Source: a virus
Lineage: Duplodnaviria; Caudoviricetes
Virus record (IMG/VR): IMGVR_UViG_3300037067_021792
Strand: one strand, 5' to 3'
DNA: 64,000 bases
Part shown: positions 1-64,000 of the stretch, one piece after another
Position numbering within the stretch: the first letter of the stretch is position 1
How the letters are laid out: each line of letters starts with the position of its first letter
The notes under the pieces: model-generated
Seen by the model: the letters and a program-made list of their open reading frames with translations, nothing else
What the model was told of the DNA's origin: nothing
Databases searched by the model: none
Program-made: the position numbers and the translations under genes

Positions 1-2
1 CA

Positions 3-536
3 GTTGTCTTTTTCGGAGATGGAGCAACAAATGAAGGTGATTTTTGGGAAAGTTTGAACATGGCTTGTCTCTGGAAAATTCCAATCATTTTTGTATGTGA
101 AGATAATGGTTTTGCGGTTCATACTCCTCAGTCTCATAGAAATGGATATGATAACTTAGATAAAATAGTAGAAAAATTTAATTGTAAGGTTTTTAGCACA
201 AATTCAACAGATGCTTTGGAGATATATGAAATAGCTCAAAAATGCATTAATATATCTAAAAATCAGCCAGTTTTTCTAAGAGCGAAATATTACCGATACC
301 TAGAACATGTCGGTGTTAATTATGATTACAATGATGGGTATCGCGATAGATCAGAACTTGATAACTGGCTAGCAAGAGACCCGGCGCTTATTTTGCGGTC
401 TAGGTTATCCGAAGAAAGAGCTAATGAAATCGAAAGTGAAATAGATGATATAGTGGAGAAAAGTATTCAGTTGGCCAAAGGGGCAGATTTTGCTACGTTT
501 GATGAGTTAAAAAATAATGTTTTGCGAGAGATGTAG
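3..536 (+). CDS. ThDP-dependent dehydrogenase E1 alpha-like subunit (5' partial)
   Basis: Frame open from the window edge: VVFFGDGATNEGDFWESLNMA...IIFVCEDN ThDP motif; followed by a beta subunit. Confidence 0.85.
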   Translation, partial: VVFFGDGATNEGDFWESLNMACLWKIPIIFVCEDNGFAVHTPQSHRNGYDNLDKIVEKFNCKVFSTNSTDALEIYEIAQKCINISKNQPVFLRAKYYRYLEHVGVNYDYNDGYRDRSELDNWLARDPALILRSRLSEERANEIESEIDDIVEKSIQLAKGADFATFDELKNNVLREM

Positions 537-1577
537 ATGGACAGAAGAATAACCTATCGAGAAGCCATAAATGAAGCTATTTTCTCTGAAATGGAAATAG
601 ATCCTACAGTTTTTGTGTATGGCATAGGGGTGCCAGATCATAAAAAAATATTCGGTAGTGTAAAAGGGATAGACTCATTTGGATCTGATAGATTCTTTGA
701 CGTTCCTCTGTCAGAAAGCGCCCTAATGGGGTTCGGAACAGGCTCCGCTATTAACGGACTCAAGCCTATATATATTCATATGCGAGTAGACTTTTTGCTT
801 TTGGCAATGAATCAACTTGTGAATATGTCATCAATAGCACATTATTGCTCCGGCGGAAAACTAAATGTTCCTATGGTTATAAGAGCTATTATTGGGAGAG
901 GGTGGGGGCAAGGCTGTCAGCATAGTAAGACATTGCAATCCATGTTTTCCCACATTCCCGGAATAAAAGTTGTTTTGCCTGTTACCCCGTATGAATCGAA
1001 GGGCATGTTAATTTCTGCTATTCGGGACCCAAATCCTGTAATAGTATTAGAGCATAGATGGCTATATGATACAAATGGAGAAGTTCCAGAGGAAAGCTAC
1101 ACGGTATCGCTAGAAAAACCCAGATTGATGAGAAACGGTAATGATATAACAATTGTAGCAACTTCATGGATGAATGTAGAAGCTATTCATGCGGCTTCTA
1201 TATTAGAAAAATACAATATTAGTGTAGAAATAATCAACGCATGTGTTGCGTCCGAGTTTGACGACAGTTTGATTATTGATTCTATTAAAAAAACCGGTAG
1301 ATGCATTGTTATTGATGACGATTGGGTCCATTGTGGATTTAGTGCAGAACTATCTAGCAGAATAAATGAAAAGGCATTCTATTATTTAAAATCTCCGGTA
1401 TATCGCATTGGTTTTACTCACACGCCATGCCCGTGTGCTAGGAATTTGGAAAATAAATTTTATCCTAATGCTGCTTCAATTATTGGAGCATTTGAAAAAA
1501 TCTTTAATCTTAATCCGATAGACTTGTCCGGCGAGGTATTCTCATCCTATGAAAACAAATTTTTAGGGCCATTCTAA
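537..1577 (+). CDS. ThDP-dependent dehydrogenase E1 beta-like subunit
   Basis: TYREAINEA, DVPLSES, GQGCQHS, DPNPVIVLEHRWLY motifs. Confidence 0.9.
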   Translation: MDRRITYREAINEAIFSEMEIDPTVFVYGIGVPDHKKIFGSVKGIDSFGSDRFFDVPLSESALMGFGTGSAINGLKPIYIHMRVDFLLLAMNQLVNMSSIAHYCSGGKLNVPMVIRAIIGRGWGQGCQHSKTLQSMFSHIPGIKVVLPVTPYESKGMLISAIRDPNPVIVLEHRWLYDTNGEVPEESYTVSLEKPRLMRNGNDITIVATSWMNVEAIHAASILEKYNISVEIINACVASEFDDSLIIDSIKKTGRCIVIDDDWVHCGFSAELSSRINEKAFYYLKSPVYRIGFTHTPCPCARNLENKFYPNAASIIGAFEKIFNLNPIDLSGEVFSSYENKFLGPF

Positions 1578-3238
1578 TGCAAAGAGTATCTGATTATATT
1601 GCTCAATTTTTAGTTAAAAATGGAATTAGTGATGTTTTTATGCTCACAGGATATGGGGCAATGTATATGAATGATGCTATTGAGATTGCTGGTATTAAAC
1701 ACTTTGCATGTAGAAATGAGGCTGCGGCTCCAATGATGGCAGAATCATATGCTCGCGTTAAGCAGTCTCTTGGGGTTGTTTGTGTTACCGCTGGGCCGGG
1801 ATCGACGAACGCAATCCCTGGGCTAGCCGAGGCGTGGGTAGACTCTGCCCCTATACTGGTGTTGTCCGGGCAAGTGGAAAGGCAACATACAACGCGCGCA
1901 GCCCATCTTCCTAAGTTCAGAACATTTGGAACCGCAGAGATAGACATAGTTCCCGTCGTCGAATCTTTAACTAAATTTTCTATAGAGGTAGATGATCCTT
2001 CAAAAATCCGATATTACCTTGAAAAATCTCTTTATTATGCTATCTCTGGTCGCCCTGGGCCCGTCTGGATGAGTATACCAATTGATGTTCAGAGCGCTAT
2101 GATTGATGAGAATTTATTGGAGGGATTCATTCCCAGTGTCGAAGAAACACCCATTCCCAATGACATTTATTCTGTAATTCAAATGTTATTGAACGCAAAA
2201 AGGCCCGTTATTATTTGCGGGAATGGAGTGAGACAGTCTTCTACTATACTTCAAGTTAAAGAATTGATAAATACATTGAAACTCCCCGTAGTCTTGTCAA
2301 GACTTGGTCAGGATATTTTCCCCCATTCTTCTCAGTATATAATGGGGCATGGTGGTGTTAAGGGGTCCACATCCTGCAAAAAAATAATGCAAGAAGCCGA
2401 TTTTGTATTGTCTCTTGGATGTAGGTTGGCAATCCAGTTTGTCGGCATGAAGCTTCAGCACTTCTCTCCAGATTGTAAGATTGTAATGGTTGATATTGAT
2501 GAGAATGAAACGAAGAAGCCTGGAGTGAAACTATCTGCTGCTATAAATTTAGATTTAAAGGAGTTTGTTCCGGAAATTATATCTCGTTTAAATGTTGGCT
2601 TACCAGATTGGTCTCATTGGGTGGAGCATTGCCAACATCTGAAGGAGCAATTTTTCTTTCCTACACGAGAAGGCAATCCCATTGATTTATACTATTTTAT
2701 GTCAAGATTAAATTTTCTTTCTGGCAAGAGACATATATTCACGACTGACGCTGGGTCAAATTATTACGTAGGTGGTCAAGTATTTACTTTTGATAAAGAA
2801 CAAAGGGAGATAACGTCGGGGGCATTTGCTGCAATGGGAACTAGCATTCCTTTGGCGATTGGTGCTGCTGTGGCAGACCCATCAAAGCAAATACTCGCGA
2901 TAACCGGAGATGGGTCCCTTGAGTTAAACATACAAGAGTTAAAAACTATTTCACATTATGGGTTTAACATTAAATTGTTTGTAATTAATAATGGTGGATA
3001 TGTTTCAATGAAAAAGTGGCAAGATACATATTTTGATGGTCGCAGGATAGACGACGCTGAGAAAACCGGTGTTGGAACTTTGAATCTAAAGAAAGTTGCA
3101 GAAGCCTTTGATATGGATTATGCCTTGATTAACGATTTCTCTATGGTGGATGATAGTATAATATCTTTGTTGTCTAATGATAAGCCCGTTTTTGTGGAAG
3201 TAATTACTGACAATCATCAAAAAATAATTGATGCATGA
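1577..3238 (+). CDS. Acetolactate-synthase-like ThDP enzyme (YerE-like carboligase in sugar context)
   Basis: RNEAAA, TAGPGSTN, GRPGPVW, GDGS...NNGGY. Confidence 0.85.
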   Translation: MQRVSDYIAQFLVKNGISDVFMLTGYGAMYMNDAIEIAGIKHFACRNEAAAPMMAESYARVKQSLGVVCVTAGPGSTNAIPGLAEAWVDSAPILVLSGQVERQHTTRAAHLPKFRTFGTAEIDIVPVVESLTKFSIEVDDPSKIRYYLEKSLYYAISGRPGPVWMSIPIDVQSAMIDENLLEGFIPSVEETPIPNDIYSVIQMLLNAKRPVIICGNGVRQSSTILQVKELINTLKLPVVLSRLGQDIFPHSSQYIMGHGGVKGSTSCKKIMQEADFVLSLGCRLAIQFVGMKLQHFSPDCKIVMVDIDENETKKPGVKLSAAINLDLKEFVPEIISRLNVGLPDWSHWVEHCQHLKEQFFFPTREGNPIDLYYFMSRLNFLSGKRHIFTTDAGSNYYVGGQVFTFDKEQREITSGAFAAMGTSIPLAIGAAVADPSKQILAITGDGSLELNIQELKTISHYGFNIKLFVINNGGYVSMKKWQDTYFDGRRIDDAEKTGVGTLNLKKVAEAFDMDYALINDFSMVDDSIISLLSNDKPVFVEVITDNHQKIIDA

Positions 3239-4050
3239 ATGGTGAAAAAGTGTTTGATCTGATAGAAAAAGCTAAAAATATAAGGTTGTGGGCAATCGAG
3301 GAAACTGCCTCAAAGGGAAAGGGTCATATTGGAGGGACTTTCTCGTGTGTTGATATTCTGGTATCTTTATACTACAGTGTTTTAAACATTAAACCGAAAC
3401 ACCCTGAATGGGATGGACGGGATCGCTTTATTCTCAGCAAAGGGCATGCGTGTCTTGCGCTTTATCCAATTTTAATGGATTTGGGATTTATTAATAATGA
3501 AACATTTCGATCTTATGGAGAGAATGGTGGACTTGGTGGTCAGTTGGACATAAGTATTCCTGGGGTCGATTGGAATACTGGTTCACTGGGCCACTCATTG
3601 GGCATTGCGTCAGGGATGGCCATGGCCTCCAAATTGGATAATAAAAATTACCATGTTTTTTCGGTTGTTGGAGATGGGGAATGTGCAGAGGGGTCTATAT
3701 GGGAATCAATAATGTTTATTGGACAGCGAAATATTTCTAATATCACATGTATTGTAGATCGTAATAGACTTTCGGTGACAGAAACATTAGACGATGATTC
3801 CTTTTTCAAAAATCTTTCTATAGTCCTTCCGTCCTTTGGTTGGGGGTTTGTTGAAATCAATGGGCATAATATAGAAGAGATAACAATCGCCTTAAATAGT
3901 TCCAAGTGGTCTAAAACACCAACATTTATTGTTGCTAACACAATCAAAGGCAAGGGAATATCATTTATGGAAAATGTTGCCAAATGGCATAATTCCGTCC
4001 CCAACAAAGATGAGCTAGAAGCAGCAAAGGCGGAAATAAATGCCAACTGA
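3235..4050 (+). CDS. Transketolase N-terminal (ThDP-binding) subunit
   Basis: GHIGG, DRFILSKGHA, TGSLGH, GDGECAEG. Confidence 0.9.
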   Translation: MNGEKVFDLIEKAKNIRLWAIEETASKGKGHIGGTFSCVDILVSLYYSVLNIKPKHPEWDGRDRFILSKGHACLALYPILMDLGFINNETFRSYGENGGLGGQLDISIPGVDWNTGSLGHSLGIASGMAMASKLDNKNYHVFSVVGDGECAEGSIWESIMFIGQRNISNITCIVDRNRLSVTETLDDDSFFKNLSIVLPSFGWGFVEINGHNIEEITIALNSSKWSKTPTFIVANTIKGKGISFMENVAKWHNSVPNKDELEAAKAEINAN

Positions 4051-4969
4051 TATTAGAGACGCATTTTTTGATAAAATATGTGAATATGCCATTGCAGATG
4101 AACGTGTTATTATTATCACCGATGATATGGATATATTTAGCCTGAGGAATTTTAAGAAAACATGTCCCCATCGGTTTATAAATCCCGGAGTTGCAGAACA
4201 ACAAATTGTAAATTTTGCTGCTGGATTGGCATCAACAGGGAAGAAAGTAATTATTTGTGGAATTGCGTCTTTTGTGACATTTAGATGTTATGAGCAAATA
4301 AAAGTCAATATCTGTAGCATGAATCTTCCGATTGTTATTGTAGGCATGGGTGCGGGATTGTCGTTTTCTGCCGATGGGCCAACACACCATAGTATACAAG
4401 ATGTGTCTGTTATGCGGTCATTGCCAGAAATCGAAATTTATAATCCCTGCGACTCATTATCCGCACAAAAATGTGCAGAAATATCATACTTCTCAAAATC
4501 ACCTGTTTATGTTAGAATGGATAAAGGGGCTTTTCCTGATATTTATGAAAATCTAGCATTAGAGCATGGATATTGTAATATAATTACACCAGATAAGACC
4601 AATGTTATTTCAACTGGATGTATTACACATGTTGTTCATGATGTGATAAGGGAATTAAATATTAACGTAGGTTTAATAGATGTTTTTAAACTAAAACCTT
4701 TTGATGATAGGATCATTAATGAAATATCTCATTCTAATAGCATCATCACAATAGAGGAACATACAATAACAGGTGGCTTACATTCTATTGTTCTGGAATC
4801 TTCTAGCCGTCTTGATTGTAACATTCAGGTTAAACCTATTGCTCTCGAAGATGGACAATATATTCAATACGGAACCAGGGAGTTTCTACAAGATCAACAC
4901 GGTCTTTCTAGAAAAACAATAACAAAAGCTTTACTCAAAGAGGAACAATGTCAAAGAAAATTGCCATAG
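4040..4969 (+). CDS. Transketolase C-terminal subunit
   Basis: GVAEQ, DGPTHH, IEEH...GGL. Confidence 0.9.
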   Translation: MPTDIRDAFFDKICEYAIADERVIIITDDMDIFSLRNFKKTCPHRFINPGVAEQQIVNFAAGLASTGKKVIICGIASFVTFRCYEQIKVNICSMNLPIVIVGMGAGLSFSADGPTHHSIQDVSVMRSLPEIEIYNPCDSLSAQKCAEISYFSKSPVYVRMDKGAFPDIYENLALEHGYCNIITPDKTNVISTGCITHVVHDVIRELNINVGLIDVFKLKPFDDRIINEISHSNSIITIEEHTITGGLHSIVLESSSRLDCNIQVKPIALEDGQYIQYGTREFLQDQHGLSRKTITKALLKEEQCQRKLP

Positions 4970-5979
4970 GAACATCGTTGTTTCAAAACAATTCAGATTG
5001 TGATATAATTCGATATGCCATAGATCTCGGGGTATCCGTGGTTGATACTGCGGAAAATTATGGGATGTCAGAAAAAATTGTTGCCAACGCGATTAGGGAC
5101 ATACGAGATCGGATAGCTATATCTACGAAATTTTCTCCAGAAAACAGTAAGTACAATGATGTTATCAAAGCGGCTCACCGTAGTTTAAAAAATTTACAAA
5201 CAGATAGTATCGATATTTATTATGTACATTGGCCTCGATACGATATAGATTTTTCTGAAACATACAAGGCTCTGTCTGATTTAAAAGAGAGTGGAAAGAT
5301 AAAACAAATAGGGCTGTGCAACGTAAACCGCTACGACTTGTCCTTGTTTTTGGATATTGGCCCAATTGACTGTATACAAATGGAATATAATCTGTTCGAC
5401 AGGTGGGCTTCGCCGGTTTTATTTCACGGATCCATTGCAAATAAATTTTGCTATAGTTCTTTAGACCAGGGGATTATATGCGATTCTAAAAACAAGGAGC
5501 TAAATTGTCTGGCAGAAAAATACAACGTTAGTGTTCCGGCTGTCGTATTGTCATGGGAAATGTCTAAGAACCTGATTCCAATATTTGCATCAAAGAATTC
5601 CGAACATATAAAAGACAACATTTCTTCTCTTAGCGTTACCTTATCTGATACTGATGTGGAATTTCTTGATAGAATTGGAAGTGCTGAGGTAATGGTTAAT
5701 ATCCGAGATATCATTCCGGCTGATGGTGGTCATCGTAACAGGAAAACCTATAAAACGGTAGATGAGGCAATTAAAAATCACCTAAATTACTATCCAAGCC
5801 CAATGGAAATGTCAAAGAGATTGCAAAAATGTAGAGATATTAAACCCATCAAATTATCTAGAAACAACGACGGGTCTTATACACTTATTGAGGGAAGAGT
5901 TAGGTATTGGGCATGGAGATTGGCATTTGGGGATGACTGCACAATTCCATCTTTGATTAGACAAGGAACAATTAGTTGA
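4948..5979 (+). CDS. Aldo/keto reductase with C-terminal ParB-like segment
   Basis: DTAENYG, ISTK, IDIYYVHWP, QMEYNLF; C-terminal PIKL...YTLIEGRVRYWA. Confidence 0.8.
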   Translation: MSKKIAIGTSLFQNNSDCDIIRYAIDLGVSVVDTAENYGMSEKIVANAIRDIRDRIAISTKFSPENSKYNDVIKAAHRSLKNLQTDSIDIYYVHWPRYDIDFSETYKALSDLKESGKIKQIGLCNVNRYDLSLFLDIGPIDCIQMEYNLFDRWASPVLFHGSIANKFCYSSLDQGIICDSKNKELNCLAEKYNVSVPAVVLSWEMSKNLIPIFASKNSEHIKDNISSLSVTLSDTDVEFLDRIGSAEVMVNIRDIIPADGGHRNRKTYKTVDEAIKNHLNYYPSPMEMSKRLQKCRDIKPIKLSRNNDGSYTLIEGRVRYWAWRLAFGDDCTIPSLIRQGTIS

Positions 5980-6890
5980 TATTGGAATTAGAAGATATAG
6001 CAGATTCATTTGGCACTAGCATATATGATTTTGATGACGAATTTATATCCCTATACAATTCGCACAATTGGTCATACAATGTTGCCACTGGTGCCGACAG
6101 AGATAAACTAATTATCGAAGTTTTAGAATTTTTAAAACAAGATGTTCAAAAAACTGGAGATAATAATAGAATCACTAGATGGGAAAATGGGTGGAGAGAA
6201 AATTTAGAAGCGTATAAGAGAACTAGAGATGTGAAGAATATTATTCCAAAGTTTATCAGACCCAAACAGCCAATAAGGTTAAAAGGGGAATTTGTATTTA
6301 CTGAGGATCCTAATTTTGAATTGAATTATGTAAGATTAATACAGAAGTGGATTTTCCATAAGTATATGGGCGATTGCACATCTATTCATGAATTTGGTTG
6401 TGGAAGTGGTATTAACATATCTTTTCTTTCTGAAATATTTCCCCAAAAAAAATTATTTGGGTATGATTTTGTGCAATCATCTATTGACATAATCAATATG
6501 CTGTCAGATACGAATCCAAATATTAAAGGATTCATATTTGATATGACACGTCCATCTTCTATTTCTGTGGATGACAATTCCTGTGTTTTTACATTTTGTT
6601 CTATAGAACAATTATCAAACAGTTTTCGAAATTTTATTAATTTTGTATTGGAGAGCAATCCAAAATTATGTGTGCATATCGAGCCAATTGTCGAACTATA
6701 TAATCCAACTAGCATAATAGATTACACTGCAATATGTTTTCATAAACAAAGAGACTATGTGTCTGGATTATTGCCATATCTACAAGATTTATGTCGGAAT
6801 AATAAAATTGAATTGACAAAAGTTCATAGAATGCAATTTGGGAGTCTGAGGTCGGAAGGATATATGCAACTAATTTGGAGACCAAAATGA
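5976..6890 (+). CDS. Class I SAM-dependent methyltransferase
   Basis: IHEFGCGSG motif I, GYD motif II. Confidence 0.75.
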   Translation: MILELEDIADSFGTSIYDFDDEFISLYNSHNWSYNVATGADRDKLIIEVLEFLKQDVQKTGDNNRITRWENGWRENLEAYKRTRDVKNIIPKFIRPKQPIRLKGEFVFTEDPNFELNYVRLIQKWIFHKYMGDCTSIHEFGCGSGINISFLSEIFPQKKLFGYDFVQSSIDIINMLSDTNPNIKGFIFDMTRPSSISVDDNSCVFTFCSIEQLSNSFRNFINFVLESNPKLCVHIEPIVELYNPTSIIDYTAICFHKQRDYVSGLLPYLQDLCRNNKIELTKVHRMQFGSLRSEGYMQLIWRPK

Positions 6891-7870
6891 TAAATATCGA
6901 TGTTTTGGATAGTTTTGCAGGGAAAACAGCACTGATTACTGGGGGAACGGGACTGATCGGAAGACAGATCACTCGCATACTTATTAATGCCGGTGCTATT
7001 GTCAGAATAGTGTCTCTTGACAAAAATAAAGTTCACGATAAGGCCGAACACATCGTCGGTGATTTATCGGATTTTAATTTTTGTAAATTGATTACTCGGG
7101 ATATTGATTTTGTATTTCATATTGCTGGTGTAAAAGGCTCAGTCAAAGTCACAAAAGAAAAACCAGCAAGTTTTTTTGTTCCTCTTCTTATGATGAACAC
7201 AAACATGCTTGAGTCGGCAAGAATTAATAATGTTAAGAAATTGGTGTATACTAGCTCGGTGGGGGCATATAGTAGCGCAGAAATTTTTGTGGAAGGCGAA
7301 AACGAAGATGGGCCACCGATGGATGAATTTCCTGGTTTGGCCAAACGAGTAGCAGAACAACAAATTCTTGCGTATAAAATTCAATATGGATTAGATAATT
7401 ACGCCATTGTAAGACCGGCCAATATTTATGGCCCTGGAGATAATTTTGATCCTGAAAATGCAATGGTAATTCCAACATTAATGCATCGCATTCTAAATAA
7501 GGAAGACCCCGTAATTATATGGGGAGATGGAAGTGCTATCAGAGATTTCGCATACAGTAAAGATGTAGCAGAGGGGATAGTGCTTGCTCTTTATTACGGA
7601 ACTCGCTCTAAATATGTTAATCTGGGAAGTGGTATTGGATACTCAATCAAAGAGCTAGTGGAGACTTTAAGAAGTTTTATTGATTTCAATTATGTATTTG
7701 ATTCCACAAAACCATCAGGTTTTCCGAAACGCATAATGAATATTAATTTAGCAAGAGCTACGCTGGGGTATAATCCCACAACTACTCTTAAAGAAGGACT
7801 GATGGAAACCTGGGATTGGTTTACCAATAATCCTACTGATTATTGTGATAAGAAGAATTATTTCAATTGA
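6875..7870 (+). CDS. NAD-dependent epimerase/dehydratase (GDP-fucose-synthase-like); start probably 6887
   Basis: TGGTGLIG, RPANIYGPGDNF, WGDGSAIRDF. Confidence 0.85.
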   Translation: METKMINIDVLDSFAGKTALITGGTGLIGRQITRILINAGAIVRIVSLDKNKVHDKAEHIVGDLSDFNFCKLITRDIDFVFHIAGVKGSVKVTKEKPASFFVPLLMMNTNMLESARINNVKKLVYTSSVGAYSSAEIFVEGENEDGPPMDEFPGLAKRVAEQQILAYKIQYGLDNYAIVRPANIYGPGDNFDPENAMVIPTLMHRILNKEDPVIIWGDGSAIRDFAYSKDVAEGIVLALYYGTRSKYVNLGSGIGYSIKELVETLRSFIDFNYVFDSTKPSGFPKRIMNINLARATLGYNPTTTLKEGLMETWDWFTNNPTDYCDKKNYFN

Positions 7871-9179
7871 CACTCCGCAGGGACTAAAGTCCCACAGATT
7901 CTCTAATCACTGAACATTCTTGCCCCGCCATTTCTAGCAAAGTAGAGGATTGTTCTCCTAGAGCGTTTATTCCCGCAAGCCCTACGGTATATCTATTTAA
8001 AATATTTTTGCTAGCATTTAAGTCTCTGTCTTCTACGTCCCCACAACAAGGGCATTTATGTATTCTAACACTTAAATCTTTCCTAACCATCGAACCACAA
8101 GAGCTACATAATTGGCTGGTATTCTTGGGATTAACTAGCTCCACTTTCCCACCGGCACTCTCAGCCTTGTAGGTAGTGTATTGAACTAATTTATTCCAAG
8201 AACAGTCACTTATGCTTTTAGCTAACTTATGGTTTTTAACCATATTAGAAACTGTTAAATCTTCAAAAACTATGGTTTCAAAGCTCTTTGCTAGACAAGA
8301 AGACGCTTTGTGTAAATAATCATCTCTTTGAAATCGTATTTTTCTGTGTAGACGTGCTACTTTGATTCGTTGCTTGTTCCTTCTGTTGCTAGTCTTTGTG
8401 GGTTTTCTTGAAAAAGTTCTCTGTGTTCTTGCGAGTGAATGTTCTGTTTTCTTTAAGAACTTAGGATTCTCTATAGTTTCTCCAGTAGATAAAGCACATA
8501 AAGTTTTAATCCCTACATCTATTCCTACAACAGAACCAGGATTAGAATGTATGATAAATTCTTGCTCTATATCACAAGCAAAGATAACGTACCAATGATC
8601 TACATCTCGTACCACTTGGCACGTTTTTATATCTCCTAAAATTGGCCTACTATAAACCATCTTAACACAACCAATTTTAGAAAGTTCTACTCTTTTATTA
8701 TTTGATGTAATTCTAAAGCCCAACTGAGGATAAGTAAAAGAACGATATCTATTAAAACTCTTAAAGCGTGGAAATCCTGCTTTTTTTGTTCCCTGTTTGC
8801 ATCGATCGAAAAATCTTTTATAAGATTTATCGAGCCTTTTAAGAACGTTTTGTAGCACCTGAGAATAAACTTGAGACTGGTAATGATTCTTATTTTTAGC
8901 TAAGTTGTTCGCCTGCTGGTTATAAGTTAAAGTTTTTTGAGTGTTTTGATAAGCCTCTTTTCTTTGTTCAAGTGCATCGTTATATGTGTGCCTACAAGTA
9001 TTTAGAGTGTTTATAAGTAGTTGCTCTTGTTTTCGAGTGGGATAAAGCCTGTATTTAAAAGATTTCATTGGCATTTCTATTGAATTATACAAGGAAATTG
9101 AGTATAATTCCTCGTAAGAAATTTAAAAGTTCGCTTATATCTACAGGGGTTAAAACCCCGTAGTTTTACGCTCAGGAGT
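7867..9179 (-). mobile_element. IS200/IS605-family tnpB-only (IS1341-like) element
   Basis: Left-end hairpin CTACGGGG-TTTT-AACCCCTGTAG near 9141-9163; right-end hairpin GGGAC-TTTA-GTCCC ending GTGTCAA at 7867; TTAT immediately 5' of the left end; no tnpA. Confidence 0.8.
7884..9092 (-). CDS. tnpB: RNA-guided endonuclease TnpB
   Basis: FKYRLYPT HTH, GIDVG / FEDL / DRDLNASKNI RuvC triad, CSSC..CPCC zinc finger. Confidence 0.93.
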   Translation of the reverse strand: MYNSIEMPMKSFKYRLYPTRKQEQLLINTLNTCRHTYNDALEQRKEAYQNTQKTLTYNQQANNLAKNKNHYQSQVYSQVLQNVLKRLDKSYKRFFDRCKQGTKKAGFPRFKSFNRYRSFTYPQLGFRITSNNKRVELSKIGCVKMVYSRPILGDIKTCQVVRDVDHWYVIFACDIEQEFIIHSNPGSVVGIDVGIKTLCALSTGETIENPKFLKKTEHSLARTQRTFSRKPTKTSNRRNKQRIKVARLHRKIRFQRDDYLHKASSCLAKSFETIVFEDLTVSNMVKNHKLAKSISDCSWNKLVQYTTYKAESAGGKVELVNPKNTSQLCSSCGSMVRKDLSVRIHKCPCCGDVEDRDLNASKNILNRYTVGLAGINALGEQSSTLLEMAGQECSVIRESVGL

Positions 9180-9884
9180 ATAAGGCATTATTCTGTCTGT
9201 TCTTCCGTTTTTTACTTCATTTAGATCACAATACTCTTTTACTATGCATTTAGGCCACAATGTCTGACACAAATCAAAGTCTTTTGAACTTTTTTGTGAT
9301 AATCTATTACGCTTATTGTCGAGATGTTCATATAGCCAGGCAGAACTTCTTATAACCGTTCCATTTTTATAAAATAGTCTGAGAGCAATATCGGCTTCCC
9401 ATCCGGTATTAATGAATCTGCGGTCAAATCCTCCCAGATTTATAAATAAAGTTTTAGTAATCATCATTGTGATGGGCATTATCCCAAAACCCGGAGGTGT
9501 TATGGGCATGAGGGGATTTGTGTCCTTTTTCTTATAATTCCCCGTTATTATGGTATGCTGTTCGTCTGATTCGAGCATGCTTTGTAACATTTTTTGTAAG
9601 AAATCTTCCTGCGGAACAAGGTCATCCACCATATGAATTACGTATTTACCTATAGTTTGAGAAAATGCCATATGGGCAGCTCTGGCTGGATTTGCATCGG
9701 TTCGTATAAATTTAAAGTTTGGAGGCAGAGATATTTGTGGAACAACGTGCCCTGCATATACTATTTCAAAGTCAATTTGGCTGTTTGACAGGGTTTTATA
9801 TGTGTTTTCCCAGTATTTTGTATATATTGCCGCGCTAAAAATACTAATTAATGGAACCATAAACAAGTAATTCTCTGTATTCAC
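9150..9884 (-). CDS. GT2-like glycosyltransferase; last 9 codons come from the IS left end
   Basis: HMVDDL, LGGFDRRF, EADIALR. Confidence 0.65.
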   Translation of the reverse strand: MNTENYLFMVPLISIFSAAIYTKYWENTYKTLSNSQIDFEIVYAGHVVPQISLPPNFKFIRTDANPARAAHMAFSQTIGKYVIHMVDDLVPQEDFLQKMLQSMLESDEQHTIITGNYKKKDTNPLMPITPPGFGIMPITMMITKTLFINLGGFDRRFINTGWEADIALRLFYKNGTVIRSSAWLYEHLDNKRNRLSQKSSKDFDLCQTLWPKCIVKEYCDLNEVKNGRTDRIMPYTPERKTTGF

Positions 9885-9902
9885 TGAGTTGTCCTCTGTC
9901 GT

Positions 9903-9911
9903 CGGTATAAT
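9903..9911 (+). promoter_or_regulatory. CGGTATAAT -10-type promoter
   Basis: Same 9-mer recurs in intergenic gaps at 19595 and 62203; AGGAG SD downstream. Confidence 0.5.
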
Positions 9912-9931
9912 ACTATAGTTTTAGGTTAGGA

Positions 9932-10435
9932 GTGCATATCATGAATATAAAAAAAACTGATTCTGGCCTTTTTGTTATTGAACCGCATGTTTTTGAGGAC
10001 TATCGGGGAGAATATATAGAAATATATAATGAAAATGAGTATCAAATTAATGGCATAGATGTGCATTTTGTACAAGATGACATATCTATTTCTGCTAAAC
10101 ATGTTTTAAAGGGTATACATGGAGATTCAAATACATGGAAGCTTGTGTCTTGTTTGAGTGGTAGAATATATTTAGTTGTAGTTAATTGCGATGTCGATTC
10201 TAAGGACTTTGGAAAATGGGATTCATTCATTATATCTGATAAAAACTACAGACAAGTACTTTTACCGCCGAAATTCGGAAACTCCATATTAACTTTAAGT
10301 GATATATCTGTTTTCCACTATAAACAATCTACGTATTATAATAAGAGCGGACAATTTACATATAAGTGGAATGATCCGAGGTTTGGCATAACTTGGCCAA
10401 TAGATAATCCTATTCTCTCAGAAAGGGACAGATGA
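9932..10435 (+). CDS. rmlC: dTDP-4-dehydrorhamnose 3,5-epimerase family
   Basis: FEDYRG, FVQDDIS, VLKGIHG, KWNDP..ITWP. Confidence 0.85.
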   Translation: MHIMNIKKTDSGLFVIEPHVFEDYRGEYIEIYNENEYQINGIDVHFVQDDISISAKHVLKGIHGDSNTWKLVSCLSGRIYLVVVNCDVDSKDFGKWDSFIISDKNYRQVLLPPKFGNSILTLSDISVFHYKQSTYYNKSGQFTYKWNDPRFGITWPIDNPILSERDR

Positions 10436-11289
10436 CATCTAATACCGGCACGGATCTCAGTTTGGTCTGTCCCACGGCAAGGTCTCGGGAAACTTGTATT
10501 GAAATGTGTAGCTCCATAAAAACAAATCTCAATATTGAAATAATTTTTGTTGGCCCGGTAAACATTTTTTCTGATGGATATAATAACATTCTTGTGGATA
10601 GTGCGGATATTCGAATTCCTTTCAAATTTATAACTACTTCAGTCAGTCCTGTTCAATGTTGGCAGATTGGGATGAATGCTGCGAAAGGTGAAACAGTAAG
10701 TATAACAGGTGATGATGCGACATTCTCTCCATATGCATGGGATAAATCTTATGCAATGTATAAAGATTCCAGTGACTATAAAACAATTGTTTCCCTGAGT
10801 TGGTTTCAACCTCATAAATACATTACGCTTGAAGAATATTCTCGCATCACTTTCATGGATACTCAATTAGAAAATATAGATTCTTCAATGTGGCAAAATT
10901 TTGATAGTAAAATGAAAGAATTTGGGATCCAACTGCCGACGGGATGTTCTGTTATGAGTAGAAAATTCTTTTGTGAGTTAGGAGGATATGATCGCAGATT
11001 TATTAAAAGAAACGCAGAGCGTGATTTATTTCTCAGAGCCATAAAAAATGGTGCAACTGTGAAATATTGTTTAGATGCTCGGGTTTTTGAATGGCGTTCG
11101 CATGTAATAATAAATCCAACTTATTCATCAAAAATTGCATCTCGGGAAGACTCTATGTTGTGCAAAAAGAAATGGAAGATGGAAGATGGGCGTCTTATCC
11201 AAATTATGGTCGATGAGCTGTTTGAATCCGATGAAACATTCCTTATTGTCTCGCAGGGAGCGAAAAATGAAAGTGCTATTGATAAATAA
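10432..11289 (+). CDS. GT2-like glycosyltransferase (paralog of 14335..15138)
   Basis: LSLVCPTAR, TGDD, LGGYDRRF. Confidence 0.65.
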   Translation: MTSNTGTDLSLVCPTARSRETCIEMCSSIKTNLNIEIIFVGPVNIFSDGYNNILVDSADIRIPFKFITTSVSPVQCWQIGMNAAKGETVSITGDDATFSPYAWDKSYAMYKDSSDYKTIVSLSWFQPHKYITLEEYSRITFMDTQLENIDSSMWQNFDSKMKEFGIQLPTGCSVMSRKFFCELGGYDRRFIKRNAERDLFLRAIKNGATVKYCLDARVFEWRSHVIINPTYSSKIASREDSMLCKKKWKMEDGRLIQIMVDELFESDETFLIVSQGAKNESAIDK

Positions 11290-12631
11290 TAAGATGAATC
11301 TTCCCGGGCAGCCCCTGGTTGCGCCGATAGGGTTGCTCTATTTGGTATCCACTCTTAAAAAGAACAATATCTGCGTAAAAATTTTGGATCACAATGTAGA
11401 GAATATTAGTGTTAAAGAATGTCTCATGGACTTTGTTCCGGACTTAGTTGGGATCGGATGTTGTTTTTCTGGGCATATAACCGAAACTCTTGATAACGCA
11501 AGACAAGTAAAAGCTTACGCTAATGTTCCGGTTGTTATTGGGGGAATACATCCCACAATATACTATAAAGATATTATGAAAAACTGTCCAGAAATAGACT
11601 ATATAATATTGGGCGAGGGAGAAATATCCCTGCTAAAGTTATGTAACTACATTCAAAAAAATGATATAAATATAATTCAACAAATAAATGGGATAGTATA
11701 TCGCGCACATAACAACGATGTGGTGGTAAATACTAAGACTAAATATATCGAAAACGTATCCGATCTTCCCTGGCCAGACTATAAGTGTATTAACATTAAA
11801 AATTACTACTATGATACGTCCAATTGGCACAATCCTAAAAGGTTAAACATAAACACATCTTTACCGATAATATCAAGCAGAAGCTGCCCAATGCAATGTA
11901 ATTTCTGCTCTATGTATATATTAATGGGTAAAAAAATTAGAAAAAGGAATCCATATGATGTTGTCAATGAAATAGAATATTTATACAATGAATATGATCA
12001 TAGATATTTTTCCTTTTACGATGATAATGTTAATTTGGACAGGAGACATATCCTTACTATTTGCTCAGAAATAAAGAAGCGAAAATTAAATATTCAGTTT
12101 GATACACCCAATGGAGTTCACGTTAATAGTCTTGATGAAGAAGTGGTTGAAGCTTTGGTTTCTAGTGGCCTTGTCAGAGTGTCGTTGGCAATAGAACATG
12201 GGTCTGAGTATATTAGAAACAAGATAATGGGGAAAAATTTGAGTACAGAAAAAATATACAGCGTAGTAAACATGTGTAAAAAATATCATGATTTATATAT
12301 CAGGACATTTTTTATTATGGGCATGCCAGAGGATACGCGTGAAACACTGCAAAAAACATATGAAATGATAGAAATAATGGATATCGATAAACCCATAGTA
12401 ACAAATGTGGTTCCATTTCCTGGCACTAAATTGTTTGATCAATGTATTAGAGATAATATTATTGTAGGTGTTAATGTTGAAGATCTCTGGAGAAATCCAG
12501 ATGCGTATTTCACTGGAAATAAACAATTCTTTGTGAAACCATATAACATGACTATGGAAGAACTAATATTTTTTAGAAATAAATTTGATTTGCTGATAAG
12601 CCAAAAATTAGACAGGAGCAGAAATTTATGA
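11267..12631 (+). CDS. B12-binding radical SAM protein
   Basis: PIGLLYL, GGIHPT, GEGE, SRSCPMQCNFC; start moved to MKVLLIN behind a GGAG SD. Confidence 0.9.
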   Translation: MKVLLINNKMNLPGQPLVAPIGLLYLVSTLKKNNICVKILDHNVENISVKECLMDFVPDLVGIGCCFSGHITETLDNARQVKAYANVPVVIGGIHPTIYYKDIMKNCPEIDYIILGEGEISLLKLCNYIQKNDINIIQQINGIVYRAHNNDVVVNTKTKYIENVSDLPWPDYKCINIKNYYYDTSNWHNPKRLNINTSLPIISSRSCPMQCNFCSMYILMGKKIRKRNPYDVVNEIEYLYNEYDHRYFSFYDDNVNLDRRHILTICSEIKKRKLNIQFDTPNGVHVNSLDEEVVEALVSSGLVRVSLAIEHGSEYIRNKIMGKNLSTEKIYSVVNMCKKYHDLYIRTFFIMGMPEDTRETLQKTYEMIEIMDIDKPIVTNVVPFPGTKLFDQCIRDNIIVGVNVEDLWRNPDAYFTGNKQFFVKPYNMTMEELIFFRNKFDLLISQKLDRSRNL

Positions 12632-14322
12632 TATCAGTTTTAATACCAGTTCGAGAATCTCGCGAGCAATTTGAACGATGTGTGAACTCATTTTCAATTT
12701 TCTGTTCTAGAAAGGACCAAGTAGAGTTTGTTATAAAAATAGATGCAGACACTAATGACGAAAAGTATGTTAAAAAAATATTGCAGAATAACAGGTTCCC
12801 ATTTGTGATTGTTAAGTCAAAGAGAGGCAAGGGATACTTGGATATGCCAAGGTTTTGTGATGAAATGATAAAAGCATCTCATGGAGAAACCCTGTGGATG
12901 ATGAGTGATGACATTAATATTGTATTTGGTGATTGGGCCAATAGATTATTATCACTAGGGTCGCTGGATGGCATTTATGCGGCGTATGTGAAATATGTAT
13001 CATCTCCGAGTAAACTAGCAAAAGGAAAAAGTAGACTATTCGGGAATGCGTGCCCCATTATTTCCAGAAAACTATACGACAAACTGGGGTGTTGTTCCCA
13101 GAAAGGCGTTCAAATTGACATTTTTATACGTGGAATACTCTCTTTCTTGTACACAAAATATACCGGGTATAACTCTAAAGTCAAAATATTCGATGATATA
13201 GTAGTTGTAAAGACTACGAAAAAATCTGATAGAAAACGAGGGGGAATTTTAGAATACGAGAAGTCGGCACTTACCGCACCGGAATATTTTGAACTAGCGA
13301 GAAAAATTGACGATACTTTGTCGGAAAAGGATATGGCCGAAACCGTGGATTCTATTGATTCCAAAAGGGGGGATATGAGAATTTTAGTGGCAGGTGGCGC
13401 GGGTTTTATAGCGTCTAATTTGCTGTGTAAACTGATACAAATTCCCAATTTCAGAATTAGATCTACCATTCATAACAATCCGCCGCAAGTGAATGATGGC
13501 CGAATTAATTATTATAGATGTGATCTGAGAAACCAGGCAGATTGCTTAAAAGCATGCGAAAATATAGATTGTGTCGTAATGTGCGCCGCGAACACATCTG
13601 GTGCAGCTGTAATAGAACAGAATCCGCTTTCACATGTCACTCCTAATGTTATTATGAATTCCCTCATGCTAGAGGCTGCTTATAAATGTGGGGTTAAAAA
13701 ATTTATATTTCTTAGTTCTAATACGGTGTATCCACCGGGTAATCATGCGATGAAAGAATCTGATTGCGACGGAGATATGTTTGAAAAATATTATTGTGTA
13801 GGATGGATGAAGAGATTTACAGAAATAATGTGTAATATGTATGCAAGCAAAATTCGGAATCCGATGAATACTATTGTAATACGACCAGGAAACTGTTATG
13901 GTGAGTATGATGATTTTGAGTATGAAACGGCTCATGTAATTCCGTCATTAATACGCAAAGCGTTCGAGAGGCAAGACCCATTTGAAGTATGGGGCGATGG
14001 CAAAGATGTCAAAGATTTTATATACGTCGGAGATTTAGTGGATGGAATAATAAAGACAATTACAGATATAAATTCATGTTCTACTATTAATATTGCCGGG
14101 GGAGAGTCATACAGTATTAAGCAGATATTGGAATATATCTTTAATACTTCAGAATTTCACCCGAATGTTGAATTTAATTCAAATAAACCATCGATGATTC
14201 CTGAGCGATATATAGATATTTCTTATGCTAGGTCAATGGGAATTGTTCCACAAATATCATTAGAGGAGGGAATTTCGCGAACTTATAAATGGTATGCATC
14301 GCATATATCCGCAGTAAAATAA
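12628..14322 (+). CDS. Fusion: GT2-like domain plus NAD-dependent epimerase
   Basis: ISVLIPVR...MMSDD N-half; MRILVAGGAGFIAS from 13375, WGDGKDVKDF. Confidence 0.8.
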   Translation: MISVLIPVRESREQFERCVNSFSIFCSRKDQVEFVIKIDADTNDEKYVKKILQNNRFPFVIVKSKRGKGYLDMPRFCDEMIKASHGETLWMMSDDINIVFGDWANRLLSLGSLDGIYAAYVKYVSSPSKLAKGKSRLFGNACPIISRKLYDKLGCCSQKGVQIDIFIRGILSFLYTKYTGYNSKVKIFDDIVVVKTTKKSDRKRGGILEYEKSALTAPEYFELARKIDDTLSEKDMAETVDSIDSKRGDMRILVAGGAGFIASNLLCKLIQIPNFRIRSTIHNNPPQVNDGRINYYRCDLRNQADCLKACENIDCVVMCAANTSGAAVIEQNPLSHVTPNVIMNSLMLEAAYKCGVKKFIFLSSNTVYPPGNHAMKESDCDGDMFEKYYCVGWMKRFTEIMCNMYASKIRNPMNTIVIRPGNCYGEYDDFEYETAHVIPSLIRKAFERQDPFEVWGDGKDVKDFIYVGDLVDGIIKTITDINSCSTINIAGGESYSIKQILEYIFNTSEFHPNVEFNSNKPSMIPERYIDISYARSMGIVPQISLEEGISRTYKWYASHISAVK

Positions 14323-14334
14323 GAAAGGATTAGT

Positions 14335-15138
14335 ATGATACAACTCAGTTTGATATGCCCAACCGCCAGAACGAAAGACGTATGCATGAGAATGATATCG
14401 AGCATCAAAACTGACCTGGATATGGAAATAATTTTTGTTGGTCCAGTCGATTATTTTGGTAAGGAAAAGTTGCATGTTTCTCATAAATTTGTAGTAACAT
14501 CTGTTATGCTTACTCAATGTCTTCAGATTGGAATGCATCATGCAAAAGGAGAAACAGTTGGCATCATAGCTGACGATGAAAGATTCTCTCCCTATGCATG
14601 GGATGAGGCATATTCAATATATAAAGATTCTGGGAACCATAAAACCATAGTATCATTAAACTGGTGGGAACCGGCTTTTGAAAAGCGCACTAAACAATTT
14701 ATCCAAGCGGGAATCGCAATTATAGAGGAGAAAAAAGATACCCCAAAAGGTTGCAGACTATATAATAATCTTAAACCTGTTATAGAGCGTTTTGGAATTC
14801 AATTACCCACAGGATGTTCCGTAATGAATAGAAATTTCTTTTTTGAGCTAGGAGGATACGATGCCAATTTTGTCAGAAGACTAGCTCCTCAGGACCTTTT
14901 TCTAAGGGCAGTGGTGAACGGAGCAATTATTAAGTATTGTGACAAAGGGAGCGTTTTTGAAGACCTCAAAACAAAATTAAGCAAAGAAGCCACTAAGCCT
15001 GCTGCTGCAAGGAAATTTGATGAGGATTTATATGATTCAAAGTGGATATTCAAAGACGGAATATTGAAACAAGTTATAGAAAGTAGATTTTTCGAGTTTA
15101 ATAAATCTATATATACCGTGTCCCAAAGCCGAATGTAA
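14335..15138 (+). CDS. GT2-like glycosyltransferase
   Basis: LSLICPTAR, IADD, LGGYD; close paralog of 10432..11289. Confidence 0.65.
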   Translation: MIQLSLICPTARTKDVCMRMISSIKTDLDMEIIFVGPVDYFGKEKLHVSHKFVVTSVMLTQCLQIGMHHAKGETVGIIADDERFSPYAWDEAYSIYKDSGNHKTIVSLNWWEPAFEKRTKQFIQAGIAIIEEKKDTPKGCRLYNNLKPVIERFGIQLPTGCSVMNRNFFFELGGYDANFVRRLAPQDLFLRAVVNGAIIKYCDKGSVFEDLKTKLSKEATKPAAARKFDEDLYDSKWIFKDGILKQVIESRFFEFNKSIYTVSQSRM

Positions 15139-15166
15139 AAGATCAATTTCAGAAAGTGGGTAGATT

Positions 15167-15844
15167 ATGGTTTTTCTTCCTCAAAAAATGCTCCGCGAAT
15201 GTGTGAGGGGAGTTGTTCAAATTGGTATAGGGAAAAAAGGAGATGAAATAGAGTGGAGGACAGCGGGAATAAGAAATCAAATCTATGTTGAGCCATATAA
15301 AAAATGGTTCAAGAATCTTGTTAGTAGAGTAAATAGAAGCAAAATTCAGGGCGAGAATGTGAAATGCTTTAATGTCGCCATATCTAATATTGATACTTTT
15401 GCCCCATTTTATATATGTAATCAGGGTGATAGTCACTCTCTTTCTCCGCTTTACAAAAACAGGGATATACCATTCCAATGGATGAAAATGAAGAGCACAT
15501 CAGAAGTAAAAGTTCAAACTTTGGATTCATTGGTCCAAGAAAACAACATCGATCTATGCGAATATAATCTGTTACATATTGACACGCAGGGGACAGAGCA
15601 TTTCGTTATCGAGGGAGCAAAAGAATCCCTGAATAATTTCGATATAATAGTCGCAGAAATATCCAAGATAAAAGTCTATGATTATTCAATGCTGTATGAG
15701 GATTGGGAAAATTTTATGAGCAAAAGAGGATTCAGATTCGTTTATTTTCACGAAGTTGAATCAGTGCAGGCCGGAGACGGGGTGTTTGTGCGCAAAGAAT
15801 CTTCTCTGGATTACATAAAATATGTGGAGGATTTGGATGTCTAA
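15167..15844 (+). CDS. FkbM-family methyltransferase
   Basis: YVEP, VQTLD, LLHIDTQGTEHFVIEG. Confidence 0.85.
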   Translation: MVFLPQKMLRECVRGVVQIGIGKKGDEIEWRTAGIRNQIYVEPYKKWFKNLVSRVNRSKIQGENVKCFNVAISNIDTFAPFYICNQGDSHSLSPLYKNRDIPFQWMKMKSTSEVKVQTLDSLVQENNIDLCEYNLLHIDTQGTEHFVIEGAKESLNNFDIIVAEISKIKVYDYSMLYEDWENFMSKRGFRFVYFHEVESVQAGDGVFVRKESSLDYIKYVEDLDV

Positions 15845-16772
15845 AATACTGGGTATTGTCTGCACATATGGATTTGTGGATATGACGAATGATGTCGTTG
15901 AAATGTTGGCATCATGGAAATCGCAAAAAGGAGACTATCAATTAGATGTCGTGGTTTCCGACAACAGATCTAGCGAACAATTTAGGAAAAAATTACATGA
16001 AATATGTAAGGACTATGGATATAAGTGTATACTGACCGATGGAGATTATACTGTTTTTATGACAATGAATCTTGCAATAAAAATATTTGCAAAAGAATAC
16101 GATTATACCATATTTTGTTCTGAGGACATTTTATTTACTACAAGCAATGATATTCAGTTGATGTTGAACGATTTTAATGACCCATCTATAGGATCAATTA
16201 CTACCAGATCTTCTAAAAAATTTATTCCAGATAAGTTCAATGAATACTATGGAGATAAATTTGGGATAACTCTCGATAAAAAAATTAGAGAGCACAACCC
16301 GTCTCCATATATTTTACTGATAAATGAGGTGGTATGCTTATGTATTTGTATGATGAAGAAGGATTTCTTGAAGATGTATAAATATAGGCTGATAGATAAA
16401 TTAGTACACTCTAATTTTGAGCAGCATTTCTTTTTGATGTTAATTGCAGTAGGCATGTCTTGTGGAGTGTGCACCAATACAAGTGTAGAGCACAGGAGTT
16501 TTCCTAAATCCTCGAAAATGGATAGGAAAAAATTTGGTAGCGTAGAAAAGAAAGATTATTGCAATATATTCGATTTGTTTCATCTTGGAAAGTCAATTGG
16601 ATATGGTTTTTCTACAAAAAATGATTTTGAAAAATACCTTCCAGATGAAAAAATGTATAAAAATAATAAACATTTAAATCCAAAAATACTACATAAATTT
16701 TTATTGGATAATCTATTTTTAAATGATAAAACATTTAGTTATGATTTAATTAAATATAAAATATTATGCTAA
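15822..16772 (+). CDS. GT2-like glycosyltransferase (start probably 15837)
   Basis: VVVSDNRS, IFCSEDI. Confidence 0.55.
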   Translation: MWRIWMSKILGIVCTYGFVDMTNDVVEMLASWKSQKGDYQLDVVVSDNRSSEQFRKKLHEICKDYGYKCILTDGDYTVFMTMNLAIKIFAKEYDYTIFCSEDILFTTSNDIQLMLNDFNDPSIGSITTRSSKKFIPDKFNEYYGDKFGITLDKKIREHNPSPYILLINEVVCLCICMMKKDFLKMYKYRLIDKLVHSNFEQHFFLMLIAVGMSCGVCTNTSVEHRSFPKSSKMDRKKFGSVEKKDYCNIFDLFHLGKSIGYGFSTKNDFEKYLPDEKMYKNNKHLNPKILHKFLLDNLFLNDKTFSYDLIKYKILC

Positions 16773-18166
16773 ATATTATATTTGTCATAGATACCCTGAG
16801 CTACGCCGATCATATAGCAATTGCTTGTCTTTCTGCTGTAGCCAAGCAGAAAGGACACATGACTCATTTCTGTTTACTGTCAAATTCGGATCTGAGAACA
16901 CTAGTTTTGAAAATTAAGCCCGATATCGTGGCATATTCCGCTAATGTGTTAAGTTTTAAAAATATTGTCAAAAACCACAAAGATTCCATGTCTGCACACC
17001 AATTCATATCAATATTGGGTGGTCCTCAGGCTACATTTTTTCCGGAATCATTTAGCGAAAGTTGTGTTGATGCATATTGCGTCGGGGAGGGCGAAGAGGC
17101 TTTTGGGGAATTTTTAGATAGAGTTGAAAATAAGGAGTCCTTCGATGACGTTCTAAATCTTATAACAAATAAAAGGTCAAATCCAGTCCGGCCATTGATA
17201 TCGGATTTGGATTTGCTGCCTGCGTTGGACAGAGATTTGATTTTGTCGAATTCATTTTTGGGAAATGTATCAAAAAAGACGTTTTATGCGACGAGGGGAT
17301 GTCCATATGCATGCAGCTATTGTTGTAATAATTACTACCATGATTTATATCGACATAAAGGGAAGACCATTCGACGATTCTCTGTTGAAAGAGTAATCCA
17401 GGAAATAGAGCACGTTAAGAAAAATTATAAAACAGATTTTGTAAAATTTGGGGATGATATATTTGCCATAAGAGCAGACAACTGGATGAGGGAATTTGTG
17501 CAGAAATACAAATCCAGGATTGGACTACCGTTTAACTGTTATTTAAGATTTGATATAGTAACTGACGAACTTCTGACGATGCTCAGCGAAGCTGGATGCT
17601 ATTCTGTACATTTGTCCGTGGATAGCACGTCTCCATATGTTAGAGAACATGTTTTGAACCGGCGGATGAGAAAAAATGTTGATATTGAATATAATTTGTG
17701 CAAAATCCGGAGCCATAATATAAGAACGTGGGTTAACTATATGCTATCTGCACCAGAATCCACTATCCGAGACGATATAAATACTATTTTTATGAGCAAA
17801 AAAGGTAAAGTCACATATACCGCGTATTCGATAACTACTCCGATGAATGGAACAAAGCTGTATGAGGAATCTCTCAGAAAGGGATATATAGATAGTAATT
17901 TTGTAGGAGACATGACTGGGGGTAACGGTTTAACAGAATATTCTTCACCATCCTCTTTGAAGTGTTTTTCTCAAAGAGAGAAAGATATACAATATAATAT
18001 CTATTGTCTCGGTGCCATTGCCGCGAAACTGCCATACTCGCTGCTGTATATTTGCCTGGCCATAATTATACTAATTCCGCCAAATGTATTTTTTCTGAAG
18101 TTAAGAAATTTATACCACAAATTTATGGTAGAGAGATACATATTTAAAGTCGATGATCATCCATGA
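16766..18166 (+). CDS. B12-binding radical SAM protein
   Basis: GGPQATF, GEGE, TRGCPYACSYC. Confidence 0.9.
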   Translation: MLNIIFVIDTLSYADHIAIACLSAVAKQKGHMTHFCLLSNSDLRTLVLKIKPDIVAYSANVLSFKNIVKNHKDSMSAHQFISILGGPQATFFPESFSESCVDAYCVGEGEEAFGEFLDRVENKESFDDVLNLITNKRSNPVRPLISDLDLLPALDRDLILSNSFLGNVSKKTFYATRGCPYACSYCCNNYYHDLYRHKGKTIRRFSVERVIQEIEHVKKNYKTDFVKFGDDIFAIRADNWMREFVQKYKSRIGLPFNCYLRFDIVTDELLTMLSEAGCYSVHLSVDSTSPYVREHVLNRRMRKNVDIEYNLCKIRSHNIRTWVNYMLSAPESTIRDDINTIFMSKKGKVTYTAYSITTPMNGTKLYEESLRKGYIDSNFVGDMTGGNGLTEYSSPSSLKCFSQREKDIQYNIYCLGAIAAKLPYSLLYICLAIIILIPPNVFFLKLRNLYHKFMVERYIFKVDDHP

Positions 18167-18897
18167 ACGCATTAATACAAGTTCCTGAAGATCGTATACA
18201 TATAATACCATTATGGTGTCGTGCCCAGTTTAGGTATAATTTAATAGACGAGGTATTCATAGCCACCAATAGTAAACAAATTATTATTCCGAAAGATCTT
18301 CGCATATCGGAATCTAGGATACACTGTATTTATTTGAATCAAGACATGGATTATGGCAGCAATATGATTTATGCCCTCAATTCTATCCCAGATGAGATAA
18401 TATACCATAGTTGTGAGGACCACATATTAGCAAGAATTCCAGATGCAGAAATCATAAATAATTGCTACAAAGTAATGTTAAAAAATAAAAAGGTGGGGTC
18501 TTTTAGGCTGAATGGGAATAAAATGGTAACGAGCAAGAGAACTTTTAACGGACAATCTCGTCTCAAAAACTACCGCGAATTTTATGCCGAAATTAATGAT
18601 GCCTACAATTACTTATTTGCAATAAGCCCCTCATTTTTTCGAAAGGAATATTTGTTGCAGATTCTCCGCGATGGGGAGAATGCGTGGAAATCGGAAATAG
18701 AAGGGTCACGAAGGGCTCAGCAATCTGATTTTATAAAATTATGTGCCCTAAAAGATCTAGCGTTAATTCATAATTTCATATCAAGGGGAAAAAACAAGGA
18801 TAATGATAGAGCTGAAATGCTGAGAATGATTGAGTTTCAGGGAATTAAGGTTAAAGATTCTGATGAGCGGCATAATCTTATCCACTCTTTGAAATGA
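18163..18897 (+). CDS. Putative glycosyltransferase-like protein
   Basis: YHSCEDH and GENAWKSEIEG segments resemble GT-A proteins in glycan clusters. Confidence 0.45.
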   Translation: MNALIQVPEDRIHIIPLWCRAQFRYNLIDEVFIATNSKQIIIPKDLRISESRIHCIYLNQDMDYGSNMIYALNSIPDEIIYHSCEDHILARIPDAEIINNCYKVMLKNKKVGSFRLNGNKMVTSKRTFNGQSRLKNYREFYAEINDAYNYLFAISPSFFRKEYLLQILRDGENAWKSEIEGSRRAQQSDFIKLCALKDLALIHNFISRGKNKDNDRAEMLRMIEFQGIKVKDSDERHNLIHSLK

Positions 18898-19571
18898 GGC
18901 GCTCCGTTGAATTTTCTACCAGATTTAAAGTGGAATGCGATCAAATTATTCTGTAGAAAAATTGCATAGGTATTTTTTTTAAATATTGTGAATTGTGGCT
19001 TTTGTATTAAATGAAGCCAATTTGGTATTTTCCCAAGTTTGTGCCCGGTTTCAGATTTACCGCGAACGATTCCTCCTGGGTGATTTTTTTCTATTTTTGG
19101 CACGGCCAAAAAATCTACATTATAATCTGTCAATGTTTGCATTTTCCCACAGAATAGCGTGGGATGCGGTAAGTGCGAGCAATTTTTATTACTATTTTCG
19201 GTCGCGATGAACGAACAATTTGATATTTGGTATTCCTCTACCAGTATCTTGTCAAAATTTTTGCACATATGAATATCCGCGTCACAAATAATTGCCAACT
19301 CATCCTGAGGAAGTATTGTTTTTATATAGTTTAGTGCCATAGAATGTCTGACTGACGAATGAACCGAGTCGGGTAAGAAATCATAAAATTTGATTTGGTT
19401 GTTATTTTCTGTATATATTTCTAAGGAGCAACCTTCTTGAGGTATCCACTCTGAATTGTGAACATTGCATACATGTAATATGAAATCTTGAGAACAGTTT
19501 CGCTTGATTGATTCGAAAAGATTATTAATAACCAAAGGAATATTGGAGTTGGTTGTTGCAATATGTAACAT
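18837..19571 (-). CDS. Putative GT-A fold protein
   Basis: HSMALN...IICDAD DxD motif; intact 244-aa ORF. Confidence 0.5.
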   Translation of the reverse strand: MLHIATTNSNIPLVINNLFESIKRNCSQDFILHVCNVHNSEWIPQEGCSLEIYTENNNQIKFYDFLPDSVHSSVRHSMALNYIKTILPQDELAIICDADIHMCKNFDKILVEEYQISNCSFIATENSNKNCSHLPHPTLFCGKMQTLTDYNVDFLAVPKIEKNHPGGIVRGKSETGHKLGKIPNWLHLIQKPQFTIFKKNTYAIFLQNNLIAFHFKSGRKFNGAPHFKEWIRLCRSSESLTLIP

Positions 19572-19594
19572 ATGTATCCTGGTTTAATTTGATA

Positions 19595-19603
19595 CGGTAT
19601 AAT
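19595..19603 (+). promoter_or_regulatory. CGGTATAAT -10-type promoter
   Basis: Recurrent intergenic 9-mer followed by GGGAG SD. Confidence 0.5.
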
Positions 19604-19629
19604 TTAGTTTTCAGGGAGAAATATCCTCT

Positions 19630-20562
19630 ATGGTGCCCAAGGTAATTTATGTAATTCACAGCGGAATTGCAATTCCTTATTTAACATGTATGCTGACGTA
19701 TTTGCACCAAAATGGGAAAATAGATTTGCAACCTATTGGCCTAAAACAGTTTAATGGATTAAATAACATTCCGGAAGATGTGGTTATTATATATCAAACA
19801 TATGCGGACGAGAACCACCATAAATTTGTCAAATGTAAACAAATAATCGATAACACCGATGACATCATTATTAATCATAAAAAAACGATCATCTTTGACG
19901 CCCACGATAGCGGTAGCGTAGATGGATTCAGCAGATTACCAAAACTGCCTCGTATTAAAAATACTCCCAATATACTCAAAATGCAAGAATACAATATTAT
20001 ATCGTCAACAACTTTTCCACTTAAAACAAATATGTGTCCCAAAGATTGGCAAAAAATAGACTTACCCGAATCGGGGGAAAAAAGTATTGATATTTCTTAT
20101 AAGGTTGGTCTCATGGAGGGGTCGGAACATTCGTCAATGTATATCAGGCGCAAAGTACAAGACCTGCTAAACAATTATGTAGATGAAAATCAGGTTAGCA
20201 TGAGTTTGGGTTTTGATAAAAAGATTAGTTATAACCATCATATTGCACAAACAAAAATCTCAGTAAATGTCCCTGGATATGGAGAGGCATGTATAAGACA
20301 TTTAATAACATTGTGCTGTGGATCTTGCATGCTAGCACATGAATCAATCAATAATATAAAACTATTACCCGGGGCGAACTTGGTAGAAGGAGATGATTAT
20401 CTGTCATTTAATCTAGATAATTTCTGTGAGAAGCTGGATTACCTGATCTCAAATCCGCAAGAGATAAAAAGAATATCGGATAATGGTGTAAACAAGTTCA
20501 AAGAAGGATACTCAATAATTAATCCTTCAGAACTGCTGTTAAACTATATAAATGATATGTGA
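19630..20562 (+). CDS. GT-B (CgeB/YkvP-like) glycosyltransferase
   Basis: KISVNVPGYGE..RH...GSCML, EKLDYLISNP..IKRIS. Confidence 0.65.
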   Translation: MVPKVIYVIHSGIAIPYLTCMLTYLHQNGKIDLQPIGLKQFNGLNNIPEDVVIIYQTYADENHHKFVKCKQIIDNTDDIIINHKKTIIFDAHDSGSVDGFSRLPKLPRIKNTPNILKMQEYNIISSTTFPLKTNMCPKDWQKIDLPESGEKSIDISYKVGLMEGSEHSSMYIRRKVQDLLNNYVDENQVSMSLGFDKKISYNHHIAQTKISVNVPGYGEACIRHLITLCCGSCMLAHESINNIKLLPGANLVEGDDYLSFNLDNFCEKLDYLISNPQEIKRISDNGVNKFKEGYSIINPSELLLNYINDM

Positions 20563-21401
20563 GAAACATGGATTCGATACCATTCGATAATATTATTTTT
20601 TTGTTGCAAAGGAGTATTGTTCCAAGGAAGCACGACCATATGTCTCCTGTAGAATATGCCTATGAATCTGGCATGTATATGGGTTGCCCCGGAAAGGAAT
20701 TGTATTTTAGTTTGCCTTCATTTTCTGTGGAGCAAATTGAGAAATTAATACCTATAGTTTGCATGTCTTTCCCTAAATTGCCACCTGGCAGATCGGTTCA
20801 TTTTTCTGTTTTTTGGAGATATTTTTATGGAGTATTTGATAAGCGAGGGGTATTTAACTCTAAACATAACCTGAACAATATTACTAGTAATTGGCCTATA
20901 TATTTTTCGTTTGTAGATAGTGTTATAGAACATTACAAATCTATGTCCTGCATTCATTTTGGACAGATAATTGCAACAGAAATGTTGGCCCACAGATTTG
21001 GAGACAAGTTTGTTCTGTCTGCGGATGTCGGGGAAAAAATAAAGCATAAAAAGCAAATGATTGAATGTTACGAAAATACATACAAATTAGCCATTCAAAT
21101 TAAAGCAAAAAAGAATGCTTTTAGCTCTTTATACTGGTGTTCCTCGTATTTGTTTGGCAACGATAACGCGTTGTATAAGACCTATGCCATACGATTTTTA
21201 CAAGCGGCAAATCAATTCGCAACAAGCGTGACTACGAAGGGCAAAGTTGTAAGTACGTTGAACAGATTAAATACGATTCTTTCTCGTAAAGAAATGAAAT
21301 CTGTATGTAAAATGTATAAAAATTTTGATAATAAGATAATGAAGTCTTTTGGCTTTCGAAAGCTTAATTTTGATAAGTCAACATTGGGAATTGGGGAATA
21401 A
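20559..21401 (+). CDS. Hypothetical alpha-helical protein (paralog family 1 of 3)
   Basis: YMGCPGKE, GRSVH, EMLAHRFGD, KNAFSSLYWC. Confidence 0.7.
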   Translation: MRNMDSIPFDNIIFLLQRSIVPRKHDHMSPVEYAYESGMYMGCPGKELYFSLPSFSVEQIEKLIPIVCMSFPKLPPGRSVHFSVFWRYFYGVFDKRGVFNSKHNLNNITSNWPIYFSFVDSVIEHYKSMSCIHFGQIIATEMLAHRFGDKFVLSADVGEKIKHKKQMIECYENTYKLAIQIKAKKNAFSSLYWCSSYLFGNDNALYKTYAIRFLQAANQFATSVTTKGKVVSTLNRLNTILSRKEMKSVCKMYKNFDNKIMKSFGFRKLNFDKSTLGIGE

Positions 21402-22076
21402 ATGTATAACAATTATATAGTAGAGAAAATAAAGGGTCGCTTGGTTTTTGACATAGGATCCAATAGAGGAACATTCTCCAGATCATACACCAAAGCAGGG
21501 GCAAAAGTAATTGCTGTAGAACCGATCAAATTTTTGATAGATCAAAATACAGAAAATTATATGAATGTAGTAGTAGAAAATATGTGCATATCCGATCATG
21601 ATGGATATGTATCTTTCTGTTGTAGCAAGAAGGACCCATCAATGTCCAGTTGTTGTCCAGAATGGAGACAAACTCATCGCAAGGCTAAGGGCAAATTAAT
21701 GGAGGTCAAATGTAACACTCTGGACTTTTTGATCAATAAGTATGGTGTTCCTGCATACATCAAGATAGACGTTGAAGGATACGAAAATGTTGTATTAAAG
21801 ACTCTAAAAACTGCGGCTGATATGATCAGTATAGAGTATACTGTGGGGTATCTTATTAATTTTACGGAATGTATGGATATATTTAAAAAACTGGGTTACC
21901 GGACATTTGTTATGGCCGAGCGAATTAATCAAAAAAAAGACGAGATACGATTTTATTTTAAATCCGTTGATGAGTGCATTCGACATTTTAAAGAGCATCC
22001 ATCAATTACATCTCGCGGTGATTTGTTGGCTATACTGGATGATATGGATATTTCTGTATTGGACAGCAAGTGGTAA
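21402..22076 (+). CDS. FkbM-family methyltransferase
   Basis: VFDIGSNRG, IAVEP, YIKIDVEGYE. Confidence 0.9.
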   Translation: MYNNYIVEKIKGRLVFDIGSNRGTFSRSYTKAGAKVIAVEPIKFLIDQNTENYMNVVVENMCISDHDGYVSFCCSKKDPSMSSCCPEWRQTHRKAKGKLMEVKCNTLDFLINKYGVPAYIKIDVEGYENVVLKTLKTAADMISIEYTVGYLINFTECMDIFKKLGYRTFVMAERINQKKDEIRFYFKSVDECIRHFKEHPSITSRGDLLAILDDMDISVLDSKW

Positions 22077-22079
22077 ATT

Positions 22080-22907
22080 ATGTTTCAGTTCGAACAAATA
22101 CACGAATTAATGAGCAGAGGCATAGTTTCTCGTAAGGGCGGAGATATTAATAAGACAACGCTATCTTCAATTGAATATGCCATTGATGGTGGAATCTATA
22201 TGGGTTGTCCTGGTAAAGAAATCTACTATTCGCTTCCGTTTTTTAATCTAGAGGAGAAAGATCAACTTATTGTTCTTATATTGAATGCATTTCCAATGGG
22301 CACAGGGCGATCTGTTCATTTGTCGTTATTCTGGAGATATCTCTATGGAATGTTTGATAAGTGGGGATGTCTAAATGACAGGGAAGACGTTCTGGGTAAA
22401 TTTAAAAATTCCCCTGTTGACTGGAGTCTATATTTTGATTTTGTCGAAAGGTTTTTATCTGCTGCCGAGGGCAAGAACCCGTATGCCTATATAATAGCGA
22501 GTGAAATGTATGCCCATCGTCTTGGTGACCAATACCTAATAAACCAGAAAAAGGTATATTTCAAACAGATGATAGAGATGTATGACAAGACTATATCTTT
22601 ATCAACACAATTATCTGTTGCAAAAAATAGTTTTAGTGCTCCTTATTGGTGTTGTATCTATTTATTCAAAATGAAAAAGTTTGATCAGTCTTATTATTAC
22701 GGAAATTTATTTTTAGACAATTGCAACAAGTATTGTCACAGTAAAGGGGCGTATAATAAGATGCGGTCTGCTGTTGGCGTGTTGTATCAAATTTCCACTC
22801 CAGAACAATGGGGGGAAATTCTTGAAAAGTGTAATAATTTTGACAACAGATTGGTTTATAAAATGTGGAAAAGAGCTTTTGAGTGCAAATCCCAATGGCA
22901 TCTGTAA
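22080..22907 (+). CDS. Hypothetical alpha-helical protein (paralog family 2 of 3)
   Basis: YMGCPGKE, GRSVH, EMYAHRLGD, KNSFSAPYWC. Confidence 0.7.
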   Translation: MFQFEQIHELMSRGIVSRKGGDINKTTLSSIEYAIDGGIYMGCPGKEIYYSLPFFNLEEKDQLIVLILNAFPMGTGRSVHLSLFWRYLYGMFDKWGCLNDREDVLGKFKNSPVDWSLYFDFVERFLSAAEGKNPYAYIIASEMYAHRLGDQYLINQKKVYFKQMIEMYDKTISLSTQLSVAKNSFSAPYWCCIYLFKMKKFDQSYYYGNLFLDNCNKYCHSKGAYNKMRSAVGVLYQISTPEQWGEILEKCNNFDNRLVYKMWKRAFECKSQWHL

Positions 22908-23596
22908 AAGAAAAAAGAAGCGAAATTGATAAACAGAGCAGAAAGATATCAGGATTAATGTCTGAACTGTCAATCCCGATAGACACATTTATAAATGACT
23001 TGCTTGATTTTTTAAATGAGGATAAATCCGGGCAAGAACCATATGCGATGTTGGTAAGAAATGCTTTTGGGGTTCAGAAAAATGGGTATGATGCCAATCC
23101 ATCCAAATGGTCTGCCCTTCTTCCTAGGATTGAAGAGATTCTGAGCATAGTTAATAACAAGGGTTCGATATTTGCAAAAATGATTTTTAATGAGAGCATG
23201 GGACATAGATACTCTGATTGCTGGTTTGAGACTAATGACCCAGCGTATGAAGCAAAGATGTCAAAATGCTATTTAGAAGGCTACAAACAATCTTGTAAAA
23301 TTAAATCATATAAAAACATTGATTCTACTATGTTTTGGCTCGCTGTGGCATACCATCGTATGGGAAGATTTGAAGAGGCAAGAAAATATTATAAAACGGT
23401 AGCCAATAGGGGAGGACCAAGATTTTTTAAATCAAGTTTTGTAAATAAGATATGGCTTTCGTTTATATATTCGCAAGATATGGTATGTCTTCCACCCTAC
23501 AAGGAAATTTCAAAAATTCTAGACAGAAAAAATCCATTGATACATCAACTATATATTGCTTTTAAGGCGGCATATGCCAACGGAATGATTGAATGA
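22883..23596 (+). CDS. TPR-like protein (divergent member of the same family)
   Basis: ESMGHRYSD, KNIDSTMFWL, LAVAYHRMGRFEEARKYY TPR-like helix. Confidence 0.6.
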   Translation: MQIPMASVKEKRSEIDKQSRKISGLMSELSIPIDTFINDLLDFLNEDKSGQEPYAMLVRNAFGVQKNGYDANPSKWSALLPRIEEILSIVNNKGSIFAKMIFNESMGHRYSDCWFETNDPAYEAKMSKCYLEGYKQSCKIKSYKNIDSTMFWLAVAYHRMGRFEEARKYYKTVANRGGPRFFKSSFVNKIWLSFIYSQDMVCLPPYKEISKILDRKNPLIHQLYIAFKAAYANGMIE

Positions 23597-23605
23597 GGAT
23601 AACAA

Positions 23606-24397
23606 ATGTATAAAAATGTGTTTGGTCCGGAACCTAAATATGAATTGTCGGTATCTCTCCAAAACAAATCTGCTCCTTCGTTTATCTGTATCGGTGGACC
23701 TTGTTCAATAGAAAGTTATGAACAGGTTATTCGGATATTTGATAGCATCGATAACAATGTGACCCATTTTCGAGGAGGAGTGTTTAGGGCCGGAACTTAT
23801 CCGGGCAAGAAATGGGGATGGCAATGGGACTTGTTAAAAATGTATCATGAAGAATCATTCAAAAGAGGGAAACCTAATATTGTGGATGTTTTAGATGTGA
23901 GGGACTTGGAAAAAATAGATCCCTACGCCGATGTGTTTCAGGTTGGAACTCGGCAAAGCCAGCATTATGCTCTTTTAAAAGAATTAGGAAAACAACAGAA
24001 GCCAATAGTGCTCAAACGCGGAACCCATCAAACATTAAATGAATTTATGGGGTCCTTAGAATATATATTACAAGGTGATAATTCCAATGTTATATTGTGT
24101 GAAAGGGGCAGCGTGTCATATTTGGATCATTCTAGATGGGAATTGTCCATTTCTATGATTGCCACGTTGAAACATATCACCAAATTCCCCATAATAGTAG
24201 ATAGCAGCCACGGCACAGGTAATCGCCAGATTGTTGGGCAAATGGCATATGCTGGTGTCGCGGCCGGGGCTGATGGAATACTGATTGAGACGCACTATTC
24301 GCCAAGTGACTCAATATCAGATTCGGAACAGTGCGTTTCATTGGATGAATTTAACGAAATATCTACTAACGCAAGGCGGATTAAGGATCTCCTATGA
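23606..24397 (+). CDS. DAHP synthase I-beta / KDO8P synthase family aldolase, atypical substrate loop
   Basis: GPCSIES, QVGTR, LKRG, LCERG, DSSHGTG, IETH, SDSEQ; RAGT in place of KPRT. Confidence 0.85.
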   Translation: MYKNVFGPEPKYELSVSLQNKSAPSFICIGGPCSIESYEQVIRIFDSIDNNVTHFRGGVFRAGTYPGKKWGWQWDLLKMYHEESFKRGKPNIVDVLDVRDLEKIDPYADVFQVGTRQSQHYALLKELGKQQKPIVLKRGTHQTLNEFMGSLEYILQGDNSNVILCERGSVSYLDHSRWELSISMIATLKHITKFPIIVDSSHGTGNRQIVGQMAYAGVAAGADGILIETHYSPSDSISDSEQCVSLDEFNEISTNARRIKDLL

Positions 24398-25158
24398 ATG
24401 CCGGGATTATCATACTCTGTCGATTGCACTCCAAGAGACTTCCCAACAAAGCGCTGCTTCCACTGGGGAATTCCACCATAATAGATAAGTGTGTACTCAA
24501 TTGTCTAGAAAGTAATTCGGCACCGGTTATTGTTGCCACATCAACAAACTTTCAAGATGATGCTCTGGCTTCTCATATTTGTATGTTCCACAAAGATTGT
24601 GAGGTATTTCGAGGTTCTGAAATAGATGTTGCCCAGCGAATGCTAGATGCTGCTGATAAGTATGGTTGGGATACTATTGTCAGGGTTACAGGGGATTCCC
24701 CGTTCATTTCATTCGAGTTAATACGGCACCTGTTTCAGTGTGCACAAGTATTTGATTATATATACCTTACAAATGCTTGTTTGGGTACGAAACCAGAGAT
24801 TATGTCCGTTTCTGCTTTAAGAAAAATTATTTCAGAATTTGATTCATCTAAAAGTGAATACCTAACTTACTATTTTAAGAATAATCCCGATATGTTTCAT
24901 AGTATATCTATTGATACGCCGCAGGGTTTGTGCGGTGACTATAGGCTTAATGTTGATTATCCAGAAGACTACGAGCTAGCGAAATCTATATATAAATATG
25001 TAAGAAATGACAATCAGTGTGTGTCTCTACCCGAAGTTATAGAAATAGTAGAGAGATATAAATTGTATAATATAAACAAAAAATGCCATCCCCAGTACGT
25101 TTCGGGAAAATTATTTGATGAAATTATGGTTGCCACACAGAATCGGAGAGATAGATGA
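24394..25158 (+). CDS. SpsF-like cytidylyltransferase
   Basis: CRLHSKRLPNKAL, FRGSEIDV, RVTGDSP, RLNVDYPED. Confidence 0.9.
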   Translation: MNAGIIILCRLHSKRLPNKALLPLGNSTIIDKCVLNCLESNSAPVIVATSTNFQDDALASHICMFHKDCEVFRGSEIDVAQRMLDAADKYGWDTIVRVTGDSPFISFELIRHLFQCAQVFDYIYLTNACLGTKPEIMSVSALRKIISEFDSSKSEYLTYYFKNNPDMFHSISIDTPQGLCGDYRLNVDYPEDYELAKSIYKYVRNDNQCVSLPEVIEIVERYKLYNINKKCHPQYVSGKLFDEIMVATQNRRDR

Positions 25159-26057
25159 GAATTAAGATAGAGTGCCCAACTTATTTTTTTGAGCATAATC
25201 TATGCGGGCATGCTATTGACAATGAGGATCCAGAAATAATGATATCTGATCCTGGATCATCGTACAAATACAATGAATCATATCTATCGAAATTTAGTAA
25301 TTTGAAAATACTGGCTACTCCATCTACTGGTGTTACCCATATAGATTTAGATTACTGCAGAAGAATGCAGATACCAGTTTTGAATTTACTAAGTAATAGG
25401 AAGCTATTAAATGAAATTTCTGCCTCCGCGGAATTCACCTGGCTTCATATATTGAATGCAGTAAGAAGATTTTCCGAATCTATTGAGGAAGTGAAAACTG
25501 GCAATTGGAGAAACAAGGAAAACGATCTGAGAGGACGAGAAATGAGGTACTTGTCTCTTGGTATCGTAGGGTTTGGTCGCATCGGTGGTAAGATATCATC
25601 ATTTGCGTCAGCTTTTGGAATGGAGAAAGTTTTTTACTATGATCCATACGTAGAATCGAATAAATGCACTAGAGTTTTACGTTTAGAACAAATATTTGGC
25701 TGTGATATTATTTTAATAAGTCCGTATTTGACAGATGAAACTAAAAATATGATAAGTAGCGATTTGATAAAGATATGTCGGAGGGGTTCTATTATAGTAA
25801 ACACATCGAGGGGGGAAGTAGTAGATGAAGATGCAATATGCGATGCGGTTGAATTGGGACAAATATATTACTGTGCCGATGTTGTTAAAGATGAACAAAA
25901 CATGAATAGATTTTTTCAATCTAGGCTATATCGGCTTTTAATGGAGGGAAAAGTGTGTATAACTCCCCACATTGCTGGAGCCACTGTTGAATCACAGCAA
26001 AAAGCCTTTGACGCAATCATGCTGATCATACAATCGCATTTAGGTCGAGAAAGATGA
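25155..26057 (+). CDS. D-isomer-specific 2-hydroxyacid dehydrogenase
   Basis: GFGRIG, NTSRGEVVDE, TPHIAG. Confidence 0.9.
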   Translation: MRIKIECPTYFFEHNLCGHAIDNEDPEIMISDPGSSYKYNESYLSKFSNLKILATPSTGVTHIDLDYCRRMQIPVLNLLSNRKLLNEISASAEFTWLHILNAVRRFSESIEEVKTGNWRNKENDLRGREMRYLSLGIVGFGRIGGKISSFASAFGMEKVFYYDPYVESNKCTRVLRLEQIFGCDIILISPYLTDETKNMISSDLIKICRRGSIIVNTSRGEVVDEDAICDAVELGQIYYCADVVKDEQNMNRFFQSRLYRLLMEGKVCITPHIAGATVESQQKAFDAIMLIIQSHLGRER

Positions 26058-26779
26058 ATAGAAATCTTGTTAAAAATAAAGAAATTAAAGATTTTTTTGA
26101 TGGGAAAATTGTATTTGATGTAGGGGCCGGTATGGGTCTGACTACTAAGATATTTACATCTTTAGGGTCAAAGGTAATTGCTGATACGTGCTATCCTGCT
26201 AAATATGGTCAGAATTTTTCTGATGCCATTCTGATAAATACCTATATATCGGATCATGATGGAGGAGAAGACCAATACATAAGTAATGCACCATTGGGAT
26301 ATCATCAGATGCCCAGCAAAACATTGGATACCCTAATTGTTGAATATGGAACTCCTATTTATATTAAAATTAGCACTGATGGATATGAAGATGTAGTTTT
26401 ACGAGGTTTAACTCATGCAGTTGGATGCATCAGTGCGGGGTATACAAAAGGGCGTAAAGATTGTTTTTGGGGAGTGTTGCGGTCGATAGAGAGACTGCAG
26501 TATAAAAAATTCATAATGGTTAATTGCGGGAAGGATATAGGAGGAAAATTTACCATAGGGTATCTACCGCCGAATATAAGTTATTGTAGAAAATTATTTA
26601 AGGAAATGCACTTAAATAAACATTATAGAGGGGATTTATTTGCATTCAACCCAGAAATTTTTCCAGAAAATGTAGCCATATTGTTGAGCGATTATTATAG
26701 TGGAAGAAAAGTTACTAACGCAAAAAAGAATATGGTTAACTACTCTAGTCTAAAGACCCGAAGATTATTAACAGTTTAG
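26054..26779 (+). CDS. Degenerate FkbM-like methyltransferase
   Basis: VFDVGAGMG, YIKISTDGYE; paralog of 21402..22076. Confidence 0.7.
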   Translation: MNRNLVKNKEIKDFFDGKIVFDVGAGMGLTTKIFTSLGSKVIADTCYPAKYGQNFSDAILINTYISDHDGGEDQYISNAPLGYHQMPSKTLDTLIVEYGTPIYIKISTDGYEDVVLRGLTHAVGCISAGYTKGRKDCFWGVLRSIERLQYKKFIMVNCGKDIGGKFTIGYLPPNISYCRKLFKEMHLNKHYRGDLFAFNPEIFPENVAILLSDYYSGRKVTNAKKNMVNYSSLKTRRLLTV

Positions 26780-26787
26780 GTGAAATT

Positions 26788-27804
26788 ATGTCATACAGTC
26801 CCTTTAGAGAAGGTTATTTTCCAATCAATAAAACTGGTTCTCCATTAAGTGGAGATGAGTTATATAAACAATATCGAGAACAGTATGAAAAATGGCCCAA
26901 AGAGCAAAAGCTAGGGGATTTTCCAACTCATCTTGATTTAGAGTTATCGAGCGCTTGTAATTTACATTGTCCAATGTGCCACACTGTTTATATTGGAGAT
27001 CCATCATTTAAAAAATATAAAGAGCAACGAATGAAAGATGCTTTAATGGATTTCTCTGTGTATCGGAAAGCCATTAATGAAGCTGTTAACTATGAGCATT
27101 TTTTTTCAATCAAATTAAACTATAGAGGAGAAAGCACTTTACATCCGGATATTGTAGAGATGATACAATATGCCAAAAACAAGGGCGTATATGATATTAT
27201 GCTAAATTCAAATGGGAACCATGACTTTGATTTGATAGAAAAAATGGTCGATGCTGGATTAACATGGTTGTCGATATCTTTAGATGCGATTAATCCGGAG
27301 ACATATAAAAAAATCAGAGCTGGAGGAGACTTCTTCATCGCATATGCTAATGCTATTAGCATGTGTAGATTTAGCGGAAAATTAAATTTGCAAGTTTCTT
27401 TCGTTCACCAGAAGAAAAATGATGCAGAAAAAGATGAATTTATAAAATTTTGGAACAAGATGCCCATAAATAAAATAACGATTGGAGATTTCTACAATCC
27501 AGCTGAATTCATCACTAATATATCAGCGTTTGAAGTTAAACAATATCACAAAATGCAGAAATTTACATGCCCGCAGTTATGGCAGAGAATTTTGATAATG
27601 TGTGATGGGAAAATATTCCCCTGTTGTCACGCATTTGATGAGCCAGATGATTTATATTTAGGAAGATTTCCTGAGACATCTATCAAAGAGGCTTGGGATT
27701 CGGAAAAATTGAAGAAAATTAGAGAGATTCATATTTCTGGGGATTACTCTGAAATTAAAACATGCTCAACATGTGCTTATCCTAAAACATCGAAGGATGA
27801 ATAA
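26788..27804 (+). CDS. Radical SAM/SPASM(twitch) protein
   Basis: CNLHCPMC, CPQLWQR..PCC, CSTC. Confidence 0.9.
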   Translation: MSYSPFREGYFPINKTGSPLSGDELYKQYREQYEKWPKEQKLGDFPTHLDLELSSACNLHCPMCHTVYIGDPSFKKYKEQRMKDALMDFSVYRKAINEAVNYEHFFSIKLNYRGESTLHPDIVEMIQYAKNKGVYDIMLNSNGNHDFDLIEKMVDAGLTWLSISLDAINPETYKKIRAGGDFFIAYANAISMCRFSGKLNLQVSFVHQKKNDAEKDEFIKFWNKMPINKITIGDFYNPAEFITNISAFEVKQYHKMQKFTCPQLWQRILIMCDGKIFPCCHAFDEPDDLYLGRFPETSIKEAWDSEKLKKIREIHISGDYSEIKTCSTCAYPKTSKDE

Positions 27805-28472
27805 TGTTACCAGATGTGAGTGTTGTAATTACATGTTATAATTATGGAAGGTATCTAGAGAGATGCCTGCGAAGTGTTTATAATCAAGAGCACACCAAAC
27901 GATTTTCTTATGAAATTATTATTGTAAATGATTGTAGCATAGATAATACCGAATCCATTATAAGACAGTTTGAAAGTAAGTTCGATAATTTAATATACAT
28001 ATATAATATTAAAAATCAGGGAATTTCCCGATCTTGCAATAGTGCAATTCAATCTAGTAATGGAAGATATATTGTTCGAATAGATGCCGATGATTATGTA
28101 TCAAGACACTTCTTATTTTTGTTGAAATTTGCACTGGATAAAAATAGAAGATATCAGGCTTTTTGTTGTGATTATATAGAAGTGGACGATTTTGAAAATA
28201 ACCTACGATTTGTTTCTCCAACCGAAGAGCAAATTGCCTGTGCGGTGATGTATAGAAAAGAATATATGATAGATGTTGGATTATATGATGAAGAATTTGA
28301 ATATCGGGAAGGGCATGAATTAAATAAGAGGTTTCGAGACAAGTATGAAATAGGACATCTTCCTATTCCTTTGTATTTTGCCAGGAAACATGATAATAAT
28401 CGATCTGGAAATATCGAAAAAATATCTGAGTATGATCAAAAATTGTCCCTAGATAAACAGGAGAACCCATGA
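27804..28472 (+). CDS. GT2 glycosyltransferase
   Basis: SVVITCYN, VNDCSID, RIDADD. Confidence 0.9.
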   Translation: MLPDVSVVITCYNYGRYLERCLRSVYNQEHTKRFSYEIIIVNDCSIDNTESIIRQFESKFDNLIYIYNIKNQGISRSCNSAIQSSNGRYIVRIDADDYVSRHFLFLLKFALDKNRRYQAFCCDYIEVDDFENNLRFVSPTEEQIACAVMYRKEYMIDVGLYDEEFEYREGHELNKRFRDKYEIGHLPIPLYFARKHDNNRSGNIEKISEYDQKLSLDKQENP

Positions 28473-29458
28473 AAGCTATTGTTACTGGTGGATGCGGTTT
28501 TATTGGATTTAATTTGTGTAAAAAATTAATTGAAACAGAATATAGCAATATTCAGGTTATCGATGATTTATCAACAGGATTTAGGCAAAACAAAATAAAT
28601 GGGGTAGATTACCACTATATCTCTATTCTTAATCACGATTTCAAGAATATAATTCATGCATTTAAGCCGGACGTAATTTTTCATATAGCAGCAGTTCCAC
28701 GAGTTTCTTATTCTGTTGAATTTCCAGTTGAAACACTGAAGGCCAATGTTCTTGCTACGGTTGAAGTTTTAGATGCTGTGCGGACCACAAAGAAAAAGCA
28801 GGCTAGAGTCATATTTAGCTCTAGCAGCTCAGTATATGGTGGGGCCGATCATTTGCCAACCCCCGAATCTTGTCCAAGAAACCCCAAATCGCCATATGCT
28901 CTCGAAAAAGCCGAGAGTGAAATGTGGTTATCTATGTACGCGTCTCTATACGGAGTAGATGCTGTAAGTCTTCGCTATTTTAATGTCTTTGGTCCGCGCT
29001 CTAGGTGGGGCGGAGGATACTCGACTGTTTTGAGCGCTTGGCTATATTCGTTGTATATAGATAAAAAAATAGTTCCATATTTAGAGGGAGACGGAAAACA
29101 ATCGAGAGATTTTTGCTACGTAGATAACGTGGTTCAGGCCAATATTTTTGCTGCAAGACATTCCAACAAATTTGCCGGTGAAGTTTATAATATAGCTCAG
29201 GGCGAAAGGCATTCATTACTGGAGTGTAAAGAAATTATAGAAAAAATCTCTGGTCAAGCACTAAATTTAGAATATAAACCAGCGCGAATTGGCGATGTAG
29301 ATCATACATTAGCAGATATATCAGCAGCCAGAAGGGATTTGGGGTATAATCCATCGGTTGATTTTGAATCTCAAGTAAAAGAAATGGCTGATTGGTATAA
29401 GGGAGAATATACCCGTGAAGTCTCCGCTGGCAAAACTATTACTTCTGTATTACAATAA
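28469..29458 (+). CDS. NAD-dependent epimerase (UDP-sugar 4-epimerase-like)
   Basis: TGGCGFIG, SSSSVYG, YALEK, LRYFNVFGP. Confidence 0.9.
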   Translation: MKAIVTGGCGFIGFNLCKKLIETEYSNIQVIDDLSTGFRQNKINGVDYHYISILNHDFKNIIHAFKPDVIFHIAAVPRVSYSVEFPVETLKANVLATVEVLDAVRTTKKKQARVIFSSSSSVYGGADHLPTPESCPRNPKSPYALEKAESEMWLSMYASLYGVDAVSLRYFNVFGPRSRWGGGYSTVLSAWLYSLYIDKKIVPYLEGDGKQSRDFCYVDNVVQANIFAARHSNKFAGEVYNIAQGERHSLLECKEIIEKISGQALNLEYKPARIGDVDHTLADISAARRDLGYNPSVDFESQVKEMADWYKGEYTREVSAGKTITSVLQ

Positions 29459-30398
29459 AGTAACAAATGAAGCATTTAACAAACTTGCTCTGCATAATCA
29501 CGAATTTGAAATAATTCCATTTAACCTCGGGCAATTCGGGGATAAAATGGATATTTTAGACGAAAAAACAGTAGAAAAAATCCTCTTACAATATATGCCC
29601 TTCGATGCTGCCGTTGTCGGGGATGTATTTTGGCCAACGGGACAATATATTTGCAAATGGTGCAGAAAGCATGGCGTTAAAAGCTTTTTTTTGCAACATG
29701 GGCAGTGGATTTATGTTACTAATAAGAAGAACCCAGAATTTTTACCCAATTGCACGTTTCTATACGGTGATAACGTAAAAGACATGGTGAGTTTATGGCC
29801 CTACTCTGCTCGATCAAAAGTCGCGGTTACGGGCAGCCCCAAATATGACAATATCATTCCAAATCCGTCGGGGTCATATGTTTATTTCTGTCCACCAGTT
29901 ATGTACGAAAAAGTTAATGGCACTCATCGTAGCAATCCATTATCTTCAAGGTTATTAAGAACTTTGTCGGGTATAGATAAAAAAGTAGAATTACTAATTC
30001 AACCGCATTATCGAGAGGATAATATTTCTGGATTAAAACAGATATTTAGTGCTGCAGAATTCTCTGATCCTAAAAATGATCCAATTTGTCTCATCAAAAA
30101 ATCATACGCAGTGTTAACTCACCGTGATTCTACAACTGTGCTCGATGCTATCGCGTGTGGTAAAAAATCTTTTTTGATCAATTTTAAAAACCAGTATAGA
30201 TCATTTTACAAAACTGGGTATTTCGGCGATTTTGCAGTAGAGAATGGATGGCCAGATGAGTGCAAAGAACGGATACAGACTTATGTAGCAGGTGAATTGC
30301 CTGATAATTATGAAATACTATCTAAGCCATACTTATATTTGGGAAATTCATCTGAAAAAATATTTGCCGTCATGAAGGAGTTACTAAATGTCTCATAG
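29415..30398 (+). CDS. GT-B fold capsule/ulosonate-transferase-like protein
   Basis: FLQHG, VTGSPKYD, QPH..E, STTVLDAIACGK. Confidence 0.55.
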   Translation: MKSPLAKLLLLYYNKVTNEAFNKLALHNHEFEIIPFNLGQFGDKMDILDEKTVEKILLQYMPFDAAVVGDVFWPTGQYICKWCRKHGVKSFFLQHGQWIYVTNKKNPEFLPNCTFLYGDNVKDMVSLWPYSARSKVAVTGSPKYDNIIPNPSGSYVYFCPPVMYEKVNGTHRSNPLSSRLLRTLSGIDKKVELLIQPHYREDNISGLKQIFSAAEFSDPKNDPICLIKKSYAVLTHRDSTTVLDAIACGKKSFLINFKNQYRSFYKTGYFGDFAVENGWPDECKERIQTYVAGELPDNYEILSKPYLYLGNSSEKIFAVMKELLNVS

Positions 30399-30657
30399 GG
30401 TAACTATAATGTGTGATAGCTGTGGTCAGGAATACTTATTGCCACCAGAAATGGAACTTCCGCCATATTGGATGGCAATCCAGATAGCTGTTTCAAATAA
30501 GGATGGCGAAATACCAATTGATGTCACAGATATAATGACTCATATTTGTAGCCAAGAATGTTTGAAAGATTTTGCAACAGGCGATATAATAAAAAGTAGG
30601 ATTGCGTTGATAGATAAGCTATCAGATGATGAGATAGAGGATGAACATGATATCTAA
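30388..30657 (+). CDS. Small zinc-binding hypothetical protein
   Basis: CDSC ... HICSQEC. Confidence 0.65.
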   Translation: MSHRVTIMCDSCGQEYLLPPEMELPPYWMAIQIAVSNKDGEIPIDVTDIMTHICSQECLKDFATGDIIKSRIALIDKLSDDEIEDEHDI

Positions 30658-31198
30658 AGAAATCTGGCAACAACTTGCCAATTATTTTCGAAGTAAGCTC
30701 GTAGCAAAAATTGATGTTGGGCAACTATTTGTGCACAATTCTATGCTACAACAGTCTCTTGAAATTCCGCACAAAGGTTTTTATGTTGGCGTGATCGACA
30801 GCGTGGGTAATCAGATTATTCGGGAAGGATTCTTATCAGAAAATTTGACCAATGTGATGAATAGCGCTGACATTGTTTTGGAAAATATTTATGGAAATTT
30901 AATTAACAACGGAGTTACTGTTTCCAAGCTTCAAACAAGTACTTTTTATTTCTACATCATAAATGATGTAGTCTATTTGGCAAATCCTATGGCATGGGAT
31001 GATAAACAGGATGGGGTTTATTTTCAGTGGGGCCAGAATTACAAGTCAATGTTTTTGCCGTATCAAGTTAAATTGATGAATATGCCCAAAACGGATATTT
31101 TGGACAGATTATGTGCTTCGTCTGGCACGGTATCTAATCTTTGGAAATTACCGGAGGGGTTAATATTTGCACTTAAAAATGAATCTCACAGCACATAG
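30641..31198 (+). CDS. AMMECR1-like protein (divergent)
   Basis: GFYV.., DGVY...SMFLPYQV, LDRLC pattern; LRGCIG motif absent. Confidence 0.5.
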   Translation: MNMISKEIWQQLANYFRSKLVAKIDVGQLFVHNSMLQQSLEIPHKGFYVGVIDSVGNQIIREGFLSENLTNVMNSADIVLENIYGNLINNGVTVSKLQTSTFYFYIINDVVYLANPMAWDDKQDGVYFQWGQNYKSMFLPYQVKLMNMPKTDILDRLCASSGTVSNLWKLPEGLIFALKNESHST

Positions 31199-31314
31199 GA
31201 ATACGGCCAATTTCCAAAGCATGGGCAGGTGAATTTCTTGAAGGATACACAAAAGGCTGGTTTGAAGCCGATGATGAGATTGGTTGAAATTCATGATATC
31301 TGAGGAGAATATGA

Positions 31315-31704
31315 GTGATAACAGTGACGAATCGAGCTGCTGATCAAATTAAGAAGATTATCAAAGATTCAGGATCGCAATGTTCCGTAGACTCCACTGG
31401 CGCTCCAGGTTCGCGGTATTATCTGAGTGTTGGCGTTAAGGCAGGTGGATGCTCCGGGTTTGAATATACAATAGATGTACAAGAACAATGTCCTGTCGAT
31501 TATATTAAAAATAATAGCGAAGGCATAGACATAATCTGTGATCCCAAAAGCTTTATTTATCTAGATGGGTGCCAAATCGATTTTGTTGAGAGTATGATGA
31601 AATCCGGTTTTGTATTTCTAAACCCTAATGCACAATACAATTGTGGATGTGGCAAAAGTTTCAGTGCTGCTTCCAGCTGTGGTGGGTGCCCAGAAAATTC
31701 TTAA
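31315..31704 (+). CDS. iscA: A-type Fe-S carrier (IscA/HesB family)
   Basis: GGCSGFEY, DPKS, NPNA..CGCGKSF. Confidence 0.92.
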   Translation: MITVTNRAADQIKKIIKDSGSQCSVDSTGAPGSRYYLSVGVKAGGCSGFEYTIDVQEQCPVDYIKNNSEGIDIICDPKSFIYLDGCQIDFVESMMKSGFVFLNPNAQYNCGCGKSFSAASSCGGCPENS

Positions 31705-31721
31705 AAATTTAGAGGGTTTTC

Positions 31722-31749
31722 TTGAAATCTGTAGAATATAGAGTATAAT
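31722..31749 (+). promoter_or_regulatory. Sigma70-type promoter of the ncRNA cluster
   Basis: TTGAAA-16nt-TATAAT; predicted start coincides with the first RNA stem. Confidence 0.7.
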
Positions 31750-31752
31750 AGT

Positions 31753-31849
31753 ATGCTCACAACCTAAAAGGTTGGATTACAAACTTGCGGAAGAGTGAAT
31801 TGAGTCCCGAATGTGGGCTCAAAAAGTCCAGTCGAACTTTTGTGAGTGT
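31753..31849 (+). ncRNA. Structured RNA A (CCUAA/UACAAAC module; Y-RNA-like)
   Basis: 10-bp closing stem, CCTAAAA/GAACTT internal loop, 9-bp second helix, internal hairpin. Confidence 0.7.
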
Positions 31850-31865
31850 TCTTTTAAAATTGAAT

Positions 31866-32000
31866 AAAAGTTGCGCCCTAATGGCTTGGCTTACAAACAA
31901 TTAGCTCATTGGTAGAGCGACACTCCTAATAAAGTGATGGTAGCAGGTTCAAATCCTGTATTGTTAAACAAAAACGGCCTCGTAAACTTGCGCAACTTTT
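31866..32000 (+). ncRNA. Structured RNA B: same module carrying a tRNA-like cloverleaf (31895-31966)
   Basis: Perfect 11-bp stem AAAAGTTGCGC/GCGCAACTTTT; D arm GCTC-ATTGGTA-GAGC; T arm GCAGG-TTCAAAT-CCTGT; no CCA. Confidence 0.8.
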
Positions 32001-32007
32001 TGTATTT

Positions 32008-32059
32008 GTTCGGGATCCGAAAGGATTTAATTTTGGGAGTCATCCCTTCCCGAGCACCA
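32008..32059 (+). ncRNA. Mini tRNA-like element ending in ACCA
   Basis: 7-bp stem GTTCGGG/CCCGAGC plus A-CCA; two small internal hairpins. Confidence 0.45.
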
Positions 32060-32060
32060 T

Positions 32061-32144
32061 GCGAGGGACGGTGAGATCTCGTCGGACGATGATGTCAAAG
32101 TTGTCTCTGTCGATGACACAAAGGTTCAACTCCTTTGCTTCGCG
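32061..32144 (+). ncRNA. Degenerate class II tRNA-like element
   Basis: Acceptor GCGAGG/CTTCGC, T arm AAAGG-TTCAACT-CCTTT, variable arm TGTC-GAT-GACA; 9-nt anticodon loop; no CCA. Confidence 0.55.
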
Positions 32145-32196
32145 TTAGTACTCGATGTGAGTACGGTTTTGAGTAGTAAGTAAAAGGGGAACAGTT

Positions 32197-32268
32197 ATGT
32201 TTTTTACATGGTTTTTTGAATTTATTTCGCTTGTTTCTCGGCTAGTTACCATCGGAGTCGAAGGGTAA
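32197..32268 (+). CDS. 23-aa Phe-rich peptide MFFTWFFEFISLVSRLVTIGVEG
   Basis: AAGGGGA SD 6 nt before ATG; stop lies inside hairpin 32230-32281. Confidence 0.35.
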   Translation: MFFTWFFEFISLVSRLVTIGVEG

Positions 32269-32291
32269 TTCCGAGAACAAGAATCTAGTAT

Positions 32292-32371
32292 AAAGCCGCA
32301 ACCTAAAGGGACGGACCTACAAACATTTTTCTTGACCAATGTTGAACTGTCCTCCGGACTATTGCGGCTTT
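32292..32371 (+). ncRNA. Structured RNA C (same module), followed by a U-run
   Basis: Perfect 10-bp stem AAAGCCGCAA/TTGCGGCTTT, CCTAAAG/GGACTA loop, TACAAAC. Confidence 0.7.
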
Positions 32372-32395
32372 TTTGTTTGAATCTGAAAGGAAATT

Positions 32396-32980
32396 GTGAT
32401 GGGGTCAATCAAGAAAAATCATATCATCGATCCAAATCAATCGGATAACACTCACGAAAAGCTACTTTCCAATTTTAAGTGGGATGAAATTGGGGAAGGC
32501 TCTGGCACAGAAATGGCAGAAAGTGGCGTAGCGAGATCTATTTCTGAGTGCGCTCAAAATCTATTCTCATCCTTATTGAGGGATATTAATATTTCGAATT
32601 ATGAGGGAGCAATGTTTGTGGTTCCTGTGAATGTTGATTCATCTGCGATACTGGCATCGTGTTTTAATGACGATTATAGTATTGAATCTCGGCTCGATGT
32701 TTTAAGTCTGATCTACGCCGCATTCCGCGGTATCGCCAACACGCCCGACACTTGCGCTGACATAAATCGCAAAATCGAGGAGATATTGCCAACCGAAGAT
32801 TCTAGATTTTATCGCGTGGCAGATTTTATCGATATTGCCGATAACCCAGAATGTCCTGTTGGGGTTAGCCTTGATTCTGGCGAGACATTCTCGACAGAAG
32901 ACAACTCGAAATCCGTTATAATCGAAGTTCATATCATTGAATGCTCGAAAGAGAATAATTCGCCAAATAGTGGTGATTGA
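32396..32980 (+). CDS. Hypothetical protein
   Basis: Intact 194-aa ORF with AAGGA SD. Confidence 0.6.
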   Translation: MMGSIKKNHIIDPNQSDNTHEKLLSNFKWDEIGEGSGTEMAESGVARSISECAQNLFSSLLRDINISNYEGAMFVVPVNVDSSAILASCFNDDYSIESRLDVLSLIYAAFRGIANTPDTCADINRKIEEILPTEDSRFYRVADFIDIADNPECPVGVSLDSGETFSTEDNSKSVIIEVHIIECSKENNSPNSGD

Positions 32981-33003
32981 TGATAATAGTGGTGATTGAT
33001 GAT
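32966..33003 (+). repeat. 19-bp perfect tandem duplication AATAGTGGTGATTGATGAT
   Basis: Copies at 32966-32984 and 32985-33003. Confidence 0.95.
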
Positions 33004-33895
33004 AAGGGCGCTTGAGGGCGAGTGGTCAGATGAGCACTATCATACTATCATTCATCCTATATTATCTGCTCATTTAAAGCCTGCGCGTCAACAGGCGCTC
33101 CCAATCACCAGGCTACATGATGATCAGTTTTGGGAAAGCTGTCGCAATTCTGATATTTATGTTCTTGATTATAGGTCATGGTATTTAGACCAGTCAGAAT
33201 TTTACAAATATGCTTTGCAAATTTCAAATATACAGAATAGCGCCATTGTGCTGTTTGAAAATCCATTTGGGGTTGAAAGACCGAATATCGACGATTCATC
33301 TTTCAGGGGGTTATTAAATTCCAGAACTAATCTGCTAGCAAATTTGATTAGATCACATTCCAATTCTAAAATTATCTCCCCTGCCATTAGAATATTTGAT
33401 TATCAAACCGAAAGAAAATGTTTAGATTATTTTATAAACAACAGAAAATTATTTGATATTTATGCAGTGCATTGTTGCGACGAGATGGATGATAGAAATA
33501 TCGGGTCATTGTGCAGTTTATTAAATCAAGCAATGAAACTTTATCCAAAACCAGTATGGGTGACTAAATGGGCGATTCCGTGCTTCGACACTCCCGTTGA
33601 AAATTCTATGTGGATTCCAACTAGCACCGAAGTATCTGCGCGACAAATGAAAAACATTCATAGAGATATATGCAATATATCAATAACAGGTTTAGAATGG
33701 TTTTTTGTTGGCACTGGAACTGATAAATATTCTCCAACTGAAAATGTGCCGCTGAATATGCATTCGAATTTGCCATACATTCCAGACAAGCAGTCTTTGC
33801 AGTGGAACAAAGAACACTTTTTGGGATCAGCGGACTACTTGGGGAATGTAAAACAGAACATATTAAATCAAATCATTGAGTTGAATAGTGTTTGA
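32996..33895 (+). CDS. Glycoside-hydrolase-like TIM barrel, catalytic residues altered
   Basis: KIISPA, FDIYAVH, KPVWVTKWA. Confidence 0.5.
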   Translation: MMIRALEGEWSDEHYHTIIHPILSAHLKPARQQALPITRLHDDQFWESCRNSDIYVLDYRSWYLDQSEFYKYALQISNIQNSAIVLFENPFGVERPNIDDSSFRGLLNSRTNLLANLIRSHSNSKIISPAIRIFDYQTERKCLDYFINNRKLFDIYAVHCCDEMDDRNIGSLCSLLNQAMKLYPKPVWVTKWAIPCFDTPVENSMWIPTSTEVSARQMKNIHRDICNISITGLEWFFVGTGTDKYSPTENVPLNMHSNLPYIPDKQSLQWNKEHFLGSADYLGNVKQNILNQIIELNSV

Positions 33896-34862
33896 TAATT
33901 CAGATATACTTTTGAGATGGTCAGTGGGGTCCCAAGACACCACTAAGCTGTCTGAGTATGAACATAATAAATTTATAGATTTTATCTGGCTTACTAAATT
34001 ATCGATTATATCTTTTCAAAAATGGTTTCCAAAAGCCCAATGTGTTCTACTATATAACGGGAATGAATTTAAAAAATTTTGCGACATGTTCTACCAGTCC
34101 GATCCTAAAATGCAGGTTAATATAGAAATTATAAATCAATATCAAAAGGTTATATCTGGTGAATGGAAAAATCCGTATCATTTCTATCCAAAAGGTGTTT
34201 GGTGGAAATGGATCCCCTTTAGGATTGATATTAACAAACATGAAATTGCAATAGATACTGATATTATCTGTATATCAAAACCTATAACGTGGTATGACTG
34301 GGTGACGGGTGACTCGAATATACTTGTTGCTCCCGAGCGGTATGAAACTGTATCAATCTCTACGACAGGAGATTATTGTAACCATCCTTTATTAAAAGGG
34401 AAGACGCCATATAATTGTGGCGTTGTTGGGCAGCGCAAGGGACAAGATTATACGGATAGATTTTTTGAAATAACCCAAGATGTCAAGTTCGGGCATAGCC
34501 ACAATAGCCTGTTTATAACTGAACAAGGTGCAATAAATTTGTGGGTAAGATCTCTGGAATCTGAAGGTGTTACGCATTGTTGTCTTGATTTTACCAAGAA
34601 TGCGTGGATGCGTGATTTTGTATACTTTTTGAGTAAGGGCATTTCAGTCGAGACAATACATGCTGTAGCGTGGCATAAGCAGATAGCAAAAGCACTCAGG
34701 GAAGAGATCGAGAAAAAAGTAATAGACGATACCTATACTAATGAACAGTTTCTAGCAGATGTTGTCAAAAGATCATCAAATTTAGATCAATTATCTAAGG
34801 CATTGATTCTTAAGCAGGTCGAAGGATTATTAAACTCGGAAACTTTGGTCCAATATTCGTAG
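33888..34862 (+). CDS. GT-A fold glycosyltransferase-like
   Basis: IDTDII DxD, YNCGVV, EQGAIN. Confidence 0.6.
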   Translation: MFDNSDILLRWSVGSQDTTKLSEYEHNKFIDFIWLTKLSIISFQKWFPKAQCVLLYNGNEFKKFCDMFYQSDPKMQVNIEIINQYQKVISGEWKNPYHFYPKGVWWKWIPFRIDINKHEIAIDTDIICISKPITWYDWVTGDSNILVAPERYETVSISTTGDYCNHPLLKGKTPYNCGVVGQRKGQDYTDRFFEITQDVKFGHSHNSLFITEQGAINLWVRSLESEGVTHCCLDFTKNAWMRDFVYFLSKGISVETIHAVAWHKQIAKALREEIEKKVIDDTYTNEQFLADVVKRSSNLDQLSKALILKQVEGLLNSETLVQYS

Positions 34863-34904
34863 GTTGTGCGGACATCTGGAATAACGGTTTTTGAAGAAAC
34901 GCTC

Positions 34905-34933
34905 TTGTTTTATTGCTGGGTATACCGTATAAT
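34905..34933 (+). promoter_or_regulatory. Sigma70-type promoter of the VWA gene
   Basis: TTGTTT-17nt-TATAAT, GAGG SD. Confidence 0.55.
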
Positions 34934-34956
34934 GTCAGAGTCAATTGAGGTAAAAC

Positions 34957-36750
34957 ATGGAATCACAATTTTCTGTTCAAGAAGAAATGTTCAAAGCTCT
35001 ACTTCGCACTCCGCATAGGCAGGTAGACGAAACCCTGCATTTGCACAAGTCTCAATTTGAGCGAGATCCAAACTTTTATGGTAAACTAGCCGCCTATTGT
35101 GTCATTGGTGAAAATTGTGCGGTTCGAGATATTAATGAGGTGTTCATTGCTACTTTATTGGTGTCTTCATATGAACAGCATCAAGAAGCCGGATATGTTA
35201 TGTTTCAGTCTCTTCCACCATATGAGGCGGACCGGGTGGCCAATTACGTCACTGGTTATGACGAGACCATAGTGCGGCATTCGTATGAGTCTGATATGCC
35301 CAAGCAGAACTCATTCGGCGTGACTTATGAAATTGCCAAATACGGAAGCAATCATCCCGATCCAGAGAAGAGAGGGAAGGATATGCCAGTTCGTGTTATA
35401 AAGCTTGGTAATAAAAGTAAATTGCGAGCTTTGCTTATAAAACAAAATAAAATCGACTACAATACTAAGGAAATCACCGCGACCACATATTTGGTTCACC
35501 ACAAGTGTTATAACCAGCGCAATTTTAAGGGCATATTGAAAAGAGCTGTTAAATCATATCTGAAATATCGAGAAAACAATCCAGCTATGATGGAAGGGGC
35601 TTTGATCCGTTCGGCACAGTCAATTAAGAAGTTTTATGTTCGCACCCATGCTTTACCTCTTGGTAATGCAAATAGTTGGATTAATCGATATTTGTTTGCC
35701 GATGAAACAATTCCTGGCACCAGATTACATGCTCTAAAAACGTTACAAAACGAGAAAGATCCAATTAGGCAGGCAGAAATTGTTACAGAAAATAATCTGC
35801 CGTTTACGGTTGTATCGTCTCTTATGTCTGATATTACTCCATCCGTTACGGCTGCATCGATTATGGTGATGTCTTATCAAGAGATTATGCAATCTATGGA
35901 CCTGTTAAAACGCCGAGGGGCTTTTGACAATCCAGATTTGAAGAAATTAATACATGACAAATTAGAAAAAGCCAAAAAAGCCAAAAAGGGCCGGATGGAT
36001 GCAATGAAGGGCAAAAAAGCCGCTAGCACTAAAGGTCTAGACAAAGACACTCAGTCTTTGTTGAAAGATATAACCGATCAGCAGCTAAAGCATCATAGCA
36101 ATATATCTGTTCCAACTGCTTTATTAATAGATAAATCAGGATCGATGACCGAGTCTATTAATCTGGGGAAGCAACTAAGTGCGGCTATAGCACAGGCATG
36201 TGCTCCTGGCAATGAACCTATCGTTTACCTATTCGATGCAACTCCAGTAGAAATTGAATGGAACAAGAAAGATGGAGATATAACATTACTCTCTAGTTGG
36301 GAGAAAAAGCTGGCAATGTTCCGGGCTAATGGCGGAACTGATCCTGCTGCGGTTCTAATGGCAATGGAACTTAAGAACCAGGTTGCAGACCAAATATTAT
36401 TAGTTACCGATGAGGGAGAAAATAATGAAGGGAAATTTGCCAAACAGCTTAAATCTTATTCAAAGAAAATGGGTGTAACACCTAATATCGTTATAGTACG
36501 AATTGGTAGTTCTGGATATGGAATACACGATATTATAGAAAAATCTCTCAAGAAAGCCGGATTTAATGTTACGGTTTTAGTTGCAACTGGAATTGACAGC
36601 GTTTCTTTACCTAACGTTATTCAGTTGCTTTCTTGTAAAAGTACATTTGAGTTAGTCCAGGAGATTTTGTCGTTGACTTTACCCACTCGCAGTGAGTGGG
36701 ACGCCAATAATCTTCTAAACGTTGTTAGTGAAGGAGTTCAAAGTGTCTAG
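34957..36750 (+). CDS. TROVE/Ro60-like helical domain plus VWA domain protein
   Basis: C-terminal MIDAS: LIDKSGSM, GGTD, VTDEGEN; long helical N-terminus with LLRTPHR / DPNFY / VRD motifs. VWA call is secure, TROVE call is by resemblance. Confidence 0.7.
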   Translation: MESQFSVQEEMFKALLRTPHRQVDETLHLHKSQFERDPNFYGKLAAYCVIGENCAVRDINEVFIATLLVSSYEQHQEAGYVMFQSLPPYEADRVANYVTGYDETIVRHSYESDMPKQNSFGVTYEIAKYGSNHPDPEKRGKDMPVRVIKLGNKSKLRALLIKQNKIDYNTKEITATTYLVHHKCYNQRNFKGILKRAVKSYLKYRENNPAMMEGALIRSAQSIKKFYVRTHALPLGNANSWINRYLFADETIPGTRLHALKTLQNEKDPIRQAEIVTENNLPFTVVSSLMSDITPSVTAASIMVMSYQEIMQSMDLLKRRGAFDNPDLKKLIHDKLEKAKKAKKGRMDAMKGKKAASTKGLDKDTQSLLKDITDQQLKHHSNISVPTALLIDKSGSMTESINLGKQLSAAIAQACAPGNEPIVYLFDATPVEIEWNKKDGDITLLSSWEKKLAMFRANGGTDPAAVLMAMELKNQVADQILLVTDEGENNEGKFAKQLKSYSKKMGVTPNIVIVRIGSSGYGIHDIIEKSLKKAGFNVTVLVATGIDSVSLPNVIQLLSCKSTFELVQEILSLTLPTRSEWDANNLLNVVSEGVQSV

Positions 36751-37099
36751 AAACATTATTCCTGAAATCCCTTACGAGAAGGCTATTCGTAATTTGATGG
36801 GGAATCAATGGAGATCATTACCCGACAGGGACAGGGATGGAGCATGGGGTATTGCTATCGCAAAATCAATATCGAATGGTGTAAAGCCGGATCTATACGA
36901 AATTGCGTTACATTTGGGGGTTGATGTGGATATGATACGCACTGCGTTCGGCCGAATGTCCATGAACGGGGCACTACTGAGAGACCGAATACACAAAGAT
37001 CATGATCTCGCAAATGACGATTCGTTGGCATTGGGTTATTATGCTGGGTATGCATCGGGCTATTGTGGACCGTTGAGAGATGCCAAATCAACCACCTAA
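36722..37099 (+). CDS. Hypothetical protein (possible HTH); stop codon falls in the IS remnant end
   Basis: LYEIALHLGVDVDMIRTAF. Confidence 0.6.
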   Translation: MLVKEFKVSRNIIPEIPYEKAIRNLMGNQWRSLPDRDRDGAWGIAIAKSISNGVKPDLYEIALHLGVDVDMIRTAFGRMSMNGALLRDRIHKDHDLANDDSLALGYYAGYASGYCGPLRDAKSTT

Positions 37100-37340
37100 C
37101 CGCTAAAGTTAGGTTTGCTCCTCAATAGGAACGATTGGCTAGTTGATAGTAGCCTGCCTATTAAGTTCAGTCCTCCATCGAGTGGAGAAGAAAACGAAAT
37201 AGGGTGTTTAGAACCATGAGCTTCTTGAGTTTGAACGTATTTTCTAGCTATGTTAATCGCGGCATTCCAGTCCGCGTCAAACACAGCACCATCAGAAGCA
37301 TAAAACCTACATCCCTTGCGCTCTCCTCCACTAAGACCGG
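37088..37340 (-). mobile_element. Truncated tnpB 3' end with IS605-type right end
   Basis: RKGCRFYASDGAVFDADWNAAINIA RuvC-III; hairpin CCTAAC-TTTAGCG-GTTAGG then TGGTTGA. Confidence 0.75.
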
Positions 37341-37440
37341 AGCTGATATACATGCTGATGCTGATTATGCTTTGAGACACGCTGCTGCTAATGGCCATCT
37401 AGATGTGGTTGAATACTTAAATACCTGCAATGCAAAATGA
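37334..37440 (+). pseudogene. Ankyrin-repeat gene remnant
   Basis: GADIHADADYALRHAAANGHLDVVEYL with no plausible start. Confidence 0.75.
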
Positions 37441-38281
37441 TTTATTTAAAAACATTGTTAAAATGGAGCGGGAATTTCGCACAAAAGAATTTCTCGCTCC
37501 TTATACCGAGGAATCTAAGATCGCCATTATTAAAATGGATGGTCTTAATTATAGATTTCACATCGGCGGGTTTTCTGGCTCGGGTATTGGAAAATTCATT
37601 CCGATATCTCCTACTTATGCTGAATATACAGGCGAAGCCGATCAATCTTTAGTTAGATCGTATTTTAACAGTCTTCTATCTCTTAGAGTTATTTTGTGCT
37701 ATGAAACGAATTTCGGGTGGGTTGCTTATCCCGCCAGCATTAATGTGGCACGAAATAAGTTTTCTCTAGATGGGGAACTTGTTGTTAAAAATGCTTTTGA
37801 CAATCGCTTTGACGTAGTATTGGCCAGATTCGACGGTTTGCATTTTTGGTCCGATGGCATCTGCCCAACAAATTCATTTAAATCTAAGTGTATGCGAGAT
37901 TGTTTTGTGCCCAAATACACTCCAGACCAAATGAGAGAAGCACTGAAGAAAATACCAAATATAACTCCGGAAGATAATTGTGCTTTTGAGTTGGCAATAT
38001 CATCAGCCGAAAATATTCTTAATGAATATCTTACTACAGGTGGTGGTTCGTTGACCTCGTATATAGTGCAAGGTCCTAATATAGAAATTAAGTGGAAATC
38101 GGCTGCTGGTAATAGCTATACTTCATTGGTGGATAAAGAATCGCTAGATGTTATTTCTACTGGTGTGTGTTTGACAAATGATACATTACATCTAAAAGAC
38201 CTACCATTTTTGGCTGAGTCTATCGAGAATTATCGAGTGCCAATACGTAATATAGATTTTAATGGTATTGAGGATTTTTGA
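37430..38281 (+). CDS. Conserved hypothetical protein, likely partner of the VWA gene
   Basis: EFLAPY, WVAYP, ARFDG..W, LDVISTGVCL motifs. Confidence 0.65.
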   Translation: MQNDLFKNIVKMEREFRTKEFLAPYTEESKIAIIKMDGLNYRFHIGGFSGSGIGKFIPISPTYAEYTGEADQSLVRSYFNSLLSLRVILCYETNFGWVAYPASINVARNKFSLDGELVVKNAFDNRFDVVLARFDGLHFWSDGICPTNSFKSKCMRDCFVPKYTPDQMREALKKIPNITPEDNCAFELAISSAENILNEYLTTGGGSLTSYIVQGPNIEIKWKSAAGNSYTSLVDKESLDVISTGVCLTNDTLHLKDLPFLAESIENYRVPIRNIDFNGIEDF

Positions 38282-38284
38282 ATA

Positions 38285-38788
38285 ATGATAGCGCCAAATA
38301 GACCTACGTGGGATGAAACATTTATGTCAATGGCTTTAGTGTATTGTCTCAGGTCTCCCGACCCTGCAACGAAACATGGGGCTATTATAGTTGATTCTCA
38401 ACATCATCCAATGGGGTGGGGGTATAATGGGTATCCTAAAGGCGGAACAATTGATTTATATCCAACTACCCGACCTGCAAAATATAGGCACATAGCCCAT
38501 TCAGAACTTAACGCCCTGCTGAATAGGACAATTAATACAAAAGGTGGCACTGTATATGTAACAGGGCATCCTTGTTGTGGGTGCATGGTAGCAATGATTC
38601 AGGCAAGTATACGAGAAATAATCTATGGCAAAATTGGATCTCATTGTGTTAATAAAGAAGATTGGGATGCGGTTAATTTGATGTCTGTAGATTGTGGTGT
38701 AAAACTTACTGCGTATTCCGGAAGATATCCCGTTGATATCTATAATGAAGTGAAGGATTATCTCAAATTAAAAGAATGGACCGAATAA
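38285..38788 (+). CDS. dCMP deaminase
   Basis: RSPDP, GYNG, HSELNAL, PCCGC. Confidence 0.92.
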   Translation: MIAPNRPTWDETFMSMALVYCLRSPDPATKHGAIIVDSQHHPMGWGYNGYPKGGTIDLYPTTRPAKYRHIAHSELNALLNRTINTKGGTVYVTGHPCCGCMVAMIQASIREIIYGKIGSHCVNKEDWDAVNLMSVDCGVKLTAYSGRYPVDIYNEVKDYLKLKEWTE

Positions 38789-38798
38789 GGAGAATATT

Positions 38799-39104
38799 GT
38801 GACAGAAATTGAGAAAATATGTGACATGGGCAAATGCTTATCTATTCTTCCCCTCCAAGATTTAAGTAATAGAGATCTAACATGCTTATATGCTGCACAA
38901 CTAATTAAAAATAATGGAGAGAATATTGATGCTCGTGATATTCTTGATGAACTAGACAGACGAGCGGATGATTGGCAACAGAAAATTTATGAAGCGGAAA
39001 AAAAGCGAGATGAAGCCGTATATGAAAAAGAACATTTAGAAACTATTATTTCTCAGATTGAGGATGCTATGAAATCTGTCGATAAAATTTTGGAGAACGA
39101 ATAA
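38799..39104 (+). CDS. Hypothetical coiled-coil protein
   Basis: AGGAG SD, operonic spacing. Confidence 0.6.
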   Translation: MTEIEKICDMGKCLSILPLQDLSNRDLTCLYAAQLIKNNGENIDARDILDELDRRADDWQQKIYEAEKKRDEAVYEKEHLETIISQIEDAMKSVDKILENE

Positions 39105-39889
39105 TGCAAAGAGTAAAACCAGAAGTATATCTAATTTCCTACCCGCAAATAGATGAGAATGAAGTCAAAAGATGGCTTAAAGATATTGGAGGGGAAAAGG
39201 TTTTAGAACATCTTAGTGGTACTGATGCTGAAAAAGTAATAGAATTAGCAGGCAGAGAGTGTTATAGGTCTTTTGATGTTGGTCTCAACCCTAACGTTAC
39301 CAAGATCAGGGATAATAGTGAAGAATACATAGGGAATTTAATTCAAAGTGAGCACGGAGCAGTCCTTGAACATGCTCAATGTGTGTGGGTATTTGAGAAT
39401 ATTTCTCGCGTTATGACTCACGAGCTGGTCCGGCATAGGGTTGGAGTTGGATATTCTCAAGTAAGCCTACGATATGTAAGGTTGAATGAATTAAAATTCT
39501 GGCTCCCGCCAGAAATTGAGAATAATCCAGAAGCAGTAGAATTGTTCGAAAAAATAATTAAAGATCTCGAACAAGCACAAAATAAATTGGCCGAAATATA
39601 TGGTATTGACGATGAGTCTTTTAAGACAAAGAAGAAACTAACATCTGCTTTTCGTCGTATCGCACCCATAGGTTTAGCAACTGGTATTGTGTTTTCCTGT
39701 AATATGCGGGCATTGCGGTGGATTATTCAATTGAGAACAGGTGTTGCATCAGAAGTTGAAATACGACAAGTATTTAATAAAGTATATGATATTGCATCTC
39801 AGAAATGGCCTTATCTGTTTCAGGATTTTGTTAAAATTGACACTGGCGATGGATTGTTTGAGTGTAAACCAAAACATAGCAAGGTCTAG
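39104..39889 (+). CDS. thyX: Flavin-dependent thymidylate synthase
   Basis: HGAVLEH, ELVRHRVG..SQVSLRY, NMRALR. Confidence 0.95.
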   Translation: MQRVKPEVYLISYPQIDENEVKRWLKDIGGEKVLEHLSGTDAEKVIELAGRECYRSFDVGLNPNVTKIRDNSEEYIGNLIQSEHGAVLEHAQCVWVFENISRVMTHELVRHRVGVGYSQVSLRYVRLNELKFWLPPEIENNPEAVELFEKIIKDLEQAQNKLAEIYGIDDESFKTKKKLTSAFRRIAPIGLATGIVFSCNMRALRWIIQLRTGVASEVEIRQVFNKVYDIASQKWPYLFQDFVKIDTGDGLFECKPKHSKV

Positions 39890-39892
39890 TTT

Positions 39893-40192
39893 GTGAAACT
39901 TGTAGGCGATGATATTTTTGTTAGGATCAAGGTAGTCGAGGAAATTAACAAGAAAGTCCTGGAAGTTGCTAAGGAAATAGTCGATAAGAATATTAGGTGG
40001 TATGGTGCTGATGAAAAATCAGCCGAAGATGTTGCTGATGTTATGCTGGAGCATTTCGATCTAAACGAATTTACTTCCGAAGAATTTGATTTTGCAGTGA
40101 CGTGGATACATTTTTATTGTGCAGTAAAAACTGCTTATGAAGCCGGGATATTAAAGGATGACACTGATATTCCACCCGGGCTGATAGATTAA
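39893..40192 (+). CDS. Hypothetical protein
   Basis: Operonic ORF. Confidence 0.55.
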   Translation: MKLVGDDIFVRIKVVEEINKKVLEVAKEIVDKNIRWYGADEKSAEDVADVMLEHFDLNEFTSEEFDFAVTWIHFYCAVKTAYEAGILKDDTDIPPGLID

Positions 40193-40261
40193 AAATTTTT
40201 CCTCATCAGGTCGGGGAAAATGTTGTATAATGGAAGGTTGCTTTTGAAAAGGAGAACAAAA

Positions 40262-40468
40262 ATGAAGAGTAGAATTACCAAGAGGATCACAAACAGCAAG
40301 AGACACACGATCGGGTATAAGATCGACGGCAAGGAACGGAGTGTTTCACAGGCAGTCCAGATGGCAAGACAGAATCGGCTCTATGGAGTTCGGGTAGTCG
40401 CAAATCACCTACAGACTCCGCCAGGTGGACGACGCAAGCTTTTGGACCTTCCTGTTGTAGTTAAGTAA
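40262..40468 (+). CDS. Small basic protein, DUF3892-like
   Basis: IGYKIDG..SVSQAVQMA...LLDLP; AGGAG SD supports start at 40262. Confidence 0.55.
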   Translation: MKSRITKRITNSKRHTIGYKIDGKERSVSQAVQMARQNRLYGVRVVANHLQTPPGGRRKLLDLPVVVK

Positions 40469-40575
40469 AGTTTAAATTTTAGAAATATTATATTATTTTA
40501 AACGACGGGACGCTGTTTATTGCGTGGCTAAAAGTCAAATTAGTTAAATTATTAAATTATTGGTTTATTAGAAAA

Positions 40576-40607
40576 TTGAGCCTGGTTGCCTTGAAAGCCA
40601 GGCTCAA
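40576..40607 (+). terminator. 12-bp hairpin, possible terminator, overlapping the topA promoter
   Basis: TTGAGCCTGGTT/AGCCAGGCTCAA; weak U-tail. Confidence 0.45.
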
Positions 40608-40620
40608 CCCTTTATATAAT
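40591..40620 (+). promoter_or_regulatory. Sigma70-type promoter of topA
   Basis: TTGAAA-18nt-TATAAT, GGAG SD. Confidence 0.55.
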
Positions 40621-40659
40621 ACTCACGGTTCCCTTGACGCTTAATTTTATGGAGATTCA

Positions 40660-41934
40660 ATGTCCAAAAAAGTAATTATCATTGAAGCACCAAATAAGGT
40701 TAATGGGTATAAGAAATACGCGGGTAAAGAGTATGATGTCCTGGCTTCATATGGGCACTGTGTGGACCTTCCCGAAAAGGGTTTGGGTATAAATATTAAA
40801 AAATCCTTTGAACCCACTTTTGAAGTTAAGGATGATCATCAGGATACAATTAATGCTATTAAATCTAAATGTGCTAAATCTGATTTAGTATTATTAATGA
40901 CAGACCCAGATCGTGAAGGTGAAGCAATATCATTCCACATTTATGAGCAAATTAAAGATATTGCCAAGAAAGTATTACGAGCTTCAACTAGCGAAATTAC
41001 AGCATCGGGTATTAAGAAGGCTATAGAAAATGCCGGAGAACTAGATCAAGGTAAAATTAATGCTTATCTGGCTCGCCGATTACTAGATAGATTAGTGGGT
41101 TATCGAACTAGTTTTTTAACTCAGCAGGCCACGGGCGGTAAATCGGCGGGCAGGGTGCAAAGTGCTGTATTACGGATTTTGGTTGACCGCGAAAATGAAA
41201 TACTTCACTTTATTCCTGAAGAATACTGGATTTTTACGGCTCGGCTCTTGTCGAGTAAAAATGAGCAATATACTGCTTCACTATCAGATAAATTCAAAGT
41301 CCCAAATGAAGCAGAGGCTACAAAAATATACGATGCCGTTATTGGGGGGAATCCAGTTGTTGCCAGTGTTGAATCAAAAGATGTGAAATCTAATCCTTAC
41401 GCTCCGTTCGCCACCATGCCTCTTATTGCTGCTGCGTCCTCGATTTTGGGATGGCAAACTAAAAAGACAATGGATGTGGCTCAGAACCTGTATAGTAACG
41501 GATTAATCAGCTATCATCGTACCGATTCGGTCACAATAGCAGAAGAACCAATGCAGGCAATACGAAATTATATTTCTCACACCTATGGGTCAGATTATAT
41601 TCCGGATAAACCCAACTATTACAGTGCAAAAAAAGGAGCACAGGAAGCCCACGAAGCGTGTAGACCAACGGATATTTCTAACGTTCATCCGTCAGCACCT
41701 GAGGATAACGGGAAACTATACGAAATAATTTGGCGCAGAACAGTAGCTAGCCAAATGACTCCTGGGCTAGATAAAAAATCGAAAGTGATTACTGATATTT
41801 CTGAATATGAATTTGTGTCAAATGGCAATCAAATGTTATTCGACGGGCATCGGCAGGTTTGGCATTATGGGAAATCAGATGATGTTATTTTGCCAAATTT
41901 GTTCGGAGGCGAAAAGTGTAAATTGTTAACCTGA
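40660..41934 (+). CDS. topA: Type IA topoisomerase, N-terminal piece (TOPRIM plus catalytic Tyr)
   Basis: IIEAPNK, TDPDREGEAI, SAGRVQS, ISYHRTDS, QEAHEACRPT. Confidence 0.95.
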   Translation: MSKKVIIIEAPNKVNGYKKYAGKEYDVLASYGHCVDLPEKGLGINIKKSFEPTFEVKDDHQDTINAIKSKCAKSDLVLLMTDPDREGEAISFHIYEQIKDIAKKVLRASTSEITASGIKKAIENAGELDQGKINAYLARRLLDRLVGYRTSFLTQQATGGKSAGRVQSAVLRILVDRENEILHFIPEEYWIFTARLLSSKNEQYTASLSDKFKVPNEAEATKIYDAVIGGNPVVASVESKDVKSNPYAPFATMPLIAAASSILGWQTKKTMDVAQNLYSNGLISYHRTDSVTIAEEPMQAIRNYISHTYGSDYIPDKPNYYSAKKGAQEAHEACRPTDISNVHPSAPEDNGKLYEIIWRRTVASQMTPGLDKKSKVITDISEYEFVSNGNQMLFDGHRQVWHYGKSDDVILPNLFGGEKCKLLT

Positions 41935-41944
41935 AGGAGTTCGA

Positions 41945-43102
41945 ATGATAACCCAATCTGCCACTTATGGCGACGAATATTTAACTACGATAGTAGCCAG
42001 TCAGGCTGCTCATATTTTGGGAACAAATCCCGCAAATTTAATCATGTATTCAGAGGGACAATTTCTTAAAGGTGTTTTTTCTGGCCTATCTTATTGTAAA
42101 ACAACAACCATTGGCACCGATGGATCGATGCCTAATAAACTTCATAACTTTTTGCAATTATGTGAAATGCGTGATAACTCTGACATAAAATTTGTTCGGG
42201 CATGTGTATCATTTGGGCCATATGGGGTTTCGATCTATTATATTTTCATAGAAAAGGGTAAGGCGTTTAAAGCTAAAAGATCTTTAATAAGACTTTCGGC
42301 TCGGCTTAATCCTCCCATTGCGCCTGTATTGAATGACGCACTGTGGGGTGATTTAATCGATAATACTGTTGGATTTTTTAAAAAGGCTCGGGATTATAAG
42401 GCATACGGCGTCAAGACGACTCGGGGAATAATACTTTCTGGTCCACCCGGGAATGGGAAATCAATGTTTTGTGATTATCTTATACGATGCTTTAATAATC
42501 GCGGAATTGATGTTATGGTGTATACATCGAGAGATCTCATTAAAACAATAATAGATAATAGAAATCCGTTCGATTTCAGGGTGATTTTTGTAGATGACGT
42601 TGATATAGACTTCTTTTCTAGGAAATCTAATTCCGAGATGGCATGCAGCCTGCTTTCTTGTCTAGATGGGTGCAAAAAAACATCTTCTGTTGCACTGAGA
42701 ATATTTTCTACTAATGAATCTATCAAAAATATAGATCCGGCTTTTCTCAGACCAGGGCGAGTCGATAAGTGTTTTTCTTTTGACAATCCTAACACTGAAT
42801 TAAGGAAGAAATTTATCAATACTTGGAATCAGAATATTTTGGATGGTATTGATGTGCCCGAATTTATTAATCGTTCTGAGGGATTTAGCTTTGCAGACAT
42901 GGATCTTGTTAAGCAGGTTTTAGTTTCTAACTTTCTTTCATCCGGTAAGTGGGATATGTCAGTAGCAATCGGAGAGTTCGAGAGTAGATGTAGTGTAGAA
43001 AGTCACAGAAAAACTGGTATAGGATTTGATAATCTGAAATCTGCAGAAGAATCAATACCAAAACCGACAGGACCAAAACCAATAAGAGGAATGCATGAGT
43101 GA
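41945..43102 (+). CDS. Classical AAA+ ATPase lying inside topA
   Basis: GPPGNGKS Walker A, IFVDDVD Walker B, STN..IDPAFLRPGRVD SRH; AAGGAG SD. Confidence 0.92.
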   Translation: MITQSATYGDEYLTTIVASQAAHILGTNPANLIMYSEGQFLKGVFSGLSYCKTTTIGTDGSMPNKLHNFLQLCEMRDNSDIKFVRACVSFGPYGVSIYYIFIEKGKAFKAKRSLIRLSARLNPPIAPVLNDALWGDLIDNTVGFFKKARDYKAYGVKTTRGIILSGPPGNGKSMFCDYLIRCFNNRGIDVMVYTSRDLIKTIIDNRNPFDFRVIFVDDVDIDFFSRKSNSEMACSLLSCLDGCKKTSSVALRIFSTNESIKNIDPAFLRPGRVDKCFSFDNPNTELRKKFINTWNQNILDGIDVPEFINRSEGFSFADMDLVKQVLVSNFLSSGKWDMSVAIGEFESRCSVESHRKTGIGFDNLKSAEESIPKPTGPKPIRGMHE

Positions 43103-43883
43103 TATTATAAATAAGCATCCGGGATTAACTGCCGAGCGAAAAGAAACCCAGCCCCCGCCAAGATATTCAGACGCGAGCTTGGCAAAGATTTGCGAGAAAG
43201 AGCAGATAACTCGTCCTGCGACTTTTAAAGGTGTAATTGACACCTTAAAAGCTAGGAAGTATATAACCCAAGAGAAAAAATCTTTCAACCCTACCGAGGT
43301 AGGGATGAAGGTTGTCGAGTTTCTTAGACAAGCAGATATGTGTTTTATTGATATAAAGTTCACGGCTAAAATGGAAGAGCTGCTAGATGATGTACAAAGT
43401 GGTACCAAAGATAAGATAGAAGTCCTCGATAAATTTTGGGAACGGTTGCAGAAAGACATCGCCAATGGTAAGCAAATTAAATCTGCAGGTGAAGTATCTG
43501 AATATAAGTGTCCTAAATGCGGAGGATCATTGCTTAAGAAATTTAGCAAATTCGGTCCATTTTTTGCTTGTCAGAACTCCAAAAAACTGACCCAGAAGCA
43601 GATAGATGCAGGGGAAGAATCTCCGTGTGACTACATTGCTAGTGTCGGGAAAAGTGGAGAACCACTTACTAAACAAAAAGTTGAAAAAGAGTACGCGTCA
43701 TTTCCCTGTAAGAAATGCGGAGAAAAGATGGTTAAAAGACACTCGAAATTTGGGTCGTTTTTCGGATGTGAAAAATTTCCGTCCTGTAAAACTACCGCAG
43801 ATTTAGAGGGTAATTTTAAGGAATCATCTGGTAAGAAATTCAAGAAGTATAAGAAATACAAAAAGAAAGCAGATGACGAGTGA
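43095..43883 (+). CDS. topA: Type IA topoisomerase, C-terminal piece (rest of core plus zinc ribbons)
   Basis: TQPPPRYSDASL, RPAT, PTEVG, FTAKMEELLD, two C4 ribbons, Lys-rich tail. Confidence 0.93.
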   Translation: MSDIINKHPGLTAERKETQPPPRYSDASLAKICEKEQITRPATFKGVIDTLKARKYITQEKKSFNPTEVGMKVVEFLRQADMCFIDIKFTAKMEELLDDVQSGTKDKIEVLDKFWERLQKDIANGKQIKSAGEVSEYKCPKCGGSLLKKFSKFGPFFACQNSKKLTQKQIDAGEESPCDYIASVGKSGEPLTKQKVEKEYASFPCKKCGEKMVKRHSKFGSFFGCEKFPSCKTTADLEGNFKESSGKKFKKYKKYKKKADDE

Positions 43884-44077
43884 CAGCCAAAGAACAAAGC
43901 AAAGAGTTTTTAAAAAAAGTCGAAGGATGCTGCGGTATTTGGCTGCTTCCTGAACAATGGAAAACGGTTCTATTGGCGCTACATTTTGCAGCAGAGGAAG
44001 ACTTGTCGAGTATAATTAGACAGCAGATAGATAGTATATACCATGATAATATGCCCAACCCTACAAGATGTGATTAA
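43880..44077 (+). CDS. Small hypothetical protein
   Basis: GTGA overlap with upstream stop. Confidence 0.45.
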   Translation: MTAKEQSKEFLKKVEGCCGIWLLPEQWKTVLLALHFAAEEDLSSIIRQQIDSIYHDNMPNPTRCD

Positions 44078-44597
44078 ATTCGCCACCAAACGGCACAGAC
44101 ATATTAATGCGCAATCAGGTGGAGTTACTGCATGGAAAATGTTGCGCAAGCCAGATGGATCTCGTATACCGTTCGAAGAGGTTAGAAGTTTTCGCATATT
44201 TGATTGGGTAGCCGATGAAGCAGACAAGCTTCTTACTATTGACTCTATAGCCGTTGGCACGGCCTTTAAGGGCAACAAAAGGATATCTCAGATAAATAAG
44301 CTGTATTTATATGATTTGTCGGTCATAAATATATACGACCACTCTGCTGAATTTTTTAGTAAGAGCAGTATTGATCTGTGGTATATGGAAAACGATAACT
44401 CATTTGTTTCTGTCTCCTCTATAGAACAACTATCAATGAATAATTGGGTTAAGGATACTCCTGATATAGTACGAGCAAGATGGGTAGCACCAGATGAAGA
44501 TTTCGATAGAATTTCTGAAGAGCTTTGTATCGGACGAAAGGTTGTTGAAGTTGTAGACGAGTCTAGAAATTTTGATATGGATTTTGAAGATTTATAG
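44043..44597 (+). CDS. Hypothetical protein
   Basis: Intact operonic ORF. Confidence 0.6.
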   Translation: MIICPTLQDVIKFATKRHRHINAQSGGVTAWKMLRKPDGSRIPFEEVRSFRIFDWVADEADKLLTIDSIAVGTAFKGNKRISQINKLYLYDLSVINIYDHSAEFFSKSSIDLWYMENDNSFVSVSSIEQLSMNNWVKDTPDIVRARWVAPDEDFDRISEELCIGRKVVEVVDESRNFDMDFEDL

Positions 44598-44605
44598 GCA
44601 TTATC

Positions 44606-45280
44606 ATGTATAAAGACTTATTTGGAAACGGTCCAATACGACATAAGACTATACTTAATGGTCGAGATGCTGAAGCAATAGATATACTAATAAACCTTCA
44701 TTGCCCCACTAGTAATCCTAAAATACTGGATTGCACGTATAATTCCGGGAAAATGTGGAAAAATTCAAGATACCATCCGACTACCCGCATGGATATCGAC
44801 CCGCTTCTTGATGTAGACGTGGTCGGTGATTTCACGAATATGCCATTTGGAGATTCGGAATACGATATTATTGTTTTTGATCCTCCTCATTTACCCGTTG
44901 CCGCAGCCTCGGAAAATAGTTCTAAAATATGGGAGAAATCTTATGGGATTACGGATAATGGCATTGGGAGAGAGGGCGATAACGTATCTAGTATGTTTCT
45001 TCCGTTTCTAAAAGAAGCAGAGCGAGTTTTGAAAAAGAATGGAATTGTATTAGCAAAAATTGCAGATATAATTCACAATCACCGGTATCAATGGCAGCAA
45101 GTTGATTTTGTTAATGCCGTTCGGCAGACAAACATGACTCCATGCGATATGATGATTAAATGCGATCCAAATGCCGGCAACCTAACATCTAGCAAGTGGA
45201 ACAAGATAAAACATTTGAGAAAATCCCACTGTTACTGGATTGTCGTTCGAAATTCTGGACGTTGTGAATGTATAATATAA
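44606..45280 (+). CDS. Probable DNA amino-methyltransferase
   Basis: ILDCTYNSG motif I, IVFDPPH motif IV. Confidence 0.75.
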   Translation: MYKDLFGNGPIRHKTILNGRDAEAIDILINLHCPTSNPKILDCTYNSGKMWKNSRYHPTTRMDIDPLLDVDVVGDFTNMPFGDSEYDIIVFDPPHLPVAAASENSSKIWEKSYGITDNGIGREGDNVSSMFLPFLKEAERVLKKNGIVLAKIADIIHNHRYQWQQVDFVNAVRQTNMTPCDMMIKCDPNAGNLTSSKWNKIKHLRKSHCYWIVVRNSGRCECII

Positions 45281-45295
45281 TACTGGAGAAATAAA

Positions 45296-45535
45296 ATGGA
45301 AAAGATTGATCCCAAAAGACTATCACCCGACAAGGGATTTGTAGTCGGAATTTCAGCTATTATCGGAGTAGACGATCCTAAAATTGAGATAGAATACGAG
45401 CCAGCACAGGCCAAAGCCAAGGATCAGGTGCAAAAAATAGAATTTTATTTCTACGCCGGCGAAACTGAGCTTATCAGGGCCGAGATGCACAAGTTTGTGG
45501 ATGATACCATTGATAATTTATATGGAAACCCATAG
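45296..45535 (+). CDS. Hypothetical protein
   Basis: GGAG SD. Confidence 0.55.
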   Translation: MEKIDPKRLSPDKGFVVGISAIIGVDDPKIEIEYEPAQAKAKDQVQKIEFYFYAGETELIRAEMHKFVDDTIDNLYGNP

Positions 45536-45539
45536 AACC

Positions 45540-45568
45540 TTGAAAATCCCTCGGGACAGTTGTATAAT
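45540..45568 (+). promoter_or_regulatory. Sigma70-type promoter
   Basis: TTGAAA-17nt-TATAAT. Confidence 0.7.
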
Positions 45569-45614
45569 ACCGGTGAGTGGTAAGTAAAACTTAGTATTGG
45601 AAAGGAATTAGACA

Positions 45615-46073
45615 ATGCCTCAAATCAAGTCTGAATGGGAAGAGATTCCGGAATTTATTGAAATCGCATCTAAACTGAAGGAAAAGTATCCAGAGCGGTT
45701 TGATCACGTTAATGTTGATCTAATTATTGCGTATAAATGTACGAATAAGACGAAGCCCGATAAGAAGTCAAAGCTTTACGACATGACGGGACAGACGGAG
45801 CCAGAGGCTTTCACGAACCCAAAGAAATACTTTATTAAAGTATTCCATGATACTTGGGATAATCTCGGGGAGAATAATAGAGTAGCGATTGCATTCTCTG
45901 CTATGAGTCGCATATCAGTTGATGATCCTGAGAGTGGTAAGGTTGAAGGTTACGATATGCATGATCAGTCATTTATGGCTCGCACTCTTGGGGTAGACTG
46001 GCAGACCCGAGCGGACATACCCAATTTACTGAGGGAGTCAGTGAATTTTGTATCGGAGCCAATTGTCTCATAA
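45615..46073 (+). CDS. Phage metallopeptidase-like fold, HExxH absent
   Basis: IA..L..KYP..F.HV, YFIKV...W..L, HD..F pattern. Confidence 0.45.
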   Translation: MPQIKSEWEEIPEFIEIASKLKEKYPERFDHVNVDLIIAYKCTNKTKPDKKSKLYDMTGQTEPEAFTNPKKYFIKVFHDTWDNLGENNRVAIAFSAMSRISVDDPESGKVEGYDMHDQSFMARTLGVDWQTRADIPNLLRESVNFVSEPIVS

Positions 46074-46081
46074 TATTGAAA

Positions 46082-46200
46082 CCACTCTACGGAGCTGTTT
46101 TCGCCAAAACATATATGGTTTATGATGGTGCCAAAGTTGATAACATATATGTCATTTATTTTGATTTGAGAGTATAATACATAACGGTTCCGTAGAGTGG
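46082..46200 (+). ncRNA. 119-nt element with an 18-bp closing stem
   Basis: CCACTCTACGGAGCTGTT pairs with AACGGTTCCGTAGAGTGG (two G-U pairs). Confidence 0.5.
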
Positions 46201-46220
46201 ATATTTTTAAGGAGTTTGAT

Positions 46221-46610
46221 ATGTCTTGGCAAGTTGTAGAAAAAGATGCATTTGGGACTGATTGGGCACTTGTTCGGTATAACGATCGGGCGCTTCAGCG
46301 GTTTGAGGATGAAGAAAAGGCACTTGAGTCAGCAGTTGACTATTTGACTAATTTAAACGTCAATAACGCATTAACGCCAACTGAAAAACTGAACAATATA
46401 GAGGCATTCATGATGACAGATTTTGGATGTTTTCTGGGAACGCTCGATGGCGAGCCCTGGTATATGACATATCCAAAAGATGTAGTAGGTAAAATGCCCG
46501 ATGGATCCAATGGTGTAATCCATTGCAAAGGCGATATCGTCAATGATAAAACATTCTTTCTGTTAGAAGGTAAAACCGAGGTTGCTGTTAGAAAACTTCC
46601 TGGCACCTAA
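46221..46610 (+). CDS. Hypothetical protein
   Basis: AAGGAG SD favours ATG 46221 over GTG 46197. Confidence 0.6.
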   Translation: MSWQVVEKDAFGTDWALVRYNDRALQRFEDEEKALESAVDYLTNLNVNNALTPTEKLNNIEAFMMTDFGCFLGTLDGEPWYMTYPKDVVGKMPDGSNGVIHCKGDIVNDKTFFLLEGKTEVAVRKLPGT

Positions 46611-47424
46611 TATGCAGATAAATATGTCTCAGATAATTATTGCATTAAGCGGTCGTAAGGGATCTGGGAAAAATACTGTTGGACAATTTATTGAGCAGTA
46701 TTATATCAACTGCTGTCTACGAACCCGGAGTGACGTAGAAACTCCAATAGGAGTGGATAGCCCAGTTTTTATCTGTTCTTTTGCGGATAATCTCAAGGAA
46801 TTTTGTATCAATACCTTGGGATTATCGATGGAATCGTGCTATGGTTCTGATGAGCAAAAAAATGCTCCTACTCAATATGTATGGGAAAATGCTCCCAAAT
46901 TCTTGCGATGGAAATTTGGGGATGATCCATTAGCGAAGCACCTAATTAAGTCTGGCTGTTCCCCAGATGTAATTATGGATGCTTTTTATCCTAAAGCTAT
47001 TACTGGGATTGGGGCATGTGATTATCCACCAGATGAACCAGATAGAAGTAAAATGAAATCAGGACCGATGTCAGGCAGAGATATAATGCAGTTGTTTGGT
47101 ACCGATTTAATACGACATACGTTTGGTAATGTTTGGGCCGCAGCTACCATTCGGACTATTCATCGTAATGGCAAGCCTTTGAACGTGATAGTTGACAATA
47201 GATTTCAAAACGAAATAGAGGTAGTATTGAAAGAGCCAAAGGGATATATTATACGTTTAACTCGTAGTCCATTTGGGACAGAAGACGTGCATCCGAGTGA
47301 ATCAGCTCTTGATAATTATAACTGGAATCAGAAAAAACATTTTGTTTTAGACAATAAGAACATGACCGTAGAAGAACAAAACGAGGCTATTAAGCCAATA
47401 TTAAATACAATTTTTTCTGGGTAA
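46582..47424 (+). CDS. Deoxynucleoside monophosphate kinase (true start about 46612-46624)
   Basis: [35 protein letters not shown]. Confidence 0.85.
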
Positions 47425-47440
47425 AGAAAGGAGAGAAAAG

Positions 47441-49306
47441 GTGAGTAAAATTGTTGGCGTGGATCTTGGCACTACTAATTCGGTTGTCGCCATTGTAGAA
47501 AATGGACAGCCAAAAGTATTAATTAATAGCAGCGGTGGCCGCACTACTCCGTCTCTGGTTTCATTTAATAAATCCGAGAGGATTGTTGGTCAACGAGCTA
47601 GGAATCAGCAGGTTTTAAATCCTAAGAATACAATTTATTCTATCAAGCGATTTATGGGAAGGCGACATTCTGAAGTTAGCGCAGAAGAAAAGACTGTTCC
47701 ATATACAATAGTGGGTGGTCCGGAAGAACTGGTTAAGGTCAAAGTTGATGATAGGGACTACGCCCCTCCAGAGATTTCCGCAATGATATTGAAAGATCTC
47801 AAGACGACTGCTGAAACATATTTTGGGCACGAAATAACTGAAGCGGTTATCACTGTCCCCGCATATTTTAATGATGCCCAGCGACAGGCCACAAAAGAAG
47901 CCGGGCAGATTGCTGGGTTTGATGTTAAGAGAATTATCAACGAACCCACTGCTGCTGCTCTATCATATGGTCTGAATAAAAAGAAGCAGCAAAAAATAGC
48001 TGTTTTTGATTTGGGTGGTGGAACCTTTGATATTTCAGTTCTTGATATTGGAGATAATGTTTTTGAGGTTCTTAGCACTAACGGCGACACCCATTTAGGC
48101 GGTGATGATTTTGACGCCGCATTCGTTGACTACATTGCAGAAGAATTCAGAAAGGTGGAAGGTATCGATCTTCGAAAAGATCCGATGGCTCTACAGCGGT
48201 TAAAGGATTCTGCTGAAAAGGCTAAGTGTGATTTATCATCAAGTCTCGAAACTCAAATATCCCTACCTTTCATTACTGCAGATTCCAATGGACCGAAGCA
48301 CCTAAATCAAACTATAACTCGTTCTAAATTTGAGCAAATAATTTCTGGTTTAATTCAGCGTTGTAGAAATCCAGTTATGCAAGCACTTAAAGACGCCAAT
48401 TTAACACCGAAGGATATAGATGAGGTTATACTGGTCGGTGGCTCAACCCGCGTTCCCGCAGTTCGTGCTTTGGTAAAAGAGATGTTCGGCAAAGAGCCAA
48501 ATTCTAGTGTAAATCCCGATGAGTCGGTAGCCATTGGTGCTGCTATACAAGGATCAATATTAAGCGGAGAATCCTCAGATATTGTTTTACTTGATGTCAC
48601 ACCGCTTTCTTTAGGTGTTGAAACCCTTGGTGGCGTTATGACTGTTTTAATTCCAAGAAACACCACTATACCGACCACTAAAAAAGAGACATTCTCAACT
48701 GCCGCAGACAATCAACCTGGAGTAGATATACATATTCTCCAGGGCGAGAGAAAGATGGCAGATTCCAACAGAACTTTAGGCAGATTTCAATTAGCAGATA
48801 TACCATCTGCACCTCGTGGTGTGCCACAAATTGAGGTTAATTTTGATATAGACGCTAATGGCATTTTGCACGTATCTGCTAAGGATCTTGGCACTGGAAA
48901 ACAGCAATCCATAGAGATTAAGTCGTCATCTGGATTAAGCGATGATGAGGTTAAACGAATGGTGGATGATGCGCAGAAATATTCGGAAGAGGATGCTAAT
49001 AAAAAGGAATTGGTAGATGCAAGAAACCAGGCTGATAATCACATCTATCAAGCCGAGAAGATGATGAAAGAGCATGGGGATAAAATACAAAATAAGTCCG
49101 ATGTTGAATCTGCTGTCAGCGCAGTCAAGGACGCCATTAAAACCAATGATAAGGATTCTATTAAAAAATCCTTAGATGTTCTCAATACCGCTTTGCATAA
49201 AGCCAGCGAAGATATCTATAATGCTAATAAAGCAGCGACTCCTGATATACCCGTTGGCGAGACGCCGACAAATGTAGTAGATGCAGAGTATTCAGTAAAG
49301 GATTAA
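47441..49306 (+). CDS. dnaK: Chaperone DnaK
   Basis: [41 protein letters not shown]. Confidence 0.98.
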
Positions 49307-49309
49307 AAA

Positions 49310-50434
49310 TTGGAAGACCTAGCACGAAAATATAGGCCGAAAAAATTACAGGATTTAGTTGGACAAAGCGTGGTTGTTCAAACTCTGACTAACGCAATTA
49401 AAAATAACAAACTACATCACGCTCATTTGTTTGTAGGCCAGTATGGCTCGGGAAAGACAAGCTGCGCACGTATTTTAGCTGCTACAGAAAATTGTCTCGT
49501 ATCTCCGGGATTGGATCCATGCGGAACCTGCGATAATTGTAAAAAGATTTTTGCAGGGACCCATACCGATGTGCTAGAAATAGACGCGGCTAGTGGCGCT
49601 GGCAGTGTGAAGGAGGTTCGGAAATTAAAAGAAAATGCGCTATATAACCCAATTGCAGGGTGTAAGACAAAATATTTTATTATTGATGAAGCACAAAGGT
49701 TATCACAAGAGTCAAACGATGCCTTATTAAAGCTAATTGAAGAACCTCCATCGAGGGTTAGATTCGTACTATCAACTACTGATATTCATAAATTACGACC
49801 GGCAGTCCAGTCAAGATGTCAGAGACACGATATAAGGCAGATTTACTGGGCACAGATATCTGAACGGTTGGCATACATTGCGAAAAGTGAAAACATAGAT
49901 GTCGAAGAGGGAGCACTGAATTTATGTGCCCGTTTAGCTCATGGTAGCATGCGCAATGGCATACAGAATCTGTCTAAGCTAATATCTTTCTCTAAGAATG
50001 GGAAGGTTACTACTTCTGATGCAGATGATGTTTTTGGAACTGTGTCCGAAAGTCTCTTTTATGATTTGATAGATTCTTTAATTGAAACCCATACTGGAAA
50101 ATTAGATACCAGGTCGGGTTTGAAGGTTATTAATAATATACTCCAGAGTGGTGCTGAATTTCAATCAGTATATGATGGCATAGCAAACCATCTTAGAAAT
50201 ATGCTGGTAGTATTGACCGCTTCGGCGGCATTTGAGTTTGTCGATGCGTCCCAGGAAGGCAAGAAAAGATTGAAAGAGCAGTGTCTTAAGTGCCAACAGG
50301 GCAAGAAACATAAGGCATTACTTAGAATCTTATCTGCTTTAAATGAATCAAAGCAGTCGGTAGACTACAATATATCTCCTGAGATTGCACTACAAGCTTG
50401 GCTCATAAAGAGTGTTATATTTTTTAACGAGTAA
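49310..50434 (+). CDS. dnaX: DNA polymerase III gamma/tau clamp-loader subunit (gamma length)
   Basis: LARKYRP, GSGKT, C4 zinc motif, EIDAAS, IIDEA, SRC. Confidence 0.93.
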   Translation: MEDLARKYRPKKLQDLVGQSVVVQTLTNAIKNNKLHHAHLFVGQYGSGKTSCARILAATENCLVSPGLDPCGTCDNCKKIFAGTHTDVLEIDAASGAGSVKEVRKLKENALYNPIAGCKTKYFIIDEAQRLSQESNDALLKLIEEPPSRVRFVLSTTDIHKLRPAVQSRCQRHDIRQIYWAQISERLAYIAKSENIDVEEGALNLCARLAHGSMRNGIQNLSKLISFSKNGKVTTSDADDVFGTVSESLFYDLIDSLIETHTGKLDTRSGLKVINNILQSGAEFQSVYDGIANHLRNMLVVLTASAAFEFVDASQEGKKRLKEQCLKCQQGKKHKALLRILSALNESKQSVDYNISPEIALQAWLIKSVIFFNE

Positions 50435-50449
50435 GGAGAAAAATACAAT

Positions 50450-51115
50450 ATGTCTCTCTCCAAAAAAGAGAGAGACCAAGCACTGAAAGAAGAAGAGATC
50501 ACTTCTCTAGTGAATCAAGTGCGTGATTATGACAACGAACAATCGTTTATAAAGTTGAAAATTTATTTAGACGGTTATATACGGTTGTTTACACAAAAAT
50601 ATCACATCCCAGGATGTGATGCCGATGAAATTGAGCAAGAATGTTTGGTGGCACTAAAATTTAAAGCAATACAAGATTTTGATGCTGCCAGAGGGAAGTT
50701 TAAGTCTTTTGCCCTCCTTTGTATTAGGAGACATTTGTTCTCCTTAATTAAAGGAAATAACCAGCAAAAGCGACGAGTATTAAATCAGTCTTTGTCTCTC
50801 GATGAAGACCGTGGATCGGAAGAGGGTGAAACTCTCAGTTTGATCAATATAATTATAACCAACAAGCCAACGGTGGCCGATCAGATGGAAAAGCACGAAG
50901 ACGAGGAAGATAAGAAACACAAACTTTTATCTCGGCTGTCAGAAATGGAGCGAGAGGTTCTAAGACTCTATTTAAAACAATATCACTACGATGAAATAGT
51001 AAAAGAATTAAAGAAAAAATTTCCCCAGATAAGCCGCAAGAGCACTGATAATGCACTTGTTCGAGCACGAAGCAAAGCGAAAGAGCTGGCTAAAGAACTG
51101 GACTGGGATGATTGA
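50450..51115 (+). CDS. Sigma-70 family factor, SigH-like
   Basis: AIQDFD..FKSFALLCIRR, LN.SLSLD, LSEMEREVL, STDNALVRARSK. Confidence 0.88.
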   Translation: MSLSKKERDQALKEEEITSLVNQVRDYDNEQSFIKLKIYLDGYIRLFTQKYHIPGCDADEIEQECLVALKFKAIQDFDAARGKFKSFALLCIRRHLFSLIKGNNQQKRRVLNQSLSLDEDRGSEEGETLSLINIIITNKPTVADQMEKHEDEEDKKHKLLSRLSEMEREVLRLYLKQYHYDEIVKELKKKFPQISRKSTDNALVRARSKAKELAKELDWDD

Positions 51116-51140
51116 AACTTCGGAATTTCCTTAATCTCGC

Positions 51141-51168
51141 TTGACTTTTCATGGGAATACGATATACT
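51141..51168 (+). promoter_or_regulatory. Sigma70-type promoter of the small-ORF region
   Basis: TTGACT-16nt-TATACT, AAGGAG SD. Confidence 0.6.
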
Positions 51169-51188
51169 TGAAGTGAAGGAGAAGAAAC

Positions 51189-51677
51189 GTGAACATAGAT
51201 GAGTGCATCTACCGTCATAAGGCTCCGAAGTTTTCAGTCCGTACCAGGGACGGAGTCGTTTGTCATGAGTGCCGAGAATCAATGATTGAGCATAATCGTA
51301 AAAGCAATTGTGATTGGACCGATCTGCTTGGTGATCTTTGGTTTGACGCAATGCAAGTCGAGGAGTGTGCGAGAAAAGCAGACATCTCTTCTGCGGACTG
51401 GCGCAATGCTATGCTTAAGTGTATTGACCGTATCGGGAGATATGCCGAACTCTTGCAACGGTATGTAGTTTGTAAAGGCTGCGGCAGACCAGAAATTCAC
51501 AAAATGTGCCCTGCGTGGGGCACGCCGTTCTACATGAGTGGCAAATTATATACCGCAGAAGATGAGGCAGAATTCGGTGAGCAGCATCGTAAAGCAATGA
51601 TGGAAGTAGGAAATAGTAAAGAAGCAAATGAGCGTGCTGATTGGGAACTTGGTATTTTGAAGAACAAAATTGACTAG
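51189..51677 (+). CDS. Hypothetical Cys-rich protein
   Basis: Strong SD; CHEC, CKGC. Confidence 0.6.
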   Translation: MNIDECIYRHKAPKFSVRTRDGVVCHECRESMIEHNRKSNCDWTDLLGDLWFDAMQVEECARKADISSADWRNAMLKCIDRIGRYAELLQRYVVCKGCGRPEIHKMCPAWGTPFYMSGKLYTAEDEAEFGEQHRKAMMEVGNSKEANERADWELGILKNKID

Positions 51678-51895
51678 TGAGGAGAATCAGTATGTATGCG
51701 GAAGATGAAATTCATCTTTGTCCATCAATGTCCCGCGAAGGAAGATATCTCCAATATTGTTGTGCGGGCAAAAGAAATGCGAGATGGAGGTTGATTCTTC
51801 CTACCGAGTCTACTGGCGAAGACGAAGAATCGGTTATTTTACAAAATGTATTATTCTGTCCGAGTTGTGGCAAAGATTTACAAGTGGAGGACTAA
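51677..51895 (+). CDS. Small zinc-ribbon protein (start likely 51692)
   Basis: FCPSCG, GAGGAG SD. Confidence 0.55.
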   Translation: MRRISMYAEDEIHLCPSMSREGRYLQYCCAGKRNARWRLILPTESTGEDEESVILQNVLFCPSCGKDLQVED

Positions 51896-51898
51896 AGA

Positions 51899-52153
51899 AT
51901 TAAACATAGTCCATATGCAGATTGTCGTGCGCCAGATGGCATAATTGCCAATGGTTGGCGACTAGTTCGTAAAGGTGGACGGGTGAAGTTTGGAGGGTCG
52001 TATTATTCAGCAGCACAGCTTTCTGAGATTGTGGGTGAATTGGTTTATGCTTCAATGGGAGAATATTGGCAAAGCTATGTGAGAATTTACCGTGGGGCGG
52101 TTGGATGCCAAGGTTGGTTTTGTAACGCAGAAGTGGAATTGCCAAAAGGATAA
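51899..52153 (+). CDS. 84-aa ORF with ATT start, absent from the ORF track
   Basis: GGAGG SD 8 nt upstream; open frame fills the gap exactly. Confidence 0.5.
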   Translation: MKHSPYADCRAPDGIIANGWRLVRKGGRVKFGGSYYSAAQLSEIVGELVYASMGEYWQSYVRIYRGAVGCQGWFCNAEVELPKG

Positions 52154-52157
52154 ATAA

Positions 52158-52904
52158 GTGTGGTCTAAATTTAAGATATGGAATCTAGGTTTACTAGCAC
52201 TAATTATTACTGGTTGCGCAGATCGGTTATTAATGGGTGACACCAATTTGCGCCGCTACCCCACATGTGTTTACTCGGACGTTAAATTAGGACCATATGC
52301 TAAGGCTTGGTTTATAAAACACCCAGAAGCACGAGGCACGGCTATTCTTTTGCCAGGCTATAAAACTAATAAAGGATATCTTCTGGAATTTATTGATTTA
52401 TGGACAAGTAACAAGTTTAATGTACTATTGTTGGATTATCGAGGGTTTGGAGATGCTGCCGGTACTGTGGATTTTAGGGGAATAGTAGAAGACGTTCATC
52501 TTGCGGTTGTTTTTGCTCAGTCTCAGCATCCTCGCGTTATTTTGCACGGATTTTCTTTGGGCACTATGGTAGAAGCTAAAGTGGCATCAGAAGTTGATGT
52601 TTCAGGATGTATTTTTGATGGAGTGGCCTCACCTAACGCATTGGGTTTGACGGGCTTAGTTTTACCTAAAGACATGCGCACACGTCAAACAATTCTTAAA
52701 ATAAAAGAACCGAAACTGTTTATCCATAGTATAGACGACGATGTAACGGTATATTCAGAAGCAGAATATATCTACAACAGAGCGACTGAACCGAAATCGA
52801 TGTGGACCACATCTGGGCCACATATTTTATCATATAAGTATGACCCACAAGGCTACCAGAGAGTAGTTTCTGGTTGGTTGTCTCAAAATTCATTGGAGAA
52901 TTGA
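52158..52904 (+). CDS. Alpha/beta hydrolase lipoprotein
   Basis: LIITGC lipobox, DYRGFG, GFSLG, HSIDD, GPH. Confidence 0.85.
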   Translation: MWSKFKIWNLGLLALIITGCADRLLMGDTNLRRYPTCVYSDVKLGPYAKAWFIKHPEARGTAILLPGYKTNKGYLLEFIDLWTSNKFNVLLLDYRGFGDAAGTVDFRGIVEDVHLAVVFAQSQHPRVILHGFSLGTMVEAKVASEVDVSGCIFDGVASPNALGLTGLVLPKDMRTRQTILKIKEPKLFIHSIDDDVTVYSEAEYIYNRATEPKSMWTTSGPHILSYKYDPQGYQRVVSGWLSQNSLEN

Positions 52905-52905
52905 A

Positions 52906-53025
52906 TTGAAAACCCATGTCCACAATTGGATTCTTGTTGATCTTTCATATGATAATGAAGATCATGAAACAATTACTTATAGCTGCTCAATTTGCGGTCG
53001 ATGTCGATACGTTAATGCAGGATGA
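52906..53025 (+). CDS. 39-aa HxH/CxxC peptide
   Basis: GGAG SD, TTG start, HVHNW...CSICG. Confidence 0.4.
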   Translation: MKTHVHNWILVDLSYDNEDHETITYSCSICGRCRYVNAG

Positions 53026-53060
53026 CAAACATAGAAGATGAAAGGTGAGGTGAAGCTGAT

Positions 53061-53258
53061 ATGAAAAAGTCCTTTTGTGATCATTGTGGTGAAGAATTCT
53101 CAGCAACAGATGAATATGTAAAAGCGAAAATAGAAATATCTTACACCGAGTATTTAGGTGATGATGGTTCGAGTTTTCGCGAAGAGAAAATCGAACTTTG
53201 CCATCAGTGTTTTAGAAAAGTTTACGGAGTTCTGAAACCGAAGGAGAACTCTAGATGA
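53061..53258 (+). CDS. Small zinc-finger protein
   Basis: CDHC...CHQC. Confidence 0.6.
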   Translation: MKKSFCDHCGEEFSATDEYVKAKIEISYTEYLGDDGSSFREEKIELCHQCFRKVYGVLKPKENSR

Positions 53259-53632
53259 AAATTCGAAACTCTTTTGTAAGTAATAGTTCATCTTGTTCGT
53301 TTATTATTGACAATCGCACGGATCAGATTAAGACCTTAGTAGATTTTATTCAAGATAATCCGAACATTTTCGAGCAGTATCTAAAGGAATACGAGGAAGA
53401 TATTAAAGAAATGGGTTCGGACTGGATGGGCACTCCTGCCTCTCGACTAACTACGAAGAATTTTTTGAAATCTGCGGCAGAATATGATAAAACAATATTG
53501 CCCGGTCGTAATTATTTGACATTCGCCGATGATAGTGGTGATTTTGCGGAATATGTATTACACACCATGCTTTCCGATGTAAAATCAAGCAATAAAAATT
53601 GGCACTGGGAATTTTATGAATCCTACCACTGA
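53255..53632 (+). CDS. MKIRxxFVSNSSS-family hypothetical protein
   Basis: N-terminus shared with 61259..61792. Confidence 0.75.
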   Translation: MKIRNSFVSNSSSCSFIIDNRTDQIKTLVDFIQDNPNIFEQYLKEYEEDIKEMGSDWMGTPASRLTTKNFLKSAAEYDKTILPGRNYLTFADDSGDFAEYVLHTMLSDVKSSNKNWHWEFYESYH

Positions 53633-53828
53633 AAAACTTTGTCCTACTTGTGGACAAGCAACGGAACATATTATTTATATGTGTGAAGTGGAATGCTGTT
53701 CTAGCCCTGCTGATTATGAAGGATGGTGGCGAGTTATAGATGGTTTCGGGATTAAAACAGGATTAATGCAGAGGAGGAAAGTATGTCAACATCATAGGTA
53801 TTTGTTGATAGGGAAAGGAGATCAATAA
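53616..53828 (+). CDS. Small Cys-rich protein
   Basis: CPTC, operonic. Confidence 0.5.
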   Translation: MNPTTEKLCPTCGQATEHIIYMCEVECCSSPADYEGWWRVIDGFGIKTGLMQRRKVCQHHRYLLIGKGDQ

Positions 53829-54061
53829 TGGAATACTATGGTGATATTTATGCTACAGTTAAATTAAGAATGCGAATTCAGATTGAAGCTAATGAAGAGC
53901 CTAGTCCAGAGGATATTCTGTCGGCTTTACGAGGAGATGAAGACTCGGATAATTTAGTAGAAATTATCGATATTGTTGATGATGAGATAGTAGAACATAT
54001 TTCAATCGATGAAATCGATATTCATGAATCTTCTGTGGAAGATGACACCGAAGACGACTAA
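53828..54061 (+). CDS. Small acidic protein
   Basis: AAGGAG SD, TAATG overlap. Confidence 0.6.
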   Translation: MEYYGDIYATVKLRMRIQIEANEEPSPEDILSALRGDEDSDNLVEIIDIVDDEIVEHISIDEIDIHESSVEDDTEDD

Positions 54062-54077
54062 TTTTTAGGAGAAATAT

Positions 54078-54263
54078 ATGAGAAATAATAAGATAGCTAT
54101 TTTTGTCATCAGTTTAGGTTTGCTTTTGTGCTCAGGATGCGATTTTATGGAGCAAATGTTGTCGGACATTGATGGGTGGGATTTATCAGTGTGTGCGAAT
54201 TATCCAGGGGCTTGCTGGGAATGCTATTGGGATAATGTTGACAAAGTTTTAGAAGCCCAATAA
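54078..54263 (+). CDS. Small lipoprotein
   Basis: LLLCSGC lipobox, AGGAG SD. Confidence 0.55.
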   Translation: MRNNKIAIFVISLGLLLCSGCDFMEQMLSDIDGWDLSVCANYPGACWECYWDNVDKVLEAQ

Positions 54264-54415
54264 GAGAATGCCGAGAAAAATCAAATATTTTCGGCTAAAA
54301 AGGTTTATAACGCAGAAGCTCATTGATATAATACGATGGATGTATGATACTAAGCGACATCCATCGTATCGGCTAGTTGGTAGGAATTTTGTGCTGGACC
54401 TTGAGGAGAACTGAA

Positions 54416-54634
54416 ATGAATTGTGTATCAGATAACGAAACACTTCAGGAGATAAGTGTTCAGAGGGACATTTTTCGAGAATTGGTGCTGCTGGCGTATT
54501 CGTCTGTTGAAGAATTATATTTTATGCCGAGTCGCCTTTCGGGTCCTAAACGTGTGTTTTCTGGGTATCCAGATGATACTCCTATTAGCTGGCGGGAATT
54601 GGCAAGGAAACATTTAGGTATAAAAGATGAGTGA
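54416..54634 (+). CDS. Hypothetical protein
   Basis: GAGGAG SD before ATG 54416. Confidence 0.5.
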   Translation: MNCVSDNETLQEISVQRDIFRELVLLAYSSVEELYFMPSRLSGPKRVFSGYPDDTPISWRELARKHLGIKDE

Positions 54635-54851
54635 TCCTAAATCCCTAATCAAAGACCCATCAGCTTTAATTCAATCATCCAACGATATCATTCAATTTCT
54701 TGAAAAAATAGTTAATGAATTCGGTACCAGGATGATGCTTGATGCCGTTATCGACTTCTTGTCTCTAATGATAGTACTAAATAAGATAACAATAAAAGAT
54801 ATAGAAGACTATGTGAATTTACACACTAAATTTTTTGAGGAAAAAGTATGA
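54627..54851 (+). CDS. Hypothetical protein
   Basis: Operonic overlap. Confidence 0.5.
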   Translation: MSDPKSLIKDPSALIQSSNDIIQFLEKIVNEFGTRMMLDAVIDFLSLMIVLNKITIKDIEDYVNLHTKFFEEKV

Positions 54852-55072
54852 AGTGGATTATTTTCATTATTCCACTTTTTTTATTTGGCTGTGTTTTTGA
54901 TCGTCCTGCCCACTGGTTTACTGCTAGTGATGGGTATCAATGGCGAGCCTATGAATCTGACTGCGAGCAATGGTATGACCCGATAACTGATAGCAGTGGA
55001 TTGTGGGCAAAAGATCCGAGGACTGGAGAAAAATATAGGTTTATATATTTTAATCAGTGGAGTTTTGAGTGA
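54848..55072 (+). CDS. Small lipoprotein
   Basis: LFLFGC lipobox. Confidence 0.55.
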   Translation: MKWIIFIIPLFLFGCVFDRPAHWFTASDGYQWRAYESDCEQWYDPITDSSGLWAKDPRTGEKYRFIYFNQWSFE

Positions 55073-55419
55073 AAGGAAGAAACAACATGCAAAAAGAGGT
55101 AAAATGCGAATGTTTTTCGTGGGGGAACTTTACAGAAGGAAGGTCAAAGGCATTGGATTTTGTTAATTCTGGGAAACGGAAAATTATATCGATCAATGAG
55201 ATTGTAACAGGCACAGGCGAACTGCAAATATCGGTTTATTATTATGATCATGAGGAGACCGATGCTGAGCGGTTGGATAGAATTAGAAAGAAAATTCTAG
55301 ATCCCGAATGCATGCCACGAGGAATACCTAGTGATCCCGAGGAACGCAGGAAAATGGCGGAAAAATATTGGGGTGCAGTTGATAAAGTGTTAAAGCTCTT
55401 GCGTACCGGATCTTGGTGA
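55069..55419 (+). CDS. Hypothetical protein
   Basis: Operonic ORF. Confidence 0.55.
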   Translation: MKGRNNMQKEVKCECFSWGNFTEGRSKALDFVNSGKRKIISINEIVTGTGELQISVYYYDHEETDAERLDRIRKKILDPECMPRGIPSDPEERRKMAEKYWGAVDKVLKLLRTGSW

Positions 55420-55439
55420 AGGACCAATGAAAGACACAA

Positions 55440-55760
55440 ATGAGCGAAATTAAGACACGCCAATGTCCTGCTTGCCACGGTGAAGGTGGACGAGTTGAAC
55501 CAGTACTTGATTTTGGTGAAGGACCATTTGAACCTTGTGGTTTTTGTAATGGGCGGGGTATTATTATGGGTAATTATTATTTTACTATTTTGGGGTGGCT
55601 ATCTGCCATAAAACGAGATAATATTAGATTAGATGCAGAAATGCTTAAATTAGCAGAAGAGGCAGTTAGACAAAAGCAAAACCAGAAGCAACTTACAGAT
55701 AGCGAAATTAAAGAGTGTGCACAAAGACTGGTTGATGATGTAATTGATGTTGATGATTGA
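55440..55760 (+). CDS. DnaJ-type CxxCxGxG zinc-finger protein
   Basis: CPACHGEG, CGFCNGRG. Confidence 0.65.
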   Translation: MSEIKTRQCPACHGEGGRVEPVLDFGEGPFEPCGFCNGRGIIMGNYYFTILGWLSAIKRDNIRLDAEMLKLAEEAVRQKQNQKQLTDSEIKECAQRLVDDVIDVDD

Positions 55761-55785
55761 AATTGTTCTGCAACAGATGTATAAT
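55757..55785 (+). promoter_or_regulatory. Sigma70-type promoter of the clamp gene
   Basis: TTGAAA-17nt-TATAAT, AAGGAG SD. Confidence 0.7.
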
Positions 55786-55802
55786 TGAAAAAGGAGATTT
55801 GA

Positions 55803-57062
55803 ATGAAAGCGACTGTATCCAATAAGGAATTGGTTCGTGGTTTTGACAAATTGTGCGAAGTGGCCACCAAGGGGGTGAAGTCTGATTTTCAGCTAGCGGG
55901 CCGCATTACCATCGAAGTATTAAGCGATAAGCTCGTACTTTGGTCAACCAATGGGCACCTAGATGCCAGATATACCATCTCTGATGTAAGTGATTGTGAA
56001 CCGGGCATTATTACGGTTGATGCCGTTATTGGTCGCGACGTAATACGAGTGGCGAGTCAGGAAGGTAAAGATATATTGATGAGTGTGGATAAAGATGTTC
56101 TGCACCTAAAAGCTGGCCGCAAGAAGTTTAAAATCTCTACTCTGCCCAAAAATCATGTAGGGGATGATGCTCCCGACCCTATTAAAATTGTTATTCCGGC
56201 TAAAACCCCCAAGAATGGCCTAAAATATACATTCCCCCAATCTATGTTATCCGATGGCATCTCAACAGTGGCTCGGTATAAGGCTCCGCTCAAATATAAA
56301 ACAGAATATCTACAGATATGTATGCACTTTCTAGAGGATAAGGTCCGATTCGTTTGTGGCGATGGTATGCGGTTCGCTGTGTATGCCCGGAATCACGAGA
56401 AAAACGGCATTACCGGGGATGGCGGTAAGTGGCTGTTGCCTTCGGATCAGGCAATGATAATTGCAGCAATAATAGACGAAGAAGTTTCTCTGACATATTC
56501 AGATGCCAAGACATGTTATATTCAATGCGGTAAATTAGACATGCTTTTGAAGGGAATTCCAGAAATTGAATATATCAGTTATGACGTTCATGCGTATAGG
56601 TTCGAGGATGCTGTTGCCCTAGTGGACATTAATTATGATGATATGTCCGCTGGTATGGAAACTGTTCGGGTTGTTCGAGATAAAGAAATGGAAAATGAGG
56701 GCGATTTCCATAGTTGCACTTTTGATGCAGCACCAAATACTATTAATTTCGCCGTAAACGAAGGTCGATATCAGGCAGATTTTGATGCTGATATATCGTT
56801 TACCAAGATTAAGGTAGATAAGTTCAAATCGATATATTCCTATGCGTTTTTGAACGAAGTTACTCACGCCATCACTTGTGAAGCTTTGCGATTCTATTGT
56901 ATAGAAGAGGGCGGCATCATGCTGGCAGAGCCTTTTGTTAAAGATGCGGATAGTAAAGGAGATGGAGTGCGTGCTGGTATATCCCAAAATGCTAATGCTC
57001 CAACTGGTGAACCACTATTGATATTCTTTTTTGCTGCCGCAACAGAAGATGAGGAAGAGTGA
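55803..57062 (+). CDS. dnaN: Divergent DNA polymerase III beta sliding clamp
   Basis: LVLWSTN..L, EPGIITVDA, FVCGDGMRFAV (compare VATDGHRLA); about 400 aa. Confidence 0.7.
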   Translation: MKATVSNKELVRGFDKLCEVATKGVKSDFQLAGRITIEVLSDKLVLWSTNGHLDARYTISDVSDCEPGIITVDAVIGRDVIRVASQEGKDILMSVDKDVLHLKAGRKKFKISTLPKNHVGDDAPDPIKIVIPAKTPKNGLKYTFPQSMLSDGISTVARYKAPLKYKTEYLQICMHFLEDKVRFVCGDGMRFAVYARNHEKNGITGDGGKWLLPSDQAMIIAAIIDEEVSLTYSDAKTCYIQCGKLDMLLKGIPEIEYISYDVHAYRFEDAVALVDINYDDMSAGMETVRVVRDKEMENEGDFHSCTFDAAPNTINFAVNEGRYQADFDADISFTKIKVDKFKSIYSYAFLNEVTHAITCEALRFYCIEEGGIMLAEPFVKDADSKGDGVRAGISQNANAPTGEPLLIFFFAAATEDEEE

Positions 57063-57466
57063 TGATAGGTGCAGTTATGCGCGGAGATGGAGTGTATGTT
57101 CTCCCTTCTGATGGGTCCATTGATCCTGATGGACCTTACGTTGCAGAGTATAGCACAGAGCAGAAGCTAGAGTTTTTTGATGATTTAACTAAGACCGCAT
57201 TAGAATGGGCAGAAGAGAAAGATCCAGAAGAAAAACGAGTTCTTCAAAGATATATCACAGATAGATTATGGGATATAGCAAGAGGGTACCCTTTTGGTTT
57301 GCCTCGTATATATGAAACGACTGGTCTGATCATAACTAATGATTATGCTTCCAGTGCTTTAACGTGTGGGCACGCAAATGAGGTGCCATCTGTCTGTGAA
57401 TGCGAAGATAATTGTTATTGTAAATCGCATAGTTGCAAACATGATTTTTCATCAGTGCATGAATGA
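57059..57466 (+). CDS. Hypothetical protein with Cys/His tail
   Basis: CGHANE...CECEDNCYC. Confidence 0.55.
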   Translation: MMIGAVMRGDGVYVLPSDGSIDPDGPYVAEYSTEQKLEFFDDLTKTALEWAEEKDPEEKRVLQRYITDRLWDIARGYPFGLPRIYETTGLIITNDYASSALTCGHANEVPSVCECEDNCYCKSHSCKHDFSSVHE

Positions 57467-57478
57467 AACGTAACCGAC

Positions 57479-58648
57479 GTGGACAAAGATAAATATCTTT
57501 TTTGGATTTACGGCAATTACTATCAGTCTCACAAGGCGTGGGGAGATATATGTTCGAAAACTAAGGATGCCAGAATTGAAATATTAGATTGTGGACATAA
57601 TCCAGATAACTCCACAGAAGATAATAGGGTTGTAATGGCGGGGGGAGTTATTAAAGCATTAAAAAATAAAGATATCTTTGATAAGAGACCTCGCATAATC
57701 AAATTAAAAGGATTGCCCAGTGATTATACAATCATTACGGACTATCTTCATCTGGTTAATAAGAAATGTGTTTTAGTGATAGATGCTTCCTTTGGGCACT
57801 ATAAATCCAAGCGGTTTAATAGCGCCAAAACAAGTAATTTTTACAAAACCGTTAAAGCTGAGGGTAAAATACTTGAGTTTCCTCTTGAGGCCACCAGACA
57901 CGATAGCGCCGTAAAATGGGTAAAAGATATAGCACTAAATTTTGAAAAAAAAATAGATGATGATGCTGCTCAACTAGTTGTCGAAATGAAGGGCAGAAAT
58001 CTAGATGCATTATATGCGGCGGTAGTCCTTCTGAGGGATTATCAGATTGGCAAGAATATCAAAAAGTCTGACGTTGAGACTGCCTGTGTCTCTACTTTTT
58101 TGAGAACGGTTTGGGATTTAATTGAAAGTATTTTTGCACAAGACTACAATAATGCGTTATTGCATATGCAGCGATTTTATCAGCTTTCAGAAGTTCCATC
58201 TGAATTTCCGTCTATGACGTATGAAATGCTTGGAGCACTGATGTATAAATTCCGGCCATTAGTTTTAATCAAAGACAGTATCAATGATAAAGACCCAACG
58301 TTTGACAATGTAAAGGCGGCACTGTTTGGCTATAAAAGAATTGATAAGAAGAACTCAGATGGAGAAGACGAAGATCAAAGCACCGAATATAAAGAAATGT
58401 ATGACGATAGATTCATAGGAATGAGCTTACAGGACAGTGGGTTTAATCGCATGCTCCGACTGTCCCGCGACCAGATTTATAGTAAATACTCTGAAATACT
58501 GGAAGTTCAGAAATATGTAAGAATCGAAGCTAGAAGCAATACGCAAATCAAAGAAGCACTAGATTCACTAATCATGGTTCTTTGCGGAACAATTACTCCA
58601 TCGGTGTCAAAGCAAGTGCGTAAATATAAAGTAGACTTGGAGGCATGA
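57479..58648 (+). CDS. holA: Divergent DNA polymerase III delta subunit
   Basis: FWIYG, IDDDAAQLVVEMKGRNL, VWDLIESI..DYNNAL. Confidence 0.65.
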   Translation: MDKDKYLFWIYGNYYQSHKAWGDICSKTKDARIEILDCGHNPDNSTEDNRVVMAGGVIKALKNKDIFDKRPRIIKLKGLPSDYTIITDYLHLVNKKCVLVIDASFGHYKSKRFNSAKTSNFYKTVKAEGKILEFPLEATRHDSAVKWVKDIALNFEKKIDDDAAQLVVEMKGRNLDALYAAVVLLRDYQIGKNIKKSDVETACVSTFLRTVWDLIESIFAQDYNNALLHMQRFYQLSEVPSEFPSMTYEMLGALMYKFRPLVLIKDSINDKDPTFDNVKAALFGYKRIDKKNSDGEDEDQSTEYKEMYDDRFIGMSLQDSGFNRMLRLSRDQIYSKYSEILEVQKYVRIEARSNTQIKEALDSLIMVLCGTITPSVSKQVRKYKVDLEA

Positions 58649-58852
58649 ATGTCAGAAGCAAAAGAAATAGAAGTTACAATAGATCAAGAGGGCAACATAG
58701 AAGTTGAGATGTTTGGGTATCACGGCAAAGGATGCCATGATATTCTACAAAAGATATCAGCTGCCCTCGGTAAGTCCATAAAGATTAGCAAAAAGCCAGA
58801 TTTCTATAAGCCAGTTCAAAAGGAAAAGGTTAAAATTGTAAGAGGCATGTAA
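58649..58852 (+). CDS. DUF2997-like small protein
   Basis: IEVTID..G.IEVE..G..GKGC...LG...KPDFY. Confidence 0.7.
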   Translation: MSEAKEIEVTIDQEGNIEVEMFGYHGKGCHDILQKISAALGKSIKISKKPDFYKPVQKEKVKIVRGM

Positions 58853-58866
58853 TTAGGAGAAATGTC

Positions 58867-60240
58867 GTGAAAAGAGTGTTGAGCATTTTGTTGGGATTGG
58901 TTTTTGCTAGTACTGCTTTTGCGCAGGCGGTTGTTTCGTCACTATCGATACTAGATAATGAGCCACTGGAATATGTGTCGGGAGATATCACTAATGACGA
59001 TCCAACCTACGGTCCATGTGCTGGGTATTATTATGATGACGCCTATGTGAATAGCTATTATGCGATTACTATTTATGTGGTTAATAATGGATATGAGGGA
59101 TATGTTTCGATTCCATATTCTTCGTTCGAATACGATTGGGATTATTGTCGATGGGAATATAATTTAAGTAGTCCAATTAGTATTAACGGAAGCAACAGCC
59201 AGCACCAGACTCGTCGAGTTGCTGTTTTAAATAATTTGTTTGTTGGATTTAAGTTAAAATTGCCATATGAAATTAGATATTCATATTCTGCCGTATTAGA
59301 TGAGATACCAGATGGTTTTGGCACACCAAGAACGCCAGATACCGGATTAATTTATATCATTCCCTCAGATGTTATTATTCCTTACGGCAGATATGAGGCA
59401 CGGTGTCGGACAACTCATGGTGGAACTGACACGAATGGCGATGGATTTCAAAATAATGCCATTGGGCAGGAAGCAAATGATCCATCTGGTGAAAATAGCA
59501 TGGAATATTTCTATGTAGACAGTGAAACGGATAGATTGTTTTTTGAGCGAGGATTTGCATGGTTGTCATGTGAAGACGATTCAATGATGTATTCTATACA
59601 GTCGCCATCTTATCCGGATTACTCTGAAATTCTAGATTCTAGTATTTTCATGTTTGGTATTTACAATGTACTGGAAACATCTTGTGGTGACAACATTTCG
59701 GGGACCGAAGTTTTTAATTTAATGCGACGATTGATGGTGGACGCTTCGGCTTATGACTGTCTTACCCTGGAGCCCATGCAAGGGGTCACAATTCACGGTT
59801 TGCCGGGTGATCCACAAACTGATGAAAACGGTAGAGTTTTGGTCACAGTTGAATACGGTTGGAGTAGTCCTGGCATTTTTCCGACCACTTCTGATACGTG
59901 TGATTATTTTGTGCCAACATCTGCGGGTCCAATTGAAAACCTAACTGTAGATCTGGTCGATAGCCTTAATTTTTGTAGACTTAAGTATCTATTCGAAATA
60001 ACCGGGAGAGTAACAGATGAATCTAATAATGGGATAGGTGAAGTTTGGATGGATGGGCTGGGGCATCCTACAGATATGGATGGATACTATTATGGTGGTA
60101 TTACTTCTATTATAGAATGTGGTTGGACAATAACGGTTACTCCCATAAAGGAAGGGTATAGTTTTACACCGCAAAGCAGATATTACGAAAATATCCATGA
60201 AAACTACGTCAACCAGGACTACGTTGGCACTCAAGAATGA
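58867..60240 (+). CDS. Secreted beta-rich protein with C-terminal carboxypeptidase-regulatory/Ig-like repeats
   Basis: Signal peptide AFA-Q; TDENG / TDMDGYY; VTPIKEGYSFTP. Confidence 0.7.
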   Translation: MKRVLSILLGLVFASTAFAQAVVSSLSILDNEPLEYVSGDITNDDPTYGPCAGYYYDDAYVNSYYAITIYVVNNGYEGYVSIPYSSFEYDWDYCRWEYNLSSPISINGSNSQHQTRRVAVLNNLFVGFKLKLPYEIRYSYSAVLDEIPDGFGTPRTPDTGLIYIIPSDVIIPYGRYEARCRTTHGGTDTNGDGFQNNAIGQEANDPSGENSMEYFYVDSETDRLFFERGFAWLSCEDDSMMYSIQSPSYPDYSEILDSSIFMFGIYNVLETSCGDNISGTEVFNLMRRLMVDASAYDCLTLEPMQGVTIHGLPGDPQTDENGRVLVTVEYGWSSPGIFPTTSDTCDYFVPTSAGPIENLTVDLVDSLNFCRLKYLFEITGRVTDESNNGIGEVWMDGLGHPTDMDGYYYGGITSIIECGWTITVTPIKEGYSFTPQSRYYENIHENYVNQDYVGTQE

Positions 60241-60248
60241 CTAAAAAC

Positions 60249-60404
60249 ATGAACATCAGTATTCACTTTGAGCCAAAAGATATTTGGATTGGAGTATTTT
60301 GGGATACAATCCCATTGCCCGATCACATGGAGGAGGTATTCGTATACATTTGTCTATTACCCTGCCTGCCTATTTGTATTAGATGGGAAAGAGACACGGA
60401 TTGA
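60249..60404 (+). CDS. 51-aa hypothetical protein
   Basis: MNISIHFEPKDIWIGVFW...YICLLPCLPI fills the gap. Confidence 0.5.
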   Translation: MNISIHFEPKDIWIGVFWDTIPLPDHMEEVFVYICLLPCLPICIRWERDTD

Positions 60405-60420
60405 ATATAGGAGAATTATT

Positions 60421-61236
60421 ATGCAAAATCCAGATGTTGGAGTCATTGGTTGCGGATTTGTAGGTGGAGCAGTTTCGAGAGCTTTTAGTCCGTATACTAA
60501 TATTAAGGTTTATGATAAAAGACCGGAATTCTGTTCACACTCTTTGAAAGAAGTTTGTAGTTCTGATTTTGTATTCATTTGTGTGCCGACGCCTATGAGT
60601 GTAGATGGTTCATGCGATATATCGATTTTAGAATCAGTCTGCCAAGATATCTGCAAAGCTGGCGTTATGGAAAAAACTGTATTTATACACAAATCTACAG
60701 TCCCGGTTGGCACCACAACAATGCTAGGTAAAAAGTATGGGCTTAAACTTATTTTTAGTCCAGAATTTCTCACCGCTCGGCACGCAGATATTGATTTTTT
60801 GATGGCGAATAGAAACATTTTGGGCGGTAATCCTGAATGGGTTGAAAAGGTATCTGCGCTTTTTCAGCACCGATTTCCTAATCGTCCAATTATACGTATG
60901 ACAGCCGAGGAAGCCGAAGCTGTGAAATACACTGTTAATTGTTTTCTGGCTACAGTCGTGATATTCTTTAATGAAATTAAATTAGGACTATGCGATAAAT
61001 ATGGATTGGATTACAGCAGAGTTCTTGGGCAAGTCATGTCGGATGGTCGAATAGGGTATAGTCATGCTCAAGTTCCGGGGATTGATGGCGATTGTGGGTT
61101 CGGTGGGAGCTGTTTTCCAAAGGACCTTAACTCATTAATTTGTCAGATGGAACAGAAGGGATTTGATCCTAAATTACTAAAAGCTTGCTGGCAACAAAAT
61201 CTTGTCGTCAGAAAGCACAGAGACTGGGAACATTGA
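60421..61236 (+). CDS. UDP-glucose/GDP-mannose dehydrogenase family, short form
   Basis: GCGFVG, CVPTP, KSTVPVG, SPEFL, GFGGSCFPKD; AGGAG SD before 60421. Confidence 0.88.
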   Translation: MQNPDVGVIGCGFVGGAVSRAFSPYTNIKVYDKRPEFCSHSLKEVCSSDFVFICVPTPMSVDGSCDISILESVCQDICKAGVMEKTVFIHKSTVPVGTTTMLGKKYGLKLIFSPEFLTARHADIDFLMANRNILGGNPEWVEKVSALFQHRFPNRPIIRMTAEEAEAVKYTVNCFLATVVIFFNEIKLGLCDKYGLDYSRVLGQVMSDGRIGYSHAQVPGIDGDCGFGGSCFPKDLNSLICQMEQKGFDPKLLKACWQQNLVVRKHRDWEH

Positions 61237-61258
61237 TTAAAATATCGGAGAATTGCTA

Positions 61259-61792
61259 ATGAAAATTCGTAGCGGTTTTGTATCAAACAGCTCGTCCTCA
61301 TCATTTTTGGTTCCACTAGATAAATTCAAAAATGTGTTTGACCTAGCACGTAAAATGATTGCATTACGAAATAAAGATTGGAATGAAGATGGTTTTGAAA
61401 CTGGACCAGAATTGTTTGAAGTTATTGACGACCTAGAACAGAGCGGGATGGATCCCAATACTTCAGTTTCGTTTCCTACGACAAATTATAATACTTGGAT
61501 TATTCAAACTCCGGATGGATATTTGGTTGATACTTGCAATAATCACGATTGGATATTTGAAGGAGTTCGAGCAGAGCATATATGGGATTTTAATATTCCA
61601 GGATATACCGAGAAAGACGGTCATAGATTGCAAGACAATAGGGTTTATTTTTTGCATTTAGGATTGTTCGGTAAATTGGTTAAAGGTCATAGGTGGTATG
61701 ATACTTGCAAAAATTGTAGTGGATATTTGTTAAAGCTCGATGACGATAGCGTTATTTGTCCAGTGTGCAAAGGTTTGGGGGATATTTGGTGA
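61259..61792 (+). CDS. MKIRxxFVSNSSS-family protein with C-terminal zinc ribbon
   Basis: MKIRSGFVSNSSSSSF; CKNC...CPVC. Confidence 0.75.
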   Translation: MKIRSGFVSNSSSSSFLVPLDKFKNVFDLARKMIALRNKDWNEDGFETGPELFEVIDDLEQSGMDPNTSVSFPTTNYNTWIIQTPDGYLVDTCNNHDWIFEGVRAEHIWDFNIPGYTEKDGHRLQDNRVYFLHLGLFGKLVKGHRWYDTCKNCSGYLLKLDDDSVICPVCKGLGDIW

Positions 61793-61825
61793 TAAACATC
61801 GAATTTGACGTTTTGGAGGATAGTC

Positions 61826-61993
61826 ATGATTGAACAGGATTTGTTGAACGCGATTAAGCAACTAACGGAAGCTATTAATAATCTTTATAAGGTAACCGAG
61901 GAATTCTCGAAGGCGAATAAGGCGAATGCTGCCAACTTGGTGAGTATTAGGGATTCTCTGCGAAGAGCAGAAACAGAAAGGGTCGTTTACTAA
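61826..61993 (+). CDS. Small coiled-coil protein
   Basis: GGAGG SD. Confidence 0.5.
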   Translation: MIEQDLLNAIKQLTEAINNLYKVTEEFSKANKANAANLVSIRDSLRRAETERVVY

Positions 61994-62178
61994 TGGATAT
62001 TGAATTTGAAATATTAGAAGATGGAAGCGTTCTGATTAATAGGCAGAATCAGGATTATAATGATATGGTCCGGAAGTTTTTTAGTGGTATAATTGAAGAT
62101 GAGGAAGCACTAAATTCATTTCTTTCCGCAACGGAAAATGTTGAAATAGTTTTTGGCCCACACACAATGTGCGGATAA
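61993..62178 (+). CDS. Small hypothetical protein
   Basis: TAATG overlap. Confidence 0.5.
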   Translation: MDIEFEILEDGSVLINRQNQDYNDMVRKFFSGIIEDEEALNSFLSATENVEIVFGPHTMCG

Positions 62179-62202
62179 ATTTCAAGGATTATAGTCCACA
62201 AA

Positions 62203-62211
62203 CGGTATAAT
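62203..62211 (+). promoter_or_regulatory. CGGTATAAT -10-type promoter
   Basis: Third copy of the 9-mer; ATG follows 11 nt later with no SD. Confidence 0.5.
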
Positions 62212-62222
62212 GTAATATCGTT

Positions 62223-62822
62223 ATGGACTTTAATCTTAAGAAAATTGCGTCATTTGATCCAGCATCACAGAAAAACATCGGTTGGAGTCTCTGCGAAGTT
62301 CTGTGTAAAGACGGTAAATTTGACATAACCCGATGTGTTGCAGATACTTTCGTGATGGATGAATATGATAACAGATGGGCATGTTATTGGCCCATGTTTC
62401 AGAAAATAGAACAATTCCTGAGCGAAAATAAACCAGATATTTTAATCATGGAGAAGACCAGTGTTTTTGCTGGTGGATTCGTGACGGGTCAGGTGGCCCA
62501 ATGCATGGGTGCTATTTTTGTTGCCGCAGGTAAATACGGAATAAAGGATATTGTTTTCGTATATCCTACGTCAGTTAAGAAAACAGTAGCAGGGCATGGC
62601 AAGTCTACCAAATCGCAAATTAAACGAGCTGTTAACTATTTGACTAAGAGCTTTGAATGTGGGCAGTCGAAGCTGTCGTCTGATCACGCCTATGACGCTG
62701 TTGCGAATATATTATTCTACCTAATAGAAGAAAAATATATTGATCCTTTAACGTCATTTCCGTGGTTAACCGCAAAACAACTGAAAACGAGGAAAAATAA
62801 TGGCAAAGTCAAAAAAACTTAG
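62223..62822 (+). CDS. ruvC: RuvC-like Holliday junction resolvase
   Basis: SFDP, LIMEK, PTSVKKTVAGHGKSTKSQI, DHAYDAVA. Confidence 0.88.
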   Translation: MDFNLKKIASFDPASQKNIGWSLCEVLCKDGKFDITRCVADTFVMDEYDNRWACYWPMFQKIEQFLSENKPDILIMEKTSVFAGGFVTGQVAQCMGAIFVAAGKYGIKDIVFVYPTSVKKTVAGHGKSTKSQIKRAVNYLTKSFECGQSKLSSDHAYDAVANILFYLIEEKYIDPLTSFPWLTAKQLKTRKNNGKVKKT

Positions 62823-63618
62823 CGAAGATTACGCGATTAAGCACGAAATAGAAGAAAGCCTCAAAACCTCTAATTATCTAGACAAAGTTGCCGAAGTGCT
62901 AGAAAAGGGAGGATCAATTGGTGAAGGCATAGTTCCTGACTACTCCGGAAATTCTGGTGGTTTAACTAAAAGCAAAGGTGGTATGACTGTTGGGCACAGT
63001 ACTGCCAATGAGAGCAGTTCATTAATACCGATCACTACCGATATGCTTTTTAATGCTGCTACTACAGCACTTAATACTGAGCAAATGGCGTGGGCCATAA
63101 ACAATGATCCAATGGCATCTGCCGATTCATATAAAACAAAAACTAAAACAGCTGCAACTGAAGCACCAGATGTAGAATATGATGGGCCGAAAATATCTAA
63201 AGCCCAGTGGAATGCTATACAAAAATATCCTGCTCTTATTGAGCTACTTGGCACCTCCAAGGGCGATTCTATTGTAAAAGAAATTGCCGCCAAAGTGAAT
63301 GTTATGATGATAGAAAAACTAGCAGAAAATGCCAAGTCTGTTAGTAAGTATGCCGATAAGTGTATTGTAGACAGGAAGAATATTAAACAATATTTCGTCG
63401 GCGAAAATAATGAGTGGGCCTGTCAAGTCACTGCTAATGGGCCATTTCGTGGGAATGAAGCAATATATTACGATCCAGAAAAAGAGGATGCGTATATCCT
63501 CAGATTGTCCGATAATGCATGGGTAGATGTCACTGATGAATTCAATGTGGTGCACGATTTTGCTAGCACCGAAAAAGTTAAAGATTCACCAGAGAACATC
63601 CCAGATATTGTGGAGTAA
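62800..63618 (+). CDS. Hypothetical protein
   Basis: Intact 272-aa ORF with GAGG SD. Confidence 0.65.
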   Translation: MAKSKKLSEDYAIKHEIEESLKTSNYLDKVAEVLEKGGSIGEGIVPDYSGNSGGLTKSKGGMTVGHSTANESSSLIPITTDMLFNAATTALNTEQMAWAINNDPMASADSYKTKTKTAATEAPDVEYDGPKISKAQWNAIQKYPALIELLGTSKGDSIVKEIAAKVNVMMIEKLAENAKSVSKYADKCIVDRKNIKQYFVGENNEWACQVTANGPFRGNEAIYYDPEKEDAYILRLSDNAWVDVTDEFNVVHDFASTEKVKDSPENIPDIVE

Positions 63619-63621
63619 ACG

Positions 63622-63963
63622 ATGAGAATAATTTTTGTTTTATTGGTTTCACTGTTGCTTTTTGTAGGATGTGCCAAGAATGGCTCGGTGGAATATATTC
63701 AAGTGGTTCATGACCATAAAGTGTTAACAAATGAAACACTAGATGCTGTCGTGGCATCTATACAAGATGATGTTGCAAACATTAGATCGGCAGGAAAGTT
63801 AACCCCAGAGATCGAGACGAGTGCTCAGCAGCTAATTGATAGACTCATTGTGATCAAAATGCAGAGTACTGTTATGTCTAATTATGTTGATACTATTATT
63901 GTTGATGAAGAGCTATTATCTCAACTAGTAAGGGCTAGGTGGGATGAATCTCGTGAATACTAA
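63622..63963 (+). CDS. Lipoprotein
   Basis: LFVGC lipobox. Confidence 0.65.
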   Translation: MRIIFVLLVSLLLFVGCAKNGSVEYIQVVHDHKVLTNETLDAVVASIQDDVANIRSAGKLTPEIETSAQQLIDRLIVIKMQSTVMSNYVDTIIVDEELLSQLVRARWDESREY

Positions 63964-64000
63964 GGAGGAATTATATGTTTAAGGAATTGTTTTTGAATGT

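Follow-up and report, generated by a model that had tools for sequence, protein, structure and literature searches.

Ribonucleoproteins built on Ro60 (Rsr) and its Y RNAs are the closest described systems to the locus examined here. In the Rsr systems with YrlA and YrlB of Salmonella and Mycobacterium (PMC4201824; 10.1101/312249), a protein composed of a TROVE ring and a vWA/MIDAS domain is encoded beside small RNAs, several per locus, each of which is closed by a 5'/3' terminal stem and combines a protein-binding stem with a tRNA-like effector domain; such tRNA mimicry by bacterial Y RNAs has been described (PMC4201824). Thermus phage phiLo likewise encodes a Ro60 homolog with the Y-like RNAs Yrl1 and Yrl2 upstream (PDB 9KOP, 9L5Y; PMC12135203), and the ligands of phage Ro60 include phage-encoded Y-like RNAs and the PNPase of the host (PMC12135203). 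The Deinococcus Rsr-Yrn1-PNPase particle (RYPER), whose Y RNA acts as a tether between ring and effector and as a gate to the ring, serves as the functional working model. Another likeness, restricted to the E1, JAB and Gly-terminal proteins of relatives of our locus, is to the E2-less or minimal ubiquitin-like systems: archaeal SAMP/UbaA/HvJAMM1, Thermus TtuB/TtuC and CBASS Cap2/Cap3. Of these, SAMP and TtuB have a further role in tRNA thiolation. We know of no such system that has a Ro-like protein or dedicated tRNA-like RNAs.

The locus lies in a window of 64 kb (the whole stretch of DNA that was analysed) from a giant phage, which encodes a divergent Ro60-type ring protein, three small RNAs sharing one handle, and a conserved partner protein, all on the plus strand. 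Predicted fold, remote sequence homology, RNA covariation and gene co-occurrence were computed for this set. The locus is probably a reduced member of a widespread family that lacks annotation and is sister to the Ro60 (Rsr)/Y RNA ribonucleoprotein, working by the mechanism proposed below. The combination of Ro-like gene, RNA and partner is widespread in phages and bacteria alike, and our literature search found no paper that describes it.

The Ro-like protein (34957..36750, 597 aa) is predicted to have the full-length Ro60/Rsr fold, that is, a TROVE-type helical ring and a C-terminal vWA domain with an intact MIDAS. The N-terminal two thirds of its AF2 model (mean pLDDT 87.5) are helical, and the best 12 Foldseek matches in the PDB are all Ro60, Rsr or TROVE proteins, over ~585 columns (E 1e-11 to 5e-08). 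By VIA, the model matches Deinococcus Rsr 2nvo at Z 19.4 (rmsd 3.8, 444 residues aligned) and human Ro60 at Z 19.2, compared with Z <= 16 and ~173 aligned residues for vWA-only chains. In a PDB profile search with the family, every match at E <= 0.001 was a Ro60/TROVE chain (5e-07 to 1e-03), and a ribosomal protein came next at E 0.45; the best profile match is phiLo Ro60 (E 5e-07), whose fold matches at Z 17-19. The protein also matches phrog_850, 'RNA-binding protein' (E 8e-07). The MIDAS residues D392, S394 and S396 (IDKSGSM), T461, and D485 (TDEGEN) are invariant across 40 family members. An earlier note on this DNA had described an ORF with a helical N-terminus and an intact C-terminal MIDAS, which the ORF itself, the AF2 model and the 40-member conservation confirm; its proposal of a divergent Ro60 of TROVE plus vWA type agrees with the predicted fold found by Foldseek and VIA and with the PDB profile, the N-terminus being predicted as a TROVE ring. 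Unlike the Rsr systems, the set has no Pfam TROVE match, and vWA_Ro60 reached 19.7 bits, under its cut-off of 27.7; membership in the Ro60 family therefore rests on predicted structure and a remote profile match. In contrast to phiLo Ro60, the ring holds a beta-rich insertion of ~90 residues (about residues 101-193), which is clade-specific and missing from shorter family members.

The RNA array begins behind a candidate sigma-70-like promoter, TTGAAA-16-TATAAT (31722..31749), which matches the consensus at 11/12 positions, is the best such site within 31200-38900, and is placed so that transcription could start at or just before the first RNA; the start of 31722 given in the earlier note is the first hexamer of this site. 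Three Y-like RNA units follow, all matched by R1, a covariance model of this RNA. Common to them is the handle: a terminal stem, an internal loop of CCUAA and AACUU, a second stem, and UACAAAC. The terminal stems are 7-11 bp long and differ in sequence between units. Throughout the 64 kb, on both strands, the pattern CCTAA-N(5-20)-TACAAAC occurs only at 31763, 31877 and 32302, all on the plus strand. Unit 1 (31755..31847; R1 23.2 bits, with E 2.5e-05 over the 2 kb searched; fold z-score -2.6) consists of the terminal stem, a CCUAAAA / GAACUU internal loop, the second stem, UACAAAC, and a hairpin payload that holds no tRNA module, with a U-rich stretch behind it. In unit 2 (31869..31997; R1 120 bits, E 8e-32 in a 2-kb search) the handle encloses a non-permuted tRNA-like cloverleaf (31895-31967) attached via its acceptor stem, and a U run follows. 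This part scores 48 bits with the Rfam tRNA family, has an 8-nt anticodon loop and no CCA, and is reported by ARAGORN as 'tRNA-???' with an abnormal anticodon loop. Unit 3 (32294..32369; R1 26 bits, E 4e-06 in a 2-kb search) carries an acceptor-like stem with a 9-nt loop in place of the tRNA module, again followed by a U run; its fold z-score is -4.7, and 0/200 shuffles matched its stability. Between the end of the array (32369) and the start codon of the Ro-like gene lie 2.6 kb, the distance that the earlier note had given.

An Rfam search of the array matched tRNA as its sole family, and YrlA was unmatched. Several features separate these RNAs from known Y RNAs. The handle reads CCUAA ... 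UACAAAC ... AACUU, as against GNCGAA in the Rsr systems; the phiLo RNAs carry a CGAA bulge motif and no tRNA cloverleaf. YrlA is joined via its anticodon stem with the acceptor stem closed, whereas the module here is joined via the acceptor stem. Some bacterial relatives resemble YrlA more closely: in the L020 units at 3742 and 3943, the T arm precedes the D arm.

From Planctomycetota to jumbo phages, both stems and both loop motifs of the handle are conserved, with covariation. When 13 RNAs from 13 sites were aligned with MAFFT, 87% of cells were paired, compared with ~39% after sliding of the partners, and 32/35 pairs show changes on both sides; the observed values were reached by 0/500 shuffles. 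In 13/14 non-redundant viral loci, the Ro-like gene is preceded at a distance of no more than ~2.5 kb by full-length R1 copies (60-123 bits); the copies lie 3-5 kb upstream in the phage's own clade, and in distant loci the RNA is directly upstream. Full-length copies also appear in L039, L025, L019, L026, L017 and other bacterial loci for which the partner protein was the only query, and units without a tRNA module still match R1 by the handle. Conversely, 8 of the 11 bacterial loci with a partner and no Ro-like gene within 6 kb lack an R1 match at E<=1; the exceptions are L048, matched at E<1e-3, and L044, with two weak matches (E 0.04 and 0.12), while L050 could not be scored. The suspected co-occurrence of the CCUAA/UACAAAC RNA with the Ro-like family was thus found across phage and bacterial loci. 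The tRNA-like modules of relatives combine a Leu or Ser anticodon with the absence of a long variable arm and are therefore not normal decoders; many units encode an ACCA-like 3' tail behind the acceptor stem. Large phage tRNA arrays often have the set at their end (L005, L008, L013, L035, L037).

The partner (37430..38281, 283 aa) shows conserved synteny with the Ro-like gene. It lies downstream on the same strand in 16/16 viral loci, which were retrieved by Ro alone, and in all own-clade loci with enough DNA; among bacterial loci fetched by the partner, 20/34 have a Ro-like gene nearby, in Planctomycetota and other phyla. The earlier note's view of it as a conserved neighbour is upheld by these counts. 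The neighbourhood that the note gave was half right: it held for Planctomycetes, whereas the partner adjoins ThiF and small Ubl genes in most filamentous cyanobacterial loci, among them those of Microseira, Planktothrix and Prochloron, and a Ro-like gene is absent there within 6 kb. The partner family comprises 1217 clusters at 50% identity and is unmatched in Pfam, NCBIfam and PADLOC, so that the conserved protein neighbour here, unlike that in RYPER, is a family without annotation; no such partner or Ubl module is described for phiLo. Modelling suggests an OB-fold-like middle domain, a helical linker and a C-terminal beta domain with the invariant C247; the OB-fold matches (residues 65-147) reach only Z 6.8-6.9 and are to generic OB folds (Z < 8). 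The co-fold with the Ro-like protein that the earlier note had suggested scored 0.60 against 0.00 for the best control and was graded 'weak support', with at least 57% of contacts in agreement between runs and partner pLDDT of at least 70. The mark was reached by 58/80 solved complexes and 2/110 mismatched pairs; scores of 0.60 or less came from only 7 of those 80 complexes and from both mismatches that passed.

Nearly all relatives carry three more components: a JAB peptidase and a ThiF/E1-like enzyme, with which the set continues, and a small ubiquitin-like protein ending in Gly, sometimes plus a few residues. The JAB peptidase is desampylase- or Cap3-like, and the E1 is of the short ThiF/MoeB type (NCBIfam ThiF, MoeB, UbaA and the E1 part of Cap2; PADLOC E1-E2). 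This continuation had been missed by the earlier note. JAB and ThiF directly follow the partner in 8/8 own-clade relatives with enough DNA, whereas the 64-kb window holds no homolog of JAB, ThiF/E1 or Ubl. At the corresponding junction (38281..38285), the partner stop codon abuts a dCMP deaminase gene; in the closest phage locus, L001, the interval between these two genes (L001:9119-11229) contains a 229-aa HTH protein, JAB, ThiF and an 83-aa ORF. The window is a reduced form of the set, and the phage has lost the Ubl/JAB/E1 genes from the locus, so only the proposed RNA-binding core remains.

The function proposed for the set is that of a Ro-type ribonucleoprotein which would act on tRNA-shaped RNA; RNA binding, contact with the partner and the biological role are all inferred from the computed evidence. 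Three small RNAs would be transcribed from the promoter at 31722, each closed by a terminal stem of its own and exposing the common asymmetric loop (5' CCUAA, 3' AACUU), the second stem and UACAAAC. The handle may be the docking site of the ring protein; the docking position is a guess, since the handle lacks the GGUCCGA or GNCGAA/CGAA contacted by canonical Ro (PMC4201824, PMC12135203). The variable interior, a cloverleaf in unit 2 and hairpins in units 1 and 3, would be the displayed payload, and the OB/Cys partner may join the particle, possibly via the vWA/MIDAS face. By analogy with Rsr-Y RNA-PNPase, the RNAs could be adaptors or gates through which, during infection, the ring is supplied with tRNA-recognising factors or tRNA-shaped substrates. 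The particle of relatives would be coupled to the Gly-terminal Ubl, the ThiF/E1 activating enzyme and the JAB peptidase.

A rather unlikely alternative is that the same particle counters host defences that target tRNA, serving as decoy or repair platform: the payloads would absorb anticodon nucleases or further effectors directed at tRNA, or cleaved phage or host tRNAs would be retained on the ring for repair. The close tRNA mimicry of unit 2 with its deviant anticodon loop, the Leu/Ser-anticodon modules of relatives, the position after tRNA arrays, and the discussion of jumbo-phage Ro/TROVE proteins alongside RNA-repair genes (PMC7824862) are consistent with it. However, the window genes examined around the set, like the conserved neighbour clusters, showed no RNA ligase, kinase-phosphatase or RtcB. 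The conserved companions are ubiquitin-like enzymes rather than repair enzymes, in contrast to the RtcB/RtcA neighbours of the Rsr systems, and the presence of the set in bacterial chromosomes argues against a purely anti-defence role. The earlier note's interpretation is thus partly supported as a whole, and its picture of decoys or repair of host tRNA cleavage, with the partner as 'effector', is speculative.

The locus could also be decaying, because the Ubl/JAB/E1 genes kept by its clade are missing and the partner, the shortest in its clade, lacks two short in-frame segments common to all relatives. By this account, the RNAs, Ro-like gene and partner have ceased to work as a system, and only the recency of the loss explains why they are still present. 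We regard this as quite improbable: both ORFs are intact with all family-invariant residues kept, including the MIDAS and C247, and the three RNAs retain fully paired stems and the handle behind a near-consensus promoter. Moreover, a 90%-identical Ro-like protein and an 83%-identical partner are known from relatives on other contigs, so the lineage persists, and the missing genes could sit outside the window on the 270-kb contig. It is highly improbable that the array consists of precursors of tRNA type or of tRNA pseudogenes flanked by terminators, incidental to a helical and vWA scaffold of a ubiquitin-like system that does not bind RNA, even though unit 2 scores as a tRNA, the ACCA-like tails of relatives could allow RNase P or RNase Z to release a tRNA-like product, and vWA domains are common protein-protein modules, for the handle covaries and is kept even where a unit lacks the tRNA module, occurrence of the RNA follows the Ro-like gene rather than the partner/ThiF pair, and the full-length fold match is specific to Ro60, beyond vWA alone. 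The preferred reading thus remains a reduced Ro60-type ribonucleoprotein.

Other elements of the locus are less conserved. The non-coding spacer of ~290 nt between units 2 and 3 (32000..32290) has no Rfam or R1 match; it holds the T-loop-like GGUUCAACUCC and local hairpins (fold z-scores -0.8 and -2.5), and its similarity to the corresponding L001 spacer is only patchy. Three genes of 194, 299 and 324 aa between the array and the Ro-like gene (32396..34862) have homologs only in L001 and are probably outside the core set; that they part the RNAs from the Ro-like gene speaks against the preferred reading. The 194- and 324-aa proteins are unmatched in Pfam and PHROG, while Glyco_hydro_cc is matched in part (28 bits, cut-off 21) by the 299-aa protein, over the short stretch of residues 116-194 only. 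A small ORF of 125 aa (36722..37099) between the Ro-like gene and the partner gave nothing above cut-off in family searches and is conserved only in the closest relative, with 57% identity over 80 aa to L001:7844-8077.

The RNA units upstream of the Ro-like gene, the Ro-like protein itself (597 aa, 34957..36750, + strand) and its partner protein (283 aa, 37430..38281, + strand) are probably parts of a Ro-type RNP. The window is a piece of a giant-phage-like contig, the longest contig with the Ro-like protein being 270,634 bp, and its gene content includes Hsp70, type IA topoisomerase, ThyX, dCMP deaminase, radical-SAM and sugar enzymes, and a TnpB gene. All genes of the flagged stretch lie on the + strand. 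An Fe-S assembly ORF (HesB/IscA-type, PF01521; 31315..31704) is followed by a non-coding region of 690 nt, three ORFs of 194, 299 and 324 aa, the Ro-like ORF, a 125-aa ORF, the partner ORF and the dCMP deaminase gene, which starts at 38285, 4 nt past the partner ORF. No match to 31300-39000 was found by blastn in 50,697 phage records. Elsewhere in the window, a TnpB/IS605 OrfB-type gene (7884-9092, - strand) with OrfB_IS605 and a Cas12f1-like TNB domain lies within the block of sugar and radical-SAM genes.

The earlier note had described a CCUAA/UACAAAC motif as an RNA array, and exactly 3 copies of this motif occur in the 64 kb, all of them in the non-coding region. The three units (unit 1, 31755-31847; unit 2, 31869-31997; unit 3, 32294-32369) lie 2.6-3.2 kb upstream of the Ro-like gene, and the 5' and 3' ends of each form a terminal stem. 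Their common fold consists of this terminal stem of 7-11 bp, which differs in sequence in each unit, an asymmetric internal loop with 5' CCUAAxx facing 3' (A)AACUU, a second stem, an unpaired UACAAAC and then the RNA interior, or payload; the elements outside the payload are referred to here as the handle. The payloads of units 1 and 3 are hairpins, and that of unit 2 is a cloverleaf (Rfam tRNA, 48 bits). Unit 2 lacks the 7-nt anticodon loop, the 7-bp acceptor stem, and the discriminator with CCA or a CCA-addable end of a functional tRNA: its anticodon loop has 8 nt (ARAGORN 'tRNA-???'), its acceptor stem has 6 bp followed by A.A, CCA is absent, and the 3' side runs on as AAACAAAAA into the handle. 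Of the promoter-like sites in the region, the best one ends 6 nt upstream of unit 1, and a U-rich stretch is present 3' of each unit.

In Rfam searches of the window, both at the gathering threshold and at E <= 10, RF00005 tRNA was the only family found, with no YrlA (RF02553) and no Y_RNA (RF00019). A hand-written stem and motif descriptor matched only 1 of the 3 units, about as many as in shuffled sequence, and was therefore replaced by a covariance model, R1, which matches all three units with filters off. The non-coding spacer within the array (32000-32290, about 290 nt) contains a T-loop-like GGUUCAACUCC and stable hairpins, and matches neither R1 nor Rfam; it may be the site of another, different RNA. 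An atypical tRNA at 32030-32146 in this spacer was rejected, as the fold energy is ordinary (z -0.8) and no model matches.

For the Ro-like protein, Pfam TROVE (PF05731) gave no match at E <= 0.01, NCBIfam gave no match, and the Pfam vWA_Ro60 match (E 8.6e-04, 19.7 bits) is below the curated cut-off of 27.7 bits; PHROGs assigned it to phrog_850, 'RNA-binding protein' (8e-07). When the family profile was searched against all PDB sequences, only Ro60/TROVE proteins appeared at E <= 0.001 (5e-07 to 1e-03), and the sole further row was ribosomal protein L18 (E 0.45). The homology to Ro60 is remote and is seen at the profile level only.

The AlphaFold2 model, built on a 40-sequence alignment, has a mean pLDDT of 87.5, and the fold is predicted to be a HEAT-repeat TROVE ring closed by a vWA domain. 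Without exception, the best 12 Foldseek matches in the PDB are proteins of the Ro60, Rsr or phage TROVE type, with about 585 columns aligned. By VIA, the model aligns with Deinococcus Rsr (2nvo) over 444 of 496 residues (Z 19.4, rmsd 3.8), and it reaches Z 19.2 with human Ro60 (9nen) and Z 17-19 with Ro60 of Thermus phage phiLo; chains matching the vWA domain alone align about 173 residues of the model. The earlier note would have abandoned the Ro reading if the N-terminus were not a TROVE toroid, and this predicted model gives no such refutation. The MIDAS (DxSxS, T, D) is intact, with D392, S394, S396, T461 and D485 invariant in the 40 family sequences. The ring is interrupted by a beta-rich insertion of about 90 residues (~101-193), which is modelled with confidence and confined to the 600-aa phage clade, being passed over in tblastn alignments to other clades.

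A homolog search with the Ro-like protein recovered 359 proteins at E<=0.001. Among the 120 matches listed, two groups can be distinguished: proteins of about 600 aa with 43-90% identity to the query, mostly on large contigs, and proteins of about 500 aa with 32-39% identity, whose sources among the matches listed are Planctomycetota, Desulfobacterota, Acidobacteriota and metagenome contigs. In a metagenome scan, relatives were recovered with the alignment of the ~600-aa clade, unlike with the single protein as query, which found none.

The RNA co-occurs with this protein family across genomes. In nearly all of the 16 viral loci, which were retrieved with the Ro-like protein family alone, the Ro-like gene is preceded at 130-800 nt by a tRNA-like gene. 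The flanks of each such gene form the handle again, and the order of elements in these RNAs is terminal stem, CCNNAC, second stem, UACA, cloverleaf, ACCA-like tail, RACUU and terminal stem again, so that the 5' strand reads CCNNAC..UACA in relatives, compared to CCUAA..UACAAAC in the window. The 'anticodons' of the tRNA-like modules include Leu and Ser without a long variable arm, indicating that the modules are mimics and not decoders. In a MAFFT alignment of 13 of the relatives' RNAs with a seven-helix structure, 87% of cells are paired, compared to about 39% when the partners are slid, and changes on both sides are found in 32 of 35 pairs; 0 of 500 shuffles reached the observed values.

Of 14 non-redundant viral loci, 13 have full-length R1 copies beside the Ro-like gene, and such copies are also present in bacterial loci that were retrieved via the partner alone (Desulfobacterales, Myxococcota, Selenomonadaceae, Vulcanimicrobiota, Planctomycetota and others). 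The co-occurrence of motif and Ro-like family considered in the earlier note is thereby borne out. Many loci contain weaker units in tandem arrays, and copies exist in the window phage's own clade. Among the 11 bacterial loci with the partner and no Ro-like gene within 6 kb, 8 gave no R1 match and one (L050) was unscored; two Obscuribacterales loci, L048 and weakly L044, have R1 matches. In one Planctomycetota locus (L020:3742-4087), two Y-like units keep the handle and have the T arm before the D arm, a YrlA-type permutation, which indicates that both tRNA topologies exist in one RNA family. Rfam searches of 11 related loci returned tRNA and one group I intron only, and the Y-like RNAs themselves match no Rfam family besides tRNA; the intron (L005:920-1107, RF00028, 67 bits) lies in a related phage contig, inside its large tRNA array.

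The partner was likewise expected to be a conserved neighbor of the Ro-like gene, and it proved so: in all 16 viral loci the partner HMM found a copy 0-3.3 kb downstream, on the strand of the Ro-like gene, and every locus of the clade with enough DNA carries one. An exhaustive profile search placed the partner family at 1217 clusters at 50% identity. Searching with the partner retrieved 34 genome loci, from Planctomycetota, Cyanobacteria, Obscuribacterales, Abditibacteriota, Myxococcota and others, and a Ro-like gene is nearby in 20 of these, upstream of the partner in 19 and in reversed order in one (L042).

No match to the partner was found in Pfam, PHROG, NCBIfam or PADLOC. A Pfam scan of 21 partner sequences at E <= 10 yielded scattered single matches only, its profile found nothing meaningful among PDB sequences, and the ESM Atlas look-up gave no usable match. 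The partner model (pLDDT 84) comprises an N-terminal helix, beta domains, a helical linker and a C-terminal unit of a helix, four strands and a helix. Residues 65-147 resemble the OB domains of PAN/Rpt/Mpa, S17, IF1 and RNase R at Z 5.7-6.9, lower than what the tool treats as specific, and OB-fold proteins gave no match at the sequence level. The C-terminal unit contains an invariant Cys, C247 in xAGICL. The partner of the window is the shortest in the clade, being without about 11 linker residues and 2-3 residues after the invariant Cys that are present in all relatives. A complex prediction for the Ro-like protein and the partner scored 0.60 against 0.00 for the best control and was graded 'weak support'; of 80 solved complexes, 58 passed the mark used, as did 2 of 110 mismatched pairs, and only 7 of the 80 solved complexes, plus both passing mismatches, scored at or below 0.60. 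The runs had at least 57% contact agreement and a partner pLDDT of at least 70.

Clustering of neighboring ORFs revealed two further conserved genes after the partner, which the earlier note did not mention. Of 50 loci, 45 encode an E1-like protein of the ThiF family (about 215 aa), and a Prok-JAB peptidase is encoded in at least 25 loci. NCBIfam and PADLOC place the former with ThiF, MoeB, UbaA and the E1 half of Cap2, and the JAB as desampylase- or Cap3-type. Additionally, 35 loci carry, upstream of the Ro-like gene, a gene for a small ubiquitin-like protein (Ubl) of 66-80 aa, which ends in ...RPEAVFG and sometimes 1-5 further residues and is fused to the Ro-like N-terminus in L007 and P0107. 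All 8 loci of the window's clade whose DNA extends far enough show the order Ro, partner, JAB, ThiF, and three of the 8 also have a Ubl about 7 kb upstream.

The window itself contains no homolog of ThiF/E1, JAB or the Gly-terminal Ubl in its 64 kb, as searched by tblastn and six-frame HMM. Compared to the closest phage locus, L001, about 2.1 kb are absent between the partner and the dCMP deaminase, a segment that in L001 comprises a 229-aa HTH protein, JAB, ThiF and an 83-aa ORF. The insertion at residues 101-193 of the Ro-like protein was considered as the missing Ubl and ruled out, as the Ubl HMM does not match it. The apparently reduced form in the window suggests that the core of RNA, Ro-like protein and partner can exist by itself, provided that the locus is not in decay. 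Decay is disfavored by the integrity of both ORFs, of every invariant residue, of every RNA stem and of the putative promoter.

Ro60, a major autoantigen, forms particles with Y RNAs whose conservation extends from bacteria to humans. Phage and bacterial Ro60/Y RNA systems have already been described (PMC4201824, PMC7824862, PMC12135203). The window locus resembles Ro60/Rsr in its predicted TROVE ring and vWA domain with MIDAS and in its nearby small RNAs with a terminal stem. However, Pfam TROVE does not match, and the window RNAs lack the canonical 5'-strand Ro-binding sequence, which is GGUCCGA in animals and GNCGAA/CGAA in bacteria and phage (PMC4201824, PMC12135203). The tRNA-like domain of YrlA is circularly permuted, with the T arm before the D arm and a closed acceptor stem, and is joined via the anticodon stem (10.1101/312249), whereas unit 2 is a normal-order cloverleaf joined via the acceptor stem; some bacterial relatives are permuted. 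The family is thus set apart from known systems by the absence of TROVE and YrlA model matches, another handle, an acceptor-joined cloverleaf, a fixed partner with an invariant Cys and a candidate OB fold, and the Ubl/JAB/E1 genes of relatives. PADLOC has no model for the Ro-like protein or for the partner, and the system is therefore not among the catalogued defence systems. No published description was found in the literature, and a mention in Burroughs and Aravind 2016 or in the 2020 Annual Review on bacterial Ro60 is possible.

For the Ro-type RNP that we favor, a mechanism can be proposed by analogy with the adaptor and gate logic of Rsr-Y RNA-PNPase and phiLo Ro60 (PMC4201824, PMC12135203). 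The handle would dock on the Ro-like ring, the particle would display variable payloads, tRNA-like or hairpin, and the partner would join it. Two main options exist for its role: handling of tRNA-shaped RNA, as quality control or decoying, and, in full systems, coupling to Ubl activation, as protein tagging or sulfur transfer to tRNA. SAMP and TtuB serve sulfur transfer to tRNA. A broader reading, which we regard as unlikely, makes the whole family an RNA-baited ubiquitin-like tagging system. Ring-docked tRNA-shaped RNAs would then recruit or sense targets, the Cys partner would be E2-like or the acceptor for a Gly-terminal Ubl that is activated by ThiF and trimmed by JAB, and the window phage would keep the RNA/Ro/partner half, working without tagging or plugging into or jamming a host copy.

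Under the narrower reading of a Ro-type RNP, the family represents a large sister branch of Ro60 missed by annotation, with its own RNA handle, a fixed protein partner and, in most members, ubiquitin-like enzymes too. It offers a natural series for Y-type RNA docking and delivery: the full system, a cyanobacterial form with only partner and E1, and a phage form without Ubl. Moreover, with R1 a new class of tRNA-like RNAs becomes accessible to annotation; tRNA finders now call them odd tRNAs in phage genomes.

Several observations on individual loci can be added. The Fe-S ORF of the window (31315-31704) ends 18 nt upstream of the putative RNA promoter and has no counterpart in related loci. Relatives carry a ThiF/Ubl pair, a type that serves sulfur transfer in other systems, and the position of the Fe-S ORF beside the RNA locus may or may not be a coincidence. 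Five further loci come from Microseira, Planktothrix and other cyanobacteria. In four of them (L021, L031, L032 and L033) a ThiF/E1 gene directly follows the partner, L031 also having a small Ubl, and the fifth (L046) stops within the partner gene. All five are free of Ro-like genes and Y-like RNAs within 6 kb, indicating that the partner/E1 pair can exist without the RNP half. L021, L032, L033 and L046 have upstream ORFs in common, two of which in L021 are a GNAT acetyltransferase and an AAA ATPase. In all six Abditibacteriota loci (L030, L034, L038, L040, L043, L047), a class II tRNA pair, Tyr-GUA with Ser-UGA or Ser-AGA, precedes the Ubl and Ro-like genes, and downstream of the ThiF gene there are weaker Y-like units. 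The complete Abditibacteriota genome AP024152.1 carries the set twice.

Follow-up and report, generated by a model that had tools for sequence, protein, structure and literature searches.

A modular RNA family with tRNA-like payloads, encoded upstream of a Ro60-like gene in phages and bacteria, that probably represents an undescribed class of Y-RNA-like partner RNAs

Results

Three RNAs with a common handle and unrelated interiors

The window, by which we mean the whole 64-kb stretch of DNA analysed here, belongs to a contig of ~270 kb from a metagenomic assembly, which carries genes for ThyX, dCMP deaminase, and topoisomerase; its source is most likely a jumbo phage. The region at 31700–32400 lies between an IscA-like gene (31315–31704, Pfam Fe-S_biosyn) and an ORF encoding 194 aa (32396–32980), and the genes around it are all on the + strand. 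The initial annotation had described three RNAs here, each closed by a stem of its own sequence, sharing an internal loop, and enclosing unrelated interiors, and folding of the segments with RNAfold bears out this description. The closing stems (P1) of RNA1, RNA2, and RNA3 (Table 1) differ in sequence and comprise 10, 11, and 10 bp, respectively, and each 5′ arm is followed by a near-identical motif that has exactly three occurrences in the window and none in 100 shuffles. The 7 × 6 internal loop consists of CCUAAAA opposite GAACUU in RNA1, CCUAAUG opposite AAACUU in RNA2, and CCUAAAG opposite GGACUA in RNA3, which gives the consensus CCUAAWR opposite RRACUW. Past the loop, all three folds contain a second helix (P2), which has 9 bp in RNA1 and a bulged C in RNA3, and then UACAAAC. 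The interior, which we call the payload, is made of two hairpins in RNA1, a tRNA cloverleaf in RNA2, and a single acceptor-stem-like hairpin (AACAUU...AAUGUU) in RNA3.

Two further features had been assigned to the ends of the RNAs. The promoter placed directly before RNA1 was found there as a sigma-70-type consensus match (TTGAAA, 16 nt, TATAAT) that ends four bases 5′ of the RNA. The U-runs assigned to all three 3′ ends were recovered in part: the run directly 3′ of RNA3 (32372–32381, UUUUUUGUUUG) is clear and that after RNA1 is modest (UCUUUU), whereas the Us of RNA2 are mostly within the stem. A blastn search of the handle-RNA region against GenBank phages gave no match.

Table 1 Positions of the RNAs, the promoter-like site, and the protein-coding genes discussed in the text
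Feature	Position	Strand	Evidence
Promoter-like site, sigma-70-type	31722–31749	+	11 of 12 consensus matches; consensus match only
Handle RNA 1 (RNA1), 97 nt	31753–31849	+	RNAfold fold; covariance models R1 and R2
Handle RNA 2 (RNA2), 135 nt	31866–32000	+	RNAfold fold; covariance models R1 and R2
tRNA-like payload of RNA2	31895–31967	+	ARAGORN; Rfam tRNA; alignment with 22 homologous payloads
Handle RNA 3 (RNA3), 80 nt	32292–32371	+	RNAfold fold, z-score −4.1; covariance models R1 and R2
Divergent Ro60/Rsr-like protein (predicted), 597 aa	34957–36750	+	AF2 model; Foldseek; family profile vs PDB
Conserved 283-aa protein, weak OB-fold-like resemblance	37430–38281	+	tblastn; predicted complex; weak fold matches

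A widespread family upstream of the Ro60-like gene

The gene for a 597-aa Ro60-like protein, described below, starts 2.6 kb downstream of the end of RNA3 on the same strand, with three ORFs in between. Relatives of this protein were used to delimit the RNA family: the viral sample comprised 61 loci encoding them and five metagenomic contigs of close relatives. A simple descriptor of the handle already located copies in the non-coding gaps of the close relatives, whose synteny consists of the IscA-like gene, a 0.7–1.8-kb non-coding gap, ORFs of ~190, 310, and 325 aa, the Ro60-like gene, and ORFs of ~115 and 300 aa. Covariance model R1 was then built from 11 short members, and R2 from 17 phage and bacterial members with zero window sequences. 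Searched against the 64 kb at E ≤ 10, R2 recovered exactly RNA1 (47.4 bits, E 5e-11), RNA2 (43.7 bits, E 6e-10), and RNA3 (49.7 bits, E 1e-11) and nothing else; the R1 scores are 61.1, 49.5, and 71.4 bits, respectively, and RNA2 is absent from both seed alignments. On 917 kb of phage and metagenome loci, R1 gave 60 matches at E < 0.01, exactly three of them in the window, and all but one of the 60 lie upstream of the Ro60-like gene on its strand. No handle match was given by R1 in ~35 loci with vWA relatives only, and 10 of the 24 searched phage loci with a full-length homologue have none within 8 kb.

The bacterial survey, with one genome per prokaryotic species, yielded 412 loci encoding the Ro60-like protein, in taxa that include Nostoc, Tolypothrix, Moorena, Planctomycetota, Tepidisphaeraceae, Armatimonadota, Chloroflexota, and Chlorobiota. 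The 80 loci that were kept hold ~250 handle matches, or 296 with R1 at E ≤ 1, 290 of the 296 sharing the orientation of the Ro60-like gene and lying mostly ≤3 kb upstream of it; the loci with no match mostly have almost no upstream sequence. Copies number three to ten per locus and are divergent, and their position upstream of the Ro60-like gene on the same strand is common to ~95 related loci. The handle RNAs are a widespread, undescribed family with more than 300 members. The covariance-model search proposed in the initial annotation thus finds covarying homologues in phage and bacterial loci alike, while the Rfam scan proposed with it matches the handle to no described family: Rfam 15 has none for it, and a gathering scan of the window and seven related loci gives only tRNA. 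Full-text literature searches found no paper describing the family. When viral contigs were scanned for exact occurrences of the window motif, 87 single matches resulted; for a pattern of 15 bases and the amount of sequence covered, they were judged to be chance, and none was used.

The location of the elements raises the question of whether they are cis-acting leaders, attenuators, or terminators of the downstream operon, not stable trans-acting RNAs. They are upstream of conserved genes on the same strand, RNA3 ends in a stem and a U-run, and the last copy in bacteria ends ~90 nt before the start codon of the gene, all of which a leader would display. Such a role is very improbable, however, for three to ten divergent copies per locus that each have their own covarying stems and tRNA-like payload; moreover, the copies in Tolypothrix are interleaved with several genes, and a few copies elsewhere follow the gene or are encoded on the other strand (loci L163, L178, and L103).

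Covariation and invariant nucleotides of the handle

Covariation was assessed in an alignment of 104 members, drawn from phages and from six or more bacterial phyla, with 18 modelled pairs. Standard pairs occupy 90.1% of the cells, compared with 63.9% after shuffling of the partners and 33–48% after sliding, and these margins are large even though an alignment fitted to the model is biased toward structure. Compensatory changes are present in all 18 pairs, both helices covary, and a smaller set of 66 members gives the same picture. The covariation of the stems, together with their different sequences, led us to reject a MITE-like or DNA-repeat origin of the elements.

The consensus can be written as P1 (..CCGYRC) - CCYAMNN - P2 (NNNNRGC) N - UACAWAC - payload - N (GCYNNNN) - NRACUU - P1′ (GYRCGG..). 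The unpaired UACA, AC, and ACU are kept in 101–104 of the 104 members, across phyla. Unpaired nucleotides that are invariant throughout the phyla are the pattern that a sequence-specific protein contact would give, and, next to flanking helices that vary freely, they look like a protein-recognition site. On inspection, no consistent scheme was found for canonical pairing across the strands of the internal loop or for a k-turn.

Payloads resembling tRNAs and other translation RNAs

About 22 members of the phage set, 125–150 nt in length, enclose a cloverleaf named by ARAGORN, with the anticodons Lys, Ile, Gly, Leu, Glu, Thr, Arg, UCA, Asn, Ser, Trp, and Gln, and no fewer than 14 anticodons are represented among the tRNA-like payloads as a whole, all on a single conserved body. 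In the alignment of these payloads, the D arm (AGCUCA-UUGGUAGAGC) and the T arm (GGUUCAAnUCC) are maintained and only the anticodon arm changes, while the acceptor stem AAACAAU/AUUGUU is formed from the conserved handle motif. The cloverleaf of RNA2 is built in the same way, with an acceptor stem (AACAAU/AUUGUU) formed from UACAAAC and with canonical D and T arms, and matches Rfam tRNA at 48.2 bits, the alignment showing an inserted base in the anticodon loop. That loop is abnormal, having 8 nt (CCUAAUAA), so that ARAGORN reports a "tRNA-???" with no nameable anticodon, and ACA takes the place of CCA. Short members such as RNA3 retain the acceptor-like hairpin alone.

One payload comes from outside the tRNAs. 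A 210-nt handle RNA at an Armatimonadota locus contains a payload that aligns to positions 1077–1160 of the Rfam 23S rRNA model, which, in the light of the E. coli sequence, we take to be the L11-binding centre, or GTPase-associated centre. Since tRNAs, minihelices, and a 23S-like element are found on the same handle, the interiors are interchangeable, and the initial annotation's picture of a constant handle with swappable payloads holds for the whole covarying family, in which the payloads vary freely.

The handle might instead be a cage for the processing or storage of real tRNAs, which RNase P and 3′ trimming would release for the phage, the short members being decayed copies. Many homologous payloads form entire cloverleaves in which the anticodon loop has the normal 7 nt and an NCCA is encoded directly after the acceptor stem, the arrays adjoin ordinary tRNA gene clusters in several phages, and RNase P does cut the YrlA RNA of M. 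smegmatis (PMC4201824). Nevertheless, one A/U-rich acceptor stem is common to all payloads irrespective of the anticodon, "Leu" and "Ser" versions have no long variable arm, and, judging from member lengths, more than one-third of the RNAs have no tRNA body at all. The family is also common in cyanobacteria and planctomycetes, where extra tRNAs are unneeded, and a cage would leave the invariant loop nucleotides and the linkage to a single protein family unexplained. We therefore regard the cage as quite unlikely. Because of the missing variable arm in the "Leu" and "Ser" payloads, and of the 8-nt loop and the ACA in the window copy, the tRNA-like payloads read as tRNA-derived mimics on a common chassis, not as a normal tRNA set.

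The Ro60-like ring protein

Sequence comparisons give weak hints about the 597-aa protein: E 9e-4 for Pfam vWA_Ro60, 0.02 for a PDB Ro60, 8e-7 for a PHROG annotated as "RNA-binding protein," and 0.12 for NCBIfam Rsr. An alignment of 30 homologues (A1) was used both as AlphaFold input and as a family profile. The AlphaFold (AF2) model has a pLDDT of 84 and predicts a helical TROVE-like ring with a β insertion at about residues 101–182 and a C-terminal vWA domain. In a Foldseek search of the PDB, the top 12 matches are all Ro60, Rsr, or TROVE proteins, including Ro60 of Thermus phage phiLo (E 1e-11 to 8e-8, the best being 1.4e-11), with ~600 aligned columns and target-normalised TM scores of 0.57–0.67; the matches ranked after them are isolated vWA domains. 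A TROVE cluster of the Atlas matches the model at TM 0.61/0.69. The A1 profile matches D. radiodurans Rsr (2nvo) over residues 268–532 with an E value of 2.3e-6 and phiLo Ro60 with 6.5e-6, and these matches extend back into the helical region.

Identity to solved Ro60s is ~13%, and the HMMs of TROVE (PF05731) and DUF2828 match none of the 30 family members. By its predicted fold and its profile, the 597-aa protein is a Ro60 homologue, and because these agree with Ro60/Rsr where the TROVE and DUF2828 HMMs do not match, its family constitutes a distant branch of the Ro60 fold.

The wider cassette

The gene for a 283-aa protein (Table 1) lies beside the Ro60-like gene at 23 phage and metagenome loci and at 48 of the 80 bacterial loci, as found with tblastn. 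When its complex with the 597-aa ring was predicted, the score was 0.61, against 0.00 for the best control; 58 of 80 solved complexes attained the mark used for this score, as did 2 of 110 mismatched pairs. Contact agreement among runs was at least 67% and the pLDDT of the partner at least 78, and the predicted interface joins ring residues 267–331 with residues 2–14, 35–42, and 61–62 of the partner. The prediction supports, short of showing, binding between the ring and the 283-aa protein. Sequence searches with the latter in Pfam, NCBIfam, PHROGs, and the PDB gave no match and a search of the Atlas nothing usable, and fold comparison with Foldseek and VIA gave weak OB-fold-like rows alone (E ≥ 5e-3, Z ≤ 5.5). 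A ThiF-like E1 gene is located downstream at 30 phage and metagenome loci and at 47 of the 80 bacterial loci and is absent from the window. In Tolypothrix, two ORFs are among the genes interleaved with the handle RNAs: one of 69 aa, whose last residue is Gly, and one that we read as encoding a bL12-like paralogue.

These neighbours bear on the proposal that the RNAs stand alone as decoys or baits, directed at toxins that target RNA (anticodon nucleases or ribotoxins, for instance), with no part for a Ro60-like protein and with a handle that would only stabilise the RNA or would bind another neighbour, such as the 283-aa protein. Anticodon loops that vary fast on a constant body, a bacterial payload that mimics the 23S GTPase-associated centre, and the presence of the conserved 283-aa partner gene would all agree with it. 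The handle, however, co-occurs most consistently with the ring gene, which is present at all 80 bacterial loci by construction, compared with 48 for the 283-aa gene and 47 for ThiF, and the window retains the RNAs and the ring gene with no ThiF. We consider free-standing decoys rather unlikely, but the proposal overlaps the reading that we prefer, in which the RNAs are partners of the ring, because display of a bait on a Ro60-like ring is compatible with a decoy role.

Discussion

The findings described above make it likely, in our estimation, that the handle RNAs are partners of the divergent Ro60-like ring protein, and they probably form a Y-RNA-like class of partners, hitherto undescribed, whose members present look-alikes of tRNAs. 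The initial annotation had likened their architecture to that of Y RNAs, and this likeness is supported by the Ro60/Rsr homologue, recognised by structure, that is encoded downstream and by the tie of the RNA family to its gene. Several lines of evidence favour the partnership with the ring: the layout is that of published Y-RNA loci (PMC4201824, PMC12135203); a model free of window sequence finds exactly the three RNAs of the window; 59 of 60 phage matches agree in strand and upstream position with the ring gene and 290 of 296 bacterial ones in strand; the handle covaries far above the shuffled level and keeps its unpaired nucleotides across phyla; the protein is a Ro60 homologue in predicted fold and profile; and the payloads are modular, with at least 14 anticodons and one 23S-like element. 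Against it stand the lack of a GNCGAAN0-1G or CGAA motif in the handle and of a match to Rfam Y_RNA or YrlA at E ≤ 10, the lack of a TROVE Pfam match in the ring protein, the three ORFs that separate the RNAs from the gene in the window, and the 10 of 24 phage loci in which a full-length homologue has no handle match nearby. The rival explanations, i.e., tRNA precursors, ring-independent decoys, and cis-acting leaders, are less likely than a partnership with the ring.

If the RNAs are partners of the ring, the handle would be the docking site for the protein, in the manner of the terminal stem of a Y RNA on Ro60, and the variable inner part of each RNA would be the payload on display. RNA2 might be the analogue of YrlA because it would present a tRNA cloverleaf, joined through its acceptor stem, while RNA1, with its two hairpins, and RNA3, with its acceptor-like minihelix, might be analogues of YrlB. 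We infer that the RNAs are produced as discrete species, that they bind the ring, and that they function in a particle with it. In such a phage-made ribonucleoprotein, the RNA could gate the ring; alternatively, it could act as a tether between the ring, with the 283-aa partner bound to it, and either factors that recognise tRNAs or translation RNAs that have been damaged. Given that the payloads copy tRNAs of many anticodons and one rRNA centre, translation RNAs are indicated as the business end of the system. In the most likely mechanism, the handle would dock on the ring, and the payload would tether, gate, or bait by mimicry of translation RNAs. Other proteins of the cassette, namely the OB-like 283-aa protein, the ThiF-like E1, and the cyanobacterial bL12-like paralogue, could also be the binder of the handle.

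A broader scheme, which we put forward tentatively as a possibility, is that jumbo phages, cyanobacteria, planctomycetes, and other phyla possess a third, unrecognised branch of the Ro60/Y-RNA systems. A universal handle would present mimics of translation RNAs, i.e., tRNAs with swappable anticodons, acceptor minihelices, and one 23S L11-binding centre, on a ring that carries a partner, and the whole might counter attacks that damage RNA, operating as a bait, a decoy, or a repair platform, with ubiquitin-like/E1 wiring in bacteria.

Known Y RNAs have been found through similarity to one motif, while the present family pairs a Ro60-fold protein that is invisible to the TROVE model with its own modular class of putative partner RNAs, at more than 400 bacterial loci and in many giant phages. 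It supplies defined RNAs and proteins that can be put to tests of binding, structure, and knockout, and because the loci include those of culturable Nostoc and Tolypothrix strains, genetics is possible.

Comparison with known systems

Outside the Ro60 systems, the Class I RNAs of dictyostelid amoebae have a short covarying end stem, a conserved motif just 3′ of the 5′ arm, and a variable remainder, as the handle RNAs do; they are, however, eukaryotic, measure 42–65 nt, and lack any known Ro60-like partner (Kjellin et al. 2021, PMC7919456). Among their near-invariant positions T3, C6, C9, A10, and A11, only T3, C6, and A11 fit the handle sequence (CUUACAAACA), and the likeness is a resemblance only.

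The DUF2828/ACAGCAA type of handle carries the motif UACAGCAA where the present family has UACAAAC, and the two have the UACA start in common. Unlike in that type as described, the motif-bearing P2 is here enclosed by an additional conserved internal loop and an outer stem P1. The DUF2828 HMM has no match at three of our loci (L200, L205, and L174); one cyanobacterium has a DUF2828 gene and a gene of the Ro60-like family at separate places, and the DUF2828 gene located elsewhere in the Chroococcus genome has neither motif nearby. The occurrence of ACAGCAA-type handles within the present arrays was considered and rejected: the instances inspected upstream of the gene are mostly in coding sequence, and an example from Nostoc did not fold as a handle.

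The closest counterparts are the RNAs of the established Ro60 systems. More than 250 bacteria and phages encode YrlA RNAs ≤4 kb from Ro60 and on its strand; these RNAs combine a tRNA-like domain with the motif GNCGAAN0-1G, the proposed contact to Ro60, and in each species one RNA bears the tRNA-like domain and is accompanied by shorter Y RNAs (Chen et al. 2014, PMC4201824). TROVE proteins occur occasionally in jumbo phages. Ro60 of Thermus phage phiLo binds two upstream Y-like RNAs, Yrl1 and Yrl2, which were identified by the CGAA motif (PMC12135203). The handle RNAs resemble YrlA, YrlB, and the phiLo Yrl RNAs in being closed by a 5′–3′ stem with an internal loop, in being encoded only a few kb from, and in the same orientation as, a gene for a Ro60 fold (helical ring and vWA), in the presence of several RNAs per locus, one tRNA-like and the others shorter, and in the occurrence of the arrangement in large phages.

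As the initial annotation had pointed out, the loop consensus is not that of YrlA: the handle has CCYA, UACAWAC, and ACUU as its invariants in place of CGAA or GNCGAAN0-1G, and the one GUCGAAC is only in RNA1, on the 3′ side, and is not conserved. A cmscan of 31000–33000 at E ≤ 10 gave only tRNA and chance snoRNA matches, with neither Y_RNA nor YrlA among the matches. Unlike in the known Ro60/Y-RNA systems, the ring protein lies outside the TROVE HMM and far in sequence from the solved Ro60s. In YrlA, a stem-loop between the T and D arms takes the acceptor position, and the long stem therefore enters elsewhere (PMC4201824), whereas the tRNA of RNA2 is a complete cloverleaf attached through its acceptor stem, the YrlA topology being compared here by description. 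Lastly, unlike in the known Ro60/Y-RNA systems, the handle RNAs are arrayed in up to about ten copies.

Neighboring proteins and the Ro60-like ring

A gene near that of the Ro60-like protein, the presumed partner of the handle RNAs, encodes a 283-aa protein that belongs to no known family and is a conserved neighbor in phages and bacteria alike. When its complex with the Ro60-like ring was modeled, a score of 0.61 was obtained, compared with 0.00 for the best control; among solved complexes 58 of 80 attain the mark adopted for this score, and among mismatched pairs 2 of 110 do. Contact agreement among the runs was at least 67%, with partner pLDDT of at least 78, and the 283-aa protein is predicted to bind the ring. 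Within the helical ring, the phage subfamily carries a β-strand insertion (residues about 101–182) and measures about 590–620 aa, versus 465–530 aa in bacterial and other phage homologs, a shortfall of about 100 aa that fits the absence of the insertion.

In the window, the RNA array directly follows the gene of an IscA/HesB-type protein, an arrangement shared by three of the window's close relatives (L154–L156). Most relatives (L151–L156, L088, and 47 bacterial loci) have a ThiF-like E1 gene a few kb 3′ of the Ro60-like gene, and none is present anywhere in the 64-kb window.

Structured elements between RNA2 and RNA3

Between the second and third handle RNAs, the 54-nt structure resembles a tRNA minihelix whose CCA end is encoded, and comparable CCA-ending hairpins occupy the equivalent position in L088 (3915–4030). 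The tRNA-like element that follows it was called by neither ARAGORN nor Rfam, and its fold z-score is only −1.45. Nearer to RNA3, the 16-codon ORF and the strong hairpin overlap. In a related phage (L095, 1917–3107), two group I introns lie among ordinary tRNA genes adjoining its handle-RNA array.

Positions of the features discussed, in the window unless a locus is named
Feature	Position	Description
IscA/HesB-type Fe-S assembly protein	31315–31704	
54-nt structure	32007–32060	8–9 bp stem enclosing two small hairpins; GCACCA immediately after
tRNA-like element	32061–32143	acceptor-like stem GCGAGG/CUUCGC; T arm AAAGGUUCAACUCCUUU; interior long and irregular
7-bp hairpin and U-run	32148–32164	3′ of tRNA-like element
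16-codon ORF	32198–32281 region	ATG at 32198; good ribosome-binding site AAAGGGG
Strong hairpin	32230–32281	CUUGUUUCUCGG...CCGAGAACAAG; just 5′ of RNA3
Ro60-like protein	34957–36750 (+)	
283-aa protein	37430–38281 (+)	
L200, Tolypothrix tenuis PCC 7101	5400–12200	handle RNAs interspersed with 69-aa, 242-aa, and bL12-like ORFs
L163 handle RNA, Armatimonadota MAG	7490–7700	~210 nt; P1 GGCUCGUGC/GCACGAGCC; UACAAAC; GACUU

Likeness to ribosomal components in other loci

In the Tolypothrix locus, where the handle motif takes its cyanobacterial form UACAUAC, one of the interleaved ORFs is read as a bL12 (L7/L12)-like paralog, and the 69-aa ORF, whose C-terminus is ...AVYG, is possibly ubiquitin-like. 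The interleaved stretch is followed by the Ro60-like gene, a homolog of the 283-aa protein, a 277-aa ORF, and ThiF. The payload of the Armatimonadota handle RNA aligns to positions 1077–1160 of the 23S rRNA model with 54 bits, a segment that we take to be the L11-binding GTPase-associated center.

What the first reader, a model, noticed from the sequence alone, without database searches (positions are those of the whole stretch)
40660..43883. Type IA topoisomerase split cleanly in two by an AAA+ ATPase gene
Seen: TopA-N ends ...LPNLFGGEKCKLLT-stop and TopA-C resumes (MSDIINKHPG)LTAERKETQPPPRYS. Joining T to L gives the same G-to-TQPP spacing I recall for E. coli and B. subtilis TopA, so no residues appear lost. 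Both halves keep their motifs. All three genes have SD sequences, and TopA-C overlaps the ATPase stop. The break lies in the domain II arch. Known: phage genes-in-pieces (T4 genes 39/60, Aeh1 nrdA) arose from homing-endonuclease insertions, and reverse gyrase couples a type IA core to an SF2 ATPase. A classical AAA protein with an SRH fits neither case. Inference: a heterodimeric topoisomerase, possibly assembled or driven by the nested ATPase.
Basis: partly seen in the sequence, partly recalled or inferred. Interest (0 to 1): 0.85.

Follow-up and report, generated by a model that had tools for sequence, protein, structure and literature searches.

The report
Endonuclease-split phage topoisomerase, ATPase in gap
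A giant phage's DNA-relaxing enzyme is encoded in two pieces at a spot where related phages carry a selfish DNA-cutting gene, and here that gap holds a protein-remodelling ATPase gene instead, most likely a passenger and not a required part of the enzyme.

Summary
TopN (40660-41934), an AAA ATPase gene (41945-43102) and TopC (43095-43883) are three tightly packed ORFs. The two Top pieces cover one type IA topoisomerase with no residue lost.

The reading changes. About 8% of the closest relatives are broken at the same residue. There the gap holds a LAGLIDADG homing-endonuclease gene (four loci), its decayed remnant, a small unknown ORF, or a DAHP-synthase-like gene. Split alleles are scattered among intact ones on the tree. 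All of them share a derived junction: a leader ending in HPG, then LVA, kept at protein level. In one split pair, both halves are under strong purifying selection (dN/dS 0.04-0.10) although the endonuclease has decayed in one member.

So this is a homing-endonuclease "genes-in-pieces" topoisomerase that works as two subunits, and the AAA gene is a later occupant of the endonuclease slot. Its closer relatives stand alone, some next to ClpP or SprT-like protease genes, and carry a C-terminal [ILV]GF tail.

One caveat: in another huge-phage clade a distant AAA of the same PHROG directly follows an intact topoisomerase gene. A functional link is therefore not excluded (about 0.2). Read-level checks were not possible. 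The scan's notes record split-intein phage topoisomerase II genes on other DNA, not this case.

The parts
40576..40620 (+). Terminator-like hairpin (40576-40607) overlapping a promoter-like TTGAAA-18-TATAAT (40591-40620) upstream of TopN. No comparable signal lies inside the three-gene block, so co-transcription is likely.
   Evidence: Consensus scan only; sequence.
40660..41934 (+). TopN, 424 aa: Toprim domain plus the first three quarters of the type IA core. Carries E9 (40684-40686), DPDREGE (40903-40923) and the catalytic Tyr285 in ISYHRTDS (41506-41529). Ends GEKCKLLT-stop.
41935..41944 (+). 10-nt spacer carrying the AGGAG ribosome-binding site of the AAA gene. This is the 5' edge of the slot.
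41945..43102 (+). AAA ATPase, 385 aa: folded N-domain (1-125), Walker A GPPGNGKS (42440-42463), Walker B IFVDDVD (42584-42604), sensor 1 TNE (42710-42718), SRH AFLRPGRVD (42740-42766), and a disordered C-terminal tail.
43016..43027 (+). GIGF in the disordered tail of the AAA protein. [ILVA]GF is invariant across the 15-member family alignment. It is a candidate peptidase (ClpP) docking peptide.
   Evidence: The docking role is inference.
43095..43124 (+). Start codon and 10-residue leader MSDIINKHPG of TopC, overlapping the AAA stop by 8 nt. The leader end (K/T/N)(H/F)PG is shared by all split alleles and kept at protein level despite synonymous change.
43125..43883 (+). Body of TopC: resumes LTAERKETQPPPRYS, then the rest of the type IA core (profile 311-410) and two C4 zinc ribbons (CPKC at 43509-43520, CKKC at 43707-43718).

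Best explanation
The gene for a TopA-like type IA topoisomerase of an uncultured ~270-kb phage was cut in two by a free-standing LAGLIDADG homing-endonuclease cassette. The cassette inserted between two codons inside a conserved beta-strand just upstream of the TQPPPRY motif. It supplied the stop codon for the N-half, and a new start codon plus a short leader (ending HPG) for the C-half. The two polypeptides (424 and 262 aa) are made separately from one transcript, with TopC translation coupled to the ORF in the slot. They reassemble without splicing into a working two-subunit enzyme, probably by strand complementation at the broken beta-strand, helped by the conserved leader. In this lineage the endonuclease gene has been replaced by an AAA ATPase gene. 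That gene now sits in the slot as cargo. It is a Bcs1/YjoB-like classical AAA protein remodeller whose relatives lie beside ClpP or SprT-like protease genes and end in an [ILV]GF tail, so it probably works with a peptidase and is not required for the topoisomerase. Shown here: the split, the shared site, the endonucleases in relatives, the scattered phylogeny, the shared junction, and selection on split halves. Inferred: non-covalent reassembly, the role of the leader, the replacement event, and the AAA's biochemical role.
For: Same break in at least ten of the 120 closest TopN relatives. Slot contents by locus: LAGLIDADG_2 in L001, L002, L003 and L012; decayed LAGLIDADG fragments with stops in L013; an unknown 126-aa ORF in L006/L007; DAHP_synth_1 in L005. 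Split alleles are scattered on the TopN tree, with at least 11 changes forced and each next to an intact allele. Split C-halves track the same lineages as their N-halves, so only the slot moves. All split C-halves share the leader ...HPG plus LVA/LTA where intact genes read L(L/E)K, with free synonymous variation. The window's MSDIINKHPG resembles L002's MSKIINTHPG. dN/dS between L003 and L013 is 0.098 for TopN and 0.039 for TopC, although the endonuclease is dead in L013. The window's halves keep 98/98 invariant residues. No intron: Rfam found nothing, the slot has no non-coding room, and the L013 remnant folds worse than shuffles. No intein: only 0-2 extra residues on the N-half, a 7-11 residue leader, and Leu at +1. 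AAA family: 16 loci without a topoisomerase. ClpP lies directly upstream in L009/L010 and 2.2 kb away in L025, and an SprT-like gene lies upstream in L011. ClpP is present in 4 of 5 phage contigs tested. The fold is nearest to YjoB and Bcs1. Precedents: the invading element creates the stop and the start (PMC2677866), and element-derived tails are essential in the split Aeh1 NrdA (PMC3045599).
Against: No endonuclease remnant is left in the window, so replacement is inferred from the shared site and junction only. The AAA is translationally coupled to TopC. An 81%-identical AAA (P0002) sits on a second contig with the same spacing, so the nested layout is maintained, although that contig's flanking ORFs could not be read. 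A distant AAA of the same top PHROG directly follows an intact topoisomerase gene in L095-L098 and L109, so topoisomerase-AAA adjacency arose twice. The rest of the 270-kb genome could not be searched for ClpP or a second topoisomerase. The AAA's Walker B is DD and its pore-loop-1 position lacks an aromatic residue, so unfoldase activity is uncertain. No reads, RNA or protein data were available.
Confidence: 0.65

Rival explanations
1. The AAA ATPase is a dedicated partner of the topoisomerase. It either assembles the two halves or remodels or extracts the enzyme, for example from trapped covalent DNA complexes. Its position between the halves ensures co-expression.
For: Tight translational coupling in the window. 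A second contig has an 81%-identical AAA with the same spacing. Independently, an AAA of the same top PHROG (phrog_7485) overlaps the end of an intact topoisomerase gene in L095/L096, L097, L098 and L109. The nearest solved fold, YjoB, is described as a substrate-specific chaperone (PMC9565160). Relatives lie beside SprT-like and ClpP protease genes.
Against: At least seven other split alleles have no AAA. One with only a dead endonuclease remnant still keeps both halves under dN/dS below 0.1. Sixteen loci of the AAA's closer family, and three more distant huge-phage loci, have no topoisomerase within 4-5 kb. The L095-L109 pairing lies in a fully syntenic module, so it counts as one event. Both gene types sit in the nucleotide-metabolism module (ThyX nearby in the window, L003 and L009), which raises the chance of adjacency.
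Confidence: 0.2
2. The interruption is removed after transcription or translation, by a group I or II intron, a split intein, or ribosomal bypass, so that a single-chain topoisomerase is made.
For: Jumbo phages can carry many small group I introns that fragment essential genes (PMC12880540). LAGLIDADG genes are typical intron and intein passengers.
Against: No Rfam intron match at permissive thresholds in the window or in seven related loci. Only 10 nt of non-coding sequence lies in the window's slot. Four unrelated inserts share the same junction. The L013 remnant has no excess structure (z = +2.6). No intein blocks: there is no N-intein, and Leu sits at +1. The leader codons are conserved as protein, with their own start codon and ribosome-binding site, in every allele.
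Confidence: 0.03
3. Artefact or dead gene: a chimeric assembly, or a topoisomerase pseudogene disrupted by an unrelated insertion and on its way to loss.
For: Metagenomic origin. No read-level check was possible.
Against: All 98 invariant residues are kept. The junctions are exact, with ribosome-binding sites. The identical proteins are on record from JGI, ENA and Logan assemblies, on two contigs. A diverged second contig shows the same spacing. The same break recurs in many independent samples.
Confidence: 0.02

Closest known systems
Genes-in-pieces made by free-standing homing endonucleases: Aeromonas phage Aeh1 nrdA-a/mobE/nrdA-b (Crona et al. 2011, PMC3045599). T4 topoisomerase II genes 39/60 with mobA is cited from my own knowledge.
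   Same: An essential DNA-metabolism gene is cut into two collinear genes by an inserted endonuclease cassette. The cassette gives the upstream stop and the downstream start, and its ORF overlaps the downstream half. The short tail or leader comes from the element, and no splicing occurs. In relatives of this window the endonuclease is still present at the site.
   Different: The host gene is a type IA topoisomerase, and I found no paper describing this. The endonuclease family is LAGLIDADG, not HNH. The break lies inside a beta-strand. The slot shows turnover (intact endonuclease, dead remnant, extra ORFs, DAHP-synthase-like gene), and in the window it holds an AAA ATPase gene and no endonuclease.
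Fractured genes: split intein halves flanking a free-standing endonuclease gene (Dassa et al. 2009, PMC2677866)
   Same: A phage DNA-enzyme gene is broken in place, with a selfish gene between the halves. The element creates the stop and the start, and the coding sequences overlap at the 3' junction.
   Different: There are no intein halves here: 0-2 extra residues after the N-half, a 7-11 residue leader, and no Cys/Ser/Thr at +1. The halves cannot be ligated by protein splicing.
Two-subunit reverse gyrase of Methanopyrus kandleri (topoisomerase module split between subunits; reviewed in PMC4117796)
   Same: A type IA topoisomerase core works as a heterodimer of two separately made chains.
   Different: That enzyme is archaeal, with a helicase module. 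I know of no mobile element or gene between its halves. The position of its break was not compared here.
Bcs1 and B. subtilis YjoB, classical-clade AAA proteins with an N-terminal substrate domain (PDB 9gs2, 6sh3, 7w42; PMC9565160)
   Same: Best structural matches to the AAA model over its full length. They share the layout of N-domain, one AAA module and a lid.
   Different: Only 14-18% identity. The phage family has an invariant C-terminal [ILVA]GF tail and a DD Walker B. No membrane anchor was seen.
ClpX/ClpA-ClpP AAA+ proteases, which dock through an IGF/LGF tripeptide (established knowledge, cited from memory)
   Same: The family carries an [ILV]GF tripeptide on a flexible segment. ClpP genes lie directly upstream or nearby in two related lineages, and ClpP is present in 4 of 5 contigs tested.
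   Different: The motif is in a C-terminal tail, not a loop. The ATPase belongs to the classical AAA clade, not the HCLR clade. The pore loop lacks an aromatic residue in the window protein. No ClpP gene lies in the 64-kb window.

Membership tests
Type IA DNA topoisomerase (TopA-like) | Toprim domain with conserved acidic residues (Glu, DxD) | tested here: met
   PF01751, E 2e-16. E9 and DPDREGE are present.
Type IA DNA topoisomerase (TopA-like) | Catalytic tyrosine in the (S/T)Y.RTDS motif, and complete core domains | tested here: met
   ISYHRTDS at residues 283-290. Topoisom_bac profile 2-307 in TopN plus 311-410 in TopC. 98 of 98 invariant residues kept.
Type IA DNA topoisomerase (TopA-like) | Core encoded as one polypeptide | tested here: not met
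   Stop at 41932-41934 and a new start at 43095. Intact relatives are 655-690 aa.
Homing-endonuclease genes-in-pieces | Collinear halves in the same orientation, break at one exact point, no residues lost | tested here: met
   Alignment to intact relatives.
Homing-endonuclease genes-in-pieces | Free-standing homing-endonuclease gene between the halves | tested here: not met
   The window has no LAGLIDADG similarity. The feature is met at the same site in relatives L001, L002, L003 and L012, with a decayed copy in L013.
Homing-endonuclease genes-in-pieces | Patchy distribution among close relatives, as expected for a mobile insert | tested here: met
   At least 11 changes forced on the TopN tree. 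The C-halves follow the same lineages as their N-halves.
Homing-endonuclease genes-in-pieces | Both halves remain functional | tested here: met
   dN/dS of 0.098 and 0.039 in the split pair L003/L013. No decay in the window's halves. Enzyme activity itself cannot be tested with these tools.
Homing-endonuclease genes-in-pieces | The endonuclease cleaves the uninterrupted allele at the insertion site | not testable with these tools
   Needs a cleavage assay with the L001 or L003 LAGLIDADG proteins on an intact allele.
Fractured gene (split intein plus endonuclease) | N-intein after the N-half, C-intein before the C-half, and a nucleophile at +1 | tested here: not met
   0-2 residues after the break on the N-half, a 7-11 residue leader, and Leu as the +1 residue.
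Group I or II intron with an endonuclease ORF | Ribozyme core flanking or enclosing the ORF | tested here: not met
   No Rfam hit at E up to 5 in the window or in seven related loci. Only 10 nt are non-coding. The L013 remnant gives z = +2.56.
Classical AAA ATPase (PF00004) | Walker A, Walker B, sensor 1, and a second region of homology with arginine fingers | tested here: met
   GPPGNGKS, IFVDDVD (DD in place of DE), TNE and AFLRPGRVD, all invariant in the family. The fold matches YjoB, Bcs1, FtsH and Rpt.
ClpP-partner unfoldase (ClpX/ClpA-like function) | Flexible [ILV]GF docking tripeptide | tested here: inconclusive
   GIGF at 358-361 lies in a disordered tail and is invariant in the 15-member alignment. 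It is absent in the L015-L022 subfamily. Binding was not tested.
ClpP-partner unfoldase (ClpX/ClpA-like function) | A ClpP gene as partner, and an aromatic pore loop | tested here: inconclusive
   ClpP is adjacent in L009/L010 and near in L025, and present in 4 of 5 contigs. There is none in the 64-kb window. The pore-loop position reads KTIID in the window and AFA, AYA or SFG in relatives.

The most novel reading that the evidence does not exclude
The AAA ATPase is a topoisomerase-directed remodeller. Phage type IA topoisomerases have twice recruited a Bcs1/YjoB-like AAA gene, once nested in the split gene here and once coupled downstream of the intact gene in L095-L109. The AAA would extract or unfold trapped topoisomerase-DNA covalent complexes, or load the two halves, and hand them to ClpP or SprT-like proteases. 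That would be a phage counterpart of the Cdc48/p97-SPRTN pathway for DNA-protein crosslinks. A second, compatible novelty is that the endonuclease slot in an essential gene serves as a protected landing pad where cargo genes hitch-hike on homing.
Probability: 0.12. Interest if true: 0.85.

Novelty: new variant of a known kind. Interest (0 to 1): 0.55.

Why it matters
It adds a type IA topoisomerase to the short list of essential enzymes shown to tolerate being cut in two by a homing endonuclease. Here the cut lies inside a beta-strand. The related alleles also show the whole life cycle at one site: invasion, spread among diverged alleles, decay of the endonuclease, and reuse of the gap by unrelated genes. 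That makes the locus a natural experiment on how split enzymes reassemble, including a conserved element-derived leader that can be deleted and tested. It may also show how selfish-element scars become places where phages park new genes. If the minority reading is right, it would point to an ATP-driven quality-control partner for topoisomerases in phages.

Tried and rejected
- Near and distant DNA search of deposited phages with the whole locus found no match.
- IMG/VR scans with TopN or the AAA as single proteins found nothing.
- No whole genome is held for the window. I therefore could not look for ClpP, a second topoisomerase or other AAA copies in the remaining ~206 kb.
- DNA of the 81%-identical AAA contig (P0002) was not retrievable. 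There is therefore no dN/dS for the AAA, and the identity of its flanking ORFs is not confirmed. Cluster look-up gave no sample names.
- Endonuclease remnants in the window, and similarity between the AAA N-terminus or tail and the LAGLIDADG proteins: none found.
- DNA homology upstream of the TopC leader between the window and other alleles: none beyond the leader codons.
- Intron, intein and pseudogene readings were rejected as set out above.
- The idea that the mobile unit carries the whole C-half was rejected by the C-half tree.
- The IMG/VR census of the slot was uninformative: only eight relatives were found, all intact.
Full report
**1. What is there**

The window carries three abutting + strand ORFs:
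- TopN, 40660-41934, 424 aa.
- An AAA ATPase, 41945-43102, 385 aa.
- TopC, 43095-43883, 262 aa.

Pfam puts Toprim and Topoisom_bac profile positions 2-307 of 411 in TopN. It puts positions 311-410 plus two topoisomerase zinc ribbons in TopC, and PF00004 in the middle ORF. Each ORF has a ribosome-binding site. TopC overlaps the AAA stop by 8 nt. The only promoter-like and terminator-like signals of note lie upstream of TopN.

The source is a 270,634-bp contig that earlier notes of this scan describe as an uncultured giant phage. No whole genome is held for it.

**2. The break is exact and the enzyme is not decaying**

Against intact relatives of 655-690 aa, GEKCKLLT|LTAERKET aligns with GEKCTLKS|LLKEQKFT with no residue lost. 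The two halves together keep all 98 residues that are invariant in 38 intact relatives. They also keep 56 of 59 near-invariant residues, against a median of 57 for the intact proteins themselves. These include Toprim E9, the DPDREGE motif and the catalytic Tyr285.

The break aligns to about E463/L464 of E. coli TopA, a few residues before TKPPARFSEASL. In an AlphaFold model of the intact relative P0038 (pLDDT 88) it falls between S424 and L425, inside a long beta-strand at 421-431, not in a loop. From memory of the E. coli structure, this is the last strand of domain II before the chain re-enters domain IV.

**3. The same break recurs, and in relatives the gap holds a homing endonuclease**

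Among the 120 closest TopN relatives (45-64% identity), most are intact. Ten, counting the window's own TopN, end at this residue. The genomic contexts are:

| Locus | Slot content |
|---|---|
| L001, L003, L012 | TopN, a LAGLIDADG_2 gene, TopC |
| L002 | A helix-turn-helix ORF, LAGLIDADG_2 and two more ORFs before TopC |
| L013 (close relative of L003) | Endonuclease reduced to fragments with stops in a 229-nt gap; both Top halves stay open |
| L006/L007 | An unknown 126-aa ORF |
| L005 | A DAHP-synthase-family gene starts on the TopN stop codon; the contig then ends |

**4. The insert is mobile and the junction is shared**

On a tree of the TopN region, the short forms are scattered. At least 11 changes are forced by well-supported branches, and each split allele sits next to an intact one. 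A tree of the C-half region places each split C-half in the same lineage as its N-half. So only the slot cassette moves, not the flanking gene.

Every split C-half begins with a short leader ending (K/T/N)(H/F)PG, followed by L(V/T)AE(Q/R)K. Intact genes read L(L/E)KEQK at that point. The codons vary freely at third positions while the residues stay, so the leader is translated and constrained as protein. The window's MSDIINKHPG is closest to L002's MSKIINTHPG, an allele that still carries the endonuclease. No DNA similarity extends further into the slot.

This matches the published model in which the invading element supplies the upstream stop and the downstream start and overlaps the downstream half (PMC2677866). 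It also recalls the element-derived tails that are essential for the split Aeh1 ribonucleotide reductase (PMC3045599).

**5. The split enzyme is functional**

Between L003 (live endonuclease) and L013 (dead endonuclease), dN/dS is 0.098 for TopN (dS 0.36) and 0.039 for TopC (dS 0.79). The two-piece form is therefore maintained by selection and outlives its endonuclease.

**6. Splicing is unlikely**

Rfam scans at permissive thresholds found no group I or II intron in the window or in seven related loci. The window's slot has only 10 non-coding bases. Four unrelated inserts share the junction. The L013 remnant folds worse than shuffled sequence (z = +2.56).

There is no room for intein halves, and the +1 residue is Leu. 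So the 'fractured gene' layout that this scan has reported for phage topoisomerase II genes on other DNA does not apply here.

**7. What the AAA gene is**

Its family (alignment A1, 15 members) has invariant GPPGNGK, a DD Walker B, sensor 1 TNE, AFLRPGRxD, and a C-terminal [ILVA]GF. The AlphaFold model (pLDDT 80) shows a folded N-domain, one AAA module, a lid, and a disordered tail carrying GIGF. The nearest solved folds are B. subtilis YjoB and mitochondrial Bcs1, followed by proteasomal, FtsH and p97 ATPases.

Sixteen loci of the family have no topoisomerase nearby. Their contexts are as follows:
- In L009/L010 the gene overlaps an upstream ClpP-family gene.
- In L025 a ClpP gene lies 2.2 kb away.
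- In L011 the gene abuts an SprT-like gene.
- A subfamily without the GF tail has a conserved 155-aa downstream partner instead.
- Four of five phage contigs tested encode ClpP; the exception belongs to the GF-less subfamily.

I read this as a protein remodeller that probably docks on a peptidase. The evidence is thin: the sample is small, ClpP-like prohead proteases are common in large phages, and the pore-loop position is not aromatic in the window protein.

**8. Why I call the AAA a secondary occupant, and the caveat**

Three points support the reading that the AAA gene took over a pre-existing endonuclease slot and is not needed by the enzyme:
- The window shares the exact site and the derived junction with endonuclease-bearing alleles.
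- Other split alleles work without any AAA gene.
- The AAA family normally lives elsewhere, often in the same nucleotide-metabolism module (ThyX lies nearby in the window, in L003 and in L009).

Against this:
- The layout is kept in a second contig whose AAA is 81% identical and has the same 11-nt and 8-nt spacings. Its flanks could not be read.
- In a separate clade of huge phages (L095/L096, L097, L098, L109), a distant AAA directly overlaps the end of an intact topoisomerase gene. It is 25% identical to the window's AAA, shares its top PHROG (phrog_7485), and has an aligned C-terminal IG(I/L) tail. That module is fully syntenic, so it counts as one event.
- More distant homologs in other huge phages have no topoisomerase nearby.

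Two independent adjacencies are more than I would expect by chance across a whole genome, but less surprising within one module. I give a functional link about 0.2.

**9. Comparison and novelty**

This is a homing-endonuclease genes-in-pieces case. The kind is known from Aeh1 nrdA and, from my own knowledge, from T4 genes 39/60. The new features are:
- the host enzyme is a type IA topoisomerase;
- the endonuclease is a free-standing LAGLIDADG;
- the break lies inside a beta-strand;
- there is a conserved element-derived leader;
- the slot's cargo turns over, and in this phage it is an AAA ATPase.

My literature searches found no description of it. A two-subunit type IA core is known from Methanopyrus kandleri reverse gyrase (PMC4117796). 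I rate it a new variant of a known kind, of moderate interest.

**10. Limits**

- There were no reads, RNA or protein data.
- Only 64 kb of the genome was accessible.
- The trees are FastTree trees.
- The E. coli domain boundaries and the ClpX IGF precedent are cited from memory.

Noticed in passing
L003:60-1988: The ThyX gene of a related phage encodes a 642-aa product with Thy1 - LAGLIDADG_3 - Thy1, so it probably carries an intein. The window's own ThyX (39104-39889) is uninterrupted.
   Followed up: no
L005:3792-4565: A DAHP-synthase-family (KdsA/NeuB-like) gene starts on the TopN stop codon at the same break point, as a metabolic cargo gene in the endonuclease slot. It is 24% identical to the window's re-tooled DAHP synthase at 23678-24385. 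The contig ends before any TopC.
   Followed up: partly
L015:4710-5177, L016, L017-L020, L022 (same relative position): The AAA subfamily that lacks the C-terminal GF tail always has an overlapping, conserved 155-aa downstream ORF. That ORF has a weak, sub-threshold match to potato inhibitor I (a serine-protease inhibitor family).
   Followed up: partly
L011:4510-6080: An SprT-like metalloprotease gene abuts an AAA gene of this family. The pairing recalls the p97/Cdc48-SPRTN system that removes DNA-protein crosslinks.
   Followed up: no
L003 vs L013 (TopN and TopC): Synonymous divergence differs twofold across the slot: dS is 0.36 upstream and 0.79 downstream. That would fit recombination or gene conversion ending at the insertion site.
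   Followed up: no
Proteins P0087 and P0143: Close intact relatives of this phage topoisomerase (45-53% identity) lie on ~550-kb contigs deposited as Asgard archaeon MAGs. They may be mis-binned huge-phage contigs, or real transfers.
   Followed up: no
L001:1326-2258 and 7242-8108; L012:2416-3261: HNH_3 endonuclease genes flank the split topoisomerase in relatives, so this module is a hot spot for several selfish nuclease families.
   Followed up: no
window 43880-44597: Two small ORFs (65 and 184 aa) directly after TopC have no family assignment. The first overlaps the TopC stop.
   Followed up: no
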